From NCBI GenBank assembly GCA_963740085.1, contig CAVUCU010000001.1:1440001-1504000 (forward strand): DNA of 64,000 nucleotides. The letters are read 5' to 3'. The notes beneath the pieces were generated by a model that worked only from the letters and a program-made list of their open reading frames with translations, made no database searches and was not told the DNA's origin. Origin of the DNA: Nitrospirota bacterium. GTDB lineage: Bacteria; Nitrospirota; UBA9217. A program made the translations under genes and the position numbers. This document shows, in pieces, positions 1-64,000 of this stretch (positions within the stretch are counted from its first letter, which is position 1; every line of letters begins with the position of its first letter).

Positions 1-2289
1 GGGATCGTTCAGATCGCCGGAGACCGGGATATCAAGCTCGATCTTGCCGTCCCGGTCCTTCAGGAGCGCCACGGCGAGTTTTACCGGCAGCTTCGTCGCC
101 TCGGGGCTTTCAACGGGATCGCCGAAAGTGAACTGGTCAAGGAAGACGTTGTTCTTGGCTTCAAGCTTTTTTTTCTTGATCAGATATTCAAGCTGGAAGG
201 AAAGCTTTCCCTTCTGGATAGCGTAGCCCGCATAACGGCCCGAATAGGGGCTCCCCGTGGTCAGGTCCATGTCCTTGAAACTCGCTTTAAGCTCCAGATA
301 GAGATCGTCCCTGAGCGGGTTGATCTTGCCGGTGATCTCAAGGGGGGCGTAGCGGTCATATTTGCCGCTCAGTTCGATCTCTCCGGCCGTGTCTTCTTCG
401 GATGAGAGCCCGGAGATGCGCCCGCTGATCTCGAGCAGGTTGGAGCTGAACCGCGGTCTGATGCTCTCATCCGTGAAGTTGATCGTACCGCCCTGGAGCG
501 TTATCTTGTCGATGCGGACGGTCCGCTGCTGCACAGGTCCCTGTTGAGCGTCCGCTGCCGCCACCGCTGGCTGCGGACCGGGCCCGGACGGAGCAGCTGC
601 TTCTTCCACCGGGGCCGGGGCTTTGAGGATCTCCTGCAGGTTGATCGTCCTGTCTGCGCTTACGATGATGCGGGAGAAAAAATGAGTAAGGGCGATTTCC
701 GGGATATGTACGAACAGCGGTGCGTACCGGATATCCATACCGCGCAGGTGAAGCGTGTCCCACGTAAGCAGTTCCTCAGCGGTGATCTTGTCAAGAAGCG
801 ATAACTTGTTTACCTGGAGTGTCCCCTTGTAGGCGGCTTTCAGCCCTTCGGTTTCGTCCTTGCGCGCGTTAAGCCTGCCGTTCATCGTAATCGCCCCGTT
901 CGCAAGCAGGATCTGCGTCCGCTGGGACAGAAAAGGCTGCGCCGGTTTGAGCGGGATCCCCTTGAGGTTCACGGCCATATCAATGGCGGGTGGATCCAGG
1001 GTAAGATCGCCGTCAACCGAGGCGCTCCCTTTACGCTCCACCCTCATCGAGAGGGCGATCGTTCCCTTTGCATCCTTTGCTGTGGAGATGTTCTGCGCCT
1101 TGCAGGTGATATCGTCGATGGTAATGCCAAAGGGCTCGGCAAGGCTCCGGTCGGCTATCTTCACCGTATAACCATCTATTACCAGTGATCTGAGCAAGAC
1201 GGTCCAAGTTGGAGCAGGCGACTTCGCGGTTGTCGGGGGAGTTTTCTCCGGCGAGGCGGTCACGATCGAGGAAACGTTCAGCTGACCGTCTGCAGAACGG
1301 GAAAGAGCGACCGACCCCTTCTCGGTAGCGATCGTGTTGATTTCTACTTTTTCCGCACCCAGATCGAACGATATATCTTTCAAGCTCAAAAGCGGTATCT
1401 TCAGGAAATCGCCCTGAACGTTTTTGATCTTTGCCGTAAGGTCCCTCACGCGCGTTTCGCCGGTAAGTATCAGTGTAGGAGCACGGTTCGTATACTGGCG
1501 GTAGGCAAGCTTCATTTCCACGTCGAGCCTGCCGGAAGGAACGTTTACATTAAGCGTATGAGGCGCATAGCCGAGATAGTAGGGTATGTCAAGATCCTTG
1601 AGCGCTATATCGAAGGAAGTCTCGAACGAGTCGGAAAAAACCTTTGTTGTTCCCCGGGCGGTCAGCGGCGAGCCGTTGACCAGGGCACTGAACGAGGGCT
1701 GCACAAAGGATTCCACATAGGCGGGCAGGTCGGAGATGAAGGGGATCGCGATATTGATCTGGGTGATCTCGTGTTTCGACTTAACGGGCCGGTCTTCGAA
1801 TTCGATGTTGCCATCAATGATCTGGATATTGCTCACGGAAAAGGCAAAAGCTTTACCGGGCTGCTTGGGGACGCCGGCCTCATCCACTGCCTGCACTCTT
1901 TCCGTAATATCGGAAAAGTTATAGCGATTGGCTTCCGTGCGGACAAGATGGATTCGCGGTTGTTCGAGCTTGACCTCCCGTATCACAGGAAAGCCTTTGA
2001 TTATGGAGATCGCCTGCAAATCAACATAGAGCCTCCCGAAGGAGATGAACGTGGTGCTGCCATCGCTCTCTTTGATCTCGAACCCCTTGATGACAGTCGA
2101 GAGGGCGAAGGGATTCAGGCTGACCGACTCGACGGTGACACGGCGGCCAAGCTGCTCACTCAGTTTCTCCATTGCAAGCTTCTTCAGGTAGGGCGGCAGG
2201 ATGAAAAAACCGGCGATGGTATACAGGAAGAGAAGAAGAAGGACGATGATGACGGTGATCCTGACCTTTCGTGACCTGGTGAAGGGCAT
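1..2289 (-). CDS. DUF748 domain-containing (AsmA-like) protein, 3' end outside window
   Basis: Absent from the ORF track because it runs off the edge. GGAGG RBS then ATG at 2289; translation MPFTRSRKVRITVIIVLLLLFLYTIAGFFILPPYLKKLAMEKLSEQLGRRVTVESVSLNPF is a typical DUF748 N-terminus, and the distal LAVALLKDRDGKIELDIPVSGDLNDP is also typical. Confidence 0.8.
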   Translation of the reverse strand, partial: MPFTRSRKVRITVIIVLLLLFLYTIAGFFILPPYLKKLAMEKLSEQLGRRVTVESVSLNPFALSTVIKGFEIKESDGSTTFISFGRLYVDLQAISIIKGFPVIREVKLEQPRIHLVRTEANRYNFSDITERVQAVDEAGVPKQPGKAFAFSVSNIQIIDGNIEFEDRPVKSKHEITQINIAIPFISDLPAYVESFVQPSFSALVNGSPLTARGTTKVFSDSFETSFDIALKDLDIPYYLGYAPHTLNVNVPSGRLDVEMKLAYRQYTNRAPTLILTGETRVRDLTAKIKNVQGDFLKIPLLSLKDISFDLGAEKVEINTIATEKGSVALSRSADGQLNVSSIVTASPEKTPPTTAKSPAPTWTVLLRSLVIDGYTVKIADRSLAEPFGITIDDITCKAQNISTAKDAKGTIALSMRVERKGSASVDGDLTLDPPAIDMAVNLKGIPLKPAQPFLSQRTQILLANGAITMNGRLNARKDETEGLKAAYKGTLQVNKLSLLDKITAEELLTWDTLHLRGMDIRYAPLFVHIPEIALTHFFSRIIVSADRTINLQEILKAPAPVEEAAAPSGPGPQPAVAAADAQQGPVQQRTVRIDKITLQGGTINFTDESIRPRFSSNLLEISGRISGLSSEEDTAGEIELSGKYDRYAPLEITGKINPLRDDLYLELKASFKDMDLTTGSPYSGRYAGYAIQKGKLSFQLEYLIKKKKLEAKNNVFLDQFTFGDPVESPEATKLPVKLAVALLKDRDGKIELDIPVSGDLNDP

Positions 2290-2365
2290 AGAGACCTCCG
2301 CACGGGGATGTACTAAGTGTATCGCAAAAAAGCAGAAAAGCAAATGCCGGAGAAAGTACCCGCGA

Positions 2366-4249
2366 TTATTCAGGTTGTTTCCTGCGAAGCTCAATTGCCT
2401 GTTTCACGTAATTTCTTTTTATTGAAATCGCGGGAACTCTGAAATCGAACCACGCCTTAACCGAAAGATCCGTGCCGATGCCATGCATAAAGTTGTACAC
2501 CGCTTTGTTCAGGCCCTGCGCATAGCGGTGAGGGTTGCAGCCGACACTATCTTCGTGAAGAAGATCATTGTTGGCAAACCTCCCAACAGAATGATCAACG
2601 ATCCTGCAGTGATATTTTTCCGGATGTCTTCCCACATCGCTGTGTACCGTCGCGGTAAACACGTGCCAGAATGCGGATTGTATCAGGCCCTCTTTAAAAA
2701 ACTGCCGTACGATCTCCAGGGCATCGATGGTTTCCTGTTCGGTTTGTGTCGGGAAACCATACATCAGATACGCGTGCACCATGACGCCAGCATCGCTGAA
2801 ATTCCGGCACGCCTGAGCGGCCTGACGAATGGTCACCCCCTTGTTCATTAACTTCAACAGTCTGTCCGAGGCCGCTTCCAGACCTCCCGTTACTGCGATG
2901 CAACCCGAGGCAGCCAGAAGTCTGCACAGGTCTCTGGTAAAGGCACGTTCAAAGCGGATATTTGCCCACCAGGAGATAGTGATGCCTCTTCTCAGCAACT
3001 CCATGGCCAGTGCACGCAGAACCGCGGGCGGCGCGGCTTCATCGACAAAATGAAATCCGGTTTGTCCTGTTTGGGCGATCACCCGCTCAATCCTGTCAAC
3101 CAGCACGCCGGCCGGAGCACTGTCGTAGCGTTTTATATAATCGAGCGTCGTATCGCAGAATGAACATTGATGCCAGTAGCAACCATGTGCAACGGTAAGC
3201 TTGTTCCACCGTCCGTCGGACCATAGGCGGTGCATGGGATTGGCGATTTCTATGAGAGAGAGATACTTATCCAAAAGGAGATCTGAATAATCCGGGCAAC
3301 CGGTCTCTGCGTGGGAGGGATCCTGTTCCGTATCATCATTCATGAATTTCACTCGATCATCAATTCGTATGAATGTTCGTTTGAGGCCGGCCGTCTTTTT
3401 TTCTCCTTGAAGACATTTCAAAATATTCAATAAGGGAAGTTCGCCGTCGTCCAGGGTAATAAAATCGACATAGTTAAAGATCGCGGGTTCGGAAAGGGCA
3501 CGAAGTTCCGTATTAACAAATCCGCCACCCGCTGCGATCTTGATATGTGGATGGTCCTTCTTGATGAATTGACAGCATTTCAGACCGGCGTAGACATTTC
3601 CGGGAAAGGGAAGCGTAATGCAGACGACATCTGGTCGATTCAGCTCAATATGGCCCTTCAGCAATTCATGCATCCAGGTCTCAATGATATTTTCGGGTTG
3701 TTGCAAGGCCTTCTCGATCGGATCAAAAGAATGAGCGGACATTCCAAGCTTTTCAGCGTACCGGCTGAATCCAAAATACGGAGTTACGGCATCTTTGATA
3801 AGGTCGCCGACATCTTCGATATATCGTGTGGCCAGGAACCGGGCCCTGTCATTCGCTCCGATGTTCCCAAATGACCATTCCAGATCGGGCAATTGATCGA
3901 ATCGTGATGCCCGCGGCAGAAAATGATCGGAGCCGATGCGTTGGGCGAGCGTATTGTCCCGGTACTGCAGGAAATTCATCACCTGGTCAATCGTTTGCAC
4001 GTAGGAGCGTTCGTTATGAATTATCTTGAGCGAATTGGGGGACAACTGTGTCGTTCCGTTTTTCACAACAGCGAACAGTGCTTCAAAACCCGGGTGGGAA
4101 AATATTTTATTTACCAGTTCAATGCCGAGATCGACCTGTAATACCTGATACCCGTGCAATTTCAAAAAGCCTTTCAAATAAGGCGTTGCCGGATATGGGG
4201 TGTTGAGCTGGGTAAACGGCGGCGTTATGAGGAGTATTTTTTTTTGCAT
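2366..4249 (-). CDS. Cobalamin-binding radical SAM protein
   Basis: N-terminal ITPPFTQLNTPYPA, B12-binding-like GGGFVN segment, GCYWHQCSFC Fe-S motif, FHFVDEA, GGLE, MYGFPTQT. Confidence 0.85.
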   Translation of the reverse strand: MQKKILLITPPFTQLNTPYPATPYLKGFLKLHGYQVLQVDLGIELVNKIFSHPGFEALFAVVKNGTTQLSPNSLKIIHNERSYVQTIDQVMNFLQYRDNTLAQRIGSDHFLPRASRFDQLPDLEWSFGNIGANDRARFLATRYIEDVGDLIKDAVTPYFGFSRYAEKLGMSAHSFDPIEKALQQPENIIETWMHELLKGHIELNRPDVVCITLPFPGNVYAGLKCCQFIKKDHPHIKIAAGGGFVNTELRALSEPAIFNYVDFITLDDGELPLLNILKCLQGEKKTAGLKRTFIRIDDRVKFMNDDTEQDPSHAETGCPDYSDLLLDKYLSLIEIANPMHRLWSDGRWNKLTVAHGCYWHQCSFCDTTLDYIKRYDSAPAGVLVDRIERVIAQTGQTGFHFVDEAAPPAVLRALAMELLRRGITISWWANIRFERAFTRDLCRLLAASGCIAVTGGLEAASDRLLKLMNKGVTIRQAAQACRNFSDAGVMVHAYLMYGFPTQTEQETIDALEIVRQFFKEGLIQSAFWHVFTATVHSDVGRHPEKYHCRIVDHSVGRFANNDLLHEDSVGCNPHRYAQGLNKAVYNFMHGIGTDLSVKAWFDFRVPAISIKRNYVKQAIELRRKQPE

Positions 4250-4523
4250 CCGCTCATACCTTCACTTTTATCGTATGAAAAGAGATGCAGTCAATAAAGC
4301 GCTGCGAGTCACTTAAGCCGATAGGGCCTTTACGTGCTGACGAAAAAAATCGAAACAGATTCGAGGCATTTTAGCATTAAGCTCTTACGGAGTAAAGCTT
4401 CTTTGGTCAATTGGGAGGCCTGCGAGCCGGGAGAACGCGGGGTCGGACGGATCAGCCGTGTCTGCCTGAACTTCGCCCGCTTCATTTTCCGGAAGCATCT
4501 CTTCTTACAGCGCGTATTTTGAA

Positions 4524-4552
4524 TTGAAAATTGTCCTGTGCCATGCAATAAT
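4524..4552 (+). promoter_or_regulatory. Candidate sigma70 promoter for the nucleoside transporter
   Basis: TTGAAA-17 bp-AATAAT with extended TG, ~40 bp upstream of ATG 4594. Confidence 0.4.
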
Positions 4553-4593
4553 GACAACGTTGAACAAGGTTTAATTTACGGAGAGGGCTTTAT

Positions 4594-5835
4594 ATGCTTT
4601 TTCAAGCAATGCTGGGTCTCGTTGTGTTCACCGGTATCGCCTGGCTTATCAGCGAGAACAGGAGAGGCGTCAAGTACATCACGGCGTTGACCGGTGTCGT
4701 GGTCCAGCTCTGCATCGCCGGCATCCTGCTTTATGTCCCCTTGTTCAAGAAGTTCTTCCTGCTCCTGAACAACATAGTCCTGGCCCTTGAGTCGGCGACC
4801 AGGGCGGGTTCTTCCTTCGTATTCGGTTACATCGGCGGCGGGACGCCGCCGTTCCTGCTGCAGGACCCGGGAGCGAACTTTATTCTTGCGTTCCAGGCCC
4901 TTCCGCTTGTACTCGTTATCGGCGCTCTCTCCGCCCTCCTGTTTTATTGGAGGATCATGCCCTTTGTCGTAAAGGGCTTTTCCCTCATACTCCAGAAAAC
5001 CATGAACATCGGCGGCGCGCTCGGTCTCGGCGCCTCAACCACGATCTTTCTCGGTATGGTGGAGGCGCCCCTCGTCATCAAGCCCTATCTCAGGAACATG
5101 ACCAGGAGCGAGCTCTTCTCGCTAATGACCGTGGGCATGGCATGCATAGCCGGGACGGTCATGATCCTGTACGCAACGATCCTGAAAGGGGTGGTCCCCG
5201 ATCCGCTCGGCCACATCCTCGTGGCTTCCTTCATCCATGTGGCCGCCGCGATCACGATCGCCCGCATCATGGTCCCGGAGACCGGGGAAGAGACCTCGGG
5301 AAACTTCGTTCCCCAGCGGACCGCGACGAGTTCCATGGATGCTGTGGTCAAGGGGACCCTTGACGGCCTCCACCTCCTCCTGAACATTGTTGCCATGCTC
5401 ATCGTCATGGTGGCCCTGGTCTACCTCGCGAACCAGCTCATCGGCCTTCTCCCTGACGTCGGAAAAAAGCCGCTCACCCTCCAGAGAATGCTCGGCTTCG
5501 TTATGGCGCCTGTCGTCTGGCTCTTCGGCATTCCCTGGCCGCAGGCGCAGACCGCGGGATACCTCATGGGCACCAAGACTATCTTGAACGAGCTGCTGGC
5601 CTTCCTCGAAATGGCCAGGCTCCCGACCGAGGCCCTTGATCCGCGCAGCAGGCTGATCATGACCTATGCCCTGAGCAGTTTTGCCAACTTCGGCAGTCTC
5701 GGCATCCTGATCGGCGGCCTCGGGAGCCTTGCGCCGGAGCGGCGGGACGAGGTTGTGGCCCTCGGCATGAAAGCGCTCGTTGCCGGCACCCTCGCGACCT
5801 GCATGACGGGCGCGGTCATCGGGATCTTCTCATAG
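4594..5835 (+). CDS. NupC/CNT-family concentrative nucleoside transporter
   Basis: Hydrophobic 413 aa; FLGMVEAPLVIKPYL, GTKTILNELLAF, SFANFGSLGILIGG motifs. Confidence 0.9.
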   Translation: MLFQAMLGLVVFTGIAWLISENRRGVKYITALTGVVVQLCIAGILLYVPLFKKFFLLLNNIVLALESATRAGSSFVFGYIGGGTPPFLLQDPGANFILAFQALPLVLVIGALSALLFYWRIMPFVVKGFSLILQKTMNIGGALGLGASTTIFLGMVEAPLVIKPYLRNMTRSELFSLMTVGMACIAGTVMILYATILKGVVPDPLGHILVASFIHVAAAITIARIMVPETGEETSGNFVPQRTATSSMDAVVKGTLDGLHLLLNIVAMLIVMVALVYLANQLIGLLPDVGKKPLTLQRMLGFVMAPVVWLFGIPWPQAQTAGYLMGTKTILNELLAFLEMARLPTEALDPRSRLIMTYALSSFANFGSLGILIGGLGSLAPERRDEVVALGMKALVAGTLATCMTGAVIGIFS

Positions 5836-5917
5836 GCCTCCTTCGCAGGTGTTACTACTCATCAGGCAAAAAAGACCAAAGCGAAGGCGTGGAAATAACG
5901 CAAACCGGGCGGACCAT

Positions 5918-5948
5918 AAAAAGCCCATCATCAATTGACGATGGGCTC
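5918..5948 (-). terminator. Intrinsic terminator downstream of cheBR
   Basis: AGCCCATCGTC-AATT-GATGATGGGCT followed by TTTT on the minus strand. Confidence 0.6.
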
Positions 5949-6023
5949 GAAACGATTGCCGGCAGCGTGGAAGCCGGCAACGCACGGAGCTGCGTTTGTC
6001 GGAAGCGATGAGCGGCACGGTTA

Positions 6024-9000
6024 TTATTCCTCATCCGGCTTATCAAAGTATTCCGGATACAACTTGAGCGCACACTCGGGACAGATGCCGTGGCTGAATT
6101 CCGCGTCGGAATGATCTTTGATAAAGGCCTCGAGCTGCTCCCAATAACCTTTGTCATTGCGTATCTTCTTGCATGAAGAGCAGATCGGCAACAGTCCAGT
6201 CAGCTTCTTGACCTTGGAAAGCGCTTCCTTTCGATCAAGATCACTCTTGTCCCGCTCCTCTTCCGCAATTCGCCGTGCGGTGATATCTTCCACGGCAAGA
6301 AGGATCAACGGAGTTTCAGACCCTTCCCGGACGACCCTTCGCGCATTCAGGAGCATGATCCTGCGACCGATGTCAGACGTCTCGTTATCGACAACGAAGT
6401 CGTTGAAGAACGTGTTTTTCTCGAGGATATCCTCAAGTAGGCTCCTGAGCAGAGGGATATTCCAGCGCCCATTTTGCAGCTCGTAAAGGACTTTGTTCTC
6501 TACCGAGTCCGGCGTAACTCGAAAGCTCTTGTAGTACGCCTGGTTTGCGGTGACCACCTGCAGGTCTTTGTTCAATACGATAAGGGGTTCCCGCACAGTC
6601 TCGATGATCGCATCGGCATAATCGCGGGCTTCCTGAATACGCAGCATGCCGAGTTTCAGGCTATCGATGTCTTCGAGGGTCACGAGTGCGCCGTCGATCC
6701 TGTTATCAATGGTCTTGTACGGCCGTATCTTCATGGAGTACCAGCGGCCCTGTGTGTCCTGGATCTCCTGTTCCCTGATCGTCAGGGAGTCGATCACCTC
6801 ACGTACCATCTTTTCGAGGTCAGGGACATTGATATTAGGCCTGATGTCGGAAATAGGCCGCCCGGTATCGCTTGCGATAAGGTTCAGCGCCTTTCCCGCG
6901 GATGCATTGAATCGCCTGATCTGCAGTTTATTCCCGATCAGCAGGATCGGGATCTCGACGCCGCTCAAGACATTGAGCAGATCGTTATTGCTCTCCGTGA
7001 TTTCCTCGTTGCGATTCTGAAGCTCGTCGTTCACGGTGTTCAGTTCTTCATTGGTGGACTGAAGCTCTTCCTTGGACGTTTCAAGCTCCTCGTTGATGCT
7101 CTGCAGTTCTTCGTTGCTGGACTGTATTTCTTCATTCAGCGCCTTATGTTCCTCGGTAGACGCCTCATTTTCCGCGATGATCGACTTCAGGTGCTGTTGC
7201 GTGGCGGCAAGCTCGTCCGCCAGCGAGGCAGCCTGGTCCTCCTGATGCCGGCCTTTTATCTTAGCCGGAGCTTTTCCCGTTTTTTTCACGTCCTGCGATG
7301 TCGGCGCGGCCCTGTCCTCAAAAATGATCAGAAAAAGGCGTTCCTTTGAAGCACCAGTCTTAAACGCGAGCACTTCGATGGTTATTATGTCGACGATGTT
7401 GTTATGTCTGACCTTTATGCCTTCTTTTCTGACGGGAACGTCCTTTCCAGTTGCCTGGCGGATGAGGACCCGCAGCTCCATGGCGAGGTTTTCGCCCGCC
7501 ATCTTCATGAGATTGAGGCTTGCCTTGCCGGGCTGGGGTTTCAGATAGGGGCTGATGTTCCCGCGGAATTGCAGAATATCCATGTCTTCATTAATGACCA
7601 GTCCCGCGGGGCTGTATCTGTTCAGGATGATGCTGTCGGCTTCCTTCTGGATTTCGGTCCCGCCTGCGGCATGCCCTTCCACCTTTTCCTTGACGTCGGC
7701 TTTTTCACGAACATGACCCCGTTCCCCATCTAAATGCGAAATAGTCAATGATGTCTTTTTAGAATAGATCCTGCTGTTTTTATCGACTAAAGAAAAAAGG
7801 TTCGCAAACTCGCCGATGGACTCGGACCTCCCGAGCATGAGATAGCCCTTCGGCTTGAGGGCATAGTGCAGGATCGGGAGCGCCTTTTTCTGCAGTATTG
7901 GGCCGAAATAGATCATCAGGTTCCTGCAGCTGATCAGGTCCATCTTCGAGAACGGCGGGTCCTTGATAAGGTTCTGTCTGGCGAATACGCATTGCTCCCG
8001 GATGTCCTTGCTGACCTGATATCCCTGTTCCACCTTGGTAAAGAAACGTCTGAGCCGTTCAGGAGAAACATCCTTCACGATATTGTCCGGGTAAAGACCC
8101 TGGCGGGCCTTTTCAATTGCCGCCTCGTCAATGTCGGATGCAAAGAATTGGATCGGATAGGAAACGCTCCGCTCTTCACTGAATTCCGAGAAACACATTG
8201 CGAGCGAGTACGCCTCCTCTCCTGTCGAGCATCCCGGGACCCATACCCGCAAGGGTGTATCGGATGACCTGCTCTCAAAGATGCGCGGGAACACGACGTC
8301 CTTTAACGCAGTGAACGTCTCCGGTTCCCGGAAAAAGGAAGTGACATTGATGAGGATGTCCTGGTACAGAACCTCGACTTCCGAGGGATTCTCCTGCAGA
8401 TAATGGACGTATTGTTTCAATGCATCTATCTTATGCAGGAGCATGCGCCGGGAGATCCTGCGCAGTATCGTTGTCTGTTTGTAATAGGTGAAATCAACGC
8501 CGGTGGCCGTCCTGATCCGCATGAATATTCTATTCAGATCGTCCTCTTCTGCCGAAGGCAGCGGGCCGGCCTTCATGGCAGTGAGAAGGGTCATGACGGG
8601 ATGGCGGCTTATTCTCGCCAGCTCGGCGGCTATTTTTTCAGGGGGCAGGATGAAATCCACGACCCCGGTCGCGGCGGCGCTCTTCGGCATGCCGTTATAT
8701 TTTGCCGATTGTTCGTCCTGGGACAGGACGATCCCGCCCTCGGCCTTTATGGCACGGATCCCCAGGGAACCGTCGGAGCCGGTCCCTGAAAGGATGATAC
8801 CGACGGCACTCTGCCCCTGGTCCTCGGCAAGAGACTGGAAAAAAGAATCAACAGGCATATGCTGGGTATGAGTTTCGCCGCGCGGCAGAAGCCGGAGCTT
8901 GCCGTGGAAAACAGCCAGCGCCGTATTGGGCGGAATGACGTATACATTGTCGGGTTCCACGGTCATGCCGTCCTGTACCTCGCGTACCGGCATGGAAGTA

Positions 9001-9344
9001 GCCTTTGAAAGGAGTTCGGCCAGCATGCTGTCTTTGGTCGGGGCAAGGTGTTGAACGAGCACGAAAGCCATGCCCGTATCGGGCGGAAGATGTTCCAGAA
9101 GCTTTGTGAATGCCTCCAGCCCTCCTGCAGAGGCGCCGATTCCGACAATAAGAAACGTTTTTTCGTTCGATCGGTCTTGTTCGGCAGGCGGACTCTCTAT
9201 CGCCTGGCTGGGCAGGCGTTTGGAAGAAGATTTTTTCGGCCCGCTGTTCTTACTGCCTTTGCCGTCATTCGGTCTCTTTTTGAGAGATAACGATTTTTTG
9301 ACGTCCCTTGCCGGACGTCTATCCGGCGATTGCTTTTTAGCCAT
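6024..9344 (-). CDS. CheB methylesterase-CheR methyltransferase fusion with coiled coil, two PAS-like domains and a C-terminal Cys-rich (CxxC...HGICPEC) domain
   Basis: GASAGG, VQH, SGTGSDG (CheB); INVTSFFRE, GCSTGEEAYS, CRNLMIY (CheR); NEELQS heptads; LPICSSCKKIR...SHGICPEC. Confidence 0.92.
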   Translation of the reverse strand: MAKKQSPDRRPARDVKKSLSLKKRPNDGKGSKNSGPKKSSSKRLPSQAIESPPAEQDRSNEKTFLIVGIGASAGGLEAFTKLLEHLPPDTGMAFVLVQHLAPTKDSMLAELLSKATSMPVREVQDGMTVEPDNVYVIPPNTALAVFHGKLRLLPRGETHTQHMPVDSFFQSLAEDQGQSAVGIILSGTGSDGSLGIRAIKAEGGIVLSQDEQSAKYNGMPKSAAATGVVDFILPPEKIAAELARISRHPVMTLLTAMKAGPLPSAEEDDLNRIFMRIRTATGVDFTYYKQTTILRRISRRMLLHKIDALKQYVHYLQENPSEVEVLYQDILINVTSFFREPETFTALKDVVFPRIFESRSSDTPLRVWVPGCSTGEEAYSLAMCFSEFSEERSVSYPIQFFASDIDEAAIEKARQGLYPDNIVKDVSPERLRRFFTKVEQGYQVSKDIREQCVFARQNLIKDPPFSKMDLISCRNLMIYFGPILQKKALPILHYALKPKGYLMLGRSESIGEFANLFSLVDKNSRIYSKKTSLTISHLDGERGHVREKADVKEKVEGHAAGGTEIQKEADSIILNRYSPAGLVINEDMDILQFRGNISPYLKPQPGKASLNLMKMAGENLAMELRVLIRQATGKDVPVRKEGIKVRHNNIVDIITIEVLAFKTGASKERLFLIIFEDRAAPTSQDVKKTGKAPAKIKGRHQEDQAASLADELAATQQHLKSIIAENEASTEEHKALNEEIQSSNEELQSINEELETSKEELQSTNEELNTVNDELQNRNEEITESNNDLLNVLSGVEIPILLIGNKLQIRRFNASAGKALNLIASDTGRPISDIRPNINVPDLEKMVREVIDSLTIREQEIQDTQGRWYSMKIRPYKTIDNRIDGALVTLEDIDSLKLGMLRIQEARDYADAIIETVREPLIVLNKDLQVVTANQAYYKSFRVTPDSVENKVLYELQNGRWNIPLLRSLLEDILEKNTFFNDFVVDNETSDIGRRIMLLNARRVVREGSETPLILLAVEDITARRIAEEERDKSDLDRKEALSKVKKLTGLLPICSSCKKIRNDKGYWEQLEAFIKDHSDAEFSHGICPECALKLYPEYFDKPDEE

Positions 9345-9576
9345 GGGTTCTCCCGCTCTTATGTGTCATTCATGACTATTCAGGTCCGTCTCACGCACAG
9401 CACCGAAGGCCGTCCCGGACAGGAGACACGCGGTGATAGTAAGATGTGCCGTCCAGTTCCGTATCACTTTGCTCGCACCATATCCATATTGAAGTATATT
9501 AACACAGTGAATGCTTTCTCTATGTAAAAATACCCTATCCGCATCGCGCGGGGGACCGGAATGTCATATCGCATGC

Positions 9577-11017
9577 TTATTCCTCCGGCTGAGCCACCGA
9601 ACCGGTGTAAAATGCCGTACACTTTCCACCGAGGAATTTCCATGCATCTTTCAGCGCGTTCGTCACGGATCCCGTAATTGACTTCAAGACGCTTATTTTC
9701 TCGATCTTCGCCTTACGGAACGGCCCGTGCACTTTCTGGCTGTAAACAGCGCATCCTCGTTTATCGAGGACCGCTACGGTTACATCGTCAAACTGGTCGT
9801 TGTTGAAGTTCAATCCGCCCTTCATGGCGATCCGGTATTTTTTTGTGGCAAAGGCCACATCGGTCGCTCCGGCAACACCGTTTTCTACTTTCCAGACTCG
9901 AGACGAGTTTTTTAATGATCCCTTTTCCGCCCAGGGACTCTTCGTAGACGCTTCCAAAGTTGTAGCTCTTGGTGATGACCGGCCCGAAGGGGCCCACCAG
10001 GAAGTACGCCCCTACATCCACGAGATTGAAGTTCTGGCTTCTTTCGTACTTCGGGATAAGGGCATCGACATCCATGGTATTGAGCATAAGGTCGTCCCCG
10101 CTCAAAGAAACGTCGCCGTTGAGCGTTCGCTTCACCTCCTCCATGCTCTTCCCCGTTGCAGTAAGGTCCGCGGAAAAATTGACCGTCCCTTCCATGCTTT
10201 TCTTGAAGGTTTCCCCGGACGAGTATGCCTGGATCAGCTTCTCGATCCTGAACTTGTTAAGTGTAGTGATCACCCGGTAGCGGGGCAGCGCACCCGTCGT
10301 GTCCACATGAACGCTTCCCTTCCCGGTTCCGTCGAAGATTTGCATACTGACCGGATTTATGTCGAGGATCCCGTCGCCCGCTACCGTTCTCACCGCGAGG
10401 TTTGTCAGAGTAAGGTTGTTGATCGTGAGTGTCTTGCATTTGATATCCCCGGCGAATGAGATGTTCCTGAGTGGTCCCGCGCCTTCCGTTCTGCCGTATG
10501 AAAAGTCCCGTATGGTCCCATCGAAGTCGTCCACCTTGATCCTCTCGCCGGAGCTTTCATCTGTATAAACAAGTCTCCCCGCTGAGATCGATACCTTGTT
10601 CACCGTAAGAAGCCTTTCTATCAGCGTGCGTTCCGGTTTTTCAAAATTGAACCTTCCGTTCTTATACCTGACTATGGAGAAGACCGGCTTGATAAGCCTG
10701 ATCCGGCTGAGCAGGACCTCGTGTCTCGTAAGAGGGATGAGCCTCAGCCCTATCCTCATCTTTTCCGCGGTAACGACATCCTCACCCTTCTTCTGCACGC
10801 TGACGTTCTTCACCGATATACCGAAACCCGGAAAGAGATCGATGCCCAATCTGCCCTTGATATGCACATCCATTCCCAGGGCATTCGATGCCGCTGCCTC
10901 GATCTGCGGTTTAAAGACTTGCAGATTGAGCAGGAGGAGGGAGACCGCGCCGACAACGAGGGCTATCACGCCCATTGTTATGAACAGGACTTTTTTTCTC
11001 TTGAGAATCATGATCAC
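9577..11017 (-). pseudogene. AsmA family protein, frameshifted near 9900
   Basis: AsmA-type N-terminus in ORF 9788..11017; reading continues as VWKVENGVA...DVAFATKKYRIAMKGGLNF in ORF 9577..9957. Confidence 0.75.
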
Positions 11018-11083
11018 CCTCCAGGCGTGTCATGAATGACGCCCGGTAATGGATCAAGTCCGGCGCACTCATTTGGAATATTA

Positions 11084-12172
11084 TTAGAAGTATTGTTTAT
11101 CAGCGATGCTGTTTGCAATGATAGCCGCCTTTATATTTTGCATTGCCTCTATTTCTTCAGGTGCGCCCTGCAAGAAGGGAGCAATTACCGCATTATAGTC
11201 ATCAATAAATTCTTTCACCCGTTGTTGTGCATCCTCAAATTTCTTTATATCTTCAGGCAGAGAAACGTTGTCACGGCCTTTTTTATAAAGATTCAACAAT
11301 TGATCTGCGTAGTCGCCGGTAAAGCCGGCAGCCTCTTTGAAGCTGCTTACTGCCTCTCTCGTTTTATCACAGAGCTCCACAATCCTCCTTGCTTTCGCTG
11401 GAGATGGAGCAGCGCCGATCAAATCTGTGGCGTCGTTTGACAAAATCAACAGTGTACCCAAAAGCTTTTTTGATCTATTACTATAACTATCAAAAAACCC
11501 ATAAACGAGTTGTGAATCTTCGTATGCCTGCCTTGACGCGTCAATATCTTGCAACGTGTTAATGGTTTTTTTAGCAATCTGCGCTTTCTGTTTCTCAGTG
11601 ACGCCGCCATACAATTGACCTAACGTACCTAAATTGCCTACTAATATCAATCCGGCCCCGCTCCCAATGAGAGCCGCTCCCGCGTGACTGGTTCTGTCTT
11701 GAGACAGCAGTAATGCGCCTGCCAGTAGGACCGCGGGACCCACCGCATCCGTCCATTTCTTAGCGATATCCCAATTGTTCGCAGTATCCTTCTCGGACCA
11801 GACATCTGTTGCTCTATGAAAGGTCATGTGGACCGCCGCTCCCTGTGTTGCATTGAAAATATCCGCGGAACCTGTTGATTGCTGCGAGAGCACGTTAGAC
11901 AGGTGGGACAATAAACAGGCACTTAAATCGGGCGACTCGCATCCAAAGGGTACGGCCGATAACTCGTGAAGTTGTTTCGTTGAAGCTTTATCTCGTAACA
12001 ATGACGGCTTACTGGCAACAAGCCTGGAGAGCACGACCAGTTGTCTCAAGTCGTTTCTCCATTGTTCTGGTGTCTTCGATGGTGATTCCTCGCCTGACCA
12101 GACCATGCTGGTCAATGCAGCCATGATACATAATAGGAGAAGAATCGTTCGGGAAACATATTTAATAGTCAT
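11084..12172 (-). CDS. Hypothetical secreted helical protein with a central hydrophobic hairpin
   Basis: 362-aa ORF with AAGGA RBS and signal peptide; visibly more AT-rich than its neighbours. Confidence 0.65.
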   Translation of the reverse strand: MTIKYVSRTILLLLCIMAALTSMVWSGEESPSKTPEQWRNDLRQLVVLSRLVASKPSLLRDKASTKQLHELSAVPFGCESPDLSACLLSHLSNVLSQQSTGSADIFNATQGAAVHMTFHRATDVWSEKDTANNWDIAKKWTDAVGPAVLLAGALLLSQDRTSHAGAALIGSGAGLILVGNLGTLGQLYGGVTEKQKAQIAKKTINTLQDIDASRQAYEDSQLVYGFFDSYSNRSKKLLGTLLILSNDATDLIGAAPSPAKARRIVELCDKTREAVSSFKEAAGFTGDYADQLLNLYKKGRDNVSLPEDIKKFEDAQQRVKEFIDDYNAVIAPFLQGAPEEIEAMQNIKAAIIANSIADKQYF

Positions 12173-12207
12173 AATTATCCTTTTTCACAACCGCTCATCC
12201 ACCCCGT

Positions 12208-12587
12208 TCAAGCCAATATGCCAGGCCCTTGATCCCGCTCGCCGGGACTTTCTCTCCCGTGCTGGCGGGCGTTCGGCAAAGCATCCCTTATGCCCTTCCG
12301 CACGCATGCGTCAAGGACCTTCCCGGCTGAGATCTCCTGCACGATTACGTTGCAGGGAAGCATGGTGCCTATCTTATCCTCTGGCTGCAATGCTTGTACG
12401 CAAAAGGCGGGTTGCAGGCGCCGAGGATCCGGTAGTTTCTGAATTCGACATCGAGCTTCTTTTTCAAGCTGGACTTCGCGTCGATTTCTGTCAGGATGCC
12501 GAATCCTTCCTTTTTAAGTTCCTCCGTCACTGCGGTGATAGTCTTATCAAAGCCCGGATTCAATGTCTTACTATAATAATAGCTCAT
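12208..12587 (-). pseudogene. DUF302 domain protein, frameshifted and apparently 3'-truncated
   Basis: MSYYYSK...EGFGILTEID...YRILGACNPPFAYK then, in another frame, QPEDKIGTMLPCNVIVQE; the usual C-terminal helix is missing. Confidence 0.75.
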
Positions 12588-12651
12588 AATAACCTCCTGT
12601 TGTCTGTTGTTTATGTGGATCCGTCTTAGAGGGTTCTCTCCTGACGTTTCG

Positions 12652-13668
12652 TCATTCCCTCGATGGGAGGTCACGCACCGCCCAAACCGAGAAAAAAGCG
12701 CCTCTTTTTTGTCCAACGCCGACTGCGCCTTTGGTGAGATAGAGCGCCCACGCCCAGTCAGGTTCGAACATGCTCGTCGTTGAAGACCAGTATCCTTCCC
12801 TGACGTCAGTGAAAGGATGTCCCTGAGAAAGCGCCGGACTGTGCGCGCTGCAATCAACAAGCGATTCCAGTTCATTGATGTTCGGCAGCCGCCATGAATA
12901 AGTGCCTCCTTGCTCCCGGTTGAGGTCTGTTACTGCTTTGAGCGCTTCCTCCCATGTCGTCGGTTTTCCGGTGAGGTCGGCTGAAGAGCGCCAGCAGAGG
13001 CTCGTGAGCCGGTCGACGACCATACTTCCTGCCTCCTCAAAGCGGGGTTCAGGCCACGGCGCGCCTGATCGGAATTCTCCATCCTGTCCAGATCCTGCGC
13101 AGGAGATGATCTGGCCCCTTGCGTCATAACAGAGGATTTGGCCGGTAGCAGGGAGAATGGTGTCCCCCTTTCCTCGAACAGGCCAGAGCAGGAAAAACTG
13201 ATCCTTCCGGCCGTAAAACATTCGTGCGCCCTCCATGTGGAGATACCACGCATAGGCAGTGTTGATCGCCGCGGTCGTGGACGTCCAGTACCATCCGCTG
13301 AACACGTTGACAAAGGGATGCCCCTCCGGCAGGGCCGGCTTCCTGGTCTGGTGACTCATAAGGCTTCGAAGTTCACGGCGGTTGGGAAGACGCCAGTCGG
13401 TGAAACCGAGTGCCTTGTCGCGATTCATCGTTGCGATGTGATCGAGGGCCTCCTGCCATGCCAGAGGGAATTCTGCCCTATTGGCGTTTCTTATCCAGAC
13501 AAGCCCGGTCAACCGGTCAAGGACCGCGTCGACAAGGACCTCGAATCGTGGTGCAGGCCAGGACACGCCGCTTCTGAAGTCCGCGTCCTGTCCGCTGCCA
13601 ATGCAATCGATCACTCGTCCCGTCGCATCATGGCAGGTGATCTGCCCTGTCTGGAGATAAGCGCTCAT
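12652..13668 (-). CDS. Tandem DUF1566 (Lcl C-terminal, C-type lectin-like) domain protein
   Basis: Two repeats of TGQxxCxD...DRLTxLxW...WRLPNxxELxSL...YWxSTT. Confidence 0.85.
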   Translation of the reverse strand: MSAYLQTGQITCHDATGRVIDCIGSGQDADFRSGVSWPAPRFEVLVDAVLDRLTGLVWIRNANRAEFPLAWQEALDHIATMNRDKALGFTDWRLPNRRELRSLMSHQTRKPALPEGHPFVNVFSGWYWTSTTAAINTAYAWYLHMEGARMFYGRKDQFFLLWPVRGKGDTILPATGQILCYDARGQIISCAGSGQDGEFRSGAPWPEPRFEEAGSMVVDRLTSLCWRSSADLTGKPTTWEEALKAVTDLNREQGGTYSWRLPNINELESLVDCSAHSPALSQGHPFTDVREGYWSSTTSMFEPDWAWALYLTKGAVGVGQKRGAFFSVWAVRDLPSRE

Positions 13669-13772
13669 AGCATTATGCCGGCACAGCATCGTTCATCCTC
13701 CGTATCTTTCCATGATCATAGGGATGATGGAACCATTATGTCGTTCATTAACACCCGCAGCGCGCTACATTT

Positions 13773-13979
13773 TTACTTTCGTTTCATCATAAATACGACA
13801 CCAAAAATAACGAGAATCGCGATAATGATCCCGAACACCCCTCCATAGCCCATACCCCATCCCCAATTACCACCCCCCATCATGCCACCGCCGCCACCTT
13901 GACTGCCGCCCATCTGGGCAAATGCTGAGGTGCTAAAAAAAACAAACAAAACCGTTAAAATAATCATTAAGCTTTTCAT
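13773..13979 (-). CDS. Small Gly/Met-rich membrane protein
   Basis: Signal peptide, GGMMGGGNWGWGMGYG, one TM helix; AAGGAGG RBS. Confidence 0.7.
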   Translation of the reverse strand: MKSLMIILTVLFVFFSTSAFAQMGGSQGGGGGMMGGGNWGWGMGYGGVFGIIIAILVIFGVVFMMKRK

Positions 13980-14093
13980 CTTTTTCCTCCTTGGTGGTTG
14001 TTTTTCATCCTGAATATTCCGTTAATTCTGTTGTCCCATCAAAAAAGTTCTATTTTTTCGATCCCTTTTTCAAAGAATTTGATTTGTATCTGA

Positions 14094-14726
14094 CTAATGT
14101 TTTTGCGGATCAGTCCTGGATGGCTCCGCTTTTTTCGGCTCTGTGCTCGTAACTTCTTTCGACTGCGTCCCGCTCACGTCAGGACCCGTTCCCGTAATAC
14201 AGCCATATGCCTTTTTCATCTGATCCATCATCTCCATCCGGGATGACTCGGTTGCTGTCTTTGGGTCTTGCATGTGTACTTCATGAAGGTCTATTGCTTT
14301 TTTGAGCCACTGCCCGGCACAGTTAAGTTTCGACTGAGGATCATCCACCCCTGCCATATCCACAGGCATCGACATCATCTTCTGCATCTTTTCTTTCATC
14401 TGCGCCATGTCATTCATCATCCGCCTTTTCTCAGCAGCATTAGGCCCCTTCATCATCTTTTCCTGCATAATCATCATATCCATCATCATCTGCATCATTT
14501 CCTTCTTGTCACCCATCATCTTTTTCATCATGCCGTTGTCCATCATTTGCTTCATCATCGGCTGGCATTTCTCCCTCATCGGCTTCATCATCTCTTCATC
14601 CATTTTCATGCCCTGCTGCTTCATCTCCCCCTTCTGCTCACCCTTCATGCCGCTGTCCGTCTGGGCAAAGGCATAGGTTGCGGTCACCATCAGAACAGCC
14701 ACGCTTATCGACAATATCTTTTTCAT
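14094..14726 (-). CDS. Methionine-rich exported protein (possible Cu/Ag binder)
   Basis: Signal peptide (AYAFA); dense MM/MxxM repeats; AAGGAGG RBS. Confidence 0.7.
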   Translation of the reverse strand: MKKILSISVAVLMVTATYAFAQTDSGMKGEQKGEMKQQGMKMDEEMMKPMREKCQPMMKQMMDNGMMKKMMGDKKEMMQMMMDMMIMQEKMMKGPNAAEKRRMMNDMAQMKEKMQKMMSMPVDMAGVDDPQSKLNCAGQWLKKAIDLHEVHMQDPKTATESSRMEMMDQMKKAYGCITGTGPDVSGTQSKEVTSTEPKKAEPSRTDPQKH

Positions 14727-14828
14727 TTTATTCCTCCTTCTCATTTTATTTCACCACCGATAAAAAGCTCTCGTGCATAGCCTTTATATTGATTCGTGAT
14801 CCATGTGTTCCGCATACTGTCTAATCTC

Positions 14829-16680
14829 TCATGAAACCATTAATAATTTACTGAACTCTTCAGCGGGAAGGGGTTTGCCGAAGTAGTATCCCTGCATCTC
14901 ATGGCAGCCTAATGACCTGAGATATTCCATTTGCTCCTGTGTCTCAACCCCTTCCGCGATGACCGTCATTTTCAATTTGTCGGCCATGGCGATCACCGCG
15001 CCGACAATCGCCCCGTCTTCAGGGGCGCTCGTGATATCCCGGATGAAGGATTTGTCGATCTTAAGCTTCTGAACGGGCAGCTTTTTAAGATAATTCAGCG
15101 ATGAATAGCCCGTGCCGAAATCGTCAATGGATATTCCCACTCCCATCTCCGCCAGTTTGATCATTTTGGGAAGCATGTGCTCCAGGTTTCGCATCGCAAC
15201 GCTCTCGGTAATTTCAACAGCAAGATGCTCCGGATCAAGACCGGTCTCACACAGTATCTCGGTAATTCTCTCAATGAGGTCTGATTTTTGGAACTGTTTG
15301 GCCGAAAGGTTGACCGCGACACAAAGGAACGCAAGTCCTGCGCTGTGCCACTCTCGAACCTGGGTGCAGGCGGTCCTGAGCACCCATTCGTCAATAGCGG
15401 CAAGAAACCCCATCTCCTCGGCAAGAGGAATGAAATGCACGGGATCAAGCACTCCCCGCTCCGGATGTCGCCAACGCACCAGCGCCTCCGCGCAAATACA
15501 TCTGCCTCGTATCGATGGTGATCTGGGGCTGGTAGTAGACCAGCAACTCGCCGTTCTCAAGCGCCCGGCTCAGCTGGCTCTCTAACCGCAGGCGTTCGAT
15601 CGACCGTATGTTCATTGACGGATCATAGAATTGAAATGAATTCCCGCACTGTTCCTTCGCAGCATACATGGCGATATCAGCATTCTTGAACAGCTCCTCA
15701 ATGCTCTCGCCGTCATCGGGATAGATACTGATGCCTATGCTGGTTGTTATGTCAAACTCATGCCCGTTGATCACAAAAGGTTTGCTGAAGGAAGCAACGA
15801 CTTTCCGCGCAATGTTGATAATATCGTCGGCACGGGGGATCTGGGTCAGGAGTATATTGAACTCGTCTCCTCCCGTACGCGAGATCGTATCTGACGCGCG
15901 CACACCGTGTTGCAGCCTGCCGACGACCTCCTTGAGCAGATCGCCGGCGTCATGGCCCAGGGTGTCATTGATGTATTTAAAGCGGTCGAGATCGAGAAAC
16001 GGCACGGCAAGCCTTTTCTGTCCGCGCCGGGCCTGGCCCAGCTCGATCGTCAGGATTTCCATCAGCAGCCGCCTGTTCGGCAGATTGGTCAGTGTATCAT
16101 GGTGCGCCTGGTGTTGTATCTCCTCCTCCATCTGCTTGCGCCGGGTGATATCGATTGTTGCCGTGTGACAAAGAATGCGGCTGCCCTCGGGGTCCTTCAC
16201 CGGAACGCTCTGTAATTGAATAATGAGCGCGGGGCTTTTTTTTCTCATGAGACTTATTTCACAGATAAGGCGCGTCTCTCCTTGCAGGGTTTCCCTGAGG
16301 TGCGCCCCGAAGATGTCCCGGTCCTCTTTGATGACAGGGTCCGCAAACGGCTTGTTGATCAAACGCAGCCGATCGGCGCCCAGAAGCCGGGCCCCGGTAA
16401 GATTCACTTCCACTATCAGGCCGTTTTTATCGAAGGTGAAATAGCCGACGGGTGCGAAATCATACAGGTCTGCATACCTGCTTCGTGACGCTTCGAGCTC
16501 ATCCTGGGCCCTGCGCAGCTCTTCATTCTGCATTTCCAGCTCGATCTGGTGTGTTCCGAGTTCGTAAACGGGGTTTTGTACTTCCTGCATGGAAATGCTT
16601 TTCATCCTTCCCGCCTGCTGCTGCAGTCGCTTTTCCGCTTCTTTGCGAAGCGCTCCAAGGTCATTGGATTTCTTTCCCAT
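14829..16680 (-). pseudogene. PAS-GGDEF-EAL diguanylate cyclase/phosphodiesterase, frameshifted near 15500
   Basis: HDTLTNLPNR, DLDRFK, GGDEF, YYQPQ in the first ORF; EALVRW and DDFGTGYSS in the second. Confidence 0.88.
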
Positions 16681-16843
16681 GATCTATGCTCCCCGTCTCC
16701 TTGTTTCGAATATTAGACCCCTCGCTTCTTTCTCCAGGACGACCTCCATCGAAAGGAGGATCTTCCTTGTCTGTCGGTCGAACTCCTCGATTTTGTGCTC
16801 AATGACAAGAAAATGTCCAAAGTCCAAAAAGAGCCTAGTTGTT

Positions 16844-17697
16844 TTACGCCGGCGCTGAACGCCCTTCGGTCTGAGCAGCGCACAGACAGGCGCCGAAAAT
16901 AAAAATGTACCCGGAAAAGTAAATCCACAGCAGCAAGGCCATCATTCCACCGAACGCCCCATAGACCGCGTTTAACGTGGCGAAGTTCTTGATGTATATC
17001 ACGAACAGACCTTCTGCCGCCCGCAAGAGAACCGTGGCGGACAGGGCGGCGGCCCAGACCTCTGCAAAACGTGTGGGACGGCGCGGAGCCAGCCTATAAA
17101 ACAGGCTCAGACTGAGGAACACCACCACCAGGGGGATGACGAAGCTGCCAAGGGCATAGATCAAGGAGTGGAATTCGCTCCCGGTAAAGAGCCAGGCCTT
17201 TGCCATTTTCGCCAGTACCGGCACCGCCATGCCCAGGAGGACCGCTCCCGCGGTGATGCCGAGCAGTGCCAGGCTTTTCAGCGGCATCCGCCACCAACTT
17301 GTGTTGCGGTGTTCCAGGCGCGGTTGGTGGCGCGGATAAGGGTAATGAAACAGCGGATGGCACCCCAGAGCAGTATGGGAAACGCGATCGCGCTCGCATG
17401 CCTGCGTGCTTTGATCACACCGGCGATGGTATCAAAAATGTGATGCTGCATCGCGCCGCTGATCGGGAGGTAACTTTCCATGTAGGCAATGACCTCTTTT
17501 CCGGCCCTGTCCCGGTTAATAAAGAATGAGGCGATCGTGACGATCAGGACCATCAAAGGAAACAGTGAAAAGAACGCATGGAAGGCGAACGCCCCTCCCC
17601 ACTGTGCCCCGTCTATCCGTAAAAATTTTTTTATGGAGAGAATAAGGATAGCCGAGACCCTGCGGGTCCTTTGGTTAATCCGGCTTGAGATATTCAT
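16844..17697 (-). pseudogene. YihY/virulence factor BrkB family membrane protein, frameshifted near 17290
   Basis: AFAFHAFFSLFPL, ATNRAW, YRLAP, YGAFGGMMALLLWIYFSG split over two ORFs. Confidence 0.82.
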
Positions 17698-17925
17698 CTG
17701 GCCTGCCTTTCTCCCGATGAAGAATGCTTCGAATACCCAAAACCTCCGCGATCTGGACGAACATCGGTGTATTGTCGATATGGACTACCTGCCGGCCGTC
17801 GCCCGCGCGATGTCCAGCGCCGAAACTGAGCCTGGAAGAACGGTTGCAAATAGCGCCGTTTGTTCATGATGATTTGCGTGTCAGTCTGTTTCAATGCCGA
17901 TGATGCGTCTTCTTATGAGCGCCGC

Positions 17926-18156
17926 TCAACCTTTCTTGTAGAATCCTTCTTTTTTAACATTATGCCGATGCCCCTGTGGCGGTTTATTGATAGGTTCAAC
18001 TCGCTTCTCTGTTTCGTGTGCATGTTTTTCACGTTTTTCCATCACGATATTTTCTGCCTCGAACCAATACTTTAAATTATTTCCGGGAACGCTGCCTTCT
18101 TGTTCATATAGTTTGTAGGCAAGCTTTTCAATCTCATCATGTAAGCTTTTTTTCAT
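17926..18156 (-). CDS. DUF2934 domain protein
   Basis: IEKLAYKLYEQEG...YWFEAE signature. Confidence 0.8.
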   Translation of the reverse strand: MKKSLHDEIEKLAYKLYEQEGSVPGNNLKYWFEAENIVMEKREKHAHETEKRVEPINKPPQGHRHNVKKEGFYKKG

Positions 18157-18219
18157 TTTCGTTCCTCCTTACGCTCAATACTGCTTTCTCTGGATGTTTC
18201 CCTCTCAACCCTGACGACG

Positions 18220-18624
18220 TTATTTGTGAAAGTACTTCCGTGCCTTCGCAGCAATCTGCCGATCGGTCATTTTGTCGACTGTTTCAATGCCGGCAATTCG
18301 TCCATCGAGCTTGTTTTTTTTAAGACGCTTTTTCAGTTCGTCCTTGGCGTCACCGGGACCAAAGATTAGAATAGATTCCGCGTCGCGAATACCGGCAATT
18401 ATTGCGTCGTAGTAAATATTGAGATGTCCCGTAAGCGCTTTCTGGCGGCTGTCAGCCGCCGGAACCTGCTGCGGTTCATAGTGCCCCTTAAGAGGGGAAT
18501 CACCGGAACGGCGAAGCTGTTTTTCCGCCTTCGATATTATCAGTCCCATCTCTTCCCCTTTGCCCGTAATAGCCACGATACGAGCCTTTTTATGGTCAAT
18601 CCATAAACCCACTGTCGTTTTCAT
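18220..18624 (-). CDS. eRF1 middle-domain-like / host-attachment-family protein
   Basis: VGLWIDHKKA, ILIFGPGDAKDELKKRL, ETVDKMTDRQIAA. Confidence 0.7.
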   Translation of the reverse strand: MKTTVGLWIDHKKARIVAITGKGEEMGLIISKAEKQLRRSGDSPLKGHYEPQQVPAADSRQKALTGHLNIYYDAIIAGIRDAESILIFGPGDAKDELKKRLKKNKLDGRIAGIETVDKMTDRQIAAKARKYFHK

Positions 18625-18669
18625 ACTTTCTCCTTTTCGATACCCGATCAACTTGGTGCCTGAAATGGA

Positions 18670-19346
18670 TCAGGCCCGGTTATCCGGCATTCCGTCATAT
18701 GCGACAACCAATTCCGACTTATCGCAGAATACAAAACTCGCGTTCATGTGGTCACGTTCATCCAGACCGATGCGCCTGAACACGTCAGCCCAGGTCGGCA
18801 GCTCTCCATGTTCTTTCACCTGTTCATTATTGACGGGCTGTCGTTCCCACTCCGGATGTTCTTCAACAAACTGTGCGTACACGTGTTCGGCATGGTCCTC
18901 GAACTCCGCGTTGAACAGGAAAGCTCTGCGAATGCTGGTCAATGCCGTCACGCGCATTAATACCGCATAGAAAACGACCATAAGACCGGGAGAGGCGGAA
19001 TCAGATACCACGGGTCCCTGATCCCGTCCTCTTTCATCTTTTCGTTGACAACGAGCAAGTGCCAAAATTCACTATCCTGGGCGTCGCGGGCCCACATCAT
19101 GATTTTGCGCGCCTCTTGCACCAATGCTCGGTCCCCATAACGTCGCGTCATGCGTGCATACTCACGGGTTTCCCAAGAACGGTAGGGGATGCTGGCCAGT
19201 ATCTCTATGAGCTTTACCTTGGGCAGGGTTATTGTTCTTCCAGTAATCAGGTCCATCGACAAGAAAAATACTTTAGCGGCAAGCGAATACCTGAATGGTG
19301 GCCTCTCGTTTGATGCCTTCTGTTCTTTCTTGAGATCAGGGGTCAT
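18670..19346 (-). pseudogene. Alternative oxidase/PTOX-like di-iron carboxylate protein, frameshifted near 19000
   Basis: IEILASIPY, QDSEFWH, EFEDHAEHVY, DERDH give the ligand pattern E / ExxH / E / ExxH. Confidence 0.72.
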
Positions 19347-19422
19347 GTTATCTCTCCCCGGCTGATTGCTTATGACGACCCAGCGCCGCCGGCCAACGTC
19401 TTGTTTGCAAACTCCTCACAAA

Positions 19423-20712
19423 CTATGGATTCTTCCCCTCGGATGCCAGGGGTTTTCTGTTCAGGAATCCGGACAAGAATAACGCCAACACGGTGTACGT
19501 CACGAACAGATAATACCCCGGCTGAAGAGAAGTGCCGTTCGTCGTTACGATCACCAGTTCCTGGCTCGCTTTGCTCAATTGACCGAACTGGCTGGTAATG
19601 ATCCCGTTAAATCCGATATAGGCCATGAATATGGCGACCACCATGACATCGGCCATGGACCATTTCCCGGATTTCAGGACAAAGAACCTGATCACCGGGT
19701 TCTCCTTTGCTCGGTGATAATTGTAATAATATCCCAGTGACGATATTATTTTTAACAGGGGGAACACGATGCTGAAGGTGATCAGCAGGACCCCGACAAA
19801 TTTCATCTGAATATCCGAATGGGTGATCATGATCCAAAAAACATCCAGAATGCTTTTGCTTTGAAAATACAATACCTGGTTCTCAAAATGGACGGGATGC
19901 CCCATCAGCACAAAACTCATCTCGGTGATCTTCGCCTCCATATCGATCATGGGCGTGGTTACGCCGGAGATCAGCAGCATGAGAAGAGACAGAACGAGCA
20001 GAATATATGGGGAGGGCGCCAGGGGGCGCCTGCCGAAACCGAACAGAGCGAAAAGGATGACCGAGAGAACGATCAACAGCATAGCCTCCTTAAAGATCAG
20101 GCTGCTCTCAACTGAAATTGTCTTCCTGAGCTTGATCCTCGCGCCTTCAATATCTTTGGAATCAGTTCTCAGCAGGATGCGGCTCAGTCGAGCGGTATCC
20201 TGTGTTTCAAAGGTCTGGTTTAAATATTCTTTAAGCTGTTCCTGCAGCATGGTCTTAATCTGGCCCCTTGTTCTCTTCTTTGTCAACTCATGCATGACGG
20301 CATCCGCATATTCAGGAATACCCTTTTTAATATCTTCCAGGCTGACGAATATATCGATAAAAGCTTGAGAGACCCAGCCCCCGGTTGAGTCCGCGTTCCC
20401 CTCCCTGATCTTCTTGTCGACTTTATCAATGAGCGTATTCAACAGAACTTCGATATGTTTTCGAAGATCCCGCTCATCCGTCCTTGACAGATCCAGCTTA
20501 TCGATCTCCTCGGCGAGAATCACGGTAATTTGGCGTTTCCATGCGTCAACGCTGAAAAGACCGTATTTGACATGGTTGAGCTCGGCATAATCGTTCTTGT
20601 TCTCCTGGTTGATAATCGCCTTTGATATGATTTGACCGCATAACAGAGCCGATGCGATAATGACTATCAAGGATAAGACAAGATTAAACAGTTTTATGGT
20701 AGTGACTTTCAT
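19423..20712 (-). CDS. Paraquat-inducible protein A (PqiA) domain membrane protein
   Basis: FSIVFPLLK and GKWSMADVMVVAI motifs in the C-terminal TM region. Confidence 0.78.
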   Translation of the reverse strand: MKVTTIKLFNLVLSLIVIIASALLCGQIISKAIINQENKNDYAELNHVKYGLFSVDAWKRQITVILAEEIDKLDLSRTDERDLRKHIEVLLNTLIDKVDKKIREGNADSTGGWVSQAFIDIFVSLEDIKKGIPEYADAVMHELTKKRTRGQIKTMLQEQLKEYLNQTFETQDTARLSRILLRTDSKDIEGARIKLRKTISVESSLIFKEAMLLIVLSVILFALFGFGRRPLAPSPYILLVLSLLMLLISGVTTPMIDMEAKITEMSFVLMGHPVHFENQVLYFQSKSILDVFWIMITHSDIQMKFVGVLLITFSIVFPLLKIISSLGYYYNYHRAKENPVIRFFVLKSGKWSMADVMVVAIFMAYIGFNGIITSQFGQLSKASQELVIVTTNGTSLQPGYYLFVTYTVLALFLSGFLNRKPLASEGKNP

Positions 20713-20755
20713 GGTAGTGACCTGTGAGAAGTTTTGAACTCGCCTCTGCGCCCCA

Positions 20756-21583
20756 TTATTGTATGTCCTTGCCGGTTTCCATCTTCGTCAGGGTGGACAC
20801 GATGGACCCGATGGCGATGGTGCTTTTCATGAGAACCGGGACCTTCCGGCTGTCGTCCGTGAGCCAGATGAAGATCTCTCCCTTGTTCATGAAGACCCCC
20901 TCGTACTTGGGAAAGGTCCTGACCTTGATCGTGGCGAAATCGCCGGCCGGCGTCTTCACCCTTTCCCTGCCCAGGGTGTGGACCTCAACGGACCAGTTCT
21001 TGCCGCTGTCGTGAACCTGTATGATGATCGGCTTGCCGACGATGAAGTCGTCCCGGGTCCGGAGGTAGTAGAGCGATGACAGCGCGTCCTGTGTATGGTC
21101 TGGGATCGCAAATGTCTCCGGCGGGTCTTCGTTCAACGTGCTGATGACTGTATTCTTTACATGGTCGAAGACCAGTTCACGGTGTCTCTTTCTCTTGCCG
21201 TGGTTTTCGTTGAGGGTGAACGTGAGGCTTTGCATGATCCCCGGGTCAAAAACGCTCTGAAGCCTGTCGTCAACCCGGTAGAACGCGTCCACCAGGCCGG
21301 CGGAGTGTGTGGTAACGATAAACATGAGGACCTTTTTTCCATCGGGCAGTGTTCCCTCTTTGATCTCCGTGGTCGCGGTCCCTGCCGTGACGATGTTAGA
21401 CCAGGTGATATCGTAGACCAGTGTTTCTCCCGGCTGCAATGCCTCTATGCGCGGCTGGACGGAGGCTGTCGGTTCTTCCGCGCTGCTCATGCCGGGAATA
21501 AGCATGAGCCCGAGGGCGAGTGAGCACCAGCCGGCCGGACGCCGCATTCTTTTTAAACAGCGCATTATCTTCGTCGCGTTCAT
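20756..21583 (-). CDS. DUF3108 domain exported protein
   Basis: GETLVYDI, QDALSSLYYLR, VKTPAGDF, IWLTDDSRKVPV. Confidence 0.82.
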   Translation of the reverse strand: MNATKIMRCLKRMRRPAGWCSLALGLMLIPGMSSAEEPTASVQPRIEALQPGETLVYDITWSNIVTAGTATTEIKEGTLPDGKKVLMFIVTTHSAGLVDAFYRVDDRLQSVFDPGIMQSLTFTLNENHGKRKRHRELVFDHVKNTVISTLNEDPPETFAIPDHTQDALSSLYYLRTRDDFIVGKPIIIQVHDSGKNWSVEVHTLGRERVKTPAGDFATIKVRTFPKYEGVFMNKGEIFIWLTDDSRKVPVLMKSTIAIGSIVSTLTKMETGKDIQ

Positions 21584-21655
21584 CTTTCTCCGTTCCTTTT
21601 CAGGACTTCTGTATCAAGTCACCCTTTGCCGGGCGATTGCAGTTTATTGCCGTCC

Positions 21656-22648
21656 TTACAGCACGTCGCTCAATTCTATATTCCTGCTCTTCGCAAGGTT
21701 CCGCAGCTTGAGGATGGCCTGTTTCTCGATCTGCCTTACCCGTTCACGGGTGATCCCGAACTGACGACCGATGCTGTCCAGGGTCCGGGGATCCTGCGTA
21801 TTCAGGCCGTACCGGAATTCGATGATCCTGCGTTCCACTTCCGCGAGTCCGGAGATCCAGTTGTTGATTCGATCCTGTCGGAGACGATCGTCGATCGTTA
21901 TTGACGGGTCCGGTGCGTTCTCGTCGCGCAGCATATCCTGGAGCGTTTCCTCTCCCTCGTCGCCGATCAGCATGTCGAGTGACAGGGTCTCGCGGATCAC
22001 CTGCAGGACCGCACGTACGCGCGGAACGGTGATGCGCATTTTTTTTGCGGTTTCCTCGGGAGAGGGCTCGCGATGGAGCTGTTCTGTCAGCTTCCGCACG
22101 GTGCGGGTATATACGCGGGCAAGCTCCGCGACATGCACCGGCAGACGAATGATGCGGACCTGGTTCGCGATGGCCCGGTCAATGGCCTGCCTGATCCACC
22201 ACGTCGCGTACGTGCTGAACCGGAACCCGCGTTCATACTCGAATTTTTCAACGGCCCGGATCAACCCGATATTTCCCTCTTCGATGACGTCGGAAAAGGG
22301 CAGTCCCCTGTTGATATACCGCTTGCCGATGGACACCACGAGTCGCAGGTTTGCCTCGATCATGCGTTCGCGCGCTTCCGCGTCGCCATTCCGGACGCGT
22401 TTTGCCAGGGCCTGTTCCTCGGCAAAGGACAACAGCGGGGTTTTCCTGATCTCGGTTAAATATAATTTGGTCGCGTCGGGATTGGACGACGACAAATCCC
22501 CGCGGCTCCGTCCCGTCCGGAAACGACCGGTTTTTATCGAACCGTCGGCGATCCGCCGTTCATCGGGATTCCTCGCATCCTCCCCGTCCGAGGTGTCGGA
22601 GAACCGGTCTTGCTCCTCAGTGTATGCCGTCGCGGTGGTATCGCTCAT
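21656..22648 (-). CDS. Sigma-70 family alternative sigma factor (RpoS-like, lacks region 1.1)
   Basis: [48 protein letters not shown]; AAGGAGG RBS. Confidence 0.9.
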
Positions 22649-22777
22649 GCGTCCTCCTTGATTGCTCATGTTTTCTGCGGCCTGGGCTGCAGGAATCATG
22701 CTGTTTCACGAAGCTCAGTACTTCCGGACCCCTGCGCGATCCGCGGGTCGATCATCTTGTCGTCACCATCTTTTCAC

Positions 22778-25700
22778 TCATCTGTCCAGAATCTCCCTCA
22801 CCTTTGTCAAAAGGTCTTTCGGTATGAACGGCTTGTGGATGAAGTCAAAACCGGCCTCTGTCAGGTCAGCGGTCTTGATAACATCCATGGTGTATCCGCT
22901 CGCAAAAAGTATTTTTATCCCGGGACTGACTTTTCTGATCGCCTCACTGACCTCTTTCCCGTTTTTCTTCGGCATGATCATATCAAGCAGGACGAGGCTG
23001 ATACGTTCCCTGTTCTCCATGAATTTTGTGATCGCGTCTTCGCCGTCCTTTGCGGTGATAACGCTGTAGCCGAAGGACTCCAGTATTATCCGCGTCAGGA
23101 CTTCCAGGGAGGCGTCGTCCTCGGCCACCAGGATAGTCTCATTTCCGCCTTTGACAGGGACGGCAGCCTTCGCCTTCTTGTCCGCGGATGCTGCTTCTTC
23201 ACTGAGAGGCAGGTATATTTTGAAAACCGTGCCATGCCCCGGTTCGCTGTAGACCTTTATGTATCCGCTATGCTGTTTTATGATCCCATACGAAATTGCG
23301 AGGCCAAGCCCGGTCCCTTCTCCAATGCCTTTGGTGGTAAAAAAAGGCTCGAATATCTTCTTCTCGAGTTTCCGCATCCATTCCCTGCCCTGTATCAGCG
23401 ACCGTGATAAGCGCATACCTTCCGGGCTTTCCATAGCCATACGCTGCAACATATTCATCATCCACATCCTCAAGTCCGGTTTTGATCGTCAGCCGTCCGC
23501 CCTCCTGCATCGCGTCCTTGGCATTTGAGGCAAGGTTTATCAGCACCTGTTCCAGCTGGCCGGCATCAGCCAGTACTATCAAAGGCTTTTCCGCAAGGTC
23601 CAGTTTGAACTCAATGCTCTCTCTGATAATCCGGACGAGCATTTTCTGAACGCCGAGGATAAGTTCATTGATATTGACAGGCTTTACTTCAACAACCTGT
23701 TTTCTGCTGAAGACAAGCAGCCTCTTGGTGAGATCCGCGGCCCGGTCGGCGGCAATAAGCACCTCGCTCATCTGTTCCCTTGAAGTACTGCCGGCTTCCA
23801 GCGTGTCCATGACCATGGTGCCATACCCCATGATCACATTGAGGATGTTATTGAAGTCATGCGCGATCCCCCCTGCCATTGTCCCGACTGCCTCCATCTT
23901 CTGGGAGTGGCGGAGTTGGTTTTCAAGCTTCTTTTGATCACTGATGTCCCTTACGATCTCTATCCCGGCCACGACATTCCCTTGCAGGTCCCGTAAAGCT
24001 GATGCGGTTATCTCGACGGACAGCGTGTCCGTCGCCGGTGGTCACAGACCGCTCCGCTTTGTGGATGCCTCCGTCCTTATAAGCCATTTCGACAGGGCAC
24101 CCCTCGCAAATGTGGTCCAGGTGCTCATATGCCGTGTAGCAGTGCTCGCCTATATGGTCTCCTCTGAAATCCTTCAGAACTTTATTCTGGTAGATAATAT
24201 GAAGTTGGTATCCTGGATAGTGAGTCCTTCCCCCATTGAGGCCATGATGGCCTCCAACCTGGATTCTCTTTCGTAGGCTTTTGCCAGCGCCGCTCTGCAA
24301 GTCTTTCTCCGTCCGCTTCCGTTCAGAGACATCACGAATATTACATTGTGCCAGCTTCGCCCTGTCGACCAGATAGATGTCCGCGTAGATATCCTCGCCC
24401 GGACTTGGTTTTAACCTGAACATCCTCGTAATTAAGAATGCCGTTCCGTCTCAAGGATTGCATTATCGCCGGAAAATCAGCTCGTATCGAGCGAGACACC
24501 GATATCCTGCAATTTTTTCCCGACGTACTCCCCTTCGGAATAACCCAGCAGTTTCTCGGCTGCCGGATTAGCCTGAACTATATGTCCTTCGCCTTTTTCG
24601 AGCAGCACTATCCCGTCGTCTGCGGTCTCAAATAGGCGCCTGTACCGCAATTCAGACTCTGCCAACAGGTCTTCCAGGCGCTTGCGCTCGGTGATATCTT
24701 CAAAGGCAAGAAGAATGATCCGCTCCTTCCCCTGCCCTCGTTTAATTTGCCGGGCATTCAAAAGCATTATGCGTCTGCCGATGGTGGCAAAATCGTGTTC
24801 AACCTCATAGTTGTCAAAGGTCGTCTTTTGAGGAAGGATTGTTTCCAGCAGATCCCGCAGCTTGGGGATATCCCATTGTTTATTGCCCAGATCATAGATC
24901 AGCTGTCCCACGGTCTCTTCCGGTTTTACCTTGAAGAATTCATAGAAGGAGCGGTTGACGGTGACCACCCTGAGGTCCTCGTCCAGGGAGATCAAGGGTT
25001 CACGCACGGTATTGATGACGCTCTCGGCGAATTCATGGGCTTCATCCGCGGCTTTTTTTATAACCACCAGTTCTTTTCGGGTTTTTTCCAGGCCGGTTTC
25101 TATCTCCTTACGCTCGGTAATATCCTCGATCGCCAGGAGGATGATCCGTTCCTTGCCCCATCCTCGTTTAATTTGCCGGGCATTCAAAAGCATTATGCGT
25201 CTGCCGATGGTGGTAAAATCGTGTTCAACCTCATAGTTATCAAGGGTTGTCTTTTGGGGAAGGATGGTTTCCAGAAGATCCCTCAGTTTGGGGATATCCC
25301 ATTGTTTATTGCCCAGATCATAGATCAGCCGTCCCACGGTCTCTTCCGGTTTTACCTTGAAGAATTCATAGAAGGAGCGGCTGACGGTGATTACCCTGAG
25401 GTCTTGATCCAAAGAAATCAGGGGTTCACGCACGGTGTTGATGACGTTCTCGGCGAATTCATGGGCTTCATCTACTTCGTCATTCAGAAACTTTATTCTG
25501 AGAAGCGACTTCACCCTGGCTAACAGCTCATGTTTATCAAAAGGCCTGGAAACAAAATCATCGCAGTCTGACTCAAGGGCTTTTACCCTGTCTTCGTTCT
25601 TCTCGTGAGCCGTGATCATAATTACCGGAATACGCCCTGTCTTTTTTTCCGCCCGCAATTGCGACAGTACTTCGAAGCCGGACATCCCGGGCATCACTAC

Positions 25701-25865
25701 ATCCAGCAGGACCAGATCGATATTATCATTGGAAAGTTTTTTCAGCGCTTCTTCACCGCTTGCCGCCTGGACGATTTCATACCCCCGTGGAACAAGATGC
25801 GCTTCGAGAAGTTTAATATTCGGGAGTTGATCATCGACAACTAATATTATTGGTTTGTCTTTCAT
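22778..25865 (-). pseudogene. Hybrid sensor kinase REC-PAS(n)-HisKA-HATPase-REC, split by several frameshifts
   Basis: Four consecutive ORFs: REC plus PAS repeats; PAS; AHDFNN and NAKDAM; FFTTKG..GTGLGL plus REC. Confidence 0.85.
24690..25472. repeat. Intragenic tandem duplication, period 426 bp (PAS module)
   Basis: TCTCGGCGAATTCATGGGCTTCATC at 25022 and 25448; near-identical 142-aa repeats; boundaries approximate. Confidence 0.85.
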
Positions 25866-25970
25866 CGTTTGTCTTTCATCGTCTGTCTCCGTTGCAGGTA
25901 ACTTTTCAGTAAATTATTTTTATTGATCCTCGCTTTTCACGTCGGAGTATTGCTCCCGGCGATTTTGCCG

Positions 25971-27455
25971 TCAATGTCCCGCGGCGCCGACCTTTCTGAG
26001 GTCGATATATCCCCGTTGAACGTCCACCGATACCAGCTGCACGCGGACGCGGCTGCCGACATCAACGCCCTCGAAACCCTGGACCAGCCGGCCTTCGACA
26101 GGGACCGTGAGAAGCCGCGCCCACGTCCCTTTATCAGCCGCGCCGGTGACGATGGCATCGAACTCCTCGCCGATCCGGTGTTCCAGCAGCATCGCCGCCG
26201 CGGATTTTCTGACCAGTCGCTCGACCTTGTTCGCGGCGTCCTCTTCTTCCGTGCAATGTTTGGCCAGGACGTCCAGTTCGTCATTGCGGTAAGGAGACGG
26301 TGTTCCTTCTATCGCGGCCTTCACCAGGCGCTGCGTGATGAGGTCGGTATACCGGCGATTCGGGGCCGTGGAATGGGTATAGTCCCTGACAGCGAGGCCG
26401 AAGTGCCCCGGGGCTGTGGCGCCCGGAAGCTCCGCGACATATTCGCCGGCGCCAAGAAGTTTGATGACGGAGAGGGAGAGGTCGGGGAATCGAAGGGGAT
26501 CGGCTGTTCGTTCCTTTGTCAGAAACGCTTCAAGCGCCTTTGGGTCCGGCTGATGGGGAAGCGTGAATCCCTTTTCTCCGGCAAGCTCGACGATCCGCTC
26601 CCATCGTTTTGGCGTGCGAACCACGCGGCGGATGGACGAAAGTTTTCGCGACGACAGATACCGGGCGGTCACGCCGTTCGCGGCTATCATGAAATCCTCG
26701 ATTATATCCTTTGCGCGGTTCTTTTTTTCCTCCACGAGACCGCGCAGTTCATCGCCTTCGAATACCGGTCTCGCCTCTATTGTTTCGAGGCTGAGGGCGC
26801 CGTGCACATGCCGGAGGTTTTTCATGACCTGTGCCGCCCTGTCCTGCATTCGCATATTCTCCTCAAGTCCCGGTACGGCGGCAAGGGCCGCGGGAATGGC
26901 TCCACTGCCTTCCAGCCATGCGGCAACGCTGTTATATGCCAGCTTCGCATGGTTGCGGACGAGCGCGCGGTAGATATCGGACTTCTGAAGGGATCCGGCG
27001 GCGTCGATGACCACTTCGATGACAATCGCCCGCCGGTCCTCCTTGAAACCGAGCGAAGTGAGATCGGTCGACAGCTTCTCAGGAAGCATCGGGAAGATCC
27101 TGGCGGCGGTATACACCGAGGTGGTATTATGGCGCGCGTGCTCGTCAATAGCCGATCCGTCTTTCACGAGCAGGTCCACGTCAGCCACGGCAACAAGGAT
27201 CTTTACGCGGCCTCCGGGCTGTGCCTCGGCCGCCGTGAGCTGGTCCAGGTCACGAGAGTCATCGTTGTCTATGGAAGCCCAGAGGAGGTTCCGCAGGTCA
27301 CGAACCGGTTTATCGCTCATGGTTGCAGGCTTCTTGAGGTGATCAAGCTCAGCGAGCGCTGCCTTTGAAAAGTCAGGGAGCAAACCCTTCTCAAGCATCG
27401 CCCGCCGGGCGATCTTTTGTAAAATTGGACGGTGCTGTTTGTCGTTGGCATTCAT
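25971..27455 (-). CDS. RNB-domain exoribonuclease (RNase II/R family, short form)
   Basis: SIDNDDSRDLDQL, IIEDFMIAAN, YTHSTAPNRRYTDL, C-terminal S1-like region. Confidence 0.9.
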   Translation of the reverse strand: MNANDKQHRPILQKIARRAMLEKGLLPDFSKAALAELDHLKKPATMSDKPVRDLRNLLWASIDNDDSRDLDQLTAAEAQPGGRVKILVAVADVDLLVKDGSAIDEHARHNTTSVYTAARIFPMLPEKLSTDLTSLGFKEDRRAIVIEVVIDAAGSLQKSDIYRALVRNHAKLAYNSVAAWLEGSGAIPAALAAVPGLEENMRMQDRAAQVMKNLRHVHGALSLETIEARPVFEGDELRGLVEEKKNRAKDIIEDFMIAANGVTARYLSSRKLSSIRRVVRTPKRWERIVELAGEKGFTLPHQPDPKALEAFLTKERTADPLRFPDLSLSVIKLLGAGEYVAELPGATAPGHFGLAVRDYTHSTAPNRRYTDLITQRLVKAAIEGTPSPYRNDELDVLAKHCTEEEDAANKVERLVRKSAAAMLLEHRIGEEFDAIVTGAADKGTWARLLTVPVEGRLVQGFEGVDVGSRVRVQLVSVDVQRGYIDLRKVGAAGH

Positions 27456-27601
27456 TGCATGTCCCTCTCACGGTAATTCTATTAATCTCAGCCCGGATAA
27501 ATCGGGCAATTGTTCAGCCGCAAAAGTCACAAAAAACGCAAAAAACAGGGTAATTATTCGGCTCTTTTTTTTATTCTAACGCGTCAAAATCAAAGGCACT
27601 T

Positions 27602-27690
27602 TCGCGCAGTGACGCGGAGACGCAGAGAAAGAGATCCATCCTTGCTCGGTTCTTCTTGTTATTCTCTGCGAGCTTAGCGGCTCTGCGCGA
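27602..27690. repeat. REP-like inverted doublet (CGCAGAG family)
   Basis: TCGCGCAGTGACGCGGAGACGCAGAGAA ... TTCTCTGCGAGCTTAGCGGCTCTGCGCGA. Confidence 0.7.
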
Positions 27691-27837
27691 GACGCCTTGC
27701 TTTTGCCTAAATAGATACAAAACAAGTACCCCGTTCTTGGTAATACCTCATTAATTTTGCTGATAACGATAATTGTTTCAACATCTTTTTTGTCTCTGTG
27801 ACTTATGTGCTTTGTGTGGCCAACTGCCTTTTATCGG

Positions 27838-28827
27838 TTAATAAGAAAAGGAGAGCCCTGCAAAACCCCTGCGTCCGAACTGATCGAATCGCATCAGGGT
27901 TTCTCCGTAGCCGTACCAGTACTGCAGATAAAGCGCAAAATTCGTATTCGGAAGCTGCTGCCGGAATTCCAATTCATATGAATTTTTGCTTTGAGCGCGG
28001 AATATCGGCGTTTTCACATCCAGTTGATGGTCCCGTAAACTTCCACCCCAGAGAAAGTTCCTGACGCTTACCCCGATCTCCCCCTGCCCCATGTAGTCGA
28101 GAAATTTATCGTTGCTGCCGATGGATCGAAGATAGGCAGTCTCATCGGAATAACCCGACGCATGCCAGAGTTTGACGTATAACATCGCCTTGTCCGACAG
28201 GAAGGAATTCGAATCTTCCAGTTTTTCCTTCGACTCGAGTCCGAACTTGATCAGAACATACTGCCTGTTCCAGCCCCGCGACTGGTCTCCGGCAAGACCG
28301 TTGGATTCGTGCTCGATGGGACTGATAACGATGTTGCGCAGTTTAAGCCGACCGGTGATCGTCGCGTTGACAGGATAATCTAAAAAGAACTCCGGGTTAA
28401 TATTGCTTTCCTCGAAAGGCCTGGACTGCTGCCCCACGTTCCAGAGCGTTTTCTGCGTATAGGCAACATAGGCCGGAAAAACATTGTACTTGAAGACATA
28501 CAGGTTCGGTTTCAGTACCTTGAACTTCATGCTTATCTGGAACTTGGCCTGTGCGTTGGTGTTCCCGGGCCAACGATTTAGTGAAAAATAATTCACCTTG
28601 TATGTGGCAACGGGACTGTCCGTTTTTTTCTCAACGATGCTCGTCTTTGAGGTGATTTCTGCTGCTCAAGGCTCGGTGTTTTCAGGATTCTCCGCGTCTT
28701 GCTGTTGAATTGCCGAATCAGCCTGTCGGGCCGCCCTCGCGGGAGCATCTGGTACAGAAAGCTCACCAGCGCCGCCATTGGCGGCAAAAAACAGAGCAAA
28801 CATAAACGCGAACACTAATTTGATCAC
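27838..28827 (-). pseudogene. Outer-membrane phospholipase A (PldA-like) with an in-frame TGA at 28666-28668
   Basis: GGAGG + GTG start and signal peptide in frame with KFQISMK, AYTQ, SRPFEESNINPE, EHESNG, GYGETL and terminal aromatic residue. Confidence 0.82.
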
Positions 28828-28855
28828 AAGACCTCCGAAGCGACAAAGGGTCTTT

Positions 28856-28936
28856 TACCGCTGAGACGCAGAGTCGCAGGGAAAATATTTTTATTTTCAG
28901 TATGCATTTCTCCGTGTCTCCGACACCTCAGCGGTA
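28856..28936. repeat. REP-like inverted doublet (CGCAGAG family)
   Basis: TACCGCTGAGACGCAGAGTCGCAGGGAAA ... TTTCTCCGTGTCTCCGACACCTCAGCGGTA. Confidence 0.7.
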
Positions 28937-28960
28937 GATGAACACTTTTCTATGACTTCA

Positions 28961-29356
28961 TTAAGAGTGCTCGGCCTCTGATTGCCCAAGCGCAGCCCTC
29001 ACAATTCTGACTAATTCTTCTGTCTCAAAAGGCTTCTGGAAGTACGCAAACACCTCATTGCTGAGTGACTTGATATAGGACTCCACACCGGTATGCGCGG
29101 TAAGCATGATTATCGGTATCTTCCGGTATTTTTTGTTGTCTTTGATCTTCCTGGACACCTGCAGGCCGTCCATCCCCGGCAGCATAAGGTCCAGCAGTAT
29201 GAGGTCTATCGTTTGGGTCTTGATCTTCAGCAGGGCCTCTTCCCCGGTTGCCGCGCTTACCACCTCGTAGCCTCTCGGAACGAGAATGTTCTCGAGCAGT
29301 TTGAGGTTCGCGGGTTCATCGTCGACACAAAGGATGATCGGCTTCTTCAGCATCAT
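28961..29356 (-). CDS. Single-domain response regulator
   Basis: ILCVDDE, LLDLMLPGMDG, KPF. Confidence 0.9.
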   Translation of the reverse strand: MMLKKPIILCVDDEPANLKLLENILVPRGYEVVSAATGEEALLKIKTQTIDLILLDLMLPGMDGLQVSRKIKDNKKYRKIPIIMLTAHTGVESYIKSLSNEVFAYFQKPFETEELVRIVRAALGQSEAEHS

Positions 29357-29360
29357 GTTT

Positions 29361-29729
29361 TTACCCCTGAATAATCTTTTTTACGAGCTCAACAAATTTT
29401 CGCGTATCAATGGGTTTCGTCACATATTCATCAAACCCGACCTTTAGTGCCTTTTCCCTGTCGCCTTTCATGGCAAATGAGGTGACGGCGATCACCTTCA
29501 GCCTGCTCAGTTCCGGCGTTTTACGCAATTCCGCTATCACCGCAAACCCCCCCATGACAGGCATCTGCAGATCAAGCAGGATAAGATCGGGCATGTGCTC
29601 TCTGGCCATCTTCAACCCGGCTTCCCCATCGGCCGCCTCCAGCACTTCGTAGCCATGATAGGTAAGTATCTGTCTCATAAGGATGCGGTTCTGCTCGTTA
29701 TCTTCTACAACAAGAATTTTCTCAGGCAT
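29361..29729 (-). CDS. Single-domain response regulator (DivK-like)
   Basis: ILVVEDN, LLDLQMP, AVTSFAMKGDREK, TKPID. Confidence 0.9.
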   Translation of the reverse strand: MPEKILVVEDNEQNRILMRQILTYHGYEVLEAADGEAGLKMAREHMPDLILLDLQMPVMGGFAVIAELRKTPELSRLKVIAVTSFAMKGDREKALKVGFDEYVTKPIDTRKFVELVKKIIQG

Positions 29730-31284
29730 CTTTTTTTCTCCTCTGTTTTACGGGAATGACAAAGGCAAAGAGGCTCCCTTTGCCGAACTCGCTCTCCACC
29801 CATATTCTTCCACCGTGCAAATCAACAAGTTTTTTTGTAAGCGCAAGCCCGAGCCCGGTGCCCTCGAACTGTTTATCATAGGGCGACGACAATTGAGCAA
29901 ACTCCTTGAAAAGCTTCGGGAGGTCCTCCCGCCGGATCCCTATGCCGGTGTCCCTGATGCTGATCTCTATATCCTGGGCCCCATTGATCTCCTTCAACAT
30001 TACCTGCACCTGGCCCCCGTCAGGAGTGAATTTCACCGCATTGCTCAGGAGATTGAACATTATCTGCTTGAGCTTCCTTTCATCCGCCTCGATCTCGATC
30101 GAAGGATCTGGTTCGAATTGAAGATCCAGCTTTATCCCGTGCCTCAATGCCTTCTCCCTCTGCATGACCAGGGATGCGTCAAGCAGCTCTCTTAAAGACA
30201 CGCTCTCCACGTCGAGCTCCATCTTGCCCGATTCGACTTTGGAGAGATCGAGGATGTCGTTGATAAGGCTGAGCAGGTGCCTTCCCGCCTTGAGGATGTA
30301 CATCACATTTTCGCGCTGCGACTCATTCAGCGTTCCGAGCAGTTGGTCCTCCAGGACCTCCGAAAAACCGATTATAGAATTAAGAGGGGTCCGGAGCTCA
30401 TGGCTCATGTTGGCAAGGAAATCGGACTTGGCCATTGTTGCTGACTCGGCCTCGAATTGCGCCTTCTTCGCGTCCCGTGTTCGTTCCGCCAATTCCCGTT
30501 CCAGCCTCATTTTTTCCGTGACGTCTTCTATTGCCAGGAGGATCAGCTGGGAACCGCTCTCCTCCTGAGCGATCCGGCGGGCATTGAGCAGCATGACTTT
30601 GTGCCCGATGCTTGAGAACACATGCTCAACCTCATAGTCATCGAACTTGTTGTCCTTAGGAAGGATCTCTTCAAGCAGCGTCCGAAGCCCGGGAATGTCC
30701 CATTGCCGGTTTCCGAGGTCATAGATAAGATTTCCGATCGTTTCCCCCGGTGTCACCCTGAAAGAATCATAGAAGCTGCGGTTGGCCTTGAGGACCCTCA
30801 GGTCTGAATCCAGCACCAGCAGGGGTTCACGCACGGTCTCAATAATATCTTCATTGGCCCTTGTTGCGGCCTCGGCATCGAATTGCGCCTTCTTCGCGTC
30901 TCGTGTCCGTTCCGCCAATTCTTTTTCCAGGCGCATTTTTTCAGTGATATCTTCTATGGCCAGGAGGATCAGCTGAGGACCGCTTTCTGCTTGAATGATG
31001 CGGCGGGCATTGAGCAGCATTATCTTGTGCCCGATGCTTGAAAATACATGTTCAACTTTATAGTCGTCGAACTTGTTATTATTGGGAAGCATCTCTTCAA
31101 GCAGCGTCCGAAGGCTGGGAATGTCCCACTGCCGGTTTCCGAGATCATAGATCAGGTTGCCCACCGTTTCCTTCGGCAGTACCTTGAAGGATTCATAAAA
31201 ACTACGGCTGGCCAAAAGGACCCTCAGATCCGCATCCAGGACCACAAGGGGTTCACGAGCTGTCTCGATAATATCCTCAAACAT
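29722..31284 (-). CDS. PAS-PAS sensor histidine kinase
   Basis: SHELRTPLN, NLLSNAVKF, DTGIGI, GTGLGL; two 142-aa PAS repeats (426-bp period). Confidence 0.92.
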   Translation of the reverse strand: MFEDIIETAREPLVVLDADLRVLLASRSFYESFKVLPKETVGNLIYDLGNRQWDIPSLRTLLEEMLPNNNKFDDYKVEHVFSSIGHKIMLLNARRIIQAESGPQLILLAIEDITEKMRLEKELAERTRDAKKAQFDAEAATRANEDIIETVREPLLVLDSDLRVLKANRSFYDSFRVTPGETIGNLIYDLGNRQWDIPGLRTLLEEILPKDNKFDDYEVEHVFSSIGHKVMLLNARRIAQEESGSQLILLAIEDVTEKMRLERELAERTRDAKKAQFEAESATMAKSDFLANMSHELRTPLNSIIGFSEVLEDQLLGTLNESQRENVMYILKAGRHLLSLINDILDLSKVESGKMELDVESVSLRELLDASLVMQREKALRHGIKLDLQFEPDPSIEIEADERKLKQIMFNLLSNAVKFTPDGGQVQVMLKEINGAQDIEISIRDTGIGIRREDLPKLFKEFAQLSSPYDKQFEGTGLGLALTKKLVDLHGGRIWVESEFGKGSLFAFVIPVKQRRKKDA

Positions 31285-31438
31285 ATTAGCATCCCCAATC
31301 TATGACTTCTCTGGTCTGCCTCGCGCTACGCGCCGCGTAAAGCCCGGGAACGCTGTTGCGGAGAAACATGAGTTTTACAGGCGGCACGTTTTTCATTCGT
31401 GGTTCCTCCCTTGATGAAACCTCTGGTGTTATCGTTGT

Positions 31439-32899
31439 CTAATTAAAGGTTGCGTCGATCGTATGGTTCGCTGTCACGTTTATGAACGTGTACGAAGCCA
31501 CTGGACCTTGCGAAACGCCATCCACCTGAACATCTTTGATGGTATGTTTCGGATCCGGCTTAATCGTGAACGCCTTATCTTTACCGGAGATCACCGATAC
31601 CGTACCTGATGGATTGATACTTCCATGTGGGCCCGCAGTCGCTGTTATGGTGTAGTTGGCGGCTGTTGCCTGGCTCACCGTCAATGTGCCGGAAGCCAGG
31701 CCCGCCCCAAAGTTCCCCTGTGCAGCATACGCTGCGTTCAAGATATGGGTGCCCGCGCTCGGGCTGGTAATCGTGAAGGTGGTGGACCCGGCGATCAGTC
31801 CCTGCGTCGCAGTTGTTCCGTTGTCAACAAGCAATGACACGTTTCCCGCGGGTGTCCCTGATGCTGAACCGACCGTCACCGTCACGATGCCATTTTCGCC
31901 GTATGTCACGGCAGGTGCGTTGATCGTTATCGTCGTCGATGCCTGATTCACCGTGAGGGTGCCGGAAGCCTTGCTTTCTCCGAAGATGCCCTGCGCAGCA
32001 TACGCTGCATTTAGGATAAAGCTGCCCGCGCTCGGGCCGGGAATCGTGAAGGCTGCAGATCCGCCGATCAGGTCCTGCACGACCGCGGCTCCGCCGTCAA
32101 CAGTCAATGACACGATTCCCGCGGGTGTCCCTGCTGCTGAACTGACCATCACCGTCACGATGCCATTTGAACCGTATGTCACTGTAGGCGCGCTGAGCGT
32201 CATGTTCGTCGCTCCCTCGCCTACGCCTAAGGTACCGGAGGCCGAGCTTGCCCCGAAGTTCCCCTGTTCAGCATACGTTGCGTTTAAGGTATGGGTGCCC
32301 ACGCTTGGACTGGCAATCGTGAAGGTTGTAGACCCGTTGATCAGTTTCTGCGTCGTTGCCGCTCCATTGTCAACACTCAATGACACGTATCCCGCGGGTG
32401 TCCCTGATGCTGAACCGACCGTCACCGTCACGATGCCGTTTGAACCGTATATCACTGTAGGCGCGCTGAGCGACATGGTCGTGGGCGCCAGTACTGTTCC
32501 CGTGATGAAGATAAAGCCGAATGGAGTTGCCATGGCATTGCCGGCCGCGTCCTTGATTCCTCCATCGACCGTAACGGTATAGATCGTTCCCGGGTTCAAA
32601 CTTGACGCCGGCGTAAAGACAGCGGTCGTGTCCGAATACATGACCGATCCCCGGACATTGCCGGTTCCCGTGGAAAGGGTGATCGTTTGCTCGTTGATGG
32701 TCGAGGCGTCCACCGCTTCGCTGAACTTTATCTCAATGGAACTGTCTACCGCGACGTTCTGCGCGCCATTGGTCGGGCTGGTCAAGCTGATCGAGGGTGG
32801 AGTCGTATCAGCCGGCGGCAGCGGCCCCTTCCCACCGCATGCTGAAAGGACAAGAGTTGTCAGTGAGAGAATAAGTATTATGTGCGAATGTTTTTTCAT
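31439..32899 (-). CDS. Lipoprotein with Big_5 and three tandem Ig-like (Big_3-like) repeats
   Basis: Lipobox LSAC; DTTPP..SP..G..NV..D..I.I.FSE (Big_5); three ~90-aa APTVxYGxNG repeats. Confidence 0.8.
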   Translation of the reverse strand: MKKHSHIILILSLTTLVLSACGGKGPLPPADTTPPSISLTSPTNGAQNVAVDSSIEIKFSEAVDASTINEQTITLSTGTGNVRGSVMYSDTTAVFTPASSLNPGTIYTVTVDGGIKDAAGNAMATPFGFIFITGTVLAPTTMSLSAPTVIYGSNGIVTVTVGSASGTPAGYVSLSVDNGAATTQKLINGSTTFTIASPSVGTHTLNATYAEQGNFGASSASGTLGVGEGATNMTLSAPTVTYGSNGIVTVMVSSAAGTPAGIVSLTVDGGAAVVQDLIGGSAAFTIPGPSAGSFILNAAYAAQGIFGESKASGTLTVNQASTTITINAPAVTYGENGIVTVTVGSASGTPAGNVSLLVDNGTTATQGLIAGSTTFTITSPSAGTHILNAAYAAQGNFGAGLASGTLTVSQATAANYTITATAGPHGSINPSGTVSVISGKDKAFTIKPDPKHTIKDVQVDGVSQGPVASYTFINVTANHTIDATFN

Positions 32900-32961
32900 A
32901 GCGAGCCTGGTCGTCGCAGCGACCAAAACACTCCCTCTCTTGTTAACGAATAGGAGCATGG

Positions 32962-34041
32962 TCAGGTCTCGGTATCGGTCCCCTTTTTCGACACAGGTGG
33001 AATGCGTTCAGCAGGCGCCTCACGCCCGAGCAAAACGGCGACCCATCGCGTGCTTTCATTGTTCTCGCAGGCGAACTTCAGCGTCATGGTAAACGGTATG
33101 CACAGAACCACGCCGATCGGACCAAGCAGGCTCCCCCAAAAGATCAACGAGAGAAATACGATCAGCGTGGACAGGCCGAGCCTCCGCCCCATGAGCCTCG
33201 GTTCGACCACGTTGCCGAGTATGAAACTAACCGCAAAATATCCTGCAGCGGCGAGCGCGGCGTGGCCGATCCCGAGTTGGACAAGGGTGAGAATGAGTGC
33301 GGGGATCGCGGCGATGATAATGCCGACGTTGGGAACATAGTGAAGCAGAAAGGCCAGGAAACCCCAGAGAACGGGAGAATCCACGCCGAGGATGGTGAGC
33401 CCTATCCCGATCAGAACACCCGCGGCCAGACTGATCCCCGTCTTGATGATCATATAGCGCTTCATATCATCAACGAATCTCGTGAACTGGGGAAATGCCA
33501 GCAAAGGATCACCGAGGACAGCGCGGAGCTTGCCGGGGAAGCTTGAGGCTTCGAGCAGGATAAACGTTACGGTGAGCAGGATCAGAAAAATGTTCGAGAG
33601 CGCGGAGCCCAGCCCCCCGAGCATGCTGACAGACAGCTTTATTATTACGCCCGGATTGACATAATCGAGCAGCACCTTGTCCGTGACCCGGATGCCCTTG
33701 GTTGCCAGCAGGGCCTTGAGTGCCGAGACTTCTTCCTGGATGCGGTGTTGATAGGAAGGCAGGGCCTCGACAAAGTTGTTGAGGGACGTGGCTACAAGAC
33801 CGCCGACGATCAGCAGAAGGGTGATCATACCGGTAACCACTATCAAAACCGCAACGACGGAGTGAATGCGTTTCCGTTCTAACCAGAGCACCGGCGGTGT
33901 TCCAAGCATGGCGAGAAAAACGGCGACCAGGAAGGCCACCAGGACCGACCTCGCCTGATTGATGCCCCCGATGATGATCACGAGCGCGGCCATGATTATG
34001 AGGAAACGCGTTACACGGGGAAAATTGCTCTGTTCGGGCAT
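32962..34041 (-). CDS. AI-2E family transporter
   Basis: WGFLAFLLHYVPNVG, GNVVEPRLMG, WGSLLGPIG. Confidence 0.9.
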   Translation of the reverse strand: MPEQSNFPRVTRFLIIMAALVIIIGGINQARSVLVAFLVAVFLAMLGTPPVLWLERKRIHSVVAVLIVVTGMITLLLIVGGLVATSLNNFVEALPSYQHRIQEEVSALKALLATKGIRVTDKVLLDYVNPGVIIKLSVSMLGGLGSALSNIFLILLTVTFILLEASSFPGKLRAVLGDPLLAFPQFTRFVDDMKRYMIIKTGISLAAGVLIGIGLTILGVDSPVLWGFLAFLLHYVPNVGIIIAAIPALILTLVQLGIGHAALAAAGYFAVSFILGNVVEPRLMGRRLGLSTLIVFLSLIFWGSLLGPIGVVLCIPFTMTLKFACENNESTRWVAVLLGREAPAERIPPVSKKGTDTET

Positions 34042-34213
34042 TGACAAATACCTCTTTGACAGAAATTCTCTCAGTTGGGAGGTCTGACCTGTTCTGAGAC
34101 CGCCACACACGCTGTCAATCACAGGTAAAAAACGCCGTTCTTTTCAGGCGCAGGGTGAAAATTGCGATTCTCTCGACGCATTCGATGTCAGGCTCCCTCC
34201 CGTTTCAGGCGGC

Positions 34214-35851
34214 TCAATGGCGGTCTGCGTAGAAGTCGCGCCACTCGACGGCGCCGAACTTGGTGTCGCCGAGAAGGTTGTAGGCGATACTGATGGTCCC
34301 CACCGTCTGATGCCTGTCAGGCAGATCAGCATAGTACCCATCCCGATGCGATTCGACGTACTGGACGCCGATGCCGTGGCGGCCGTAAACACGCACGGTG
34401 AACGATGCGTTCCCGCGGAAGACATGCTCCGATCCGTTCGCATTGTCGGAGCCAGTGCCGGTGACATAGTATTCGCGCCCCGTCAGGTCGAGCGCGGCAG
34501 CATTGCCGAAGATGAGGCGGAGCGCGAGAAGCCCCTGCGGGACGACGCCGTAGTGGTAGTCACGTTCACCCACGGCGGCATTGCCCACGGTGGCGATGGT
34601 GCCGGCCGCTCCGAAACCGACGCCGCCGAGGGCCGAACCCTGGAGCGCCACCGAGCGCGAGATCCACCACTGGGCTGTGGTTCCGAGCGAGAGTGCCGTG
34701 CTCGAGACGCGGAAGATCGCCGGCGATATGTAGTCGTAGCTCCCGTAGAGGCCCCACACGCCTCGATAGGCGTCGCCAAGGGAATATTTTGTTCCATAGA
34801 GAAGGCCGCGGGTCATGATGTTCTCGAAGGCGTTGCCGCCGCTGCGGGCGATAGCGGTAAATTCGAAATGGAAGTAGTCGAAGGGACGCTCGTAGCTATA
34901 ACCGGGTTTCCCGGGAAGCCCGTAGGCCATGGAGAAGTCTCCCGACACTTCGGGCCGCTTAATGGTTCTTCCGATGCCCTGGTCCGTCTGGTGTGCGGTC
35001 AGGCTCGCGCCGAGCCGCAGGCGCGTGAAGACAGCCGGGTCGTTGCTCACCCATACGGCCTTGAAACGGTTGCCGAAGGCGAGGCGGTTGATGCCGGTGG
35101 ACGGCGAGAGCCCCGCGGCGCCCAGTTCGCGCCAGAATCCCGGCTTGCCGTTGCCCTCAAGGACGTAGCTCGCCATCCGGAAGAGCGCTTCGCCCAGGAG
35201 TGACCCGCCGAAGCTCGTCATGATCTGATCGTTTATTGAGGGCGGTCCGGTCTCTCCGAACGTCTCCCAGACATAGCTTGCCGCGAAGGTATAGCCAAAC
35301 GACTCCCAGAAATTGAGGCCGGCTGACCGGGCGAAGCCATAATTGAACGACCCCATGTAAGGATGCATGATAAAGTTCATGCCGAAGGGGTCGGTGTCCA
35401 GGGTCCAGGGGCCGTGGATGACGTGGTTCCAGCCGGTGTTCCAGTTCGTGCCGTAGACGTCGGTGCCGTAGACGGTGCGGTCAAACCGGTTGAGGAGCCA
35501 GAGGAAGGACGGGATCTCAAGCGCAGGGATGAGATAGCTCTTGTTGAAGCCCGGACCCCAATCAGCCTCCAGCGCCGGGATAACAGGCGCGGCGGGATCG
35601 GGCTTCACGGCGTAGTCCGTATTCAAGGCGGTCTCCAATGACGGAAGAATGAGCGCGCTGGAGCCGCGTTCCGCGGCAAAGCCCGCACCAGGCGCCGCGA
35701 GACCGAGCATGAGAATGCAGGCAATGAGGGGCCACCTGCGCCGCACGCCATACAGGGGTCCGGTCATGTCAGCCGTCCGGTCAGATCCGGCCCCGGTCTC
35801 CACGATCCTGGCCCGCCACTTCTTGAGTTGAGAATTAATCAGTTTAATCAT
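34214..35851 (-). CDS. DUF3943 domain outer-membrane-associated protein
   Basis: DTDPFGMNFIMHPYMG...ARSAG..FWES...WE..GE...PSINDQ. Confidence 0.8.
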   Translation of the reverse strand: MIKLINSQLKKWRARIVETGAGSDRTADMTGPLYGVRRRWPLIACILMLGLAAPGAGFAAERGSSALILPSLETALNTDYAVKPDPAAPVIPALEADWGPGFNKSYLIPALEIPSFLWLLNRFDRTVYGTDVYGTNWNTGWNHVIHGPWTLDTDPFGMNFIMHPYMGSFNYGFARSAGLNFWESFGYTFAASYVWETFGETGPPSINDQIMTSFGGSLLGEALFRMASYVLEGNGKPGFWRELGAAGLSPSTGINRLAFGNRFKAVWVSNDPAVFTRLRLGASLTAHQTDQGIGRTIKRPEVSGDFSMAYGLPGKPGYSYERPFDYFHFEFTAIARSGGNAFENIMTRGLLYGTKYSLGDAYRGVWGLYGSYDYISPAIFRVSSTALSLGTTAQWWISRSVALQGSALGGVGFGAAGTIATVGNAAVGERDYHYGVVPQGLLALRLIFGNAAALDLTGREYYVTGTGSDNANGSEHVFRGNASFTVRVYGRHGIGVQYVESHRDGYYADLPDRHQTVGTISIAYNLLGDTKFGAVEWRDFYADRH

Positions 35852-35906
35852 GGTCAAATACCTCCTCGATCCTTCCAATCAACCCTGACGTTCAGCTTGG
35901 ACAAGG

Positions 35907-36095
35907 CTATTTTCCCTTGGCCTCTTCCTGGATTTTCTTACCGGCCTTTTCGACCTGATCTCCGCCTTTTTCAACCGTCTTGTCGATGCTCTTGCCGGCG
36001 CGCTCCATAGGTCCCTCTTTTTTACACCCGGATATCCCCATAAGCAGTAAACTCACGACCAGCGCTGCAATGATATTCTTCGAGATCTTTATCAT
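35907..36095 (-). CDS. Small lipoprotein
   Basis: Lipobox ISGC; KEGPMERAGKSID. Confidence 0.75.
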   Translation of the reverse strand: MIKISKNIIAALVVSLLLMGISGCKKEGPMERAGKSIDKTVEKGGDQVEKAGKKIQEEAKGK

Positions 36096-36268
36096 TTGTA
36101 TCTCCTTTTGCGACAGTCATTTATCCATACAACGTTTGATCCGTTTTTTGATTCTGTTACTGCTGTCACCTGCGCTTTCACATATTCCATATAATTCTGC
36201 ATATCCTCGCTGGTCCAGTCCGGCGGCTTCTTACCAGTTTGTGCTACGAATTGTTCCAGGAGTTTCAT
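36092..36268 (-). CDS. 58-aa hypothetical protein (not in ORF track)
   Basis: GGGAGG RBS; MKLLEQFVAQTGKKPPDWTSEDMQNYMEY...; stop overlaps the next ATG (ATGA). Confidence 0.6.
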   Translation of the reverse strand: MKLLEQFVAQTGKKPPDWTSEDMQNYMEYVKAQVTAVTESKNGSNVVWINDCRKRRYK

Positions 36269-36417
36269 GGATCATTTCCTCCCTCTCGTTCGTGCATCGA
36301 CAGTTCTTCTCGCCGTTGCACTTCACTGCACCATAAGGGTTTGTCAGCTTCGGCGGGAGCCGCGCCATCTCCGTGGCCGTATGCGTTGGATCTTTCATGG
36401 ATTGTCCGTTGATCCTT

Positions 36418-36963
36418 TTATTTTGTCTCTTGCAGCTTCAAGAGGCTCTTAACGGATTTAACCCCCTTAATTTCCTTGATCTTTTCAACGAGTCGTGCCT
36501 CGGTCTCCCTGCTGTTCACAAAACCCTGGAGAACGACTTCTCCCTTTGTCGTCGTCACATCGATCTTCAGATAATGGGCATCCGGGTCTGCAACGATTAT
36601 CCCGTTAACCTGCGTCGTGGTCGTCGCGTCGTCCATAAATTCACCCGCTGTTTCGGTCTTCTGTGTGGACAGGAGGCTCTTTACGGATTTAACACCCTTA
36701 ATTTCCTTGATCTTTCCTACGAGCCGCGCTTCGGTGTCCTTGCTGTTCACATAACCCTGGAGAACAACCTCTCCCTTCGTTGTCGTCACATCGATCTTCA
36801 GAAAATGAGCATCCGGGTCTGCAATTACTATCGAATTAACTTTTGACGTAATCGTCGAGTCGTCCACATATTCACCTGTTGTTTCGCCCTTGAGCGTGGC
36901 GCAGCCTGAAAACAAGGCCACGCTTAAAACCATTAATACTACCGACAGAATGATCTTTTTCAT
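36418..36963 (-). CDS. Two-BON-domain lipoprotein (OsmY-like)
   Basis: Lipobox FSGC; DDSTITSKV...IDVTTTKGEVVLQG duplicated. Confidence 0.9.
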   Translation of the reverse strand: MKKIILSVVLMVLSVALFSGCATLKGETTGEYVDDSTITSKVNSIVIADPDAHFLKIDVTTTKGEVVLQGYVNSKDTEARLVGKIKEIKGVKSVKSLLSTQKTETAGEFMDDATTTTQVNGIIVADPDAHYLKIDVTTTKGEVVLQGFVNSRETEARLVEKIKEIKGVKSVKSLLKLQETK

Positions 36964-37123
36964 TTTTCTTCTCCTTATTTATATTTTCTGCAATTAAATT
37001 CAAGTGTCTGTCTGAAACTCCCAAGAGAGCCGAGAGAATAAATTCTTCTGAGTCCACCTTCTTTCAACGCTGACAATGAGGACGCTGCTGTTCCCGCCGG
37101 TGTCAACCCGGTCTTTTCTTCTC

Positions 37124-37444
37124 TCACGCCCGCGCCGCTGTTATTGCCTCAAGCCCTGCTGTGGACCCAACGGTATTGAACCTGATGACCGGCTCTGCGC
37201 GGAGCAGCCTCATCGCCCCGTTCAAAACGCCGAAATGGTCTGACCGCAGATGGTTGTCCAGGTCCGCCCTGGTCTTCCACTCCTCTTCAAAGAAGAAGAC
37301 GCGTTCGTCCTCCACATCCACGTAGCAGTTGCAGCTTATGCAGCCATGCTCGCGCCGGATCGGGCCAAGTATCGCTTTCAGCGTTTGCAGGACTTCCTTT
37401 CGTTTCTCAAGAGGCACTGTCATCTTAATGGTGGTTTCGATCAT
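37124..37444 (-). CDS. Antibiotic biosynthesis monooxygenase (ABM) family protein
   Basis: REHGCISC, EEW....LDNHLRSDHF. Confidence 0.82.
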   Translation of the reverse strand: MIETTIKMTVPLEKRKEVLQTLKAILGPIRREHGCISCNCYVDVEDERVFFFEEEWKTRADLDNHLRSDHFGVLNGAMRLLRAEPVIRFNTVGSTAGLEAITAARA

Positions 37445-37494
37445 GGCCGATCTCCTTGATAGGTGAGTCGATTGCCGGTACAGGGGATTTCTTC

Positions 37495-38202
37495 TTATTC
37501 ACGGTTGGACCTTCTGTCATCCTGCCTTCCATCCTGTTTTTTTTCTTCCCCTCTTTCAGGTCCTCCCTTTCGAGGTTTGGATTTCCGTGGAGACTCCATG
37601 TGCTGTGGCTGTGACTGCCGCGATTGGACCTTTCCGTCTTGTGGTCGTGAATGTTGCGGTCTGCCTGCCTCTTGGGCTCGCGGTTCTACCCGGGACCTTG
37701 GTCGCACCTCTCGAGACGGTTGTGGTGATCGCGTTCGGGGTTTCAAACCCTGGACACCCCAGGTATGTTGCTTCTCCCAATGCCTGTCCTTTTCCCAGCC
37801 CCTCCAGTTTTTTTGAACTTGCTGGTGAGGTATTCGCTGGTAGTTCCACTGATGCCCTCTCCAGCGATGTTCCCGATAGTCATTCCTCCAGCCTGAAGGT
37901 ATCTCCCTATAAAAAGAGGGGACCCTTTGATAGTAGGCCCAGCCTGAGTCGTAATACCGTGAGCGATACCAGCGCCCTTCCCAGGGACGCCACCACCAGC
38001 CGTTGTAGAAATAGATTTCCGCATCCGCGTCCGGGACCGCGTAGACATACGTCTCGGGGAGCACTATCACTTCCGGGGGTGCGGCAAACACAATAGGCGG
38101 CGGCAGAGATATGCTAATGCCAACATTCACTTCCGCCATCGTCGGAACCGGAACTACAACTCCCAATGCCAGGAGCACTGTTCCCAAAAATAACTTTATC
38201 AT
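37495..38202 (-). CDS. Exported Pro/Trp/Arg-rich hypothetical protein
   Basis: Signal peptide, VNVGISISLPPP, WW..W.G.WY motifs, disordered tail. Confidence 0.7.
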   Translation of the reverse strand: MIKLFLGTVLLALGVVVPVPTMAEVNVGISISLPPPIVFAAPPEVIVLPETYVYAVPDADAEIYFYNGWWWRPWEGRWYRSRYYDSGWAYYQRVPSFYREIPSGWRNDYREHRWRGHQWNYQRIPHQQVQKNWRGWEKDRHWEKQHTWGVQGLKPRTRSPQPSREVRPRSRVEPRAQEAGRPQHSRPQDGKVQSRQSQPQHMESPRKSKPRKGGPERGEEKKQDGRQDDRRSNRE

Positions 38203-38203
38203 T

Positions 38204-38603
38204 TTATATCTCCTTCTTTGACTGGCCGGTCGCTTCTTCCATCATCTCGGCGACGCGCGATTTCTCCATCCACGTTTTCTCATTTACGGCCGCATGGAGC
38301 ATAACATAACCGATGGCCGCGTAGGCCAAACCCAGGAACAAACCGAGAACTGCCTTTGGATTCCACGGTCCAGGGCAGCAGGATGAACAACCCCGCGTGG
38401 AACAGCAGCATACCAACGCCGATAAGACCGATCGCGAGCCCCGTCCGCATCAGACTGATCATCGACCACCTGGCCATCTGAACGACGTGCAAATAGAACT
38501 TTGCCGCCTCGATCTTGAGCAGTTGAATCGAAAGACGCCGCCAGCTGTCCATCAGCCTGATCGTAATTCCAGCCAGAAGCCCCTTGATTATGTTCTTAAA
38601 CAT
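38204..38603 (-). pseudogene. YqjE/holin-like two-TM membrane protein, frameshifted near 38355
   Basis: Adjacent to the DUF883 gene; TM segments continue across ORFs 38280..38603 and 38204..38416. Confidence 0.6.
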
Positions 38604-38624
38604 AGGCCCTCCCGTTGGACAATG

Positions 38625-38972
38625 CTACGTGCGATTCCGGCCCATTATGTAGCCGAGTAACACACCGACCAGCGCAGAGCCTGCGATATAGGGCCACGGA
38701 TTCTGATGCACGTTCTCGTCTACGTCGTGGGCGATTTCACGGGTTTTCTCGACGCCGACCTCCCGGGCATGAGCGGACATCTCGAGCGCCTGATCTTTGG
38801 CAGTGGTCAGTGATTTCATGAAACTGCCTTCTTTCTCCAGGATCAGGCTCCGCAGATTTGTGTACTTGTCAGACATAACCGCTTTTAACTCGTCCTTTTT
38901 CTGCTTGGCCGCCTCCTCAAGAAGTTTCAGAGCTGCTGCAAAGTTCTCATTGCTTGTTTGTGTCTGTTCCAT
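38625..38972 (-). CDS. DUF883 (ElaB/YqjD) family tail-anchored protein
   Basis: DENVHQNPW...GVLLGYIMGR C-terminus. Confidence 0.85.
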   Translation of the reverse strand: MEQTQTSNENFAAALKLLEEAAKQKKDELKAVMSDKYTNLRSLILEKEGSFMKSLTTAKDQALEMSAHAREVGVEKTREIAHDVDENVHQNPWPYIAGSALVGVLLGYIMGRNRT

Positions 38973-39079
38973 GACGAACCCCCCTTTTTTTTTGAACCCG
39001 ATATTTTGTCAATGGGCCTGAATGTACTGGCAATGGACACGTTACGCGCCCGTTGGCAGCAACTGGACGTTCAGACCCC

Positions 39080-39271
39080 TCACTTCCCGATATGAATCGA
39101 TGAGATGTCTCCGATGAGTCCGAAGACGCTCAATAGCCATAGGATCACGACAATGACCACTACCACATTCAAAATTTTCTTTATGGTGGATTGCATCGGT
39201 ATGTAGCTGTTGATCACCCAGAGGATCACCCCGACGACAACCAAAACAATCACTAATTGGATCAGCGGCAT
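39080..39271 (-). CDS. Thivi_2564 family small membrane protein
   Basis: LVVVGVILWVINSYIPMQSTIKKILN. Confidence 0.82.
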   Translation of the reverse strand: MPLIQLVIVLVVVGVILWVINSYIPMQSTIKKILNVVVVIVVILWLLSVFGLIGDISSIHIGK

Positions 39272-39428
39272 GGTATTTCTCCTTTCATGCTTTGCCTGTT
39301 TACCCTCGAAGACGGGTGTTCAAGCGAAGGCCTGTCAGCGCATTACCTTGCATCAGGTCCTTATTCTTCTCTCGCAACTCCCCCCAGTGAGACGAGCGCA
39401 GGGTGATTCCTCATGCTCCGGAACCTCT

Positions 39429-39581
39429 TCAGATCCGCCCAAGAAGCAGGAGGATGATCAGGATCAGAAGGATGAGCCCGAGTCCGCCGCTGGGATAGTA
39501 TCCCCAGTTCCTGCTGTGGGGCCAGGTGGGAAGTGCGCCGATAACCACGAGGACTAATATGATGATCAGTATTAAGCCCAT
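39429..39581 (-). CDS. DUF3309 family small membrane protein (50 aa, not in ORF track)
   Basis: MGLILIIILVLVVIGALPTWPHSRNWGYYPSGGLG. Confidence 0.88.
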   Translation of the reverse strand: MGLILIIILVLVVIGALPTWPHSRNWGYYPSGGLGLILLILIILLLLGRI

Positions 39582-39641
39582 GTCTTTTCTCCTTTCCTGT
39601 TACTCTTCTCTGCATTTTTTTGGGAAATGGGTCGTACTAAT

Positions 39642-39788
39642 CTACCGCCTCCGTCCCTGAATGAAACCGATCACGATTACTACCAGCGCGACCACAAGCA
39701 AAATATGGATGAACCCACCCATGGTGTAACTGCTGACCAGCCCCAGTGCCCAAAGGACTAACAGTATCACAGCGATTGTCCACAACAT
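39642..39788 (-). CDS. lmo0937 family small membrane protein (48 aa, not in ORF track)
   Basis: MLWTIAVILLVLWALGLVSSYTMGGFIHILLVVA; AAGGAGG RBS. Confidence 0.88.
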   Translation of the reverse strand: MLWTIAVILLVLWALGLVSSYTMGGFIHILLVVALVVIVIGFIQGRRR

Positions 39789-39960
39789 ATGGTCCTCCTT
39801 TCTGACTGCTCGGGCCCGTTGCCCGCTTGCTCATCGGTCCGGCAATCTATGCGTACCTGAACTCGACTACCCGATGGTCATTCGGTTCTTTTCGCCATTC
39901 ACACCTTCGCTTTGTTGACGAGTCCGGTGGCCGGGTCCTTCCGGCCGTCGTCCCGTCCTG

Positions 39961-40251
39961 CTATTTAAACCTCGAGCTCGCGTCGTGGTAGGCGGTCTTC
40001 GCTTCAGCCCACACTTTTTCCACGCCCTTTTTAATGTCGTCCCATGCCTCATCGCCGGCAGTTTTCAACTCCTGCAGCTTTATCGTGGCTTCTTTCTGCC
40101 TGCCTTGCAAGGCTTCGATGGTTTTGTAGTATTCGATCTTCGCGTCGGCCTTGGCATTGTCCGCCTTGGCCTTGAGCAGGGCGATCTGTGCGCTCCATTC
40201 CTTCAACTGCGCACCGAGCTTCTCTTCGTATGCTTTTCGTTTATTTATCAA
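39961..40251 (-). CDS. Coiled-coil stress protein (sll1863-like)
   Basis: AYEEKLGAQLKEWSAQI...AWDDIKKGVE. Confidence 0.75.
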   Translation of the reverse strand: MINKRKAYEEKLGAQLKEWSAQIALLKAKADNAKADAKIEYYKTIEALQGRQKEATIKLQELKTAGDEAWDDIKKGVEKVWAEAKTAYHDASSRFK

Positions 40252-40293
40252 AGCAGCCTCCTCGTAGTAAAAACGTTACTCCCAAATTCCAGG

Positions 40294-40443
40294 TTACTGA
40301 TGCGGACGCATGTGCCCTGGTCCAGGCACGTGCCCCCCTCCGTGCCCCCGTCCCGGTCCTCCCGGGAAAAATGGAAAGCATGATGAAAGAGCGAGTAACA
40401 AAACAAATACGAGCAATACCATTACCGTCTCTATTTTTTTCAT
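40294..40443 (-). CDS. 49-aa Gly/His-rich lipoprotein (not in ORF track)
   Basis: MKKIETVMVLLVFVLLLALSSC-FPFFPGGPGRGHGGGHVPGPGHMRPHQ; GGAG RBS. Confidence 0.7.
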   Translation of the reverse strand: MKKIETVMVLLVFVLLLALSSCFPFFPGGPGRGHGGGHVPGPGHMRPHQ

Positions 40444-40560
40444 GATGTATCTCCCTTTGAGTCGCCTTGGACTCTTTCACGCGGTAGTCCTTATGCTTTC
40501 AGGGAATACCGGCATCGGTGTCCCCGGCAACAGACCGGTGATCCGATCGTATGCCTGCGA

Positions 40561-40782
40561 TCAGCCTTTTTTGCGGCCCGTGACCAGCAGCACGATCCCG
40601 CCCACGAGCGCGATAGCGCCCACGATCGGGGGCAGCGGAAGCGTTCGCGTCCTGTCAGCCGACATGTGCACAGGACCGAGATCGACGATCTTCTCTCTGG
40701 TCGTAAAGTCAATGCCCTGATACGCAAAGGCCACGATTGCGATAACAATGAGGATGATGCCTAATATCGTATTTGTTCTCAT
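40561..40782 (-). CDS. DUF3185-like small membrane protein
   Basis: YQGIDFTTREKIVDLGP...LPLPPIVG. Confidence 0.78.
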   Translation of the reverse strand: MRTNTILGIILIVIAIVAFAYQGIDFTTREKIVDLGPVHMSADRTRTLPLPPIVGAIALVGGIVLLVTGRKKG

Positions 40783-41822
40783 TTCGTGCCGCCTCCGGCC
40801 TCCGGGCCGGGTTTCTGCGATTCACGTTCGATGACGATCTCAACGCGGCGGTTGTTGGCGCGCCCCTCGGGTGAAGCGTTGTCGGCTATCGGGCTCCCCT
40901 CGCCCATTCCGCGTGCCTGGATGCGGTCGGCCGGGTAGCCTCTCTGCACGAGGTAGTCGCGGACCGCGTCGGCCCTGCGTTGGGAGAGTCCCTGGTTGTA
41001 TGACTCCGAGCCCCGGGAATCGGTGTGCCCTTCCACGATAAGGTTGCGCGCATGGACCGCCAGCAGCGCTTTGGCCACCTGGTCAAGCTTTACCCGCGCG
41101 GAAGGCAGCAAGGTCGACTGGGCGGACCGAAAGAGAATGCTTCCTGACAGCGTCACGACCAGTCCGCGTTCCTCTTCCTTGACCGCTGCGAGCTTGGCGA
41201 GATCGGCTTCCGCTTTCTCCTTGTCCGCTGCGAGCTTGGCGAGATCGGCTTCCGCCTGCTCCTTGCTTGCCTTTTCAGCGGCCAGAGCGGCCAGAGCTTC
41301 GGCTGCTGTCTTCTGGGATTCGCTCATTTCCTGCTTCTGCTTCTCTATCTCGGCTTGCTGCTTCTGGAATTCGGCGTCCTTTTTTTCTTTTTCCTTGGCT
41401 GCCTGTTCAGCGGCAATGGCGGCAAGCGTTTCCTGATGCTGCTTCTCGGCTTCGCTCAATTCCTGCTTCCCCTGCTTCACCATTTCGGCTTGTTGCATCT
41501 GGAATTCGGCGTCCGCTTTATCCTTTTTTGCCTTGGCGGCGGCCGTGTCGGCGAGCGTTCCCGCGAGTTCAGCCTTTCGCTGGGCGACATACGCGAGATC
41601 TTTCGTTTTGTCCGACTGGGGTTCCTTCTCGAATGACTGTTCCGCCCGGACGAGCGCCTCATGCGCCTTGTGTAATTCAGCGGGCACAAGTTGCTTCGCC
41701 GGACCCTGGCTCGCCTGCTCGTAGGCCGCACGTGCGTTGACGAGTTCACTCGGCGCTTTGACCGCGCAACCGGCGACGAAAGCGACCAGCGTGGCTATGA
41801 TAAAAAATTGCATCGTTTTCAT
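40779..41822 (-). CDS. DUF4398 + coiled coil + OmpA peptidoglycan-binding lipoprotein
   Basis: AAGGAGG RBS at MKTMQ; lipobox VAGC; EGHTDS..YNQGLSQRRA..NRRVEI. Confidence 0.88.
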   Translation of the reverse strand: MKTMQFFIIATLVAFVAGCAVKAPSELVNARAAYEQASQGPAKQLVPAELHKAHEALVRAEQSFEKEPQSDKTKDLAYVAQRKAELAGTLADTAAAKAKKDKADAEFQMQQAEMVKQGKQELSEAEKQHQETLAAIAAEQAAKEKEKKDAEFQKQQAEIEKQKQEMSESQKTAAEALAALAAEKASKEQAEADLAKLAADKEKAEADLAKLAAVKEEERGLVVTLSGSILFRSAQSTLLPSARVKLDQVAKALLAVHARNLIVEGHTDSRGSESYNQGLSQRRADAVRDYLVQRGYPADRIQARGMGEGSPIADNASPEGRANNRRVEIVIERESQKPGPEAGGGTK

Positions 41823-41850
41823 AATATCCTCCTTTTGGGTTGCGATTGGG

Positions 41851-42216
41851 TCATGGGTTGTCTTGCCGGAGTTGTCGCACCCGCTCCACTGCTGCCTGGG
41901 CCTCCGCCTTCTCGGCCTCCCCGCGCGAGAGCGCGACAGCCAGCTCGGCGTCGGCTTCAGACCGCAGCAGCATCGATGCGGCCTACTCCTTATCACCTTT
42001 TGCGGCCAGTCCCTTGGCGCGGTCCAGTTCTTCCTTGGCTAGTTGCAAATGAAGCGAAGCTTGCGGTACTGTGCCCGCTCCGGCCTCCTCGGCTGCGCGG
42101 ATCGCCGACGCAGTCGACTCTGTACGCAGGGGGGCGCTTGTGCATCCCGCGGCGATTGCGATGGCCACGACGGCCACGGCGAGAACCATACTTCTGATCT
42201 TGGATACGTGTCTCAT
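41851..42216 (-). pseudogene. DUF4398 lipoprotein with an in-frame TAG at 41983-41985
   Basis: AIRAAEEAGA...AKEELDRAK...KE* continues in frame as AASMLLRSEADAELAVALSR. Confidence 0.8.
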
Positions 42217-42332
42217 TTAGTCCTCCTTTTGTACTTTGATACGCGGTTGTCTCAATGGATCTTCTCTATTTCTTTCAACTCTCAAACGCTGTTGTTTCAT
42301 CGTTGATTACATAACTTCGGACCTGAACGCAA

Positions 42333-43091
42333 CTACTCGATTTTCATCCGGTTCTTTACGCTCTTCACGCCGTTTACGTCGTCCACGAGTTTGGTCACCA
42401 GGTCCTTTTCGGCCGCATTCTTTGCCTTGCCGCCCACCGTGACCACGCCGCGCTTCGTGGCGACCGTAGTGCTGAGGGCGCTGGTCGAGCGATGGAACAG
42501 CAATGCCATTTTTACCTGGGCGGTTATGGAGGCGTCATCGATCTTTTCACCCGCTGTGCGGGATGTCTTTTTCGATGTCTTGGCAACGGTCATCTCATTT
42601 TTGACGTCTTTGACCCCGTCGATATCTTTGGCGTATTCGGTTGTCAGCTCCTTTTGCGCCTGGCTGGTCGCTTCACCCTGCAAGGTGACGATTCCATCTT
42701 TCACGTCGACTCCGGTTTTGAGGCCGCTCACGCTGCGATGGAACAAGAGTGTGGTCTTCACTTTTGCACTGAGCCACGCATCCGAGTTCTCTGCAGGGCG
42801 TTCACCTTTGACTTCGAGGCTGTTATCCACTTTTTTCACTCCGGGCAAACCCGCCACGGTTTCCTGGGCCAATGTTTTGTGGGATTCTTCCGAGACAGTC
42901 CCTGTCAAGGTGACGACGCCTTTCTTAGACTCTATTTTAATATCATCGTCTTTGAGATAGGTCTTGAACACATACGACTTCTTGGCCGACGATTCGATGC
43001 GGTCATCCGTCTTTGAAGCGTATGCAGGCACACCGAGCGCCACCAGGGCCACCATTGCCAGCATCAGGGCTGCCGAAAATATTGCTTTCAT
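42333..43091 (-). CDS. Three-BON-domain exported protein (OsmY-like)
   Basis: GVVTLTGTV, DAWLSAKVK, DDASITAQVK. Confidence 0.9.
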   Translation of the reverse strand: MKAIFSAALMLAMVALVALGVPAYASKTDDRIESSAKKSYVFKTYLKDDDIKIESKKGVVTLTGTVSEESHKTLAQETVAGLPGVKKVDNSLEVKGERPAENSDAWLSAKVKTTLLFHRSVSGLKTGVDVKDGIVTLQGEATSQAQKELTTEYAKDIDGVKDVKNEMTVAKTSKKTSRTAGEKIDDASITAQVKMALLFHRSTSALSTTVATKRGVVTVGGKAKNAAEKDLVTKLVDDVNGVKSVKNRMKIE

Positions 43092-43240
43092 GGTATGTTC
43101 TCCTTATTATTGTTGTTACTGCTTTTTGAATTCTTTTTTACTTCAAAGACCCAATGCCCTTCGGAGTCCTTCTTGTGGTATAATCGTGCAACCGCGGCAG
43201 GGGGTCCAGGGCTCCGGCGCTCATTGATGCGCCGCTTTCA

Positions 43241-43420
43241 CTACTTCCCCAGGACCCTCTTGACCTGACCAATCTTTTCCTGCACTTTGCCGGCTATCTT
43301 TTCGCCTTTCCCTTCGTTTTCCAACTTGGGATTATCGGTGATTTTTCCGGCCATTTCCTTCACCTTGCCCTTTGCTTCGTGAAACTTGCCTTCCGTTTTA
43401 TCCTGCGTGCTGGATTTCAT
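43241..43420 (-). CDS. csbD: CsbD family general stress protein
   Basis: DKTEGKFHEAKGKVKEMAGKITDNPKLENEG. Confidence 0.88.
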   Translation of the reverse strand: MKSSTQDKTEGKFHEAKGKVKEMAGKITDNPKLENEGKGEKIAGKVQEKIGQVKRVLGK

Positions 43421-43488
43421 ACTGTTCCTCCTGTCGAATATTTGCCTGGCTGTTGTCAGGGTACAACCCTTTTTTTCCATTCTGTTTT

Positions 43489-43535
43489 AAAAAAATCCCC
43501 CCGCTGGCATAAGGGAGAGCAATACCAGCGGGAGG
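43489..43535 (-). terminator. Candidate intrinsic terminator after the OmpA gene
   Basis: CCCGCTGG/CCAGCGGG stem followed by a T-tract on the minus strand. Confidence 0.55.
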
Positions 43536-43556
43536 CAAGTTCCTTGACCCCTGTCT

Positions 43557-44858
43557 CTATTTCACGATGACCTCAAAAAGCACTCTCATGTTGGCCTTTG
43601 CCGCCTCTGAGTATATGTTCGAAGGTACCGGTTCATATTCCGCCGGTCTCGTCTCACCGTATCCGACTTTCGTCAACCTGTTTTCTGCAACGCCTTCTTT
43701 TACGAGGAAATCCTTGACAGAGGCCGCTCTTCGTTCGCTCAGCTTCTGATTATATTCTTTGGTGCCGCTGGCGGAGGTATACCCTGCAATCAGGATCTTC
43801 ATGGCAGGGTTCTCCTTCAGGATCCTGGCATTATATTTAAGGATGGTCTTGCCATTTTCGTTAAGCGCCGCACTATCGAAGTCGAAGTGCGAATCCTCGA
43901 GCGAGATCAGCACCGCAGGGACGATCTTCACTGCTGAAATTGTGGTAAAGCTCCATTCATAACTGTTTTCCAAAGCATTGCCTGCAAGGTCCTTGACCCC
44001 GGCTGCGATCGTTGCGGTATAGGTCGTGCCTTTTTCGAGATCGCCTGCCGGGTCAAAGGTGGCAGTTGTACCGGCAAAGGTCACCTTGCCTTTAACAGGT
44101 GTTGTCCCGTTCTTTACGGTAAAGGTAGAGGTGGTGATCGTCGAACGATCCATCTCCTCGCTGAAGGTTGCCGTGATGTTCTTGTCGACTACCCACCCGG
44201 TGACGTAGCTGCCGGGGTTTGTGCAAACCACTTCGGGTGCGGTGGTATCTGCAGCCGAAGGCATGGCAGCGACCGCTTTCTTCTCCGCGCCGAGCAGGAA
44301 GGTCATGCCGATCATGACCTCGACATTACCGCGATTGCTGCGCATAATATCGTAATTGCTGCGATTGTTGCCTGCATCGCGGAACAGCACTTCCCGGGCA
44401 TCGGCCCTCAGGGCCACCGTGTCGGAGACAAAGTACTTTACCCCGAAACCGAAATCGAACGCCCCGCGGGACTGGTTGTTCGTCGCTGGATCCGACGGGC
44501 CGTTGCTTTGAACGATGCCGAGGCCGGCCGCAACGAACGGCACGAATACGCCATCCGGGTTGAAATGATACAGGACATCGATGCCGTAATGGTAGAAGTC
44601 GACAGGCTTGTCGCTGATTCTTCTTGCTTCACTCCCGGTGTAGCCGAAAAATGCCTCAGCCCCCAGGTTTGGCGTAAAATTGTAGCCACCGCGCAGGCCA
44701 TTGATCTGGCCGTTATCCATGTGCTTCTTGTTGTCAAAAAGATTAAAACCGGTGAACGGGTCCAGGGTAAATGTTCCGCCCTGGTTCCCGGCAAATACGG
44801 GGGCGGCAACGCTAAGCAGGAACAATCCTATCGCTAAAACCATTAATATTTTTCTCAT
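43557..44858 (-). CDS. Outer-membrane beta-barrel + Big_5 + OmpA domain protein
   Basis: GLRGGYNF, FVPFVAAGLG; DTTAPEV...ITATFSE; FDFDSA..NQKLSERRA. Confidence 0.85.
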   Translation of the reverse strand: MRKILMVLAIGLFLLSVAAPVFAGNQGGTFTLDPFTGFNLFDNKKHMDNGQINGLRGGYNFTPNLGAEAFFGYTGSEARRISDKPVDFYHYGIDVLYHFNPDGVFVPFVAAGLGIVQSNGPSDPATNNQSRGAFDFGFGVKYFVSDTVALRADAREVLFRDAGNNRSNYDIMRSNRGNVEVMIGMTFLLGAEKKAVAAMPSAADTTAPEVVCTNPGSYVTGWVVDKNITATFSEEMDRSTITTSTFTVKNGTTPVKGKVTFAGTTATFDPAGDLEKGTTYTATIAAGVKDLAGNALENSYEWSFTTISAVKIVPAVLISLEDSHFDFDSAALNENGKTILKYNARILKENPAMKILIAGYTSASGTKEYNQKLSERRAASVKDFLVKEGVAENRLTKVGYGETRPAEYEPVPSNIYSEAAKANMRVLFEVIVK

Positions 44859-44997
44859 TTTGGTGTCTCCTTTTAATTGCACGCCTTATTTCACGTCAAT
44901 ACCGCGACGGCGATCGATCGTAATTTCACGAGTCGAACGGCCTTCCCGTATTTCTGAGATACGGGAAGGCCCGTCGTCTCCTTCATATCCTTACGCC

Positions 44998-46431
44998 CTA
45001 CGGGACAAGCTGGTTGGTATCCAGGGTGACCGCGCCGACCCGTGTCAACGCTCTTCCGTGAAGTACCGCACCGGTGTTCATCGTGATCGACGCATCTGCC
45101 AGTATCGTCCCATCGAATTCAGAGTTCACTCCAAGGGTCGCTGAGCTGCCGACCTGCCAGAAGATGTTGCTGGCCTGGGCGCTGCCGGCAAGGACGATCG
45201 AGGTGCCGGCATCCGTGATGAGCGTGGAGCCCATCTTGAAGATCCAGACCGCATTCGGGTCGCCCTGGGCGTCGAGAGTCAAAATGCCGTTCGGTCCCGT
45301 TCCCGATATTCCGCTCGTGCTCGCGTTAACATAGAGGCCGGGGGCAAGGGTCAGCCCGCCAAGTTGACCGGGCAGTGAGATGGCATTTGTTGATCGTGAC
45401 TGGGCATCATTGTACGCGGCGAGCAGATCGACTTTGGCTGTCTCTGCGATCGGACCGCCCGCGAAAATGGTTCCCGTTACATTGCCCGGCAGGAGTCCTG
45501 CCACCGCCGTACCGGGAAACACCCCGGCATCCCCGTCAATACTCGTGGTAACACCGGTGTTGGTGATCGTGGAGCCGGCCAGAACCCGGAAAGTGCCGGC
45601 CGTTCCAAGGACTACCGGCTCCGGACCAAGATGCCCAAGTGTACTTATAGTACCCGTAGTAAAGCTCCATGGATTCGGTACACTACCAGCTGCCAATGCA
45701 TTGCCTGCAAGATCGCTGGCAGATACAATCACGACGGCATAGGCGGCACTGGGTTCGAGCAGGCTTGCCGGCTTAAAGGTCGCCGTTGTGCCGGCGTAGG
45801 TCAGAGTGCCCAAAATGGTTCCCGAGGGCCCGGTCACCATGTAGCTCGTCGGGGTGATCGTTAAGGGGTCCATCGGCTTATTGAAGGTTGCGGTGATTAC
45901 CTGGTTGATGGGTACATTAATGGCGAGATCCGCCGGCCCTGTGACGACCAGCAATGGCGCGGTGGTGTCCGCAGTTGTGCCGGTTGTAAAGGTCCATATA
46001 AAGTTATTCGCCAATGGATTGCCTGCCACATTCTTGGCCCCGACTGTGATCATGCCGGTATAGGTGGTGTCGGGCGAGAGATTACCTGACGGTGTAAAGA
46101 GTGCAATGTGGCTTCCCGAATCATAGGTGATCGTTGCTGCTGTTACGAGAACTGCGCCGGGCCCTGTCACCGTAAAATCCGTTATATCGGTGACGGATGC
46201 GGCGTTCATCGGCTCGCTGAAAGCAACAGAGATTTTCCTGTTAAGGGGTACACCAGTGGCACTATCAGCCGGGACAGTATACACCACGGTTGGTACGGTG
46301 CCGGCTGAGGGGCCGCCCGGGGCTTCCGAACCATGGTCTCTGTCGCACCCGGCCGCAACAACGACCATGAGCAGCGCCATAAACCACATCATCTTGGTAA
46401 TTGCCTTGGAATAACTTGTGTCTGTTCGCAT
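44998..46431 (-). CDS. Ice-binding-family (DUF3494) lipoprotein with two Big_5 domains
   Basis: Lipobox AAGC; LGTAGTFRVLAGSTITNTG, TLAPGLY, LDAQGDPNAVWIF, NIFWQVGSSATLG, GRAL. Confidence 0.9.
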   Translation of the reverse strand: MRTDTSYSKAITKMMWFMALLMVVVAAGCDRDHGSEAPGGPSAGTVPTVVYTVPADSATGVPLNRKISVAFSEPMNAASVTDITDFTVTGPGAVLVTAATITYDSGSHIALFTPSGNLSPDTTYTGMITVGAKNVAGNPLANNFIWTFTTGTTADTTAPLLVVTGPADLAINVPINQVITATFNKPMDPLTITPTSYMVTGPSGTILGTLTYAGTTATFKPASLLEPSAAYAVVIVSASDLAGNALAAGSVPNPWSFTTGTISTLGHLGPEPVVLGTAGTFRVLAGSTITNTGVTTSIDGDAGVFPGTAVAGLLPGNVTGTIFAGGPIAETAKVDLLAAYNDAQSRSTNAISLPGQLGGLTLAPGLYVNASTSGISGTGPNGILTLDAQGDPNAVWIFKMGSTLITDAGTSIVLAGSAQASNIFWQVGSSATLGVNSEFDGTILADASITMNTGAVLHGRALTRVGAVTLDTNQLVP

Positions 46432-46507
46432 TGGTGTATCCTCCATTGTAAAATTTGCAAAGCACGATAGCCTGTCACTTCCTGTAAGGTAATTGTATAG
46501 GGAGTAG

Positions 46508-46524
46508 TACACTTACCGTGCCAG
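46508..46524 (-). promoter_or_regulatory. Candidate sigma54 -24/-12 promoter
   Basis: CTGGCAC-GGTAA-GTGTA (imperfect -12) ~80 bp upstream of the DUF3494 gene. Confidence 0.45.
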
Positions 46525-46619
46525 AGGAGAACTGCGGTTTCATCGGTGACAACACATTGATTGTGTAGAATAAGATGGAAAGTGAGATAAAGGAGTAAAA
46601 AAAAATCCGTCAAGGGAAG

Positions 46620-46653
46620 CCGTTGCATTTAACAGTGCCGTCAAATGCGACGG
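46620..46653. promoter_or_regulatory. Candidate enhancer (UAS) palindrome
   Basis: CCGTTGCATTT-N12-AAATGCGACGG, ~115 bp upstream of the -24 box. Confidence 0.45.
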
Positions 46654-46899
46654 ATTGCGAAGAGAAAAAATATTGTAGGTCTTATGTTGTACTTCTCGCT
46701 ACTGTTGAAACAATGATCGATTATCGGCGCACCATTTAAATTTTTTAAAACCTAACATCTTTATCGTATTCATACCGCTTAGAAATTTCATTTCTAACGT
46801 TTTTATCAGTGCGTCCCGACAAAGTCGGGACCCGTGGTTACACTCTGTTTGTCTTTATTGGTCTGATCTGAGAGGCGTTACGATCTTTTCAAGCCGGCA

Positions 46900-48078
46900 T
46901 TACTTGCCGAATTGAATTTCAAGGGTAGCCATAAAAGCGAACAACGGATTCCTGCGGCCGGTGTCCTTTTTCGGCAAGGTAACTTCGGGCGCAAGCTCGA
47001 AAAAGAGCCAGGGTCGGTAAAAATTTCTTCGATAAAGTGATCCGATCCGATAATTTTGAATGGCCCAACCAGGATAATTCACTCCCCACATGTTGGTATC
47101 ATAGGAAATTGCGCTCTTGGGTGACAATTGGGTGAAAAGACTGATCCCGGTATTCCAGGTTATGCCGTTGGTGCCGTCAAGGTAGGTTATGTTATTGCCC
47201 CACCGGACAAACGTAAACGTGGTGAACTTTCGTTCAAGATCGAACTGCACGGTGTTCGTGAAATGTTCAATGGTTTGCCACATGGCGATTTCGGAAAATC
47301 GGATGAGGTAGGCCTCGCCAAAGGGTTTCTCGTACTGGAACCGCGTCCTGATATAAGCATCGGGGTGCAGACTGATCTTGATTCCACTGTCAATGCTGAC
47401 CAGTGCCCGGAGCCTGGTATATAAATTCGCTTGCACCCCCACGATTGGTTTTCTGACCCCGGTATCCGGGTCGATTCCGGGATCGACGGGCTGACCCGGC
47501 TGGGTGGTAAATTTGTCGGCAGACGATTCAGAAACAAGATAAAACTTCGCTCTTTTCAGCAAGTTCTCCAGTTGCGGCAGGCGATACCGGAATCTGTAAC
47601 TGTGGATAAGATCAATATTCTGACCCTCGGTCCACCGGACTGAATTTCTCAGCAGAATTAAAGTAGCGGGCCGGACATCCAGCAAAACATGGTTCTTCTC
47701 AAAGAAGGTATCAAACCATACCGCTGGTCCGCAGGTGTTGTCCTGCACGAAGTCATGCACCTGGTCAAGCCAATTATCTCCTTCAACGGTGACGGTAAAA
47801 CAGGGGTCTATCTGCGGCCCGAATCGCTCTTCGCTTATTGTTGATGTCACCGGTCGAGGTGATTTGTCTGTGGTAAGTTTCTGCGGTGCTGCCGGCGCAG
47901 GGGAAGGCTGCAGGGTAGTCGATTCCGTGCTCGCCGGGCCGCTATCCGTCGTAGCCGGGTGTGTTCCAAGTTGTCCCGGAGTTTCAGCTCCGGCGCCATG
48001 AAAACACGTGAAGAGAAGAACGAGGTTGAAAAACAACGCGACAGAGGAATATCGAGGATACTTCATAGCAATAATCAT
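46900..48078 (-). CDS. Exported hypothetical protein, probable outer-membrane beta-barrel
   Basis: Signal peptide; YRRNFYRPWLFFELAPE; ends LEIQFGK. Confidence 0.7.
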   Translation of the reverse strand: MIIAMKYPRYSSVALFFNLVLLFTCFHGAGAETPGQLGTHPATTDSGPASTESTTLQPSPAPAAPQKLTTDKSPRPVTSTISEERFGPQIDPCFTVTVEGDNWLDQVHDFVQDNTCGPAVWFDTFFEKNHVLLDVRPATLILLRNSVRWTEGQNIDLIHSYRFRYRLPQLENLLKRAKFYLVSESSADKFTTQPGQPVDPGIDPDTGVRKPIVGVQANLYTRLRALVSIDSGIKISLHPDAYIRTRFQYEKPFGEAYLIRFSEIAMWQTIEHFTNTVQFDLERKFTTFTFVRWGNNITYLDGTNGITWNTGISLFTQLSPKSAISYDTNMWGVNYPGWAIQNYRIGSLYRRNFYRPWLFFELAPEVTLPKKDTGRRNPLFAFMATLEIQFGK

Positions 48079-48195
48079 GCGGTATTTAGTTCTGAAATGC
48101 TCCTCGCTTTGGAGTGGGTGCTGAAATTTCTGCCTCTCCCCCTCGGGGTTGAGGATAGAGGTGAGTGAGACATGCTGGTTTGAATTTCGGGTGTT

Positions 48196-50304
48196 CTATG
48201 ACATTATGAACGGCGGATGCCGTATTTCCGCATCCGGGCGCGCAGGGTGCTGGGGTTGAGCCCAAGCATCGCAGCCGCGCCGTTTTTCCCTTCGATGCGC
48301 CACCCGGTTTTCTGGAGCACCTGGAGGATGTGGTCGCTGTTCCAGCTCGGCAAGGGCCTTGACGTCCTGCGCCTCCTGTCCATCGGCCTGCCGGAATGTC
48401 ATCGAACCGGTCCAAGTACCTGCAGCGCGGTCCCCTGGCTGGTGATCACCGCCCGCTCGATGACGCTTTCCAGCTCCCGCACGTTGCCCGGCCAGTGGTA
48501 TTCCTGGAGGGCGTTCAGGGTGTCTTTTGACATGGTCTCGATCTTCTTGCCGGTTTTCTTGTTGAATTTGGCGACAAAATGATCGACGAGCAGCGGGATG
48601 TCTTCCTTGCGCTGCCGGAGCGGCGGGATCGTGATGGGGAAAACATTGAGCCGGTAGAACAGGTCTTCCCGGAACCTGCCGTTCCGGATCTCTTCCTCCA
48701 GATTCCGGTTGGTGGCCGCGATGATCCGGACATCGACCTTGATGGTGCGGGGCTGCCCAGCCGCTCAAACTCGCCGTCCTGGATGACCCGGAGCAGCTTG
48801 CTCTGCAGATCCAGCGGCATCTCGCCGATCTCATCGAGGAATATGGTGCCGCCGTCGGCCAGTTCGAAGCGCCCGATCTGACGGTCATGGGCCCCGGTGA
48901 AGGCGCCTTTTTCCCGCCCGAAGAGCTCGCTTTCGATGAGGTTCGCCGGCAGTGCCGTGCAGTTGACCGTTATCATCGGCCGGTCCTTGCGGGCTGCTCC
49001 TGCTGTGGATGGCGCGCGCGACAACTCCCTTGCCGGTGCCGGTCTCGCCGAGGAGGAGAACGGTCGCTTCCTGGGGCGCCACCTGCTCGACCCGGAAGAA
49101 CACATACTCGAGTGGCATTGCTTTGCCCGATGATCTCGCCGAAGTTGAACTCCCTGTCGATCTCGTTCTGCAGGTAGATGTTCTCGGCCTGGAGCCGGTC
49201 CTTTAACTGCTTGTTTTCCGCATTCGCGCTCTGGAGCGACTCTTCCGTCCTCTTGCGCTCCTCGATTTCCTGCAGCAGCCGCTTGTTTACGTTGCTCAGA
49301 TCCTGCGTACGTTCCGTTACCTTCAATTCCAATTCGCTGTATGCCTTTTGGAGTTCTTCCTCCATCCGGTGGCGCCCGGTTATATCCCGGATGATGGCTA
49401 GCCTTCCAACGGGAGCGCCGGATTCACTCTTGAGAACGGACACCGAGGACAGCACATATATCTTTTCTCCATTCTTTTTAATATGGATGTTCTCTCCGCG
49501 CCACGTTCCAGTCGACTTCAGCGACTCTTGAGCCGCGCGTTCATCATCGGCATTGATCCAGGTATAGGTGTAGGCATCCGTCAGGCGGCGGCCGATTACG
49601 TCGGCGGGTTTGATATCGTACAGCAGCTCTGCCGCCTTGTTCCAATACATTATCCGGTCGCCCTTATCGATCGCGATGATGGCATCGTTCACCTGCGACA
49701 GCACGTCGACCTGGAATTTAATCGCATCGTCAGCCTTCCTGCGATCGGTAACGTCGATAATCGTCATGCGGATACTGCCGGCTTTGCCGTCGATATGTTC
49801 CTTCGCTACGCCTTGAAGCTGCGCATAGAACTCCGCGCCGTCTTTTCTCTTAAGCCTGATTTCACAAATTCGGCTGCCCTGTTTTTGAATAACATCTTTG
49901 CGGTATTTTGAAAAAAACTCCCTCTCCTCCGCTTCCGCGATAAAACTGGTAAAGGGCCTCTTGAGCAGCGATCCCCTCTCGATCCCAAGCAAATGCGCGC
50001 CGGTAAGATTAACCTCCTCTATCAGTCCCTTTGCATCAAGGGTGAAATAGCCGACAGGCGCAAAGTCATATAATTCGCTGTACTGGTTCCTCGATGACTC
50101 CAGTTCATCCCGGGACTTGCGCAGTTCTTCATTCTGCATCTCCAGCTCGATCTGGTGCGTACCCAGCTCGTGGACAAGCCCCCGAATGTCACTGGCCGAG
50201 AGCTTTTGAAGTCTCTCGAGCTGTGTGCGCAGCTTTTCTTCGGCCTTCCGGCGCAGGGAGGCGGGACCCTCACTCTGTCGGTCCGATGAAGGGGAATTTT
50301 TCAT
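48196..50304 (-). pseudogene. PAS-PAS sigma54-dependent (NtrC/Fis) activator, multiple frameshifts
   Basis: Fragments with GETGTGK, ESELFG..GAFTGA, FLDEIGE, WPGNVREL and an HTH-type tail spread over several frames. Confidence 0.85.
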
Positions 50305-50462
50305 ATTTGCTGAACCCGCATTATAACTTTAATCGGTGAGTCGTGAATTTGCGCCTCTTTGCCATACGCGGCGAGAGCGCATCCTTTTCTTCTGCTATCT
50401 CTTCTCACGGATAAATAAGATGCTCTGAAGAAAAATCGAACTTGCTCGAACCCGGCAGCATT

Positions 50463-50627
50463 TTAATGGCGCTCTCCATGCCCGCCACCGCGCTCACCAC
50501 CACCGCCGCGTTCTCCATGTCCTTCATGGCCGCCGCCCCTGCCTGATTCAGGTACAAAAACTGGAAAACAACCGCTGAGTACGAACAACAGGACCCCGAT
50601 TATCAATAGCCTCATTGTTTTCATCAT
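50463..50627 (-). CDS. 54-aa Gly/His-rich lipoprotein (not in ORF track)
   Basis: MMKTMRLLIIGVLLFVLSGC-FPVFVPESGRGGGHEGHGERGGGGERGGGHGERH; AAGGAG RBS. Confidence 0.72.
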   Translation of the reverse strand: MMKTMRLLIIGVLLFVLSGCFPVFVPESGRGGGHEGHGERGGGGERGGGHGERH

Positions 50628-51002
50628 AATTCTATTCTCCTTTTTTTGTTCATTTTGGGTCGTCTCAGACTCCTGAAGACTATTTGAGTTCTTCCGGCGA
50701 TGCTCTTTTGAACACTTAGATTATAGCATTTTTGGTGAAAAAGGAACTACTATAAAGTGATTTACAATGGCGATGGGTTTCTCGACAGGAACCGAATCAA
50801 GGAAATGTCCTCTACACTGCGCTTTTATTTTTATTTAGCGCTTACTCTTCTGATGCGCCAAAATCCTCTTTTGCCGTCATCGGAAATGATCGCTTAACCC
50901 TCCATCGAAGCATAGGCTGCGTTTAATCTCTCTGTTAGAATACCGGTTGGCCCTTGAACGAGGCCAACCGATTACATAATTCGCCGACCTTGGCTGAACT
51001 TT

Positions 51003-51527
51003 TTACGCCGCCCTCTCCCAATCCACCCGCGCCAGCTTATTGTCATGCGACCACCGGTACGTTACCTTGCCGTTGAAGGCCTTTCTGATCGACCGGCCGA
51101 TCCGCTGCGCAAGCTTTTCATTCGTCGTGGAGATCACGATGCTGCCATAACCGTTTTCCTTAACGGACATCACACGCTCGAGCGGATTAAAACCCCGAGC
51201 CCGCGCCTCCTCGTTCTTGATAAGGTTCAACAGCTCCTGCTTGTGCGGAAGCACATAATCGCCCTTCAGCGTCACGATGCCGCCGGGGAAATTATCCCGT
51301 ATCTTCAGACAGGCGGGGCAGACGGCGACAGTCGTGTCGCGGACCTCGACCGCGGCCTTGTACATATGCGGATCGGCGTACCACCGCTTGTTCTTGTAGA
51401 CGGCATGGCACCCTTCGCAAACCGTTATCTTCTTGCTTGCGCCTTTCGGAAGATAAGGATCTGCGGTCGATGATTTCTTCTTATATGTTAGTTTGTATGA
51501 TCTCTCTACTTTGCCCAGGGCCTTCAT
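51003..51527 (-). CDS. BCAM0308 family (NMD3-related, Zn-finger) protein
   Basis: DPY..VCEGCHAVY..RW..CPAC.KIRD..PGG..NPLERVM..TTNEKLAQRIG. Confidence 0.82.
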   Translation of the reverse strand: MKALGKVERSYKLTYKKKSSTADPYLPKGASKKITVCEGCHAVYKNKRWYADPHMYKAAVEVRDTTVAVCPACLKIRDNFPGGIVTLKGDYVLPHKQELLNLIKNEEARARGFNPLERVMSVKENGYGSIVISTTNEKLAQRIGRSIRKAFNGKVTYRWSHDNKLARVDWERAA

Positions 51528-51572
51528 ATAAATCGCCTCCTTTGAAAGAACAGCACCTTCTTCAATACACGC

Positions 51573-51791
51573 TCATTGCACCTTCCCCTCGATCTCGGGA
51601 AACTGCTCTTTGAACTCGGGGATATTCCGGGCCAGGAACATCTTCAGCGCCTTGAGCTCTGTCTGCAAATCTTTTATATCTTCAGCCGTTTTCATCTCAT
51701 GCCTCTTCAGGGAATCCGCAAGGTCTGACAGTGCCCTCTCCTGGATCTTGAGCCATTCGATTATGCCGTTCGCAACCTGTTTGTCGCTCAT
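51573..51791 (-). CDS. Hypothetical coiled-coil protein
   Basis: GAGG RBS; operonic position. Confidence 0.6.
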   Translation of the reverse strand: MSDKQVANGIIEWLKIQERALSDLADSLKRHEMKTAEDIKDLQTELKALKMFLARNIPEFKEQFPEIEGKVQ

Positions 51792-51807
51792 AACCACCTC
51801 GCTCCCG

Positions 51808-52119
51808 TTACGTATTCAGTTTCATCCCGAGCTTCTGTTCCACCGACCCAAGCTTCTTCTCGATCCTCGCGTCACTCCCTTTGCGATCGTCAATCTTGAT
51901 GGTGGTCACGGCGCGCTCCGCATCCCTCATTACCTCATCGTGGCACTTTTTGACAACGCCCATGACCTCATCCCATGAGCCTTCGAGTACCGTGCCCATC
52001 GGATTTGCCTTGTAGCGCACGCCACTCTTCAAAACGATCTGGAGAACTCGCGCGACCACGGCGCTGAGGCTGGTTCCCGTCCCGACCGGTACCACGCTGA
52101 ATTCAACCATAACGCTCAT
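51808..52119 (-). CDS. MTH1187 family thiamine-binding protein
   Basis: EFSVVPVGTG.SLS...PMGTVLEG...IKIDDR. Confidence 0.9.
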   Translation of the reverse strand: MSVMVEFSVVPVGTGTSLSAVVARVLQIVLKSGVRYKANPMGTVLEGSWDEVMGVVKKCHDEVMRDAERAVTTIKIDDRKGSDARIEKKLGSVEQKLGMKLNT

Positions 52120-52361
52120 ATTGAGCCTCCTGAGAAATAGTATTGTAACGATTGCGAATCACAGCCTGCCCTGATTTAAGTATAGCCGCGATTACCAATG
52201 ATGTAAACCCCGTTTCAGAACAAGTTCTTCAGTGAAAACCGGTAGTACCGAACGTGTCGATCCCTGACCCGAAGTGGCCGGCTCCGTGGTGAGATTGTCG
52301 TTTTGAATTTTCCTACCATCTTGAGGAACAGGTTTATTGAATTTAGCAGGGAGCTTTTCCG

Positions 52362-53228
52362 TTGAAAACGGCGAGGGCCTATGCAATAATCGCAAAGAAG
52401 GATTTTGCCGGACAGGGGACGAGATGCCGTCTTGGCGAACCGGGAGCTGCGGAATACGTTATGAGAACTCTTCTCAAGGGACTGGGGATAATTCCCCTTC
52501 TTACGCTTTATGTTCTGGTATCGGGGATCATCCACCTGCTCCCGGCTAAGAGAAATATAAAGCGTGTTGTTACCATACGGACCACCTCTGCCTTTGCGCG
52601 CATCGCTCGCATTCTGCTCGGGGTCCGCGTCCACGTGAAACATCCCGACCTCCTTCACGCAGCCGGAAAAGGACGCCTCATTGTCTCGAACCATCTTTCC
52701 TATGTCGATGTCCTGGTCATCGCGTCGCTCGTACCCTCGGTCTTCATCACGTCGGTCGAGCTGAGGAACACTGCGCTGCTCGGCACACTGGCGCGGCTCG
52801 GCGGAAGTATCTTTGTAGAGCGCAGAAAACCGTCGGGGCTGAAGCGCGAGATCGAAGACATTGCCATGGCACTCAGCCAGGGTCTTCCCGTGGTGCTCTT
52901 CCCCGAGGGGACAACGTCGAATGGCGACCACGTACAGCCGTTTAAAATTTCCTTGTTTGACTCAACCCTCATAGCGCAAACCGACATTTTGCCCGTCTGC
53001 ATTCGCTACACAGGGGTAAACGAAGAGCGCCTGACCACGCGTAACCGCGACAAGGTTTTTTATTATGGCGGCGTCGCTTTTGGGAAACATCTTCTCCGGT
53101 TCCTGTCTCTCACATCCGTCGATATAGAGGTCGTTCCCCTCAAGGCTATCGACGTTCAGCCGGGCAAATCTCGGAAAGACCTGGCCGCGGAAACACACGA
53201 GGCCATCAGCGCGGCATATCACGGGTAA
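52362..53228 (+). CDS. Lysophospholipid acyltransferase (PlsC-like); start may be 52461
   Basis: NHLSYVD, FVER, FPEGTTS. Confidence 0.88.
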   Translation: MKTARAYAIIAKKDFAGQGTRCRLGEPGAAEYVMRTLLKGLGIIPLLTLYVLVSGIIHLLPAKRNIKRVVTIRTTSAFARIARILLGVRVHVKHPDLLHAAGKGRLIVSNHLSYVDVLVIASLVPSVFITSVELRNTALLGTLARLGGSIFVERRKPSGLKREIEDIAMALSQGLPVVLFPEGTTSNGDHVQPFKISLFDSTLIAQTDILPVCIRYTGVNEERLTTRNRDKVFYYGGVAFGKHLLRFLSLTSVDIEVVPLKAIDVQPGKSRKDLAAETHEAISAAYHG

Positions 53229-53447
53229 GTGGCTTCAGAGGGACCACTGCGATGCGGCCGGATTATTCATTACCGGGTCTGCCGCGTGTTCCAGGCCTGA
53301 CAGTTGCGCCGGGACACGTGCATGTTTCATGTTATGCTATTGGTGGGTCAGATGAGACGGGAAGGTTTTGAGTGCATTCTGCAAGGGAGCTGATCCTGTC
53401 CCCGCATTACAAAGAAGGATGATCCACGTGTGTTATGCGATGCTTCT

Positions 53448-53981
53448 TCATTGCTCGGTCTTCTTATCACCGGCGGGCGGCGGGTTGTTCTCCTGGTCCG
53501 GCGGTTTCACTTCCATTGCGATCCCTGGAGCTGGAGCAGCGGCCTGAAGTTTCACCTGATGCCGCGATTTTATTTCTTTCTTGCTTTTCTCCGCGGGAAT
53601 GGCAGGTTCGGCGGAAACCTCTGCCGGCAAGGGAACCGCCGGTTGTTCTTTTACCACCCGTATGATTTTCGGGTCATCGATAAAAGGGGAGTATTTCGGC
53701 ATGGTAAATTGGACCTCGTCTTTTTCCTTGATCAGGAGATCGACCTCGCCAATCTTCTGTTTGAAGGTTGCCAGCAGCGCGCCTTCCGGCGTGCTCACGG
53801 TCAGGAGAAGGGCATCCCCCTTTTTCTCTTTTACCACAACGGTCCCCTTGATCACGGTTTCTTTTCCCGCGAGTTCTTCGGGGAGGTAGGGCAGCACGTA
53901 CGGGGGCAGGTAGATCGTGCACAGGATGCCCAGCGCTAATCCGAAGATGAACGATGGAGTTCGAGACTGTTTATTTTGCAT
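53448..53981 (-). CDS. Hypothetical membrane-anchored protein
   Basis: AAGGAG RBS, N-terminal TM helix, Pro/Ala-rich tail. Confidence 0.6.
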   Translation of the reverse strand: MQNKQSRTPSFIFGLALGILCTIYLPPYVLPYLPEELAGKETVIKGTVVVKEKKGDALLLTVSTPEGALLATFKQKIGEVDLLIKEKDEVQFTMPKYSPFIDDPKIIRVVKEQPAVPLPAEVSAEPAIPAEKSKKEIKSRHQVKLQAAAPAPGIAMEVKPPDQENNPPPAGDKKTEQ

Positions 53982-54208
53982 GAAATGGTCTCCTTGAGGT
54001 ACTCCCGGTCGGATGATTTAGGTTCTTGAAACTGGCCAATTTCTATTGAAGACAGGCTGTTCCCCGGTCAATTTTACTACTGGACCATGACGAATTGAAG
54101 GCTTTCATCGTCCTCCCCGCAAGTGAAAAGCCCGCTCCGGCTGCGGGCAGGCTTTCGTTCGGGAAGAGATAAGTCTCGGGGCATCACAGTGCGTTTAGGC
54201 TTATGCTC

Positions 54209-54811
54209 TTAAGACGAGAAAAACCCTTTCTTCGGCTTTGGCTCCCCGGACGAGAAGAAGCCTTTCTTCGGTTTCGGCTCCTCTTTCCTCATCGACCCTG
54301 GCATCCGTTCGCCTTCTGAGCGAGTGACCTTGCCTTCCATTTTCGCCCCCTTTTGAATGCAGAGCGTCTCCTTGTACAAAATCTCCCCCTTGCCTCGCGC
54401 GGCTGCCCCGAGCTCCACCTCGTTGCTCTCAAGGCTGCCGGTGAACTCGCCGTTGATGTGGATCCTGTCTTTTGCCTGGATCTTGCCGCCGAGAAACTTG
54501 CCGGTTACCTTCACGTACCCTCCGGCGCTGATGTTCCCTCCGCTCATTTCGCCTTCGATCTCGACGCTGCCGCCCTTGGCATCGATGTTCCCCTTGTATG
54601 TGCCTTTGATGAAGATGCTTGCATTGTTCTCGGCAGTGATATTCCCCTCGAGGTCGCCGTTCATCTGCAGGTCCTGGCTGATGACCATGTTGCCGGTAAC
54701 CTTGCTTCCTTTGAATATCGTGTTAGTTCCGTGCTCATCGGTTATAACTGCACTCACCACGGCATTCTTCTCCGCTACCTTGACCTCGATCATCTCTTCC
54801 TGTTTTATCAT
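54209..54811 (-). CDS. Polymer-forming cytoskeletal protein (bactofilin family)
   Basis: TIFKGSKVTGNM..LQMNG..EGNI beta-helix repeats. Confidence 0.8.
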   Translation of the reverse strand: MIKQEEMIEVKVAEKNAVVSAVITDEHGTNTIFKGSKVTGNMVISQDLQMNGDLEGNITAENNASIFIKGTYKGNIDAKGGSVEIEGEMSGGNISAGGYVKVTGKFLGGKIQAKDRIHINGEFTGSLESNEVELGAAARGKGEILYKETLCIQKGAKMEGKVTRSEGERMPGSMRKEEPKPKKGFFSSGEPKPKKGFFSS

Positions 54812-55165
54812 GTGTTATCCTCCGATATCCACTCTTCCGCTATCATATCATGCAAGACGTCATCGTCAACGAATTCTGCCTGGTCTTTGCGGACAATCTT
54901 ATCGGATTGAGAGATAATAATATGTGATCACTATCACCTTGTGGATCTTCTAAAGTTCCGGGCTGCCGGCGATCTCCCGCGTCGAAAACAATCGAGGGAA
55001 GGACCCAGAAAATGGCCAGGAGCCGCCTCTTTCTTCGGAGCCATCTTGGGAACGTTGCGTCCGATGTTGATTGATCGTTCCCGTCGCTCTTGTACCGCAA
55101 TGCAAGTTAGGCACAATGTCCCTACGCTTTTCATGGCGGAATGAAGGCCAAATAATAAGAATTCC

Positions 55166-55194
55166 TTGACATTTTATCACCTGATTGTTATGTT
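55166..55194 (+). promoter_or_regulatory. Sigma70 promoter of prfC
   Basis: TTGACA-17 bp-TATGTT with extended TG. Confidence 0.6.
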
Positions 55195-55227
55195 ACAGGG
55201 CTCGTTCAGGGAACAAGAAGATAATTC

Positions 55228-56835
55228 ATGGATTATTCAGACGAAATAAACAAGCGGCGGACCTTCGCCATCATCAGCCACCCTGACGCGGGAAAGACCA
55301 CGCTGACGGAGAAGTTTCTGCTTTTCGGCGGGGCGATCCAGGTGGCCGGCGCGGTCAAGTCGAACAAGATCAGGAAGAGCACGTCCTCGGACTTCATGGA
55401 CATCGAGCGCCAGCGCGGCATCTCGGTGGCAACGTCGGTCATGGGCTTCGACTATAACGGACTCAAGATCAATCTGCTCGACACGCCCGGTCATAAGGAT
55501 TTTGCCGAGGACACTTATCGCACACTGACCGCGGTGGACAGCGTTATCCTCATCATTGACTGCGTCAAGGGCGTGGAGGAACAGACCCTCCGGCTTATGG
55601 AAGTCTGCCGCATGCGCAAAACGCCCGTCATCATCTTCGTGAACAAGCTCGACCGCGAGGGCAAGCATCCCTTCGAGCTTCTGGACGAGCTCGAAACAAA
55701 GCTGAACATAAAGGTCCAGCCGCTCTCATGGCCCATCAGCATGGGAACCTCCTTCAAGGGCGTTTACAATCTCTACAACAACAGCCTCTATCTCTTCCGG
55801 CCCGGCGGCGTCAAGGTCGCGGAGGACATACTCGAGATCCAGGGCATCGGCGACCCCGTCCTTGACCAGCAGCTCGGCGACTATGCGGTAAAACTCCGTG
55901 AGGACGTTGAGTTGATCGAGGGCACGCACAATCCCTTTGACGTAAATGCGTACCTGCGCGGCGACCTTGCACCGGTCTTCTTCGGCAGCGCCATCAACAA
56001 CTTCGGCGTGAAGGAACTGCTCGACACCTTCACCGAGATCGCGCCCACACCCGGCAGCAGGCCCACCGACCAGCGGGTCGTCAACGCCGATGAGAAGGAC
56101 TTCACGGGCTTCGTGTTCAAGATCCACGCGAACCTGGACCCCAGGCATCGCGACCGCATCGCCTTTATCCGCGTCTGCTCGGGCAAGTTCGAGCGGAACA
56201 AGATGTTCCTTCATGTGCGCCTGGGCAAACAGATCCGGTTTACCAGCCCGGCGAGTTTCCTGGGGGCGCGGAAGAGCATCGTGGACGAGGCCTTTCCCGG
56301 CGATGTGATCGGACTGTATGATACCGGCAATTTCAAGATCGGTGACACGCTCACGGAAGGCGAGAAGCTCATGTTCCAGGGCATCCCTACCTTCTCGCCC
56401 GAGGTGTTCAAGGAACTCGTGAACCTCGACCCGTCGAAATCGAAACAGCTGGCAAAGGGCATCGAGCAGCTTACCGACGAGGGCGTGGCCCAGCTCTTCA
56501 CCCAGCAGCAGGGCAACCGCAGGATCGTCGGTACGGTGGGTCAGCTACAGTTCGATGTGCTGCAGTACCGGCTGGAGCACGAGTACAACGCGACCTGCAG
56601 GTTCGATCCGATGAAGATCTTCAAGGCGTGCTGGATCACTGCGAGCGACGAAAAGGAAATGGACAAGTTCTGCAGATTCAAATCGGACCGCATCGCCACG
56701 GACAAGGACGGCAATATCGTGTTCCTCGCGGAATCGGATTGGGTGTTGCGAAATATGATCGAGGCCTACCCCGATATCAAATTCCATTTTACTTCTGAGT
56801 TCAAGCGGGAAATGCAGAAGACCAGCGCAACGTAA
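55228..56835 (+). CDS. prfC: Peptide chain release factor 3
   Basis: [49 protein letters not shown]. Confidence 0.97.
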
Positions 56836-57345
56836 TTACCATCATTTAAATCAATCCTACACCGCAGAGCGCGCAGAGAACTTCTTGAAGTAGAACTTCG
56901 GTGCCTCCGCGTCCTCGTCCCGCCTCTCCGCCTTTTAATTATCAGCTCCGTTTGTTTTTTCTTCTTCTAACCGCAAAGTTCACAAAGTTTATTACTATCT
57001 AAAAGACTGGGTCTTCCGGGTTTTGTGTGGGTCGCTTTTATCCGTCCTTAAATCAGCCCATGAGGAGGGAATCGTTTTTTTTGCACATCCCCTTCGTGTC
57101 CTGAACGACATTTTTGGCACCCGTCTAAGGCCGCGTCCGCTCGCCCGCGCAAACTCGGCCTGCGCCCTCAGACACCGTGCTCTTGCGATAACGCTGGTGC
57201 AGGCAGTGCAACGCGTTCGCCCTGCGGGATGCTTCCTTAGACATAATGGCTGACAGTTACAAAAATAGTGACCTGCCCCTTGCAACGTGGGTTATACTTG
57301 AGAACCAGGTTCTCAAATACAGAGCCACAACCAAGGAGGCAGGTC

Positions 57346-58455
57346 GTGAAACATTCTATCATTTTTGTCGGACTCGATGTACACAAAGATTCTATTGATA
57401 TCGCTCTCGCAGATGACGGCAGAGACGGTGAAGTCAGATCCTACGGCGCTATTGGGGGAGATCTGACTTCACTGGATAAAGCGATCCGCAAATTTCGCCG
57501 TTCTGGTGTTGAACTTCGCTTCGTGTATGAAGCCGGCCCCTGCGGTTATGAAATCTACCGGCATTTAACCGCGCAGGGGTTCCATTGCGATGTTATCGCT
57601 CCCTCGATGACGCCAATACGGAGCGGAGACCGGATCAAAACCGACCGGCGCGATGCCGTTACTCTGGCCCGGCTGTATCGTGCAGGTGAACTGACCCCGG
57701 TTTATGTCCCCCGAGAGGACGATGAGGCCATGCGAGACCTCGGCCGGGGCCGGGAAGACGCAGTAAATGCCAGCCGGAAAGCCCGACAACGGTTAAGCGC
57801 CTTTGTCCTTCGGCATGGTTTCCGGTTTGTGAGCAGAAAAGCATGGAGCGTCGCTCACCTGCGGTGGCTTGCGGATATCAAGATGTCGCATCCGGCACAA
57901 CAGATCACGCTCCAGGAGTACATCCACAGCGTCGAAGAGTGCTCAGAACGGGTAGACCGGTTGACCGAACAGATATTGAAACTGCTTCCATCATGGCGAA
58001 TGGCCCCGGTGGTGACTGCTCTTCAAGGTCTTCGCGGCGTAGCTACTGTGGTTGCCGTTACCATGGTGGTTGAAATAGGCGACCTGAGGCGGTTTGAGAA
58101 CCCCCGGCAGCTCATGGCATATCTGGGCCTTGTGCCGTCCGAGAATTCCAGTGGCCAGACCACAAAACGCGGCGGCATTACCAAAACGGGTAATGGACAT
58201 GCCAGACGAGCTCTGATTGAAGCGGCACAGGCATACAGCTTTCAGGCCAGAGTCAGCAGGGAACTCCGGAAACGTCAAGAGGGCCTGACGCGTGAGATCA
58301 AGGAAATCTCCTGGAAAGCTCAAGTACGGCTCTGCGGCCGGTTCCGGAAGCTTACTGCCAGAGGAAAGAACCGAAACCGAACTGTAACGGCAATTGCACG
58401 GGAGCTTTCCGGCTTTATGTGGGCCATTGCTAAGGCAGTACCCATGCCGGCGTAG
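57346..58455 (+). CDS. IS110 family DEDD recombinase/transposase
   Basis: GGAGG + GTG; GLDVH, YEAGPCG, KTDRRDA, GLVPSENSSG, GGITKTGN. Confidence 0.95.
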   Translation: MKHSIIFVGLDVHKDSIDIALADDGRDGEVRSYGAIGGDLTSLDKAIRKFRRSGVELRFVYEAGPCGYEIYRHLTAQGFHCDVIAPSMTPIRSGDRIKTDRRDAVTLARLYRAGELTPVYVPREDDEAMRDLGRGREDAVNASRKARQRLSAFVLRHGFRFVSRKAWSVAHLRWLADIKMSHPAQQITLQEYIHSVEECSERVDRLTEQILKLLPSWRMAPVVTALQGLRGVATVVAVTMVVEIGDLRRFENPRQLMAYLGLVPSENSSGQTTKRGGITKTGNGHARRALIEAAQAYSFQARVSRELRKRQEGLTREIKEISWKAQVRLCGRFRKLTARGKNRNRTVTAIARELSGFMWAIAKAVPMPA

Positions 58456-58719
58456 GGCCAGGACCAAAAGCTTTCAAAGAACAAGACCGCAATTAAGGAG
58501 AACAGCCAAGAACAAAAAAACAACTATCCAGGGTATCACCAGAGATGCGACCACGATCTGGAGAACTCTCGTTTGGCCTAGGGAATAAGGCTCTTGCCGA
58601 ACTTCCGTTCTTAGAGCGAGACAGCTCCGCGATGAAGACAAGTCATGCGGTCAAACCCGCGAATATCAGAGTGATCAATCGTCGCCGTACAGGTCCCATC
58701 TCTGATTATGTCCTGGACC
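58456..58719 (+). ncRNA. Putative bridge/seek RNA in the right non-coding end
   Basis: Stem-internal loop-stem structure carrying segments matching the target (58574-58580, 58608-58614) and the donor junction (58663-58670, 58705-58712); ends approximate. Confidence 0.75.
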
Positions 58720-58886
58720 AAAAACTAACAGCATTCGCTTTATATAACGAGGCATTTGAATCTATTTTCTTATTGACAACTGTCAGCCATATCAGGCCAG
58801 GACGGGTGCCAAAAATATCGTAAGGGCCGCTCCGGGGACGTGCGGGGTTGGGGTAAATCTTTTTGATTCTGACTTTCCCCGGCGCC

Positions 58887-59069
58887 GGGCAGCTCTGACC
58901 GAAAGACGCGCATAGCAATGCTGCACAGACCGTAGTTGCGAGAACACGACAAGGCAGACACGGCCGAACCCTTTTTAAAGGGTGAGGGTGGAGTGCTGCC
59001 AGACCTGCATATCAGTGCGGAGATACTGTATATATCCGGCATGCTGCGCGGCCGAGCGATGAGCTGCCC
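58887..59069 (+). repeat. 183-nt structured cassette, copy Y
   Basis: Closing stem GGGCAGCTC/GAGCTGCCC; homologues at 61200-61429 (-) and 61472-61654 (+). Confidence 0.75.
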
Positions 59070-59235
59070 AAAAAAACAATGCACACGTTGGACAAGTGCC
59101 AACTAGATATCCTTAATTAAGTGATCCACATAAAAGTCAGAAGAACCAAAAGACTTTTTCTCTGCGTCCTCTGCGGTAAAATAGCCTTCTCGTTTATCCT
59201 AAAACTATTTACATTTTATAGTCGTCGTCTCGATA

Positions 59236-59271
59236 AAACAAAAAAAGCCCCCCGCCCAAAGACGGGGAGCT
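59236..59271 (-). terminator. Intrinsic terminator of trpB2
   Basis: AGCTCCCCGTC-TTT-GGGCGGGGGGCT followed by a T-tract on the minus strand. Confidence 0.75.
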
Positions 59272-59292
59272 CAAGAAAGGTTAGAGCTGACG

Positions 59293-60645
59293 TTAGATCT
59301 TGGGAAGCTTTGCGAGGGCCTCTTTGATCTTCGCCGCCGGATACTCATAGTCCTTAAGCTTGCCGTCATGATAATCCGCATATGCCTGGAGATCGAGGTA
59401 CCCGTGGCCGCTCAGGTTGAAGAGGATCGTCCTTTGTTTGCCTTCCTGCTTTGCCTGGAGCGCTTCATCGATAGCACCGCGGATCGCGTGTGCGCTTTCG
59501 GGGGCGGGAATGATCCCTTCGGTGCTGGCAAACTGCACCGCGGCTTCGAACACCGGTATTTGGTTGTACGCCTTGGCCTCGATCAGCTTGTCATGATAGA
59601 GTTGAGATATGATCGGTGAGTCGCCGTGGTAGCGCAGCCCTCCTGCATGAATGCCCGGGGGCATGAAGTCATGGCCGAGGGTATACATCGTCATCAGGGG
59701 AGTCAGTCCGGCAACATCGCCGAAGTCGTACCGAAACTCGCCCTTGGTGAGCGTGGGACAGGACGCGGGCTCGATGGCTACGATGCGAACCTTCTTGCCC
59801 TCGATCTTGTCATGTACGAATGGAAAGCTGATGCCGGACAGATTGCTTCCGCCGCCACAGCAGCCGATCACGACATCGGGGTAGTCTCCGGCGATCTCCA
59901 TCTGTTTCTTGGCCTCGAGCCCGATCACGGTCTGGTGCAGGCATACGTGGTTCAGCACCGAGCCGAGGGCATAGTTGGTATCATCATGCGTGGCAGCATC
60001 TTCCACGGCCTCGGATATGGCAAGGCCGAGGCTGCCCGGGTTGTTCGGGTCAAGTTCAAGGGCCTTCCTTCCCGAATTCGTGACCGTCGAGGGACTCGCG
60101 TGAACCGTGGCACCCCATGTTTCCATCATCATCCTGCGGTAGGGTTTCTGGCCATAGCTCACCTTCACCATGTAGACCGTGACATCGAGCCCGAAAAGCT
60201 TGCCCGCGAGGGCCATGGATGAACCCCACTGGCCGGCACCGGTCTCGGTGGAGATGCGCTTGATACCCGCCTTTTTATTATAATAAGCCTGGGGGATGGC
60301 GGTATTCGGCTTGTGGCTGCCCGCAGGGCTCACGCCTTCATATTTATAGTAGATCTTTGCCGGAGTGCCGAGCGCCTTTTCGAGCCGGTGCGCGCGAAAG
60401 AGCGGCGAGGGCCTCCAGAGAGAATAGATGTCCATAACTTCTTCCGGGATGTCGATCCACCGCTCCTGGCTCACCTCCTGCAAAATCAGATCCATCGGAA
60501 ATATCGGGGTGAGATCCTGCGGTCCTATCGGCTGATGCGTGCCCGGATGGAGCGGCGGCTTGGGCTTGTTCGGCATGTCCGCCATGATGTTGTACCACTT
60601 GGTGGGGATCTCTTTGTCGGAAAGAAGAATCTTGGTCTGTCTCAT
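59293..60645 (-). CDS. trpB2: TrpB2-type tryptophan synthase beta (PLP enzyme)
   Basis: [44 protein letters not shown]. Confidence 0.93.
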
Positions 60646-60774
60646 ACATCCTCCTCGATAATCAATTATAGTCTTGCTGCACATCCGGCACGTTCGTAAT
60701 AGTATACTATTCTGTGGACTTTCTCAACGATATTTTCTTCAGATACGCTGGTGAGAATCGCCTGCAAAACCACA

Positions 60775-61050
60775 CTACATTCCTATGGAGAACATGCTGT
60801 CCAGATCGTGGCGGGAGTGAACGCGGAAGGCGATGAGCGTCTCTGACTTGATGATACCGTCGACCTTGAGCATGTGGCCTGTCACCAGCTCGGCCATCTG
60901 ATCGTTGTCTCGCGCTCGAATGACAACCGCGAGATCGTATCTGCCGGCGACCGAATAGACCTCGGAAACGCCGTTCATCTCCGCAAGCATCTCCGCTACG
61001 GCATTCACCTTGCTCCTCTCAACATTCAACAGGACCAGTGCAGTGACCAT
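60775..61050 (-). CDS. Stand-alone Lrp/AsnC ligand-binding domain protein
   Basis: GVSEVYSVAGRYDL...SETLIAF; no HTH. Confidence 0.88.
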   Translation of the reverse strand: MVTALVLLNVERSKVNAVAEMLAEMNGVSEVYSVAGRYDLAVVIRARDNDQMAELVTGHMLKVDGIIKSETLIAFRVHSRHDLDSMFSIGM

Positions 61051-61199
61051 GTTTCAGCCTCCCCGCTAATTTATTTTGTTCTTCTGACTTTTCTGTGGGT
61101 CACTTAATTGCATGTATCGCTTTTTATTCTTCATGAACAATCTGTTTCCTGAATGTTATCTAAGTTGGCGCTTGTCCCAGGTGTGCATTGATTTTTTTT

Positions 61200-61429
61200 G
61201 GGCAGCTCATCACTCGGCCACGCAGCATGCGGGGAAGATGTACAGTATCTCCACCCTGATATGCAGGACTCGCATCACTCCACCCTCACCCTTTAAAAAG
61301 GGTTCGGCCGCCTGCACCCAGCGTTTACGAGTGCTACGTCGCGAGTGCAGGGCGTGTCTGCCTTGTCGTGTTCTCGCAACTACGATCTGTGCAGCATTGC
61401 TATGCGTGTCTCTCACGTCAGAGCTACCC
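61200..61429 (-). repeat. Structured cassette copy Y' (with a 44-bp insert)
   Basis: Close inverted copy of 58887-59069. Confidence 0.8.
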
Positions 61430-61471
61430 GGCGCAGGGGAACGGCAGAACTCTTTGCCTTTCCAGAACCCC

Positions 61472-61654
61472 CTGCATCCCATGAACAGGTTCGCGCACAA
61501 GCATGAGCATGCTGACACGATCAAAACAAGCACAAAGCCAGGCAGACACGGCCGAGCCCGTTCCCTTGGGCGAGGGGAAGTGCTGCGATGCTCGAAAGGC
61601 TTGTTATCAGTACCGGCAATCATGCCCTGCGCGGAGCTGTGAACTGGGGTGCAG
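61472..61654 (+). repeat. 183-nt structured cassette, divergent copy Z
   Basis: Shares AGGCAGACACGGCCGA and the CGCGCA/TGCGCG stem with Y; closing stem CTGCATCCC/GGGGTGCAG. Confidence 0.65.
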
Positions 61655-61770
61655 AAAAAAGAGAATCCGACATTTGCTGCATTAAAACAGATAAAAGCGA
61701 CCCACACAAAACCCGGAAGACCCAAAAAACTCAACGTAACCACTCAGGCCGGTTGCCTTAGAGAACCGTA

Positions 61771-62688
61771 TCAGACGGATACCGAACACCGCGGATCAGG
61801 GGCGGTCAGGTCCCCGGAAAGGACCAGTGCCTGGGCCGGACAACCACCGTGGCATTGTCCATGAAACTCACAGGCCCGCTGCTGGCAGGCATTTCCGCGA
61901 AAGGTCCTGAAGAATACAAGCGCCTGGCTCCGCCAGATGGATTCGAAAGGATCGGTCAGGATGTTTCCCAGGAAGAATTCTTTTCTGCCGAAAAAAAGAT
62001 TGCAGGGATAAACCGACCCGTCCGGCATGATCCCAAGCTTCGTAGTGCCCGCGGGACATCTGACCTGCGAGAGCTCCGGAAGGTTTTTTGTATCAGGGAC
62101 GAAGCCGGAGCAGTAAACCGTATCGATAGGGTGCGGCGCGAACGACTGCGCGACAACCCTCATGAAGCGCGGAAACGGAACTGTTTCGCGGAGGTCCGCG
62201 CCGTCCAGGGCGTCACGATAGATCAGGTAGAACTTTTTCGGCTTCAGGGCGAGGATCTCGTCGATCATGCCGCGGTCCAGTCCGGCATGAAAGACCGACT
62301 TGATGACCGGCTTATGCCTTTCAATGAAGCCGCGGACCTGCTCAAGCGTATTACGGTCATTGATCGAGACCCCGGCCGAGACCGCCTCGCCGATCCGCAC
62401 GATTTCCGCGAGGGTCTGCAGGTCTGATCCGTTCGTACTGACGTTGACCGAGAATCCGCGCTCAACAGCCTCCCCGATCAACTTCACGATGTCCGGATGC
62501 ATTGTCGGCTCGCCGCCGATGATATCGAGTGTACCCACCGATATTCGCGCAAGCACATCGAGCATCTCCCTGAAGGCGGCGGGAGACATGTCCTCGACCG
62601 AAGGTAGGGACCGGTTAAAGCAGAACTCGCAGGCCCGGTTGCACCGCAGCGTGGGGTAGAATTGTATGTAGTCGGGACCGGTTCTCAT
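61771..62688 (-). CDS. Radical SAM/SPASM domain protein
   Basis: CNRACEFC, GGEP, CPAG..IMPDGSVYPC, Cys-rich C-terminus ending CHGGC. Confidence 0.9.
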   Translation of the reverse strand: MRTGPDYIQFYPTLRCNRACEFCFNRSLPSVEDMSPAAFREMLDVLARISVGTLDIIGGEPTMHPDIVKLIGEAVERGFSVNVSTNGSDLQTLAEIVRIGEAVSAGVSINDRNTLEQVRGFIERHKPVIKSVFHAGLDRGMIDEILALKPKKFYLIYRDALDGADLRETVPFPRFMRVVAQSFAPHPIDTVYCSGFVPDTKNLPELSQVRCPAGTTKLGIMPDGSVYPCNLFFGRKEFFLGNILTDPFESIWRSQALVFFRTFRGNACQQRACEFHGQCHGGCPAQALVLSGDLTAPDPRCSVSV

Positions 62689-62744
62689 AAGAGTATTCTT
62701 GTCACGGATCTACACGATCCGTGCTAATCGGCGTCCATCCGTGG

Positions 62745-63566
62745 TTACATGCCGTAGGTCCTTCCGTTCTTTTTGATGAACCCTTCTTTCGCGAGCAATA
62801 CGAGATTCGTCCTCACCCGCTCTTTGTCCATGCCGGTCTTTGCTGCAACTTGACCCAGCGTGAGGGGCGATTCTTTTACGAGAACCTTGATGATCCTGCC
62901 GCGGATCTGCCTGTTTGAATTCTCGAAAGGGCTCTGTTTTATATAGTGCGCGCTTCTCCGATTAGGATTGACCCGGTTTCTCTTGAGCATTGCCCCGTAA
63001 TCCATGAGTGCATTGTACCATTTCCTCGGATTCCCGGCATCCATCGTCTGTTCAACGAGCGGAGTTATTTCCGAATCCTGGATGTTCTCCCGGTCATGAA
63101 AGAACTCATGGATATATACCCGCCGGATGTTCGTGTCCATGAACACGACCGGCTCGTTAAAGGCAAATGCCGTGACCGCCCCCGCCGTATACCTCCCGAT
63201 CCCCGGAAGGGCGAGGAGCTTTTCAGGCTCTGACGGAAGCTTGCCTCGATGTTCTGAAACGACCAGTTGAGCGAGCGCGCGAAGCGCGAGAGCGCGGCGA
63301 TTGTACCCCAGTCCCTGCCACTGGGCGAGCAGCGTATGGAGCGGCGCGTCGGCAAGCGACGGGAAATCCGGGAACATCTTGATGAACCCCGCGTATTTTT
63401 CGATCACCCGTTCGACCTGCGTCTGCTGCAGCATGATCTCGGACACGAGGACCCGGTAGGGGTCCCTGGTCTTCCGCCAGGGGAGGTCGCGGCCGTGTTG
63501 GTCGTAATAGGCGTGGACCTTTTTTCGGAATACGCGGACCTGTACGGGAGTAAGGCGTTTTTGCAT
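62745..63566 (-). CDS. A/G-specific adenine glycosylase (MutY-like, HhH-GPD); start uncertain
   Basis: RDLPWR, VSEIMLQQTQV, WQGLGYNRRA, LPGIGRYTA, DTNIRR. Confidence 0.88.
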   Translation of the reverse strand: MQKRLTPVQVRVFRKKVHAYYDQHGRDLPWRKTRDPYRVLVSEIMLQQTQVERVIEKYAGFIKMFPDFPSLADAPLHTLLAQWQGLGYNRRALALRALAQLVVSEHRGKLPSEPEKLLALPGIGRYTAGAVTAFAFNEPVVFMDTNIRRVYIHEFFHDRENIQDSEITPLVEQTMDAGNPRKWYNALMDYGAMLKRNRVNPNRRSAHYIKQSPFENSNRQIRGRIIKVLVKESPLTLGQVAAKTGMDKERVRTNLVLLAKEGFIKKNGRTYGM

Positions 63567-63629
63567 GATAAGCCTGTGCAAGACCGGATCTTTCTTGCCG
63601 GTTAGCGCTCTGACAGTCAATTGGACTGG

Positions 63630-64000
63630 TTACCTTTTTTTGAGCAAGACATACAGCGCGCCGAGGCCGCCGTCGCACTGACGCGCGGTGACAAACGCTA
63701 TGATGTTCTTGCGGTAGCGGCCGGACAGTCGTTTGACAACCGCATTTTTGATTCGGGCGCCCTTGGTCGAGCGAAGCCCCCGGCCGTGAATGACCTTGAT
63801 GCAGCTCAATCCCCTTTTGTATGACTCCTGGAAAAAGGATTCAAGTTCCTCTTCCGCCTCGGGGACCGTGCAGCCATGGAGATCAATAAAGGCCTGGACC
63901 GAAACGTGTCCTTCATGAAGTTTCGCTATGAGTTCATCGCCATACTCCGGATTCGTCCACTCGACGTACTCCTGGGTATCCGGCAGGTGCATCGGCCGCT
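63630..64000 (-). CDS. Smr/MutS2 C-terminal domain endonuclease, 5' end outside window
   Basis: IDLHG, VIHGRG, GGLGALYVLL. Confidence 0.9.
   Translation of the reverse strand, partial: RPMHLPDTQEYVEWTNPEYGDELIAKLHEGHVSVQAFIDLHGCTVPEAEEELESFFQESYKRGLSCIKVIHGRGLRSTKGARIKNAVVKRLSGRYRKNIIAFVTARQCDGGLGALYVLLKKR

What the first reader, a model, noticed from the sequence alone, without database searches (positions are those of the whole stretch)
58456..58793. IS1111-group bridge/seek RNA whose four guide segments can be read against its own target and donor
Seen: the reconstructed empty target is GCTTCCTT-AG-GCCAGG and the circle junction is GCCATATC-AG-ACATAATGG. In the right end, an internal loop closed by GGAG..TCTCG/CGAGA..CTCC and GGA/TCC carries TGGCCTA (58574-58580, exact reverse complement of target TAGGCCA) and TTCTTAG (58608-58614, equal to target TCCTTAG with one G.U). 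A second region carries ATATCAGA (58663-58670, identical to the junction left arm plus core) and ATTATGTC (58705-58712, reverse complement of GACATAAT). Established: IS110/IS1111 recombinases are guided by bispecific bridge/seek RNAs, encoded downstream of the transposase gene in the IS1111 group. Inference: an intact, programmable RNA-guided recombinase with an AG core, with the right-target guide placed before the left-target guide.
Basis: partly seen in the sequence, partly recalled or inferred. Interest (0 to 1): 0.75.

Follow-up and report, generated by a model that had tools for sequence, protein, structure and literature searches.

The report
IS1111-type insertion sequence with seekRNA
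This is an intact insertion sequence of the known IS1111 type whose downstream non-coding RNA carries two short guides that match its own insertion site, so it is an ordinary new member of a recently described class of RNA-guided DNA recombinases.

Summary
The element spans 57241-58793, or 57239-58793 by the Hall-lab convention. It has every sequence hallmark of the IS1111 group and a 338-nt NCR downstream of an intact DEDD/Ser-Gly transposase. Across 24 distinct relatives the NCR folds into a conserved ~190-nt RNA, with 96.4% of cells paired and 21 compensatory pairs. The two target guides are real. They are the hypervariable unpaired blocks, and they track each element's own flanks in 36 insertions of 18 lineages; 0 of 20,000 shuffles reach the observed match. 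Uninterrupted paralogous host repeats read GCTTCCTT-AG-GCCA, confirming the reconstructed target. ATATCAG is near-invariant in a multiloop and is a plausible left-donor guide. The claimed right-donor guide is not supported: it is the 3' strand of the covarying basal stem and varies while the left end stays the same. Placing the right-target guide before the left one is the published IS1111 pattern (PMC11187229). Expression, circle formation and activity were not shown.

The parts
57231..57240 (+). Left half of the target (GCTTCCTT) plus the AG at the left junction
   Evidence: Read. Uninterrupted paralogs show GCTTCCTTAGGCCA with one AG.
57239..57245 (+). 7-bp left terminal extension (AGACATA) by the Hall-lab convention. 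By the bridge-RNA convention the left end starts at 57241, after a shared AG core.
   Evidence: Position relative to sTIR-L. The 7-bp-left / 3-bp-right convention is taken from passages of PMC11187229.
57246..57258 (+). Left subterminal inverted repeat (ATGGCTGACAGTT)
   Evidence: Perfect 13-bp reverse complement of 58778-58790. Conserved in relatives.
57242..57247 (+). -10-like hexamer (CATAAT) of the promoter that would form at the circle junction
   Evidence: TTGACA, 18 nt, then CATAAT when right and left ends are joined. Function inferred from ISEc11 (PMC11187229 section 7).
57346..58455 (+). Transposase/recombinase gene, 369 aa. GTG start, 6 nt after the ribosome-binding site AAGGAGG (57333-39).
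   Evidence: Pfam PF01548 (E 1e-14) and PF02371 (E 3.2e-23). D11, E62, D100, D103 and S269-G270 align to IS621 D11/E60/D102/D105/S241-G242. Relatives match from residue 1.
58456..58793 (+).
   Evidence: No Rfam match at E up to 1.
58524..58719 (+). Conserved structured RNA (covariance model R1). The paired domain is 58527-58717.
   Evidence: 24 distinct relatives, 52 pairs, 96.4% of cells paired against 31-45% when partners are slid, 21 pairs with compensatory change. MFE z-score -4.61. 208.8 bits, and the only hit in the own genome.
58527..58557 (+). 5' strand of the basal stem (helices 1 and 2)
   Evidence: Pairs with 58678-82 and 58692-58717. 15 of 22 pairs (helix 1) and 1 of 5 pairs (helix 2) show changes on both sides.
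58560..58628 (+). Target-binding stem-loop. Helices GGAG/CTCC and TCTC/GAGA close a large internal loop, capped by helices GAA/TTC and GGC/GCC.
   Evidence: Its 69-nt size is comparable to the published short seekRNAs of 70-100 nt (PMC11187229 section 14).
58572..58580 (+). Right-target guide (UUUGGCCUA). It is complementary to the top strand T-AG-GCCA(A) and sits on the 5' side of the internal loop.
   Evidence: Hypervariable block, 1.51 bits per column, 17 distinct versions in 24 RNAs. It tracks the right flank: 81.08 of 108 against 37.8 in shuffles, 0 of 20,000. It pairs 8 nt with 4 of the 5 free genomic sites.
58608..58614 (+). Left-target guide (UUCUUAG). It has the same sense as the top strand TCCTT-AG with one G.U, and sits on the 3' side of the internal loop.
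   Evidence: The variable 4 nt carry 1.43 bits and the TAG is invariant. It tracks the left flank: 37.5 of 72 against 22.6 in shuffles, 0 of 20,000.
58663..58670 (+). Candidate left-donor guide (AUAUCAGA), identical to the right-end tip ATATC plus AG plus the first base of the left end. It lies in the multiloop.
   Evidence: 8 of 8 identical in 22 of 24 RNAs and 7 of 8 in 2. It is the only family-wide donor match, 7.00 of 7. ISEc45 has a 2-nt-shorter block and a 2-nt-shorter right-end tip.
58705..58712 (+). Here it is read as part of the 3' strand of the basal stem, not as a guide.
   Evidence: Alignment columns 193-200 pair with columns 11-17 with compensatory changes. WC complementarity to the left end is 8/8 only here and 6/8 or less in 21 of 24 RNAs. 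It scores 5.54 of 7 against a background of up to 5.92.
58773..58778 (+). Outward-facing -35 hexamer (TTGACA) of the junction promoter
   Evidence: Conserved in all aligned relatives.
58778..58790 (+). Right subterminal inverted repeat (AACTGTCAGCCAT)
58791..58793 (+). 3-bp right terminal extension (ATC), the last bases of the element
58794..58803 (+). AG plus the right half of the target (GCCAGGAC), part of a host repeat

Best explanation
Window 57241-58793 (57239-58793 by the Hall-lab convention) is one intact copy of an IS1111-group insertion sequence of the IS110 family. It encodes a 369-aa DEDD plus Ser-Gly recombinase.

Downstream of that gene lies a ~190-nt structured RNA (58527-58717) of the seekRNA / bridge-RNA kind. 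A stem-loop at 58560-58628 holds a large internal loop with two guides:
[quoted passage not shown] The two guides overlap on TAG. They direct insertion into the site TCCTT-AG-GCCA, which lies in a host repeat.

[quoted passage not shown] I put this step at about 55%. No RNA segment convincingly reads the left end. That end, with its 13-bp subterminal inverted repeats, is probably recognised by the protein. By analogy with ISEc11, the RNA would be co-transcribed with the transposase gene from a promoter formed at the circle junction (TTGACA, 18 nt, CATAAT).

Shown here: the anatomy, the RNA structure covariation, the guide-flank covariation and the native target. Inferred: transcription and processing of the RNA, binding to the recombinase, circle formation and present-day activity.
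For: Family hallmarks:
- PF01548 and PF02371.
- Catalytic D11/E62/D100/D103 and S269-G270, and the GL-P----SG motif (IS621 residues from passages of PMC11208158).
- A perfect 13-bp sTIR with 7-bp and 3-bp extensions.
- A 338-nt NCR downstream of the gene against 105 nt upstream.

RNA:
- Across 24 distinct relatives there are 52 pairs, 96.4% of cells paired against 31-45% for slid partners, and 21 pairs with compensatory change against 8.2 in shuffles (0 of 500).
- Many G.U variants, and 173-209 bits forward against 19-35 bits on the reverse strand, fix the strand.
- Model R1 finds the RNA in 44 of 52 further loci across several phyla. Where a transposase gene was mapped, the hit lies downstream of it.
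- It also finds the RNA next to the named ISSso6 (67.7 bits) and ISEc45 (33 bits).

Guides:
- In 36 insertions of 18 guide lineages the right flank matches 81.08 of 108 positions (shuffles 37.8). The left flank matches 37.5 of 72 (shuffles 22.6). 0 of 20,000 shuffles reach either value.
- 34 of 36 insertions have at least 3 contiguous matches beyond T plus the dinucleotide.
- The guide blocks are the most variable unpaired columns: 1.51 and 1.43 bits against 0.50 for the other unpaired columns.
- Eight ISSso6 insertions fit its homologous blocks.

Target:
- Four uninterrupted paralogous repeats read GCTTCCTTAGGCCA.

Literature:
- The top-strand match lies 5' of the bottom-strand match and the matches overlap in the target (PMC11187229, sections 9 and 14).
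- The bridge RNA lies in the right end of IS1111 elements, with donor-binding bases often in a multiloop (PMC11208160, section 12 passages).
Against: - There is only one copy in this genome although five perfect TCCTTAGGCCA sites are free. Present activity is therefore unproven.
- No RNA reads over the NCR, no circle junction and no precise empty site were seen. The single RNA contig covers only 58000-58222 inside the gene.
- The left-target guide matches only weakly in many insertions, 1-2 of 4 variable positions in 19 of 36. Two insertions (L014, L020) have no contiguous right-guide match beyond the core.
- The shuffle test treats lineages as independent, which related elements are not.
- The donor-guide reading of ATATCAG rests on conservation plus one indel-level covariation (ISEc45). 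The base after AG fits in L084 but not in six elements: L101, L099, L111, L103, L083 and ISSso6. L112 and L115 fit only with one mismatch in a shifted register.
- ATATCAG could also be conserved as half of the small invariant hairpin AUCA/UGAU.
Confidence: 0.85

Rival explanations
1. The RNA is a bispecific bridge RNA with four working guides, and AUUAUGUC (58705-12) reads the top strand of the left end (GACATAAT).
For: - The 8-of-8 complement is present and is reached in only 82 of 5000 shuffles.
- The family consensus keeps UUAUG, with a median of 5 of 8 WC matches.
- L089 has a 9-nt complement to its left end, though at a non-homologous place in the stem.
Against: - The segment is the 3' strand of helix 1 and pairs with 58533-39. 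Pairs at columns 14/196, 16/194 and 17/193 change on both sides in 4, 2 and 7 sequences.
- It varies (0.81 bits per column) although nearly all 24 elements keep the left end ACATAATGG.
- It scores 5.54 of 7 with G.U allowed, within a background of up to 5.92.
- A complement of 6 nt or more to the element's own left end is seen in only 2 of 14 representative elements.
- A near relative in metagenome contigs differs at 3 of the 8 positions.
Confidence: 0.12
2. The RNA is a target-only seeker. It guides only target choice, through the right- and left-target guides. Both IS ends are recognised by the protein through the subterminal inverted repeats, and ATATCAG is conserved for protein binding, processing or a small hairpin.
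For: - For ISEc11 the 82-nt short seekRNA, which holds only the target matches, sufficed for transposition, and the role of the long form is stated to be unknown (PMC11187229 sections 10 and 14).
- ATATCAG can pair within the invariant hairpin AUCA/UGAU.
- The base after AG does not track the left end in six elements: L101, L099, L111, L103, L083 and ISSso6.
Against: - The block is identical to the right-end tip plus AG in 22 of 24 RNAs, and a match of 7 nt or more is kept in 12 of 14 representatives.
- ISEc45 shortens both the block and the right-end tip by the same 2 nt.
- L084 changes the following base together with its left end.
- Durrant et al. report donor-binding bases in a multiloop for many IS1111 elements (PMC11208160 section 12).
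Confidence: 0.3
3. The copy is a silent relic. It is structurally intact but no longer moves in this host.
For: - There is a single copy, no second RNA copy, and five free perfect sites.
- No circle or empty-site joint was seen in the runs laid.
- Decayed, transposase-less remnants of the family exist in related genomes (L027, L029, L031).
Against: - The gene is open and all catalytic residues are present.
- Ends, sTIRs, junction-promoter hexamers and guides are all intact and fit the occupied site.
- Contigs cannot show rare circles (note).
Confidence: 0.2
4. The NCR is not an RNA gene. It encodes the 92-aa ORF at 58545-58823, or it is merely a 3' UTR or terminator.
For: An ORF is listed mechanically.
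Against: - Its ATG exists only here. Alignment column 24 is C in 23 of 24 relatives.
- The ORF runs out of the element into the host flank.
- Compensatory base-pair changes and guide-flank covariation are RNA-level signals.
- No terminator-like site was found in the NCR.
Confidence: 0.02

Closest known systems
ISEc11, ISPa11, ISKpn4 and ISPst6 seekRNAs (IS1111 family; Siddiquee et al. 2024, PMC11187229)
   Same: - The NCR lies downstream of the transposase gene.
- A stem-loop carries a top-strand match 5' of a bottom-strand match, and the two overlap in the target.
- sTIRs with 7-bp and 3-bp extensions.
- A junction promoter with -35 in the right end and -10 in the left end.
- Insertion into repeated host sequences.
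- Natural re-direction among relatives by replacement of the two guide blocks.
   Different: - Different host phylum. The closest relatives are in MAGs titled Nitrospirota.
- Different target.
- The transposase is 369 aa, against the 330-350 aa quoted for the family.
- No experiment exists for this element. I could not fetch ISEc11 itself, so RNA homology to it was not tested.
ISSso6 and ISEc45 (names as given in NCBI annotation of plasmid records)
   Same: - Closest named relatives found: 45.6% and 47.9% amino-acid identity over at least 97% of the protein.
- Model R1 finds a homologous RNA right after their transposase genes (67.7 and 33 bits).
- They have sTIRs and an AG at both junctions.
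- Eight ISSso6 insertions fit the homologous guide blocks.
   Different: - Different termini and targets.
- The ISEc45 right-target block could not be matched convincingly to its right flank.
- That they belong to the IS1111 group is recalled, not taken from a call.
IS621 bridge RNA (IS110 group; Durrant et al. 2024, PMC11208160; Hiraizumi et al. 2024, PMC11208158)
   Same: - The same protein family and catalytic residues (PDB 8wt6, E 1.6e-5).
- An internal loop whose two sides read opposite strands on either side of a shared dinucleotide.
- That dinucleotide is included in the guides.
   Different: - The RNA is in the right end, not the left end.
- The guide order in the loop is reversed.
- There is no second internal loop. 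The only donor-like match sits in a multiloop and no right-donor guide was found.
- Long sTIRs are present.
ISPpu9 (IS110 family; PMC12288879)
   Same: [quoted passage not shown]
- Insertion into repetitive extragenic sequences.
   Different: - ISPpu9 has its own promoter, extra small RNAs and modular circles.
- I saw passages only and made no sequence comparison.

Membership tests
IS1111 group of the IS110 family | DEDD (RuvC-like) N-terminal domain plus the IS110-type C-terminal domain | tested here: met
   PF01548 E 1e-14 and PF02371 E 3.2e-23, both above the curated cut-offs.
IS1111 group of the IS110 family | Catalytic D-E-D-D and the GL-P----S(t)G motif with the nucleophilic serine | tested here: met
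   D11, E62, D100, D103 and G261-L-V-P-S-E-N-S-S269-G270, aligned to IS621 and ISCro4 chains. The motif is as quoted in PMC11187229 section 6.
IS1111 group of the IS110 family | Subterminal inverted repeats, usually 11-13 bp | tested here: met
   A perfect 13-bp pair at 57246-58 and 58778-90.
IS1111 group of the IS110 family | Asymmetric terminal extensions beyond the repeats: 7 bp left, 3 bp right | tested here: met
   AGACATA (57239-45) and ATC (58791-93). The convention comes from passages of PMC11187229.
IS1111 group of the IS110 family | The long non-coding region lies downstream of the transposase gene | tested here: met
   338 nt downstream (58456-58793) against 105 nt upstream (57241-57345).
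IS1111 group of the IS110 family | Site-specific, oriented insertion without target duplication | tested here: met
   Uninterrupted paralogs carry one AG where the occupied site has AG at each junction. In the GG clade of relatives, 24 of 27 free repeat copies read CT|GG with no AG.
IS1111 group of the IS110 family | Transposase related over its full length to that of IS1111 itself | not tested
   IS1111 was not fetched. Full-length similarity was shown only to ISSso6 and ISEc45 and to 80 unnamed relatives.
IS1111 group of the IS110 family | A circular intermediate whose junction forms a promoter | not testable with these tools
   The hexamers TTGACA, 18 nt, CATAAT would form on joining the ends. 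No junction was seen in the contigs laid.
seekRNA (IS1111 type) | The NCR RNA carries a top-strand match 5' of a bottom-strand match, and the two overlap in the target | tested here: met
   58574-80 (complementary to the top strand) lies 5' of 58608-14 (same sense as the top strand), overlapping on TAG. It is validated by covariation.
seekRNA (IS1111 type) | The RNA is made and co-purifies with the transposase | not testable with these tools
   Only one RNA contig was found, and it lies inside the gene.
IS621-type bispecific bridge RNA | [quoted passage not shown] | tested here: not met
   There is one target loop. The donor-like ATATCAG lies in a multiloop, and the proposed right-donor guide is a stem strand.
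IS621-type bispecific bridge RNA | The RNA is encoded in the left end, upstream of the recombinase gene, with the left-target guide 5' of the right-target guide | tested here: not met
   The RNA is in the right end and the order is reversed.

The most novel reading that the evidence does not exclude
This IS1111 subfamily may work by a three-guide, asymmetric logic rather than the symmetric four-guide, shared-core logic of IS621.

The left-target guide always ends in UAG. It reads the left flank plus the IS-borne AG. The right-target guide reads the target's own dinucleotide, which is AG here, GG in one clade and AA in another. Free copies of the GG-clade repeat read CT|GG (24 of 27).

Every complete-flank insertion in those clades (10 GG and 5 AA) has AG on the left and the target's dinucleotide on the right. 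The one exception is the cut L058. A 2-bp staggered exchange across mismatched dinucleotides should instead give both outcomes.

If this holds, the crossover would not be staggered across a shared core, and the donor left end would be read by protein through the sTIRs, with RNA reading only the right-end tip.
Probability: 0.3. Interest if true: 0.55.

Novelty: new member of a known kind. Interest (0 to 1): 0.3.

Why it matters
The finding adds a well-resolved natural example of a compact RNA-guided recombinase, one 369-aa protein plus one RNA of about 190 nt. Its lineage is spread over several phyla. Relatives supply a ready-made series of natural reprogrammings: 17 distinct right-guide versions on one conserved scaffold. 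That series shows which RNA positions are free to change, which is useful for engineering.

The comparison also marks which of the four proposed guides hold up. It points to an asymmetry, an invariant UAG in the left guide against a variable dinucleotide in the right guide, that bears on how IS1111-type elements differ from IS621. For the host genome the finding itself is ordinary: one insertion sequence in an intergenic repeat.

Tried and rejected
- Rfam: no family matched 57000-59100 at E up to 1.
- Other copies in the own genome: none.
- The two 70-nt hits in contigs C5 and C6 are left-end-like remnants, not copies.
- The other IS110-family element of this genome (3 copies, 27% identity) is not matched by model R1.
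- Public runs: 20 rows hold parts, none holds half of the sampled words.
  - Laying X1, X2, X4 and X20 showed only contigs 90-99% alike, no circle junction and no precise empty-site joint. The one RNA contig lies inside the gene.
  - One joint, 57174 to 58823, is repeat-related and is not an excision.
  - These runs say nothing for or against expression or activity.
- A family-wide search for any right-donor guide found nothing above background.
- In 14 representative elements with varied left ends, only 2 have a complement of 6 nt or more to their own left end, and these lie at non-homologous places.
- The ISEc45 right-target block could not be matched convincingly to its right flank.
- A sigma-70-like promoter inside the NCR on the + strand: none found. 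A terminator in the NCR: none found.
- The target-like 9-mer right after the stop codon (58456-64) has no consistent counterpart in relatives. Only L070 carries an 8-mer of its own left flank at a similar offset. I treat the 9-mer as chance or a relic.
- The 92-aa ORF at 58545-58823 is rejected, because its ATG is unique to this copy.
- The first look for free GG-clade repeats inside held loci gave one usable copy. A genome-wide pattern search then gave enough.
- Supplementary files of the papers were not opened. The figures and supplements of PMC11187229 and PMC11208160 show the IS1111 structures and guide maps and may bear on the donor-guide question.
- I did not use the large protein searches, structure prediction or complex prediction. 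The family assignment did not need them.
Full report
OBSERVATION.
- The left flank GCTTCCTT-AG is at 57231-40, followed by ACATAATGG at 57241-49.
- The right end GCCATATC is at 58786-93, followed by AG (58794-95) and GCCAGG (58796-801).
- TGGCCTA is at 58574-80, TTCTTAG at 58608-14, ATATCAGA at 58663-70 and ATTATGTC at 58705-12.

Taken alone, each match is only modestly unlikely. In 5000 dinucleotide-preserving shuffles of the NCR, exact core-including matches of the observed length occurred 351, 2890, 282 and 82 times. The 2890 refers to the exact 5-mer of the left guide. All four occurred together once. The case therefore had to be made with relatives.

THE ELEMENT. The ORF at 57346-58455 has a GTG start 6 nt after AAGGAGG. 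It gives a 369-aa protein with PF01548 and PF02371.
- It aligns to the solved ISCro4 and IS621 recombinases (E 9.9e-8 and 1.6e-5).
- D11, E62, D100, D103 and S269-G270 stand opposite IS621's D11, E60, D102, D105 and S241-G242. Residues were checked. The IS621 residues come from passages of PMC11208158.
- The ends carry a perfect 13-bp subterminal inverted repeat (57246-58 and 58778-90). Seven bases (AGACATA) lie to its left and three (ATC) to its right.
- That is exactly the 7/3 asymmetry Siddiquee et al. give for the IS1111 family (passages of PMC11187229).
- The long non-coding region is downstream of the gene (338 nt against 105 nt upstream).
- Joining the ends would give TTGACA, 18 nt, CATAAT, as in the junction promoter described for ISEc11 (PMC11187229 section 7).

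RELATIVES. The own genome has one copy only.
- In 64 genomes of the same order, 30 have a match, and six hold full-length copies at 81-84% DNA identity.
- A scan of one genome per species confirmed 260 stretches that encode a relative of the protein. 80 were kept. They range from 90% down to 55% amino-acid identity and come from records of several phyla.
- After removing duplicates, 38 insertions remained.
- Nearly all of them share the termini ACATAATGG ... CCATATC (L082 differs at one base, L094 has a degenerate left end), but they sit in different flanks.

THE RNA. A 24-sequence non-redundant alignment of the region homologous to 58524-58719 gives a consensus fold of 52 pairs.
- 96.4% of cells are standard pairs, against 31-45% when partners are slid by 1-3 columns.
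- 21 pairs show changes on both sides, against 8.2 in column shuffles (0 of 500).
- This element's own sequence folds at -73.6 kcal/mol, z = -4.61.
- The architecture is a 27-bp basal stem (58527-57 with 58678-82 and 58692-58717) that opens into a multiloop. The multiloop carries the target stem-loop (58560-58628) and small hairpins.
- G.U variants and the much weaker reverse-strand scores (19-35 against 173-209 bits) fix the strand as that of the gene.
- A covariance model built from this alignment finds the RNA in 44 of 52 further loci. The misses are loci cut before the NCR, two end fragments, and the three copies of this genome's other IS110-family element.
- The model also finds the RNA next to elements that NCBI annotation names ISSso6 (67.7 bits) and ISEc45 (33 bits).
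- Rfam has no match.

TARGET GUIDES. The two sides of the large internal loop are the most variable unpaired columns: 1.51 and 1.43 bits, against 0.50 for other unpaired columns. There are 17 and 14 distinct versions in 24 RNAs.
- I compared each element's blocks with its own flanks in 36 insertions of 18 guide lineages. Two of the 38 insertions were dropped because their left flank is cut.
- The six right-guide positions beyond T plus the dinucleotide match 81.08 of 108, against 37.8 when guides and flanks are shuffled among lineages.
- The four variable left-guide positions match 37.5 of 72 against 22.6, or 48.25 against 34.31 with G.U allowed.
- 0 of 20,000 shuffles reached any of these values.
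- 34 of 36 insertions have at least 3 contiguous right-guide matches beyond the core. L014 and L020 have none.
- The left guide is weaker: 19 of 36 insertions match only 1-2 of the 4 positions.
- Lineages are related, so the shuffle overstates independence.
- Eight insertions of ISSso6 in one plasmid also fit its homologous blocks.
- This order, with the top-strand match first and the matches overlapping in the target, is what Siddiquee et al. report for ISEc11, ISPa11 and ISKpn4. They contrast it with the IS110 type (PMC11187229: abstract and sections 9 and 14).

THE TARGET. Both flanks belong to a host repeat. The 240-nt left flank gives 22 further blastn hits in the genome and the right flank 31. 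A congener has 52 matches to the left flank.
- Four uninterrupted paralogs read ...GCTTCCTTAGGCCA(A/G)GACGGG... with one AG.
- The genome has five free TCCTTAGGCCA sites, against 1.81 expected from composition. Four of them offer an 8-nt match to the right guide.

DONOR SIDE. ATATCAGA is identical in 22 of 24 RNAs and differs at one base in the other two.
- It is the only block that matches the circle junction family-wide, 7.00 of 7.
- It lies in the multiloop. Durrant et al. place donor-binding bases there in many IS1111 elements (PMC11208160 section 12 passages).
- Informative variation is scarce. ISEc45 has AAUA--AGAG in the RNA and a right-end tip ...CATA-AG, the same 2-nt difference in both.
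- L084 changes the base after AG together with the first base of its left end.
- That base does not fit in six elements: L101, L099, L111, L103, L083 and ISSso6. L112 and L115 fit only with a mismatch in a shifted register.
- I rate the left-donor guide as plausible, about 55%.

The proposed right-donor guide fails the comparative test.
- Its columns (193-200) are the 3' strand of helix 1, in which 15 of 22 pairs show compensatory change.
- Its WC complementarity to the left end is 8/8 only here, 7/8 in 2, 6/8 in 6, 5/8 in 12 and 4/8 in 3 of the 24 RNAs.
- Its family-wide score of 5.54 of 7 is within a background of up to 5.92.
- A residual UUAUG consensus, and a 9-nt left-end complement at another place in L089's stem, keep a small probability alive.

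WHAT WAS NOT SHOWN. No run holds the whole element. The contigs laid are 90-99% alike, and the one RNA contig covers 58000-58222 only. No circle junction and no precise empty site appeared. No sigma-70-like promoter lies in the NCR. That agrees with co-transcription from the junction promoter but does not prove it.

A SIDE RESULT. The left guide always ends in UAG. The right guide's dinucleotide-pairing bases read AG, GG or AA in different clades, and the right flank agrees each time. In two hosts of the GG clade the palindromic repeat that is targeted is abundant (124 and 34 matches). In the free copies read (27 of 28 distinct copies from 30 loci), the base before GGATTCC is T in 24 and the one before that is C in 26. 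No AG stands there. In that clade the AG at the left junction is therefore IS-borne. This fits the Hall-lab view of no duplication and a 7-bp left extension, and it sits uneasily with a shared 2-bp core. For the element under study the native site does contain AG, so both descriptions hold. An AG crossover is also documented for ISPpu9 (PMC12288879 passages).

VERDICT. This is a correctly spotted, intact IS1111-type element with a seekRNA. Two target guides are confirmed by covariation, one donor guide is plausible, and the fourth guide is not supported. It is a new member of a known kind and its interest is modest.

Noticed in passing
window 57001-57240 and 58797-59036: The insertion sequence sits inside a multi-copy host repeat. 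The 240-nt left flank gives 22 further blastn hits in this genome and the right flank 31. One congener has 52 matches to the left flank. The repeat holds an imperfect palindrome: 57110-32 is the reverse complement of 58796-58817 (my reading). Rfam shows nothing here.
   Followed up: partly
L002 1501-1570 and L003 (own genome contigs C6 and C5): A 70-nt stretch 83% identical to the left end of the element (57242-57312) lies upstream of an unrelated, duplicated gene. It looks like a solo left-end remnant of a related element that may now supply that gene's leader.
   Followed up: partly
own genome contigs C5, C6 and C7 (L005-L010): A second IS110-family element is present in three copies. Its open frames are 426 aa and it shares 27-30% identity with this transposase. 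RNA model R1 does not match it.
   Followed up: no
window 58456-58464: Right after the stop codon stands GGCCAGGAC, a same-sense copy of the last core base plus the right target half. Relatives show no consistent counterpart; only L070 carries an 8-mer of its own left flank at a similar offset. It is probably chance or a relic.
   Followed up: yes
L052, L059, L061, L064, L069-L071, L088, L094 (GG clade); L083, L099, L101, L103, L111 (AA clade): In these relatives the left junction has AG but the right junction has GG or AA. The left guide reads AG and the right guide reads GG or AA. Free GG-clade repeat copies read CT|GG (24 of 27). L058, whose flank is cut after 3 nt, has GG on both sides.
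   Followed up: partly
L027 1525-1717, L029, L031: These are copies of the RNA with no transposase gene nearby (no tblastn match). L027 is decayed: its ATATCAG block is disrupted and it has no right-end tip. They are remnants of the family in related genomes.
   Followed up: partly
L048 and L094: The left flank of L048 lacks the usual TAG (it ends AACG) although its right side fits its guide. L094 has a degenerate left end. Both are likely rearranged copies.
   Followed up: no
window 55228-56835 and 59293-60684: The flanking genes look like a peptide-chain release factor 3 type GTPase (+ strand) and a tryptophan synthase beta-like enzyme (- strand). These names come from my own reading of the translations. 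I did not test them with a family search.
   Followed up: no

Follow-up and report, generated by a model that had tools for sequence, protein, structure and literature searches.

Long hairpins recur in a 64,000-nucleotide stretch of Nitrospirota DNA (termed the window). They raise the question of whether such hairpins are a structured noncoding RNA or a DNA element that folds as a single strand, whether the fold is maintained, and how the hairpins spread. A preliminary description of the window recognized three of them, Y, Y' and Z, and its positions, strands and fold agree with our analysis.

Hairpins Y, Y' and Z

Hairpin Y (58887-59069, plus strand) is 183 nt long, is followed by seven A residues at 59070-59076, and is covered end to end by our model, R1, with a score of 50.6 bits. 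Hairpin Z (61472-61654, plus strand; R1 score 209.2 bits) is also 183 nt in length and is followed by six A residues at 61655-61660. The equal lengths, to which the description drew attention, are a coincidence of these two copies; modules of the family measure ~164-210 nt. Hairpin Y' (61200-61429, minus strand; 230 nt) has a T run at 61192-61199 that is the A run of the minus strand. It corresponds to Y with an insertion of ~44-47 nt at 61311-61354. The insert, which lies within the 16-nt core of Y', is a small palindromic REP-like repeat that also stands alone elsewhere in the genome and in other genera. The window contains exactly two intact copies of the core, AGGCAGACACGGCCGA, one in Y (58952) and one in Z (61540).

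All three hairpins fold more stably than chance would give. Predicted folding energies (z-scores from 100 shuffles) are -73.6 kcal/mol for Y on the plus strand (z -3.5), -93.0 kcal/mol for Y' on the minus strand (z -2.8) and -87.7 kcal/mol for Z on the plus strand (z -6.7). The opposite strands fold less well, with z-scores of -2.95, -1.8 and -2.7, respectively. The stem changes reported previously (CGCGCA/TGCGCG to CACGCA/TGCGTG, ACCC/GGGT to GCCC/GGGC, and three versions of the closing stem) can all be read in the sequence, as can the A-tract behind Y and Z. A proposed side hairpin (GCAT-AGCA-ATGC or AGCATG-AG-CATGCT) is not a family feature; the aligned GCATG words pair over a long range with CATGC on the 3' side.

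Spurious open reading frames of 176 and 177 amino acids overlie hairpin repeats in the window. A coding function for reading frames over the hairpins was rejected for lack of any Pfam match, and indels of 1, 2, 5, 47 and 72 nt among copies also count against coding.

A third hairpin type split by an insertion sequence

A third type of hairpin, X, was missed in the preliminary description and is split by an IS1111-type insertion sequence (IS). Both parts are on the minus strand: the left part at 57083-57240, where a T run at 57075-57082 is the minus-strand A run, and the right part at 58796-58843, with the foot sequence GGGGACGTGC at 58834-58843. Rebuilt without the IS, X has a folding energy of -124.9 kcal/mol (286 nt including flanks). 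Its two strands are equally stable (-124.9 versus -126.2 kcal/mol), which counts against an RNA reading.

The nested IS (57241-58795, plus strand; 1555 bp) is an IS1111-type member of the IS110 family and stands outside the hairpin family. Its transposase (57268-58455; Pfam Transposase_20, 3.5e-23, and DEDD_Tnp_IS110, 1.2e-14) is present as one copy in the window's genome, G000. The IS has 13-bp subterminal inverted repeats (57246-57258 and 58778-58790) and AG at both junctions, and its noncoding right end of 340 nt includes a stretch that is complementary to the IS target. The ends were set at 57241 and 58795 by comparison with empty sites that lack the IS (G000:C1:3004-3270 and C4:499312-499640).

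Bridge RNAs or seekRNAs of IS110/IS1111 elements are comparable to the hairpins in being structured and noncoding, ~180 nt in length and tied to a mobile element. The context is also similar, as an IS1111-type element lies beside Y. However, Y is rejected as the bridge RNA or seekRNA of the adjoining IS110-family transposase: the IS ends at 58795 and Y starts at 58887, 91 nt beyond the IS and within the surrounding repeat. Unlike such RNAs, the hairpins lie outside the IS, form one long hairpin and occur in genomes and at sites where the IS is absent.

ISL3-type elements carry the hairpins in pairs

Two nonautonomous ISL3-type elements carry the hairpins of the window. Element 1 (57009-59147; 2139 bp including the nested IS) consists of an R end, X on the minus strand, Y on the plus strand and an L end. 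It is bordered by the 8-bp duplication AAAAGACT at 57001-57008 and 59148-59155, and copies of it without the nested IS exist. Its R-type terminal inverted repeat, GGGTCTTCCGGGTTTTGTGTGGGTC (57009-57033, plus strand), has one mismatch to the end of the 1378-bp ISL3 elements of related genomes, and its L-type repeat occupies 59123-59147 on the minus strand. Element 2 (61077-61723; 647 bp) consists of an L end, Y' on the minus strand, a 42-nt center, Z on the plus strand and an R end. Its L-type repeat (61077-61101, plus strand) has T for G at the first base, and its R-type repeat is at 61699-61723 on the minus strand. The center (61430-61471), from which the two hairpins diverge, contains the conserved box that is found upstream of each hairpin (consensus TTTGCCTTTCCAGARCCCC before Z).

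Twelve composite carrier copies were aligned. Complete copies comprise four of 624-683 bp and a fifth, of 2139 bp, with the nested IS. Three of the five two-ended copies have perfect 8-bp target duplications and one has a duplication matching at 7 of 8 positions, whereas the copy at 61077-61723 has none. Inversion between Y and Y' was rejected as the cause of this missing duplication, as the flanks do not fit. The autonomous reference is a set of 1378-bp elements that encode DDE_Tnp_ISL3 in genomes G018, G065, G014, G052 and G069; 8-bp duplications flank four of the five that were inspected. From these elements, the carriers differ at 1 of 25 bases in the R end and at 3-5 bases in the L end (up to 6 in one element).

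Because similarity to the 1378-bp ISL3 elements is confined to the terminal ~20-32 nt on either side of the carriers, and the carriers have 8-bp duplications, the hairpins are cargo. The genome, which is 98.5% complete, has no match to the ISL3 transposase family PF01610. The carriers are true ISL3-type MITEs, as judged by their ends, duplications, small size, multiple copies and lack of a transposase of their own, and in this genome they need ISL3 transposase that is supplied from elsewhere. The earlier proposal that the hairpins travel inside transposase-less ISL3-type ends is thus borne out. As in ISL3-derived MITEs, the carrier ends match the resident ISL3 family of related genomes, the 8-bp duplications are AT-rich and a transposase is lacking. 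In contrast to such MITEs, the interior is no deletion remnant of an IS and holds two structured modules that are also found without ISL3 ends.

In run X4 (kind "DNA?"), a contig over the right flank of element 2 breaks off at the R end of the element, and loose ends at 61729 continue into unlike sequence. These observations hint at presence/absence variation of element 2.

Distribution and settings

Model R1 has 26 matches in the window's genome (15 Z, 8 full-length Y and 3 partial). Across the order, matches occur in 25 of 64 genomes and 12 of 19 genera, with 0-37 matches per genome (37 in G001 and 21 in G018); three of the eight genomes of the window's own genus have none. Sampling of the phylum yielded matches in 10 of 27 other genomes of the window's family and in 0 of 123 genomes from 21 other Nitrospirota families. 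The noncoding hairpin module is multicopy and patchily spread in one family of uncultured Nitrospirota.

Elsewhere, hairpins without ISL3 ends form inverted doublets and 428-nt tandem arrays, and those of other genera likewise lack ISL3 ends; the ISL3 carrier is just one of several settings. The bare doublets have no target duplication or sharp ends that we could define. ISL3 is rejected as the general driver of spread, with ISL3 transposase present in 8 of 25 genomes with hairpins versus 17 of 39 without. A phage origin was also rejected, with 0 exact pattern matches among viral contigs. A search for a gene between the arms or an enzyme in hairpin-rich regions revealed ordinary genes only, which encode UDG, a HAD hydrolase, an F420 oxidoreductase, DUF4388/GAF, a T2SSE ATPase, ADH, ChaN, an FGGY kinase and dienelactone hydrolase.

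Conserved structure and strand preference

The conserved parts of the hairpin are a 20-nt upstream box, a foot of ~22 bp with an invariant UGA/GAAC internal loop, and an apical hairpin that contains the 16-nt core in Y and most Z copies. After the stem come the A run and then a sequence similar to AGGATCGTGAC; conserved flanks stand outside the stem, and conservation extends past the A run.

In an alignment of related sequences that was fitted to the model, two-sided changes occur at 33 of the 36 pairs in the foot and apex helices (208 cells), and 94.6% of cells are paired. None of 500 shuffles was as strong, and slid controls reached at most 38 cells. A MAFFT alignment to which no structure was fitted has A-U at pair 10/199 in 23 sequences and G-C in 11. 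The foot and apex thus retain pairing while their sequence changes, as the preliminary description had claimed for the stems.

The middle section differs. Its complementarity has a median z of -1.38, with values below -2 in only 16 of 75 copies. A single model structure for the middle was rejected, as columns misalign between subfamilies and complementarity is weak. The rod shape noted earlier applies to Z of the window but not in general. A tandem GA/GA loop noted for Y and Z is present in part: 10 of 31 Y copies have a Watson-Crick TC/GA instead. This GA-to-TC change, which comprises two adjacent changes in one arm and makes the stem perfect, has the appearance of templating by the opposite arm at the DNA level.

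The fold is specific to one strand, namely the one directed outward from the center of each pair. G.U outnumbers A.C by 150 to 31, or by 62 to 29 when two fixed G.U columns are left out, and most copies have G.U at two foot pairs of Z and at five pairs of Y. Of 77 distinct copies, 63 are more stable on the outward strand, and the mean advantage of that strand is 5.8 kcal/mol. The suggestion that G.U pairs favor one strand therefore extends to the whole family.

The fold is kept in lineages that spread, not in each copy

Variants common to at least two copies keep pairs more often than they break them (41 versus 7). In contrast, variants in one copy break 58 pairs and keep 25, have a similar density in paired and unpaired columns, and are about as expected under neutral decay by our own rough estimate. 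The fold is kept in the lineages that spread but not in each copy, and the earlier assertion that the element is "kept for its fold" holds only in the former sense.

Template switching operates within quasi-palindromes. Only 8 compensated changes are restricted to a single copy, which makes this process too infrequent to explain the pairing. Mutations show no asymmetry of the type left by transcription (33 C>T versus 32 G>A, p 0.32).

Known RNA families and candidate partner enzymes

Rfam 15 has no match at E<=1 over 8 kb (56000-64000). Four matches at E<=10 are far below threshold, the best scoring 16.8 bits (gathering 43) and 15.0 bits (gathering 80). This result supports the proposal that the element is undescribed. 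A likeness to 6S RNA had also been suggested. The hairpins resemble 6S RNA (RF00013) in their length of ~180 nt and long closing stem. However, they are multicopy, mobile and neutrally decaying, and have no match to the RF00013 model, while a standard 6S RNA of this genome lies elsewhere (G000:C4:73917-74095; 104.9 bits). Assignment to 6S or any known RNA family was therefore rejected.

No partner enzyme for the hairpins was found among Y1 genes, RAYT-like genes and genes among the arrays. PF01797 (Y1_Tnp) matches occur in 20 of 25 genomes with hairpins versus 34 of 39 without, and none of the four Y1 genes of the window's genome adjoins a hairpin. The RAYT-like protein of this genome was found in 44 of 64 genomes; the hairpin-rich genomes G001 and G018 are not among them. 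A link to TnpB and omega-RNA was rejected, as the genome has no Cas12f1-like_TNB match. The same applies to a retro-copy with an A tail: the genome has no RVT_1 match, and the conserved sequence runs on past the A run.

RNA or single-stranded DNA

We lean toward RNA rather than single-stranded DNA as the form that matters. The outward strand has a median z of -4.96 with RNA energies versus -3.19 with DNA energies, and RNA energies give the lower z in 23 of 26 copies tested (every third of 77). The pairs at which G.U predominates in Z and Y, the size of the hairpins, which is that of small RNAs, and the uniform orientation within tandem arrays also count for RNA. In two RNA libraries (X19 and X20), contigs with Y- and Z-like sequence align with Y, Y' and Z, a weak observation that could reflect DNA carry-over, and these contigs show neither strand nor ends. 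A mini form of the hairpin, in which 144 nt are replaced by 16 nt, is present also in a DNA run. In DNA, too, no mismatch is milder than G.T, and the strand bias by itself is therefore no proof of RNA.

Scanning and reading revealed neither a sigma-70-like promoter nor a hairpin-plus-U terminator at any hairpin; the stem is followed by a run of A rather than U. By-eye interpretations of the upstream box as a sigma-54 or sigma-70 site were rejected, as the spacing is unfit for sigma-54 and the scan was empty at hairpins.

Possible roles of the hairpins

Our preferred explanation, which we advance tentatively, is a single lineage-specific, noncoding, selfish hairpin module of ~165-210 nt that acts as RNA and has X, Y and Z as its three paralogous types. 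An RNA of ~185 nt would be transcribed as part of the element, either by read-through or from an unrecognized promoter. Its foot loop and apex may serve as binding sites, and it would act for the element rather than for each host locus. The module might thereby be a selfish small-RNA gene that borrows the transposition machinery of other elements, by analogy with ssr9 of ISPpu9, an IS110-family element. The ssr9 report places this small-RNA gene beside the transposase and in stand-alone copies, and its authors regard it as a selfish element that exploits IS machinery to spread (PMC12288879). In contrast to ssr9, the hairpins are putative small-RNA genes, and their carrier is of ISL3 rather than IS110 type. 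The missing promoter and terminator, the neutral decay of single copies, the lack of a mutational asymmetry linked to transcription, the GA-to-TC replacements and the equal strand stabilities of X tell against the preferred explanation. A further-reaching proposal, which we consider doubtful, is that the hairpins form a novel class of selfish genes for structured RNAs that have their own activity (e.g., guide-like, decoy or catalytic), built on the invariant UGA/GAAC foot loop and the 16-nt apical core. These genes would hop between carriers, be they ISL3-ended MITEs, tandem arrays or bare inverted doublets, and would themselves be landing pads for other site-specific elements, as X would be for the IS1111-type IS and the core of Y' for the REP-like insert.

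A less likely alternative is a REPIN-like mobile DNA. One strand would form a single-stranded DNA hairpin whose conserved foot, loop and boxes are recognized and cut by a strand-specific enzyme. This enzyme would be an HUH/Y1 transposase, of the kind that acts on REP/REPIN sequences and on the ends of IS200/IS605 elements, or else a recombinase, as at attC sites. The replicative unit would be the inverted doublet or the single hairpin, and ISL3 ends would have captured one doublet secondarily. The conserved flanks outside the stem, the patchy copy numbers, neutral decay of single copies alongside fold-keeping in spreading lineages, and the occurrence without ISL3 ends in other genera are all in keeping with such an element. 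So are the perfecting GA-to-TC change, the tolerance of the apex for insertions, the mini form seen also in a DNA run, and the want of promoter and terminator at hairpins. The layout also agrees with the published account of REPINs (Bertels and Rainey 2011, PMC3116915), in which two highly conserved inverted ends flank a less conserved spacer whose length and pairing ability matter, compensatory changes are common, and units occur as inverted doublets and in ordered clusters. The hairpins are likewise noncoding, multicopy and extragenic, and their single copies resemble decaying remnants, as in that account. However, they are two to three times longer than REPINs (GI REPINs have 71 bp between their two conserved 16-mers; PMC3116915), have a conserved asymmetric internal loop and, mostly, a conserved apex, and in this genome are mobilized as the cargo of ISL3 ends, which generate 8-bp duplications. 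The lack of a Y1/RAYT link or other partner enzyme, the ordinary genes among the arrays, and bare doublets without definable duplication or sharp ends also argue against this alternative, as do several fixed G.T positions, which would weaken a DNA stem, and a fold that is less exceptional with DNA energies. The REPIN authors leave the choice between single-stranded DNA and mRNA open for their own elements.

We consider it improbable that the fold has no function. The hairpins would then be old foldback palindromes or inverted-end remnants whose pairing persists by descent, gene conversion and template switching, and which spread only through carriage by ISL3 ends or unequal crossing-over. ISL3 transposition should need the terminal repeats alone, as is general for DDE transposases. 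This expectation, the neutral decay of single copies, the poorly paired middle, the lack of expression signals, and a GA-to-TC change that fits templated correction speak for this view. However, shared variants keep pairs, two-sided changes recur across genera, compensated changes in one copy are rare, and the UGA/GAAC loop and flanking boxes are invariant though templated correction should erase them. The excess of G.U over A.C is also unexpected for double-stranded or symmetric processes. Least probable of all, and very unlikely in our judgment, is a multicopy regulatory small RNA of the host, either a 6S-like RNA polymerase decoy or a base-pairing RNA, selected at each locus. Its size, the stable fold on one strand, the core common to Y and Z, and the same-orientation arrays are compatible with this role. 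However, the canonical 6S gene is a separate one that the hairpins do not match, copies decay neutrally and number 0-37 among close relatives, the X4 contig hints that element 2 is not always present, and hairpins lack promoter and terminator.

Most bacterial MITEs owe their folding solely to two ends that repeat each other in inverted form. The transposon ends described here measure ~25 nt and enclose an interior made up of two independent hairpin modules. These modules have a preferred strand, conserved loops and helices that covary, and they also live outside the ISL3 carrier. As an unannotated repeat family, these modules will confuse gene calling in these Nitrospirota genomes. They provide a clean natural case of structured noncoding cargo for which the unit of selection is the spreading lineage and not the host locus. 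Their foot, apex and flanking boxes constitute a defined test bed for distinguishing RNA from single-stranded DNA function in such repeats.

Hairpins in the window and their carriers

Reading of positions 58500-62100 revealed long hairpins exactly where the preliminary description had placed them: Y (58887-59069, plus strand), Y' (61200-61429, minus strand) and Z (61472-61654, plus strand). A repeat finder pairs 58867-59150 with 61074-61449 as inverted arms of 88-94% complementarity, and links Y to Z by a 48-nt direct repeat with 73% identity around the 16-nt core common to both. Compared with dinucleotide shuffles on both strands, the folds of Y, Y' and Z have z scores of -3.5, -2.8 and -6.7 on the strand originally proposed, and of -2.95, -1.8 and -2.7 on the opposite strand. 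Thus, the proposed strand is indeed more stable than shuffled sequence for all three hairpins.

The core of Y' is interrupted in its middle by ~44-47 nt that Y lacks. This segment (61311-61354) is a small palindromic REP-like repeat with one fixed insertion point in the core, found in a subfamily of Y copies (five in G000, the genome of the window) and also free-standing elsewhere. Its other sites in G000 are C1:3190-3229, 3357-3396, 309452-309488 and 933942-933980, C4:308722-308762, 499561-499600 and 499724-499763, and C7:252136-252175 (C denotes contig). Searches of other genera of the family often matched the query at this repeat alone. Two mechanical ORFs that span the hairpins, 61112-61642 (plus, 176 aa) and 61210-61743 (minus, 177 aa), have no match in a Pfam search and would likely be called hypothetical proteins by gene finders. 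At 61168-61199 (plus strand), and at a mirror site past Y (59070-59104), there is a small stem followed by a T run when read inward from the L end; this weak terminator-like site, which appears in the consensus scan only, could block transcription into the element. A "mini-Z" was also observed, in which contigs of sequencing runs X20 (an RNA library) and X4 (labeled "DNA?") fuse 61485 to 61630 through 16 other letters, such that the outer helix (foot) is kept and 144 nt of interior are swapped for a short stem-loop.

Y' and Z lie in element 2 (61077-61723), one of about a dozen copies in G000 (3.46 Mb, 7 contigs, 98.5% complete) of a ~650-bp unit consisting of an L end, a Y-type hairpin (minus), a 42-nt center, a Z-type hairpin (plus) and an R end. 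The ends of the unit are 25-nt inverted repeats. Among five two-ended copies, 8-bp AT-rich duplications are perfect in three, match at seven of eight bases in one, and are absent in one, element 2 itself, which hints at rearrangement nearby. No ISL3 transposase was found in G000. Relatives carry 1378-bp elements that code for DDE_Tnp_ISL3, with 8-bp duplications in four of five examined, and one end of these elements differs from the R end of the unit at only 1 of 25 bases. Because BLAST likeness to the 1378-bp element is confined to 20-32 nt at the termini, the interior of the unit is not a deleted IS. The carriers are true ISL3-type MITEs and the hairpins are their cargo, as originally proposed.

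Between elements 1 and 2, at 59293-61050 on the minus strand, are two genes, one for a PALP-domain protein of 463 aa (tryptophan-synthase-beta-like) and a small one for an AsnC-type ligand-binding domain (91 aa). Immediately upstream of the AsnC-type gene, and on its strand, are Y' and the element 2 L end; therefore, the MITE may supply or disturb the promoter of this gene.

Element 1 is 2139 bp long, with its R end at 57009, its L end at 59147 and AAAAGACT flanking both sides. Besides Y, it contains a third long hairpin, X (57083-57240 and 58796-58843, minus strand), which is split by a nested IS of 1555 bp (57241-58795). The nested IS is of the IS1111 type of the IS110 family; its ORF has both Pfam domains of IS110-family transposases, and it has 13-bp subterminal inverted repeats with AG at each junction. 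It is complete and is present in a single copy in G000. Intact X copies at C1:3004-3270 and C4:499312-499640 define its ends. Because these ends place Y outside the IS, we rejected Y as a bridge (or seek) RNA of this IS. In the non-coding right end of the IS, 11 of the 12 bases of segment 58574-58585 are complementary to the target junction; a 7-nt exact match was computed, and the extension was read from the sequence. This segment is a candidate guide of the IS's own seek/bridge RNA.

Distribution of the hairpin family

From 34 Z sequences we built a covariance model, with the fold of Z in the window as its structure. In G000, it finds 15 Z hairpins (141-209 bits), eight Y hairpins from end to end (41-53 bits) and three partial matches. 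Because a Z-built model matches Y over its full length, Y and Z share one architecture. Across the order, 25 of 64 genomes, spread over 12 of 19 genera, have matches, and the number per genome ranges from 0 to 37. A sample of the phylum gave matches in 10 of 27 further genomes from the window's own family and in none of 123 genomes from 21 other families. An exact foot pattern occurs in 45 stretches of a species collection, all of them in records titled as Nitrospirota or Nitrospirae bacterium MAGs, and has no match in viral contigs. The hairpins were initially called undescribed, which holds up: we found no description in Rfam 15 or in a limited, non-exhaustive literature search (ISL3, MITE, hairpin, Nitrospirota).

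The hairpins also occur in other settings. In relatives G004 and G005, Z-type hairpins form same-orientation tandem arrays of three to four units with a period of ~428 nt (L021 6047-7516, contig 3 of G004; L023 2181-3257, contig 11 of G005). Successive hairpins are separated by a 245-nt spacer, which includes another hairpin, ~100 nt long, and a 13-bp stem without mismatches, GTCACCTTTCTTG...CAAGAAAGGTGAC; this small stem also adjoins X-type copies in G000 (C1:2950-3000, C4:499870). Genomes G052, G054 and G018 have inverted doublets and single hairpins that lack ISL3 ends, and likeness of their flanks ends ~10-20 nt past the A run. Common to every setting are a 20-nt upstream box (consensus TTTGCCTTTCCAGARCCCC), the foot, the A run and a AGGATCGTGAC-like word. 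The 3' part of X-type hairpins precedes many hairpin copies on the other strand; therefore, diverging pairs of any two types are the rule. At another locus in G000 (L041, C4:732875-735013), two same-orientation Y-type copies, both with the REP-like insert, flank a gene for an FGGY-family sugar kinase.

No partner enzyme was found among reverse transcriptases, TnpB-type proteins, Y1 or ISL3 transposases, or the genes inside hairpin-rich regions, which are ordinary. G000 has neither of the first two, and its four Y1 genes are all away from the hairpins. Y1_Tnp is nearly universal across the order, independent of hairpin presence, and ISL3 presence does not track with the hairpins across these genomes.

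Covariation and possible functions

In 79 distinct sequences, 36 pairs of the foot and of the terminal hairpin (apex) are alignable across subfamilies, and 94.6% of their cells are paired. Two-sided changes occur at 33 of the 36 pairs (208 cells), a level reached by none of 500 shuffles, and sliding the partner by 1-3 columns gives at most 38 such cells. These figures are biased toward structure because the alignment was made to fit the model and its rows are related. The same switches recur in a structure-free MAFFT alignment; for example, pair 10/199 is A-U in 23 sequences and G-C in 11. The hairpins are structured, as the preliminary description had it. That observation stands, and it has a wider reach than sequence alone could show. 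The uniform rod that it envisaged was not borne out. For the middle 40 + 40 nt, no single structure fits the alignment, and their 5' and 3' halves are only weakly complementary (median z -1.38, below -2 in 16 of 75 copies). The element thus consists of a foot and an apex that are conserved, with a loose middle between them that differs among subfamilies. The suggested likeness to 6S RNA was wrong; the canonical 6S RNA gene of G000 is at C4:73917-74095 (RF00013, 104.9 bits).

The reading that we rank highest, tentatively, is that the hairpins are selfish structured RNAs. G.U pairs outnumber A.C pairs by 150 to 31, or by 62 to 29 when two columns in which G.U is the commonest or second-commonest state are left out, and G.U is the majority state at five pairs of Y. 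Of 77 copies, 63 fold more stably on the outward strand, which reads away from the center of the hairpin pair. The median z of this strand is -4.96 with RNA energies and -3.19 with DNA energies, RNA being lower in 23 of 26 sampled copies (-6.7 and -2.8 for Z of the window). These data lean toward RNA. Counting against it, a scan found no promoter-like or terminator-like sites at the hairpins, the stem is followed by an A run rather than a U run, no mutation asymmetry was seen, and X has no strand difference in stability. In addition, 10 of 31 Y copies have Watson-Crick TC/GA in place of the tandem G.A mismatch, which looks like copying off the other arm at the DNA level. Two RNA libraries yielded contigs that overlie Y, Y' and Z; such contigs reveal neither strand nor ends, and DNA carry-over is possible. 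A REPIN-like single-stranded DNA element is our second choice, and a rather unlikely one. REPINs combine conserved ends in inverted orientation with a spacer that pairs and often carries compensatory changes; they form doublets and ordered clusters, and their authors do not decide between single-stranded DNA and mRNA (PMC3116915). They are the nearest described kind, and the hairpins do not share their RAYT association or their size. For selfish RNA, a precedent is ssr9 of ISPpu9, a module whose small-RNA gene is reported to spread as the selfish passenger of an IS (PMC12288879).

A fold without function, ranked third, is improbable, and a host sRNA, ranked fourth, is very improbable; the remainder goes to something else. 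In three Z subfamilies, represented by 28, 25 and 20 distinct sequences, two classes of variant behave differently. One-copy variants break the pair in 58 cases and keep it in 25, and have about equal density in paired and unpaired columns. This ratio is about that of random single changes, by a rough estimate, not a computed control, that 25-35% would be kept through G.U. Variants present in at least two copies keep the pair in 41 cases and break it in 7. Because shared variants keep pairs and one-copy variants break them, the fold matters in the lineages that multiply, and inserted copies decay. This pattern of selection is that of mobile repeats, not of host genes.
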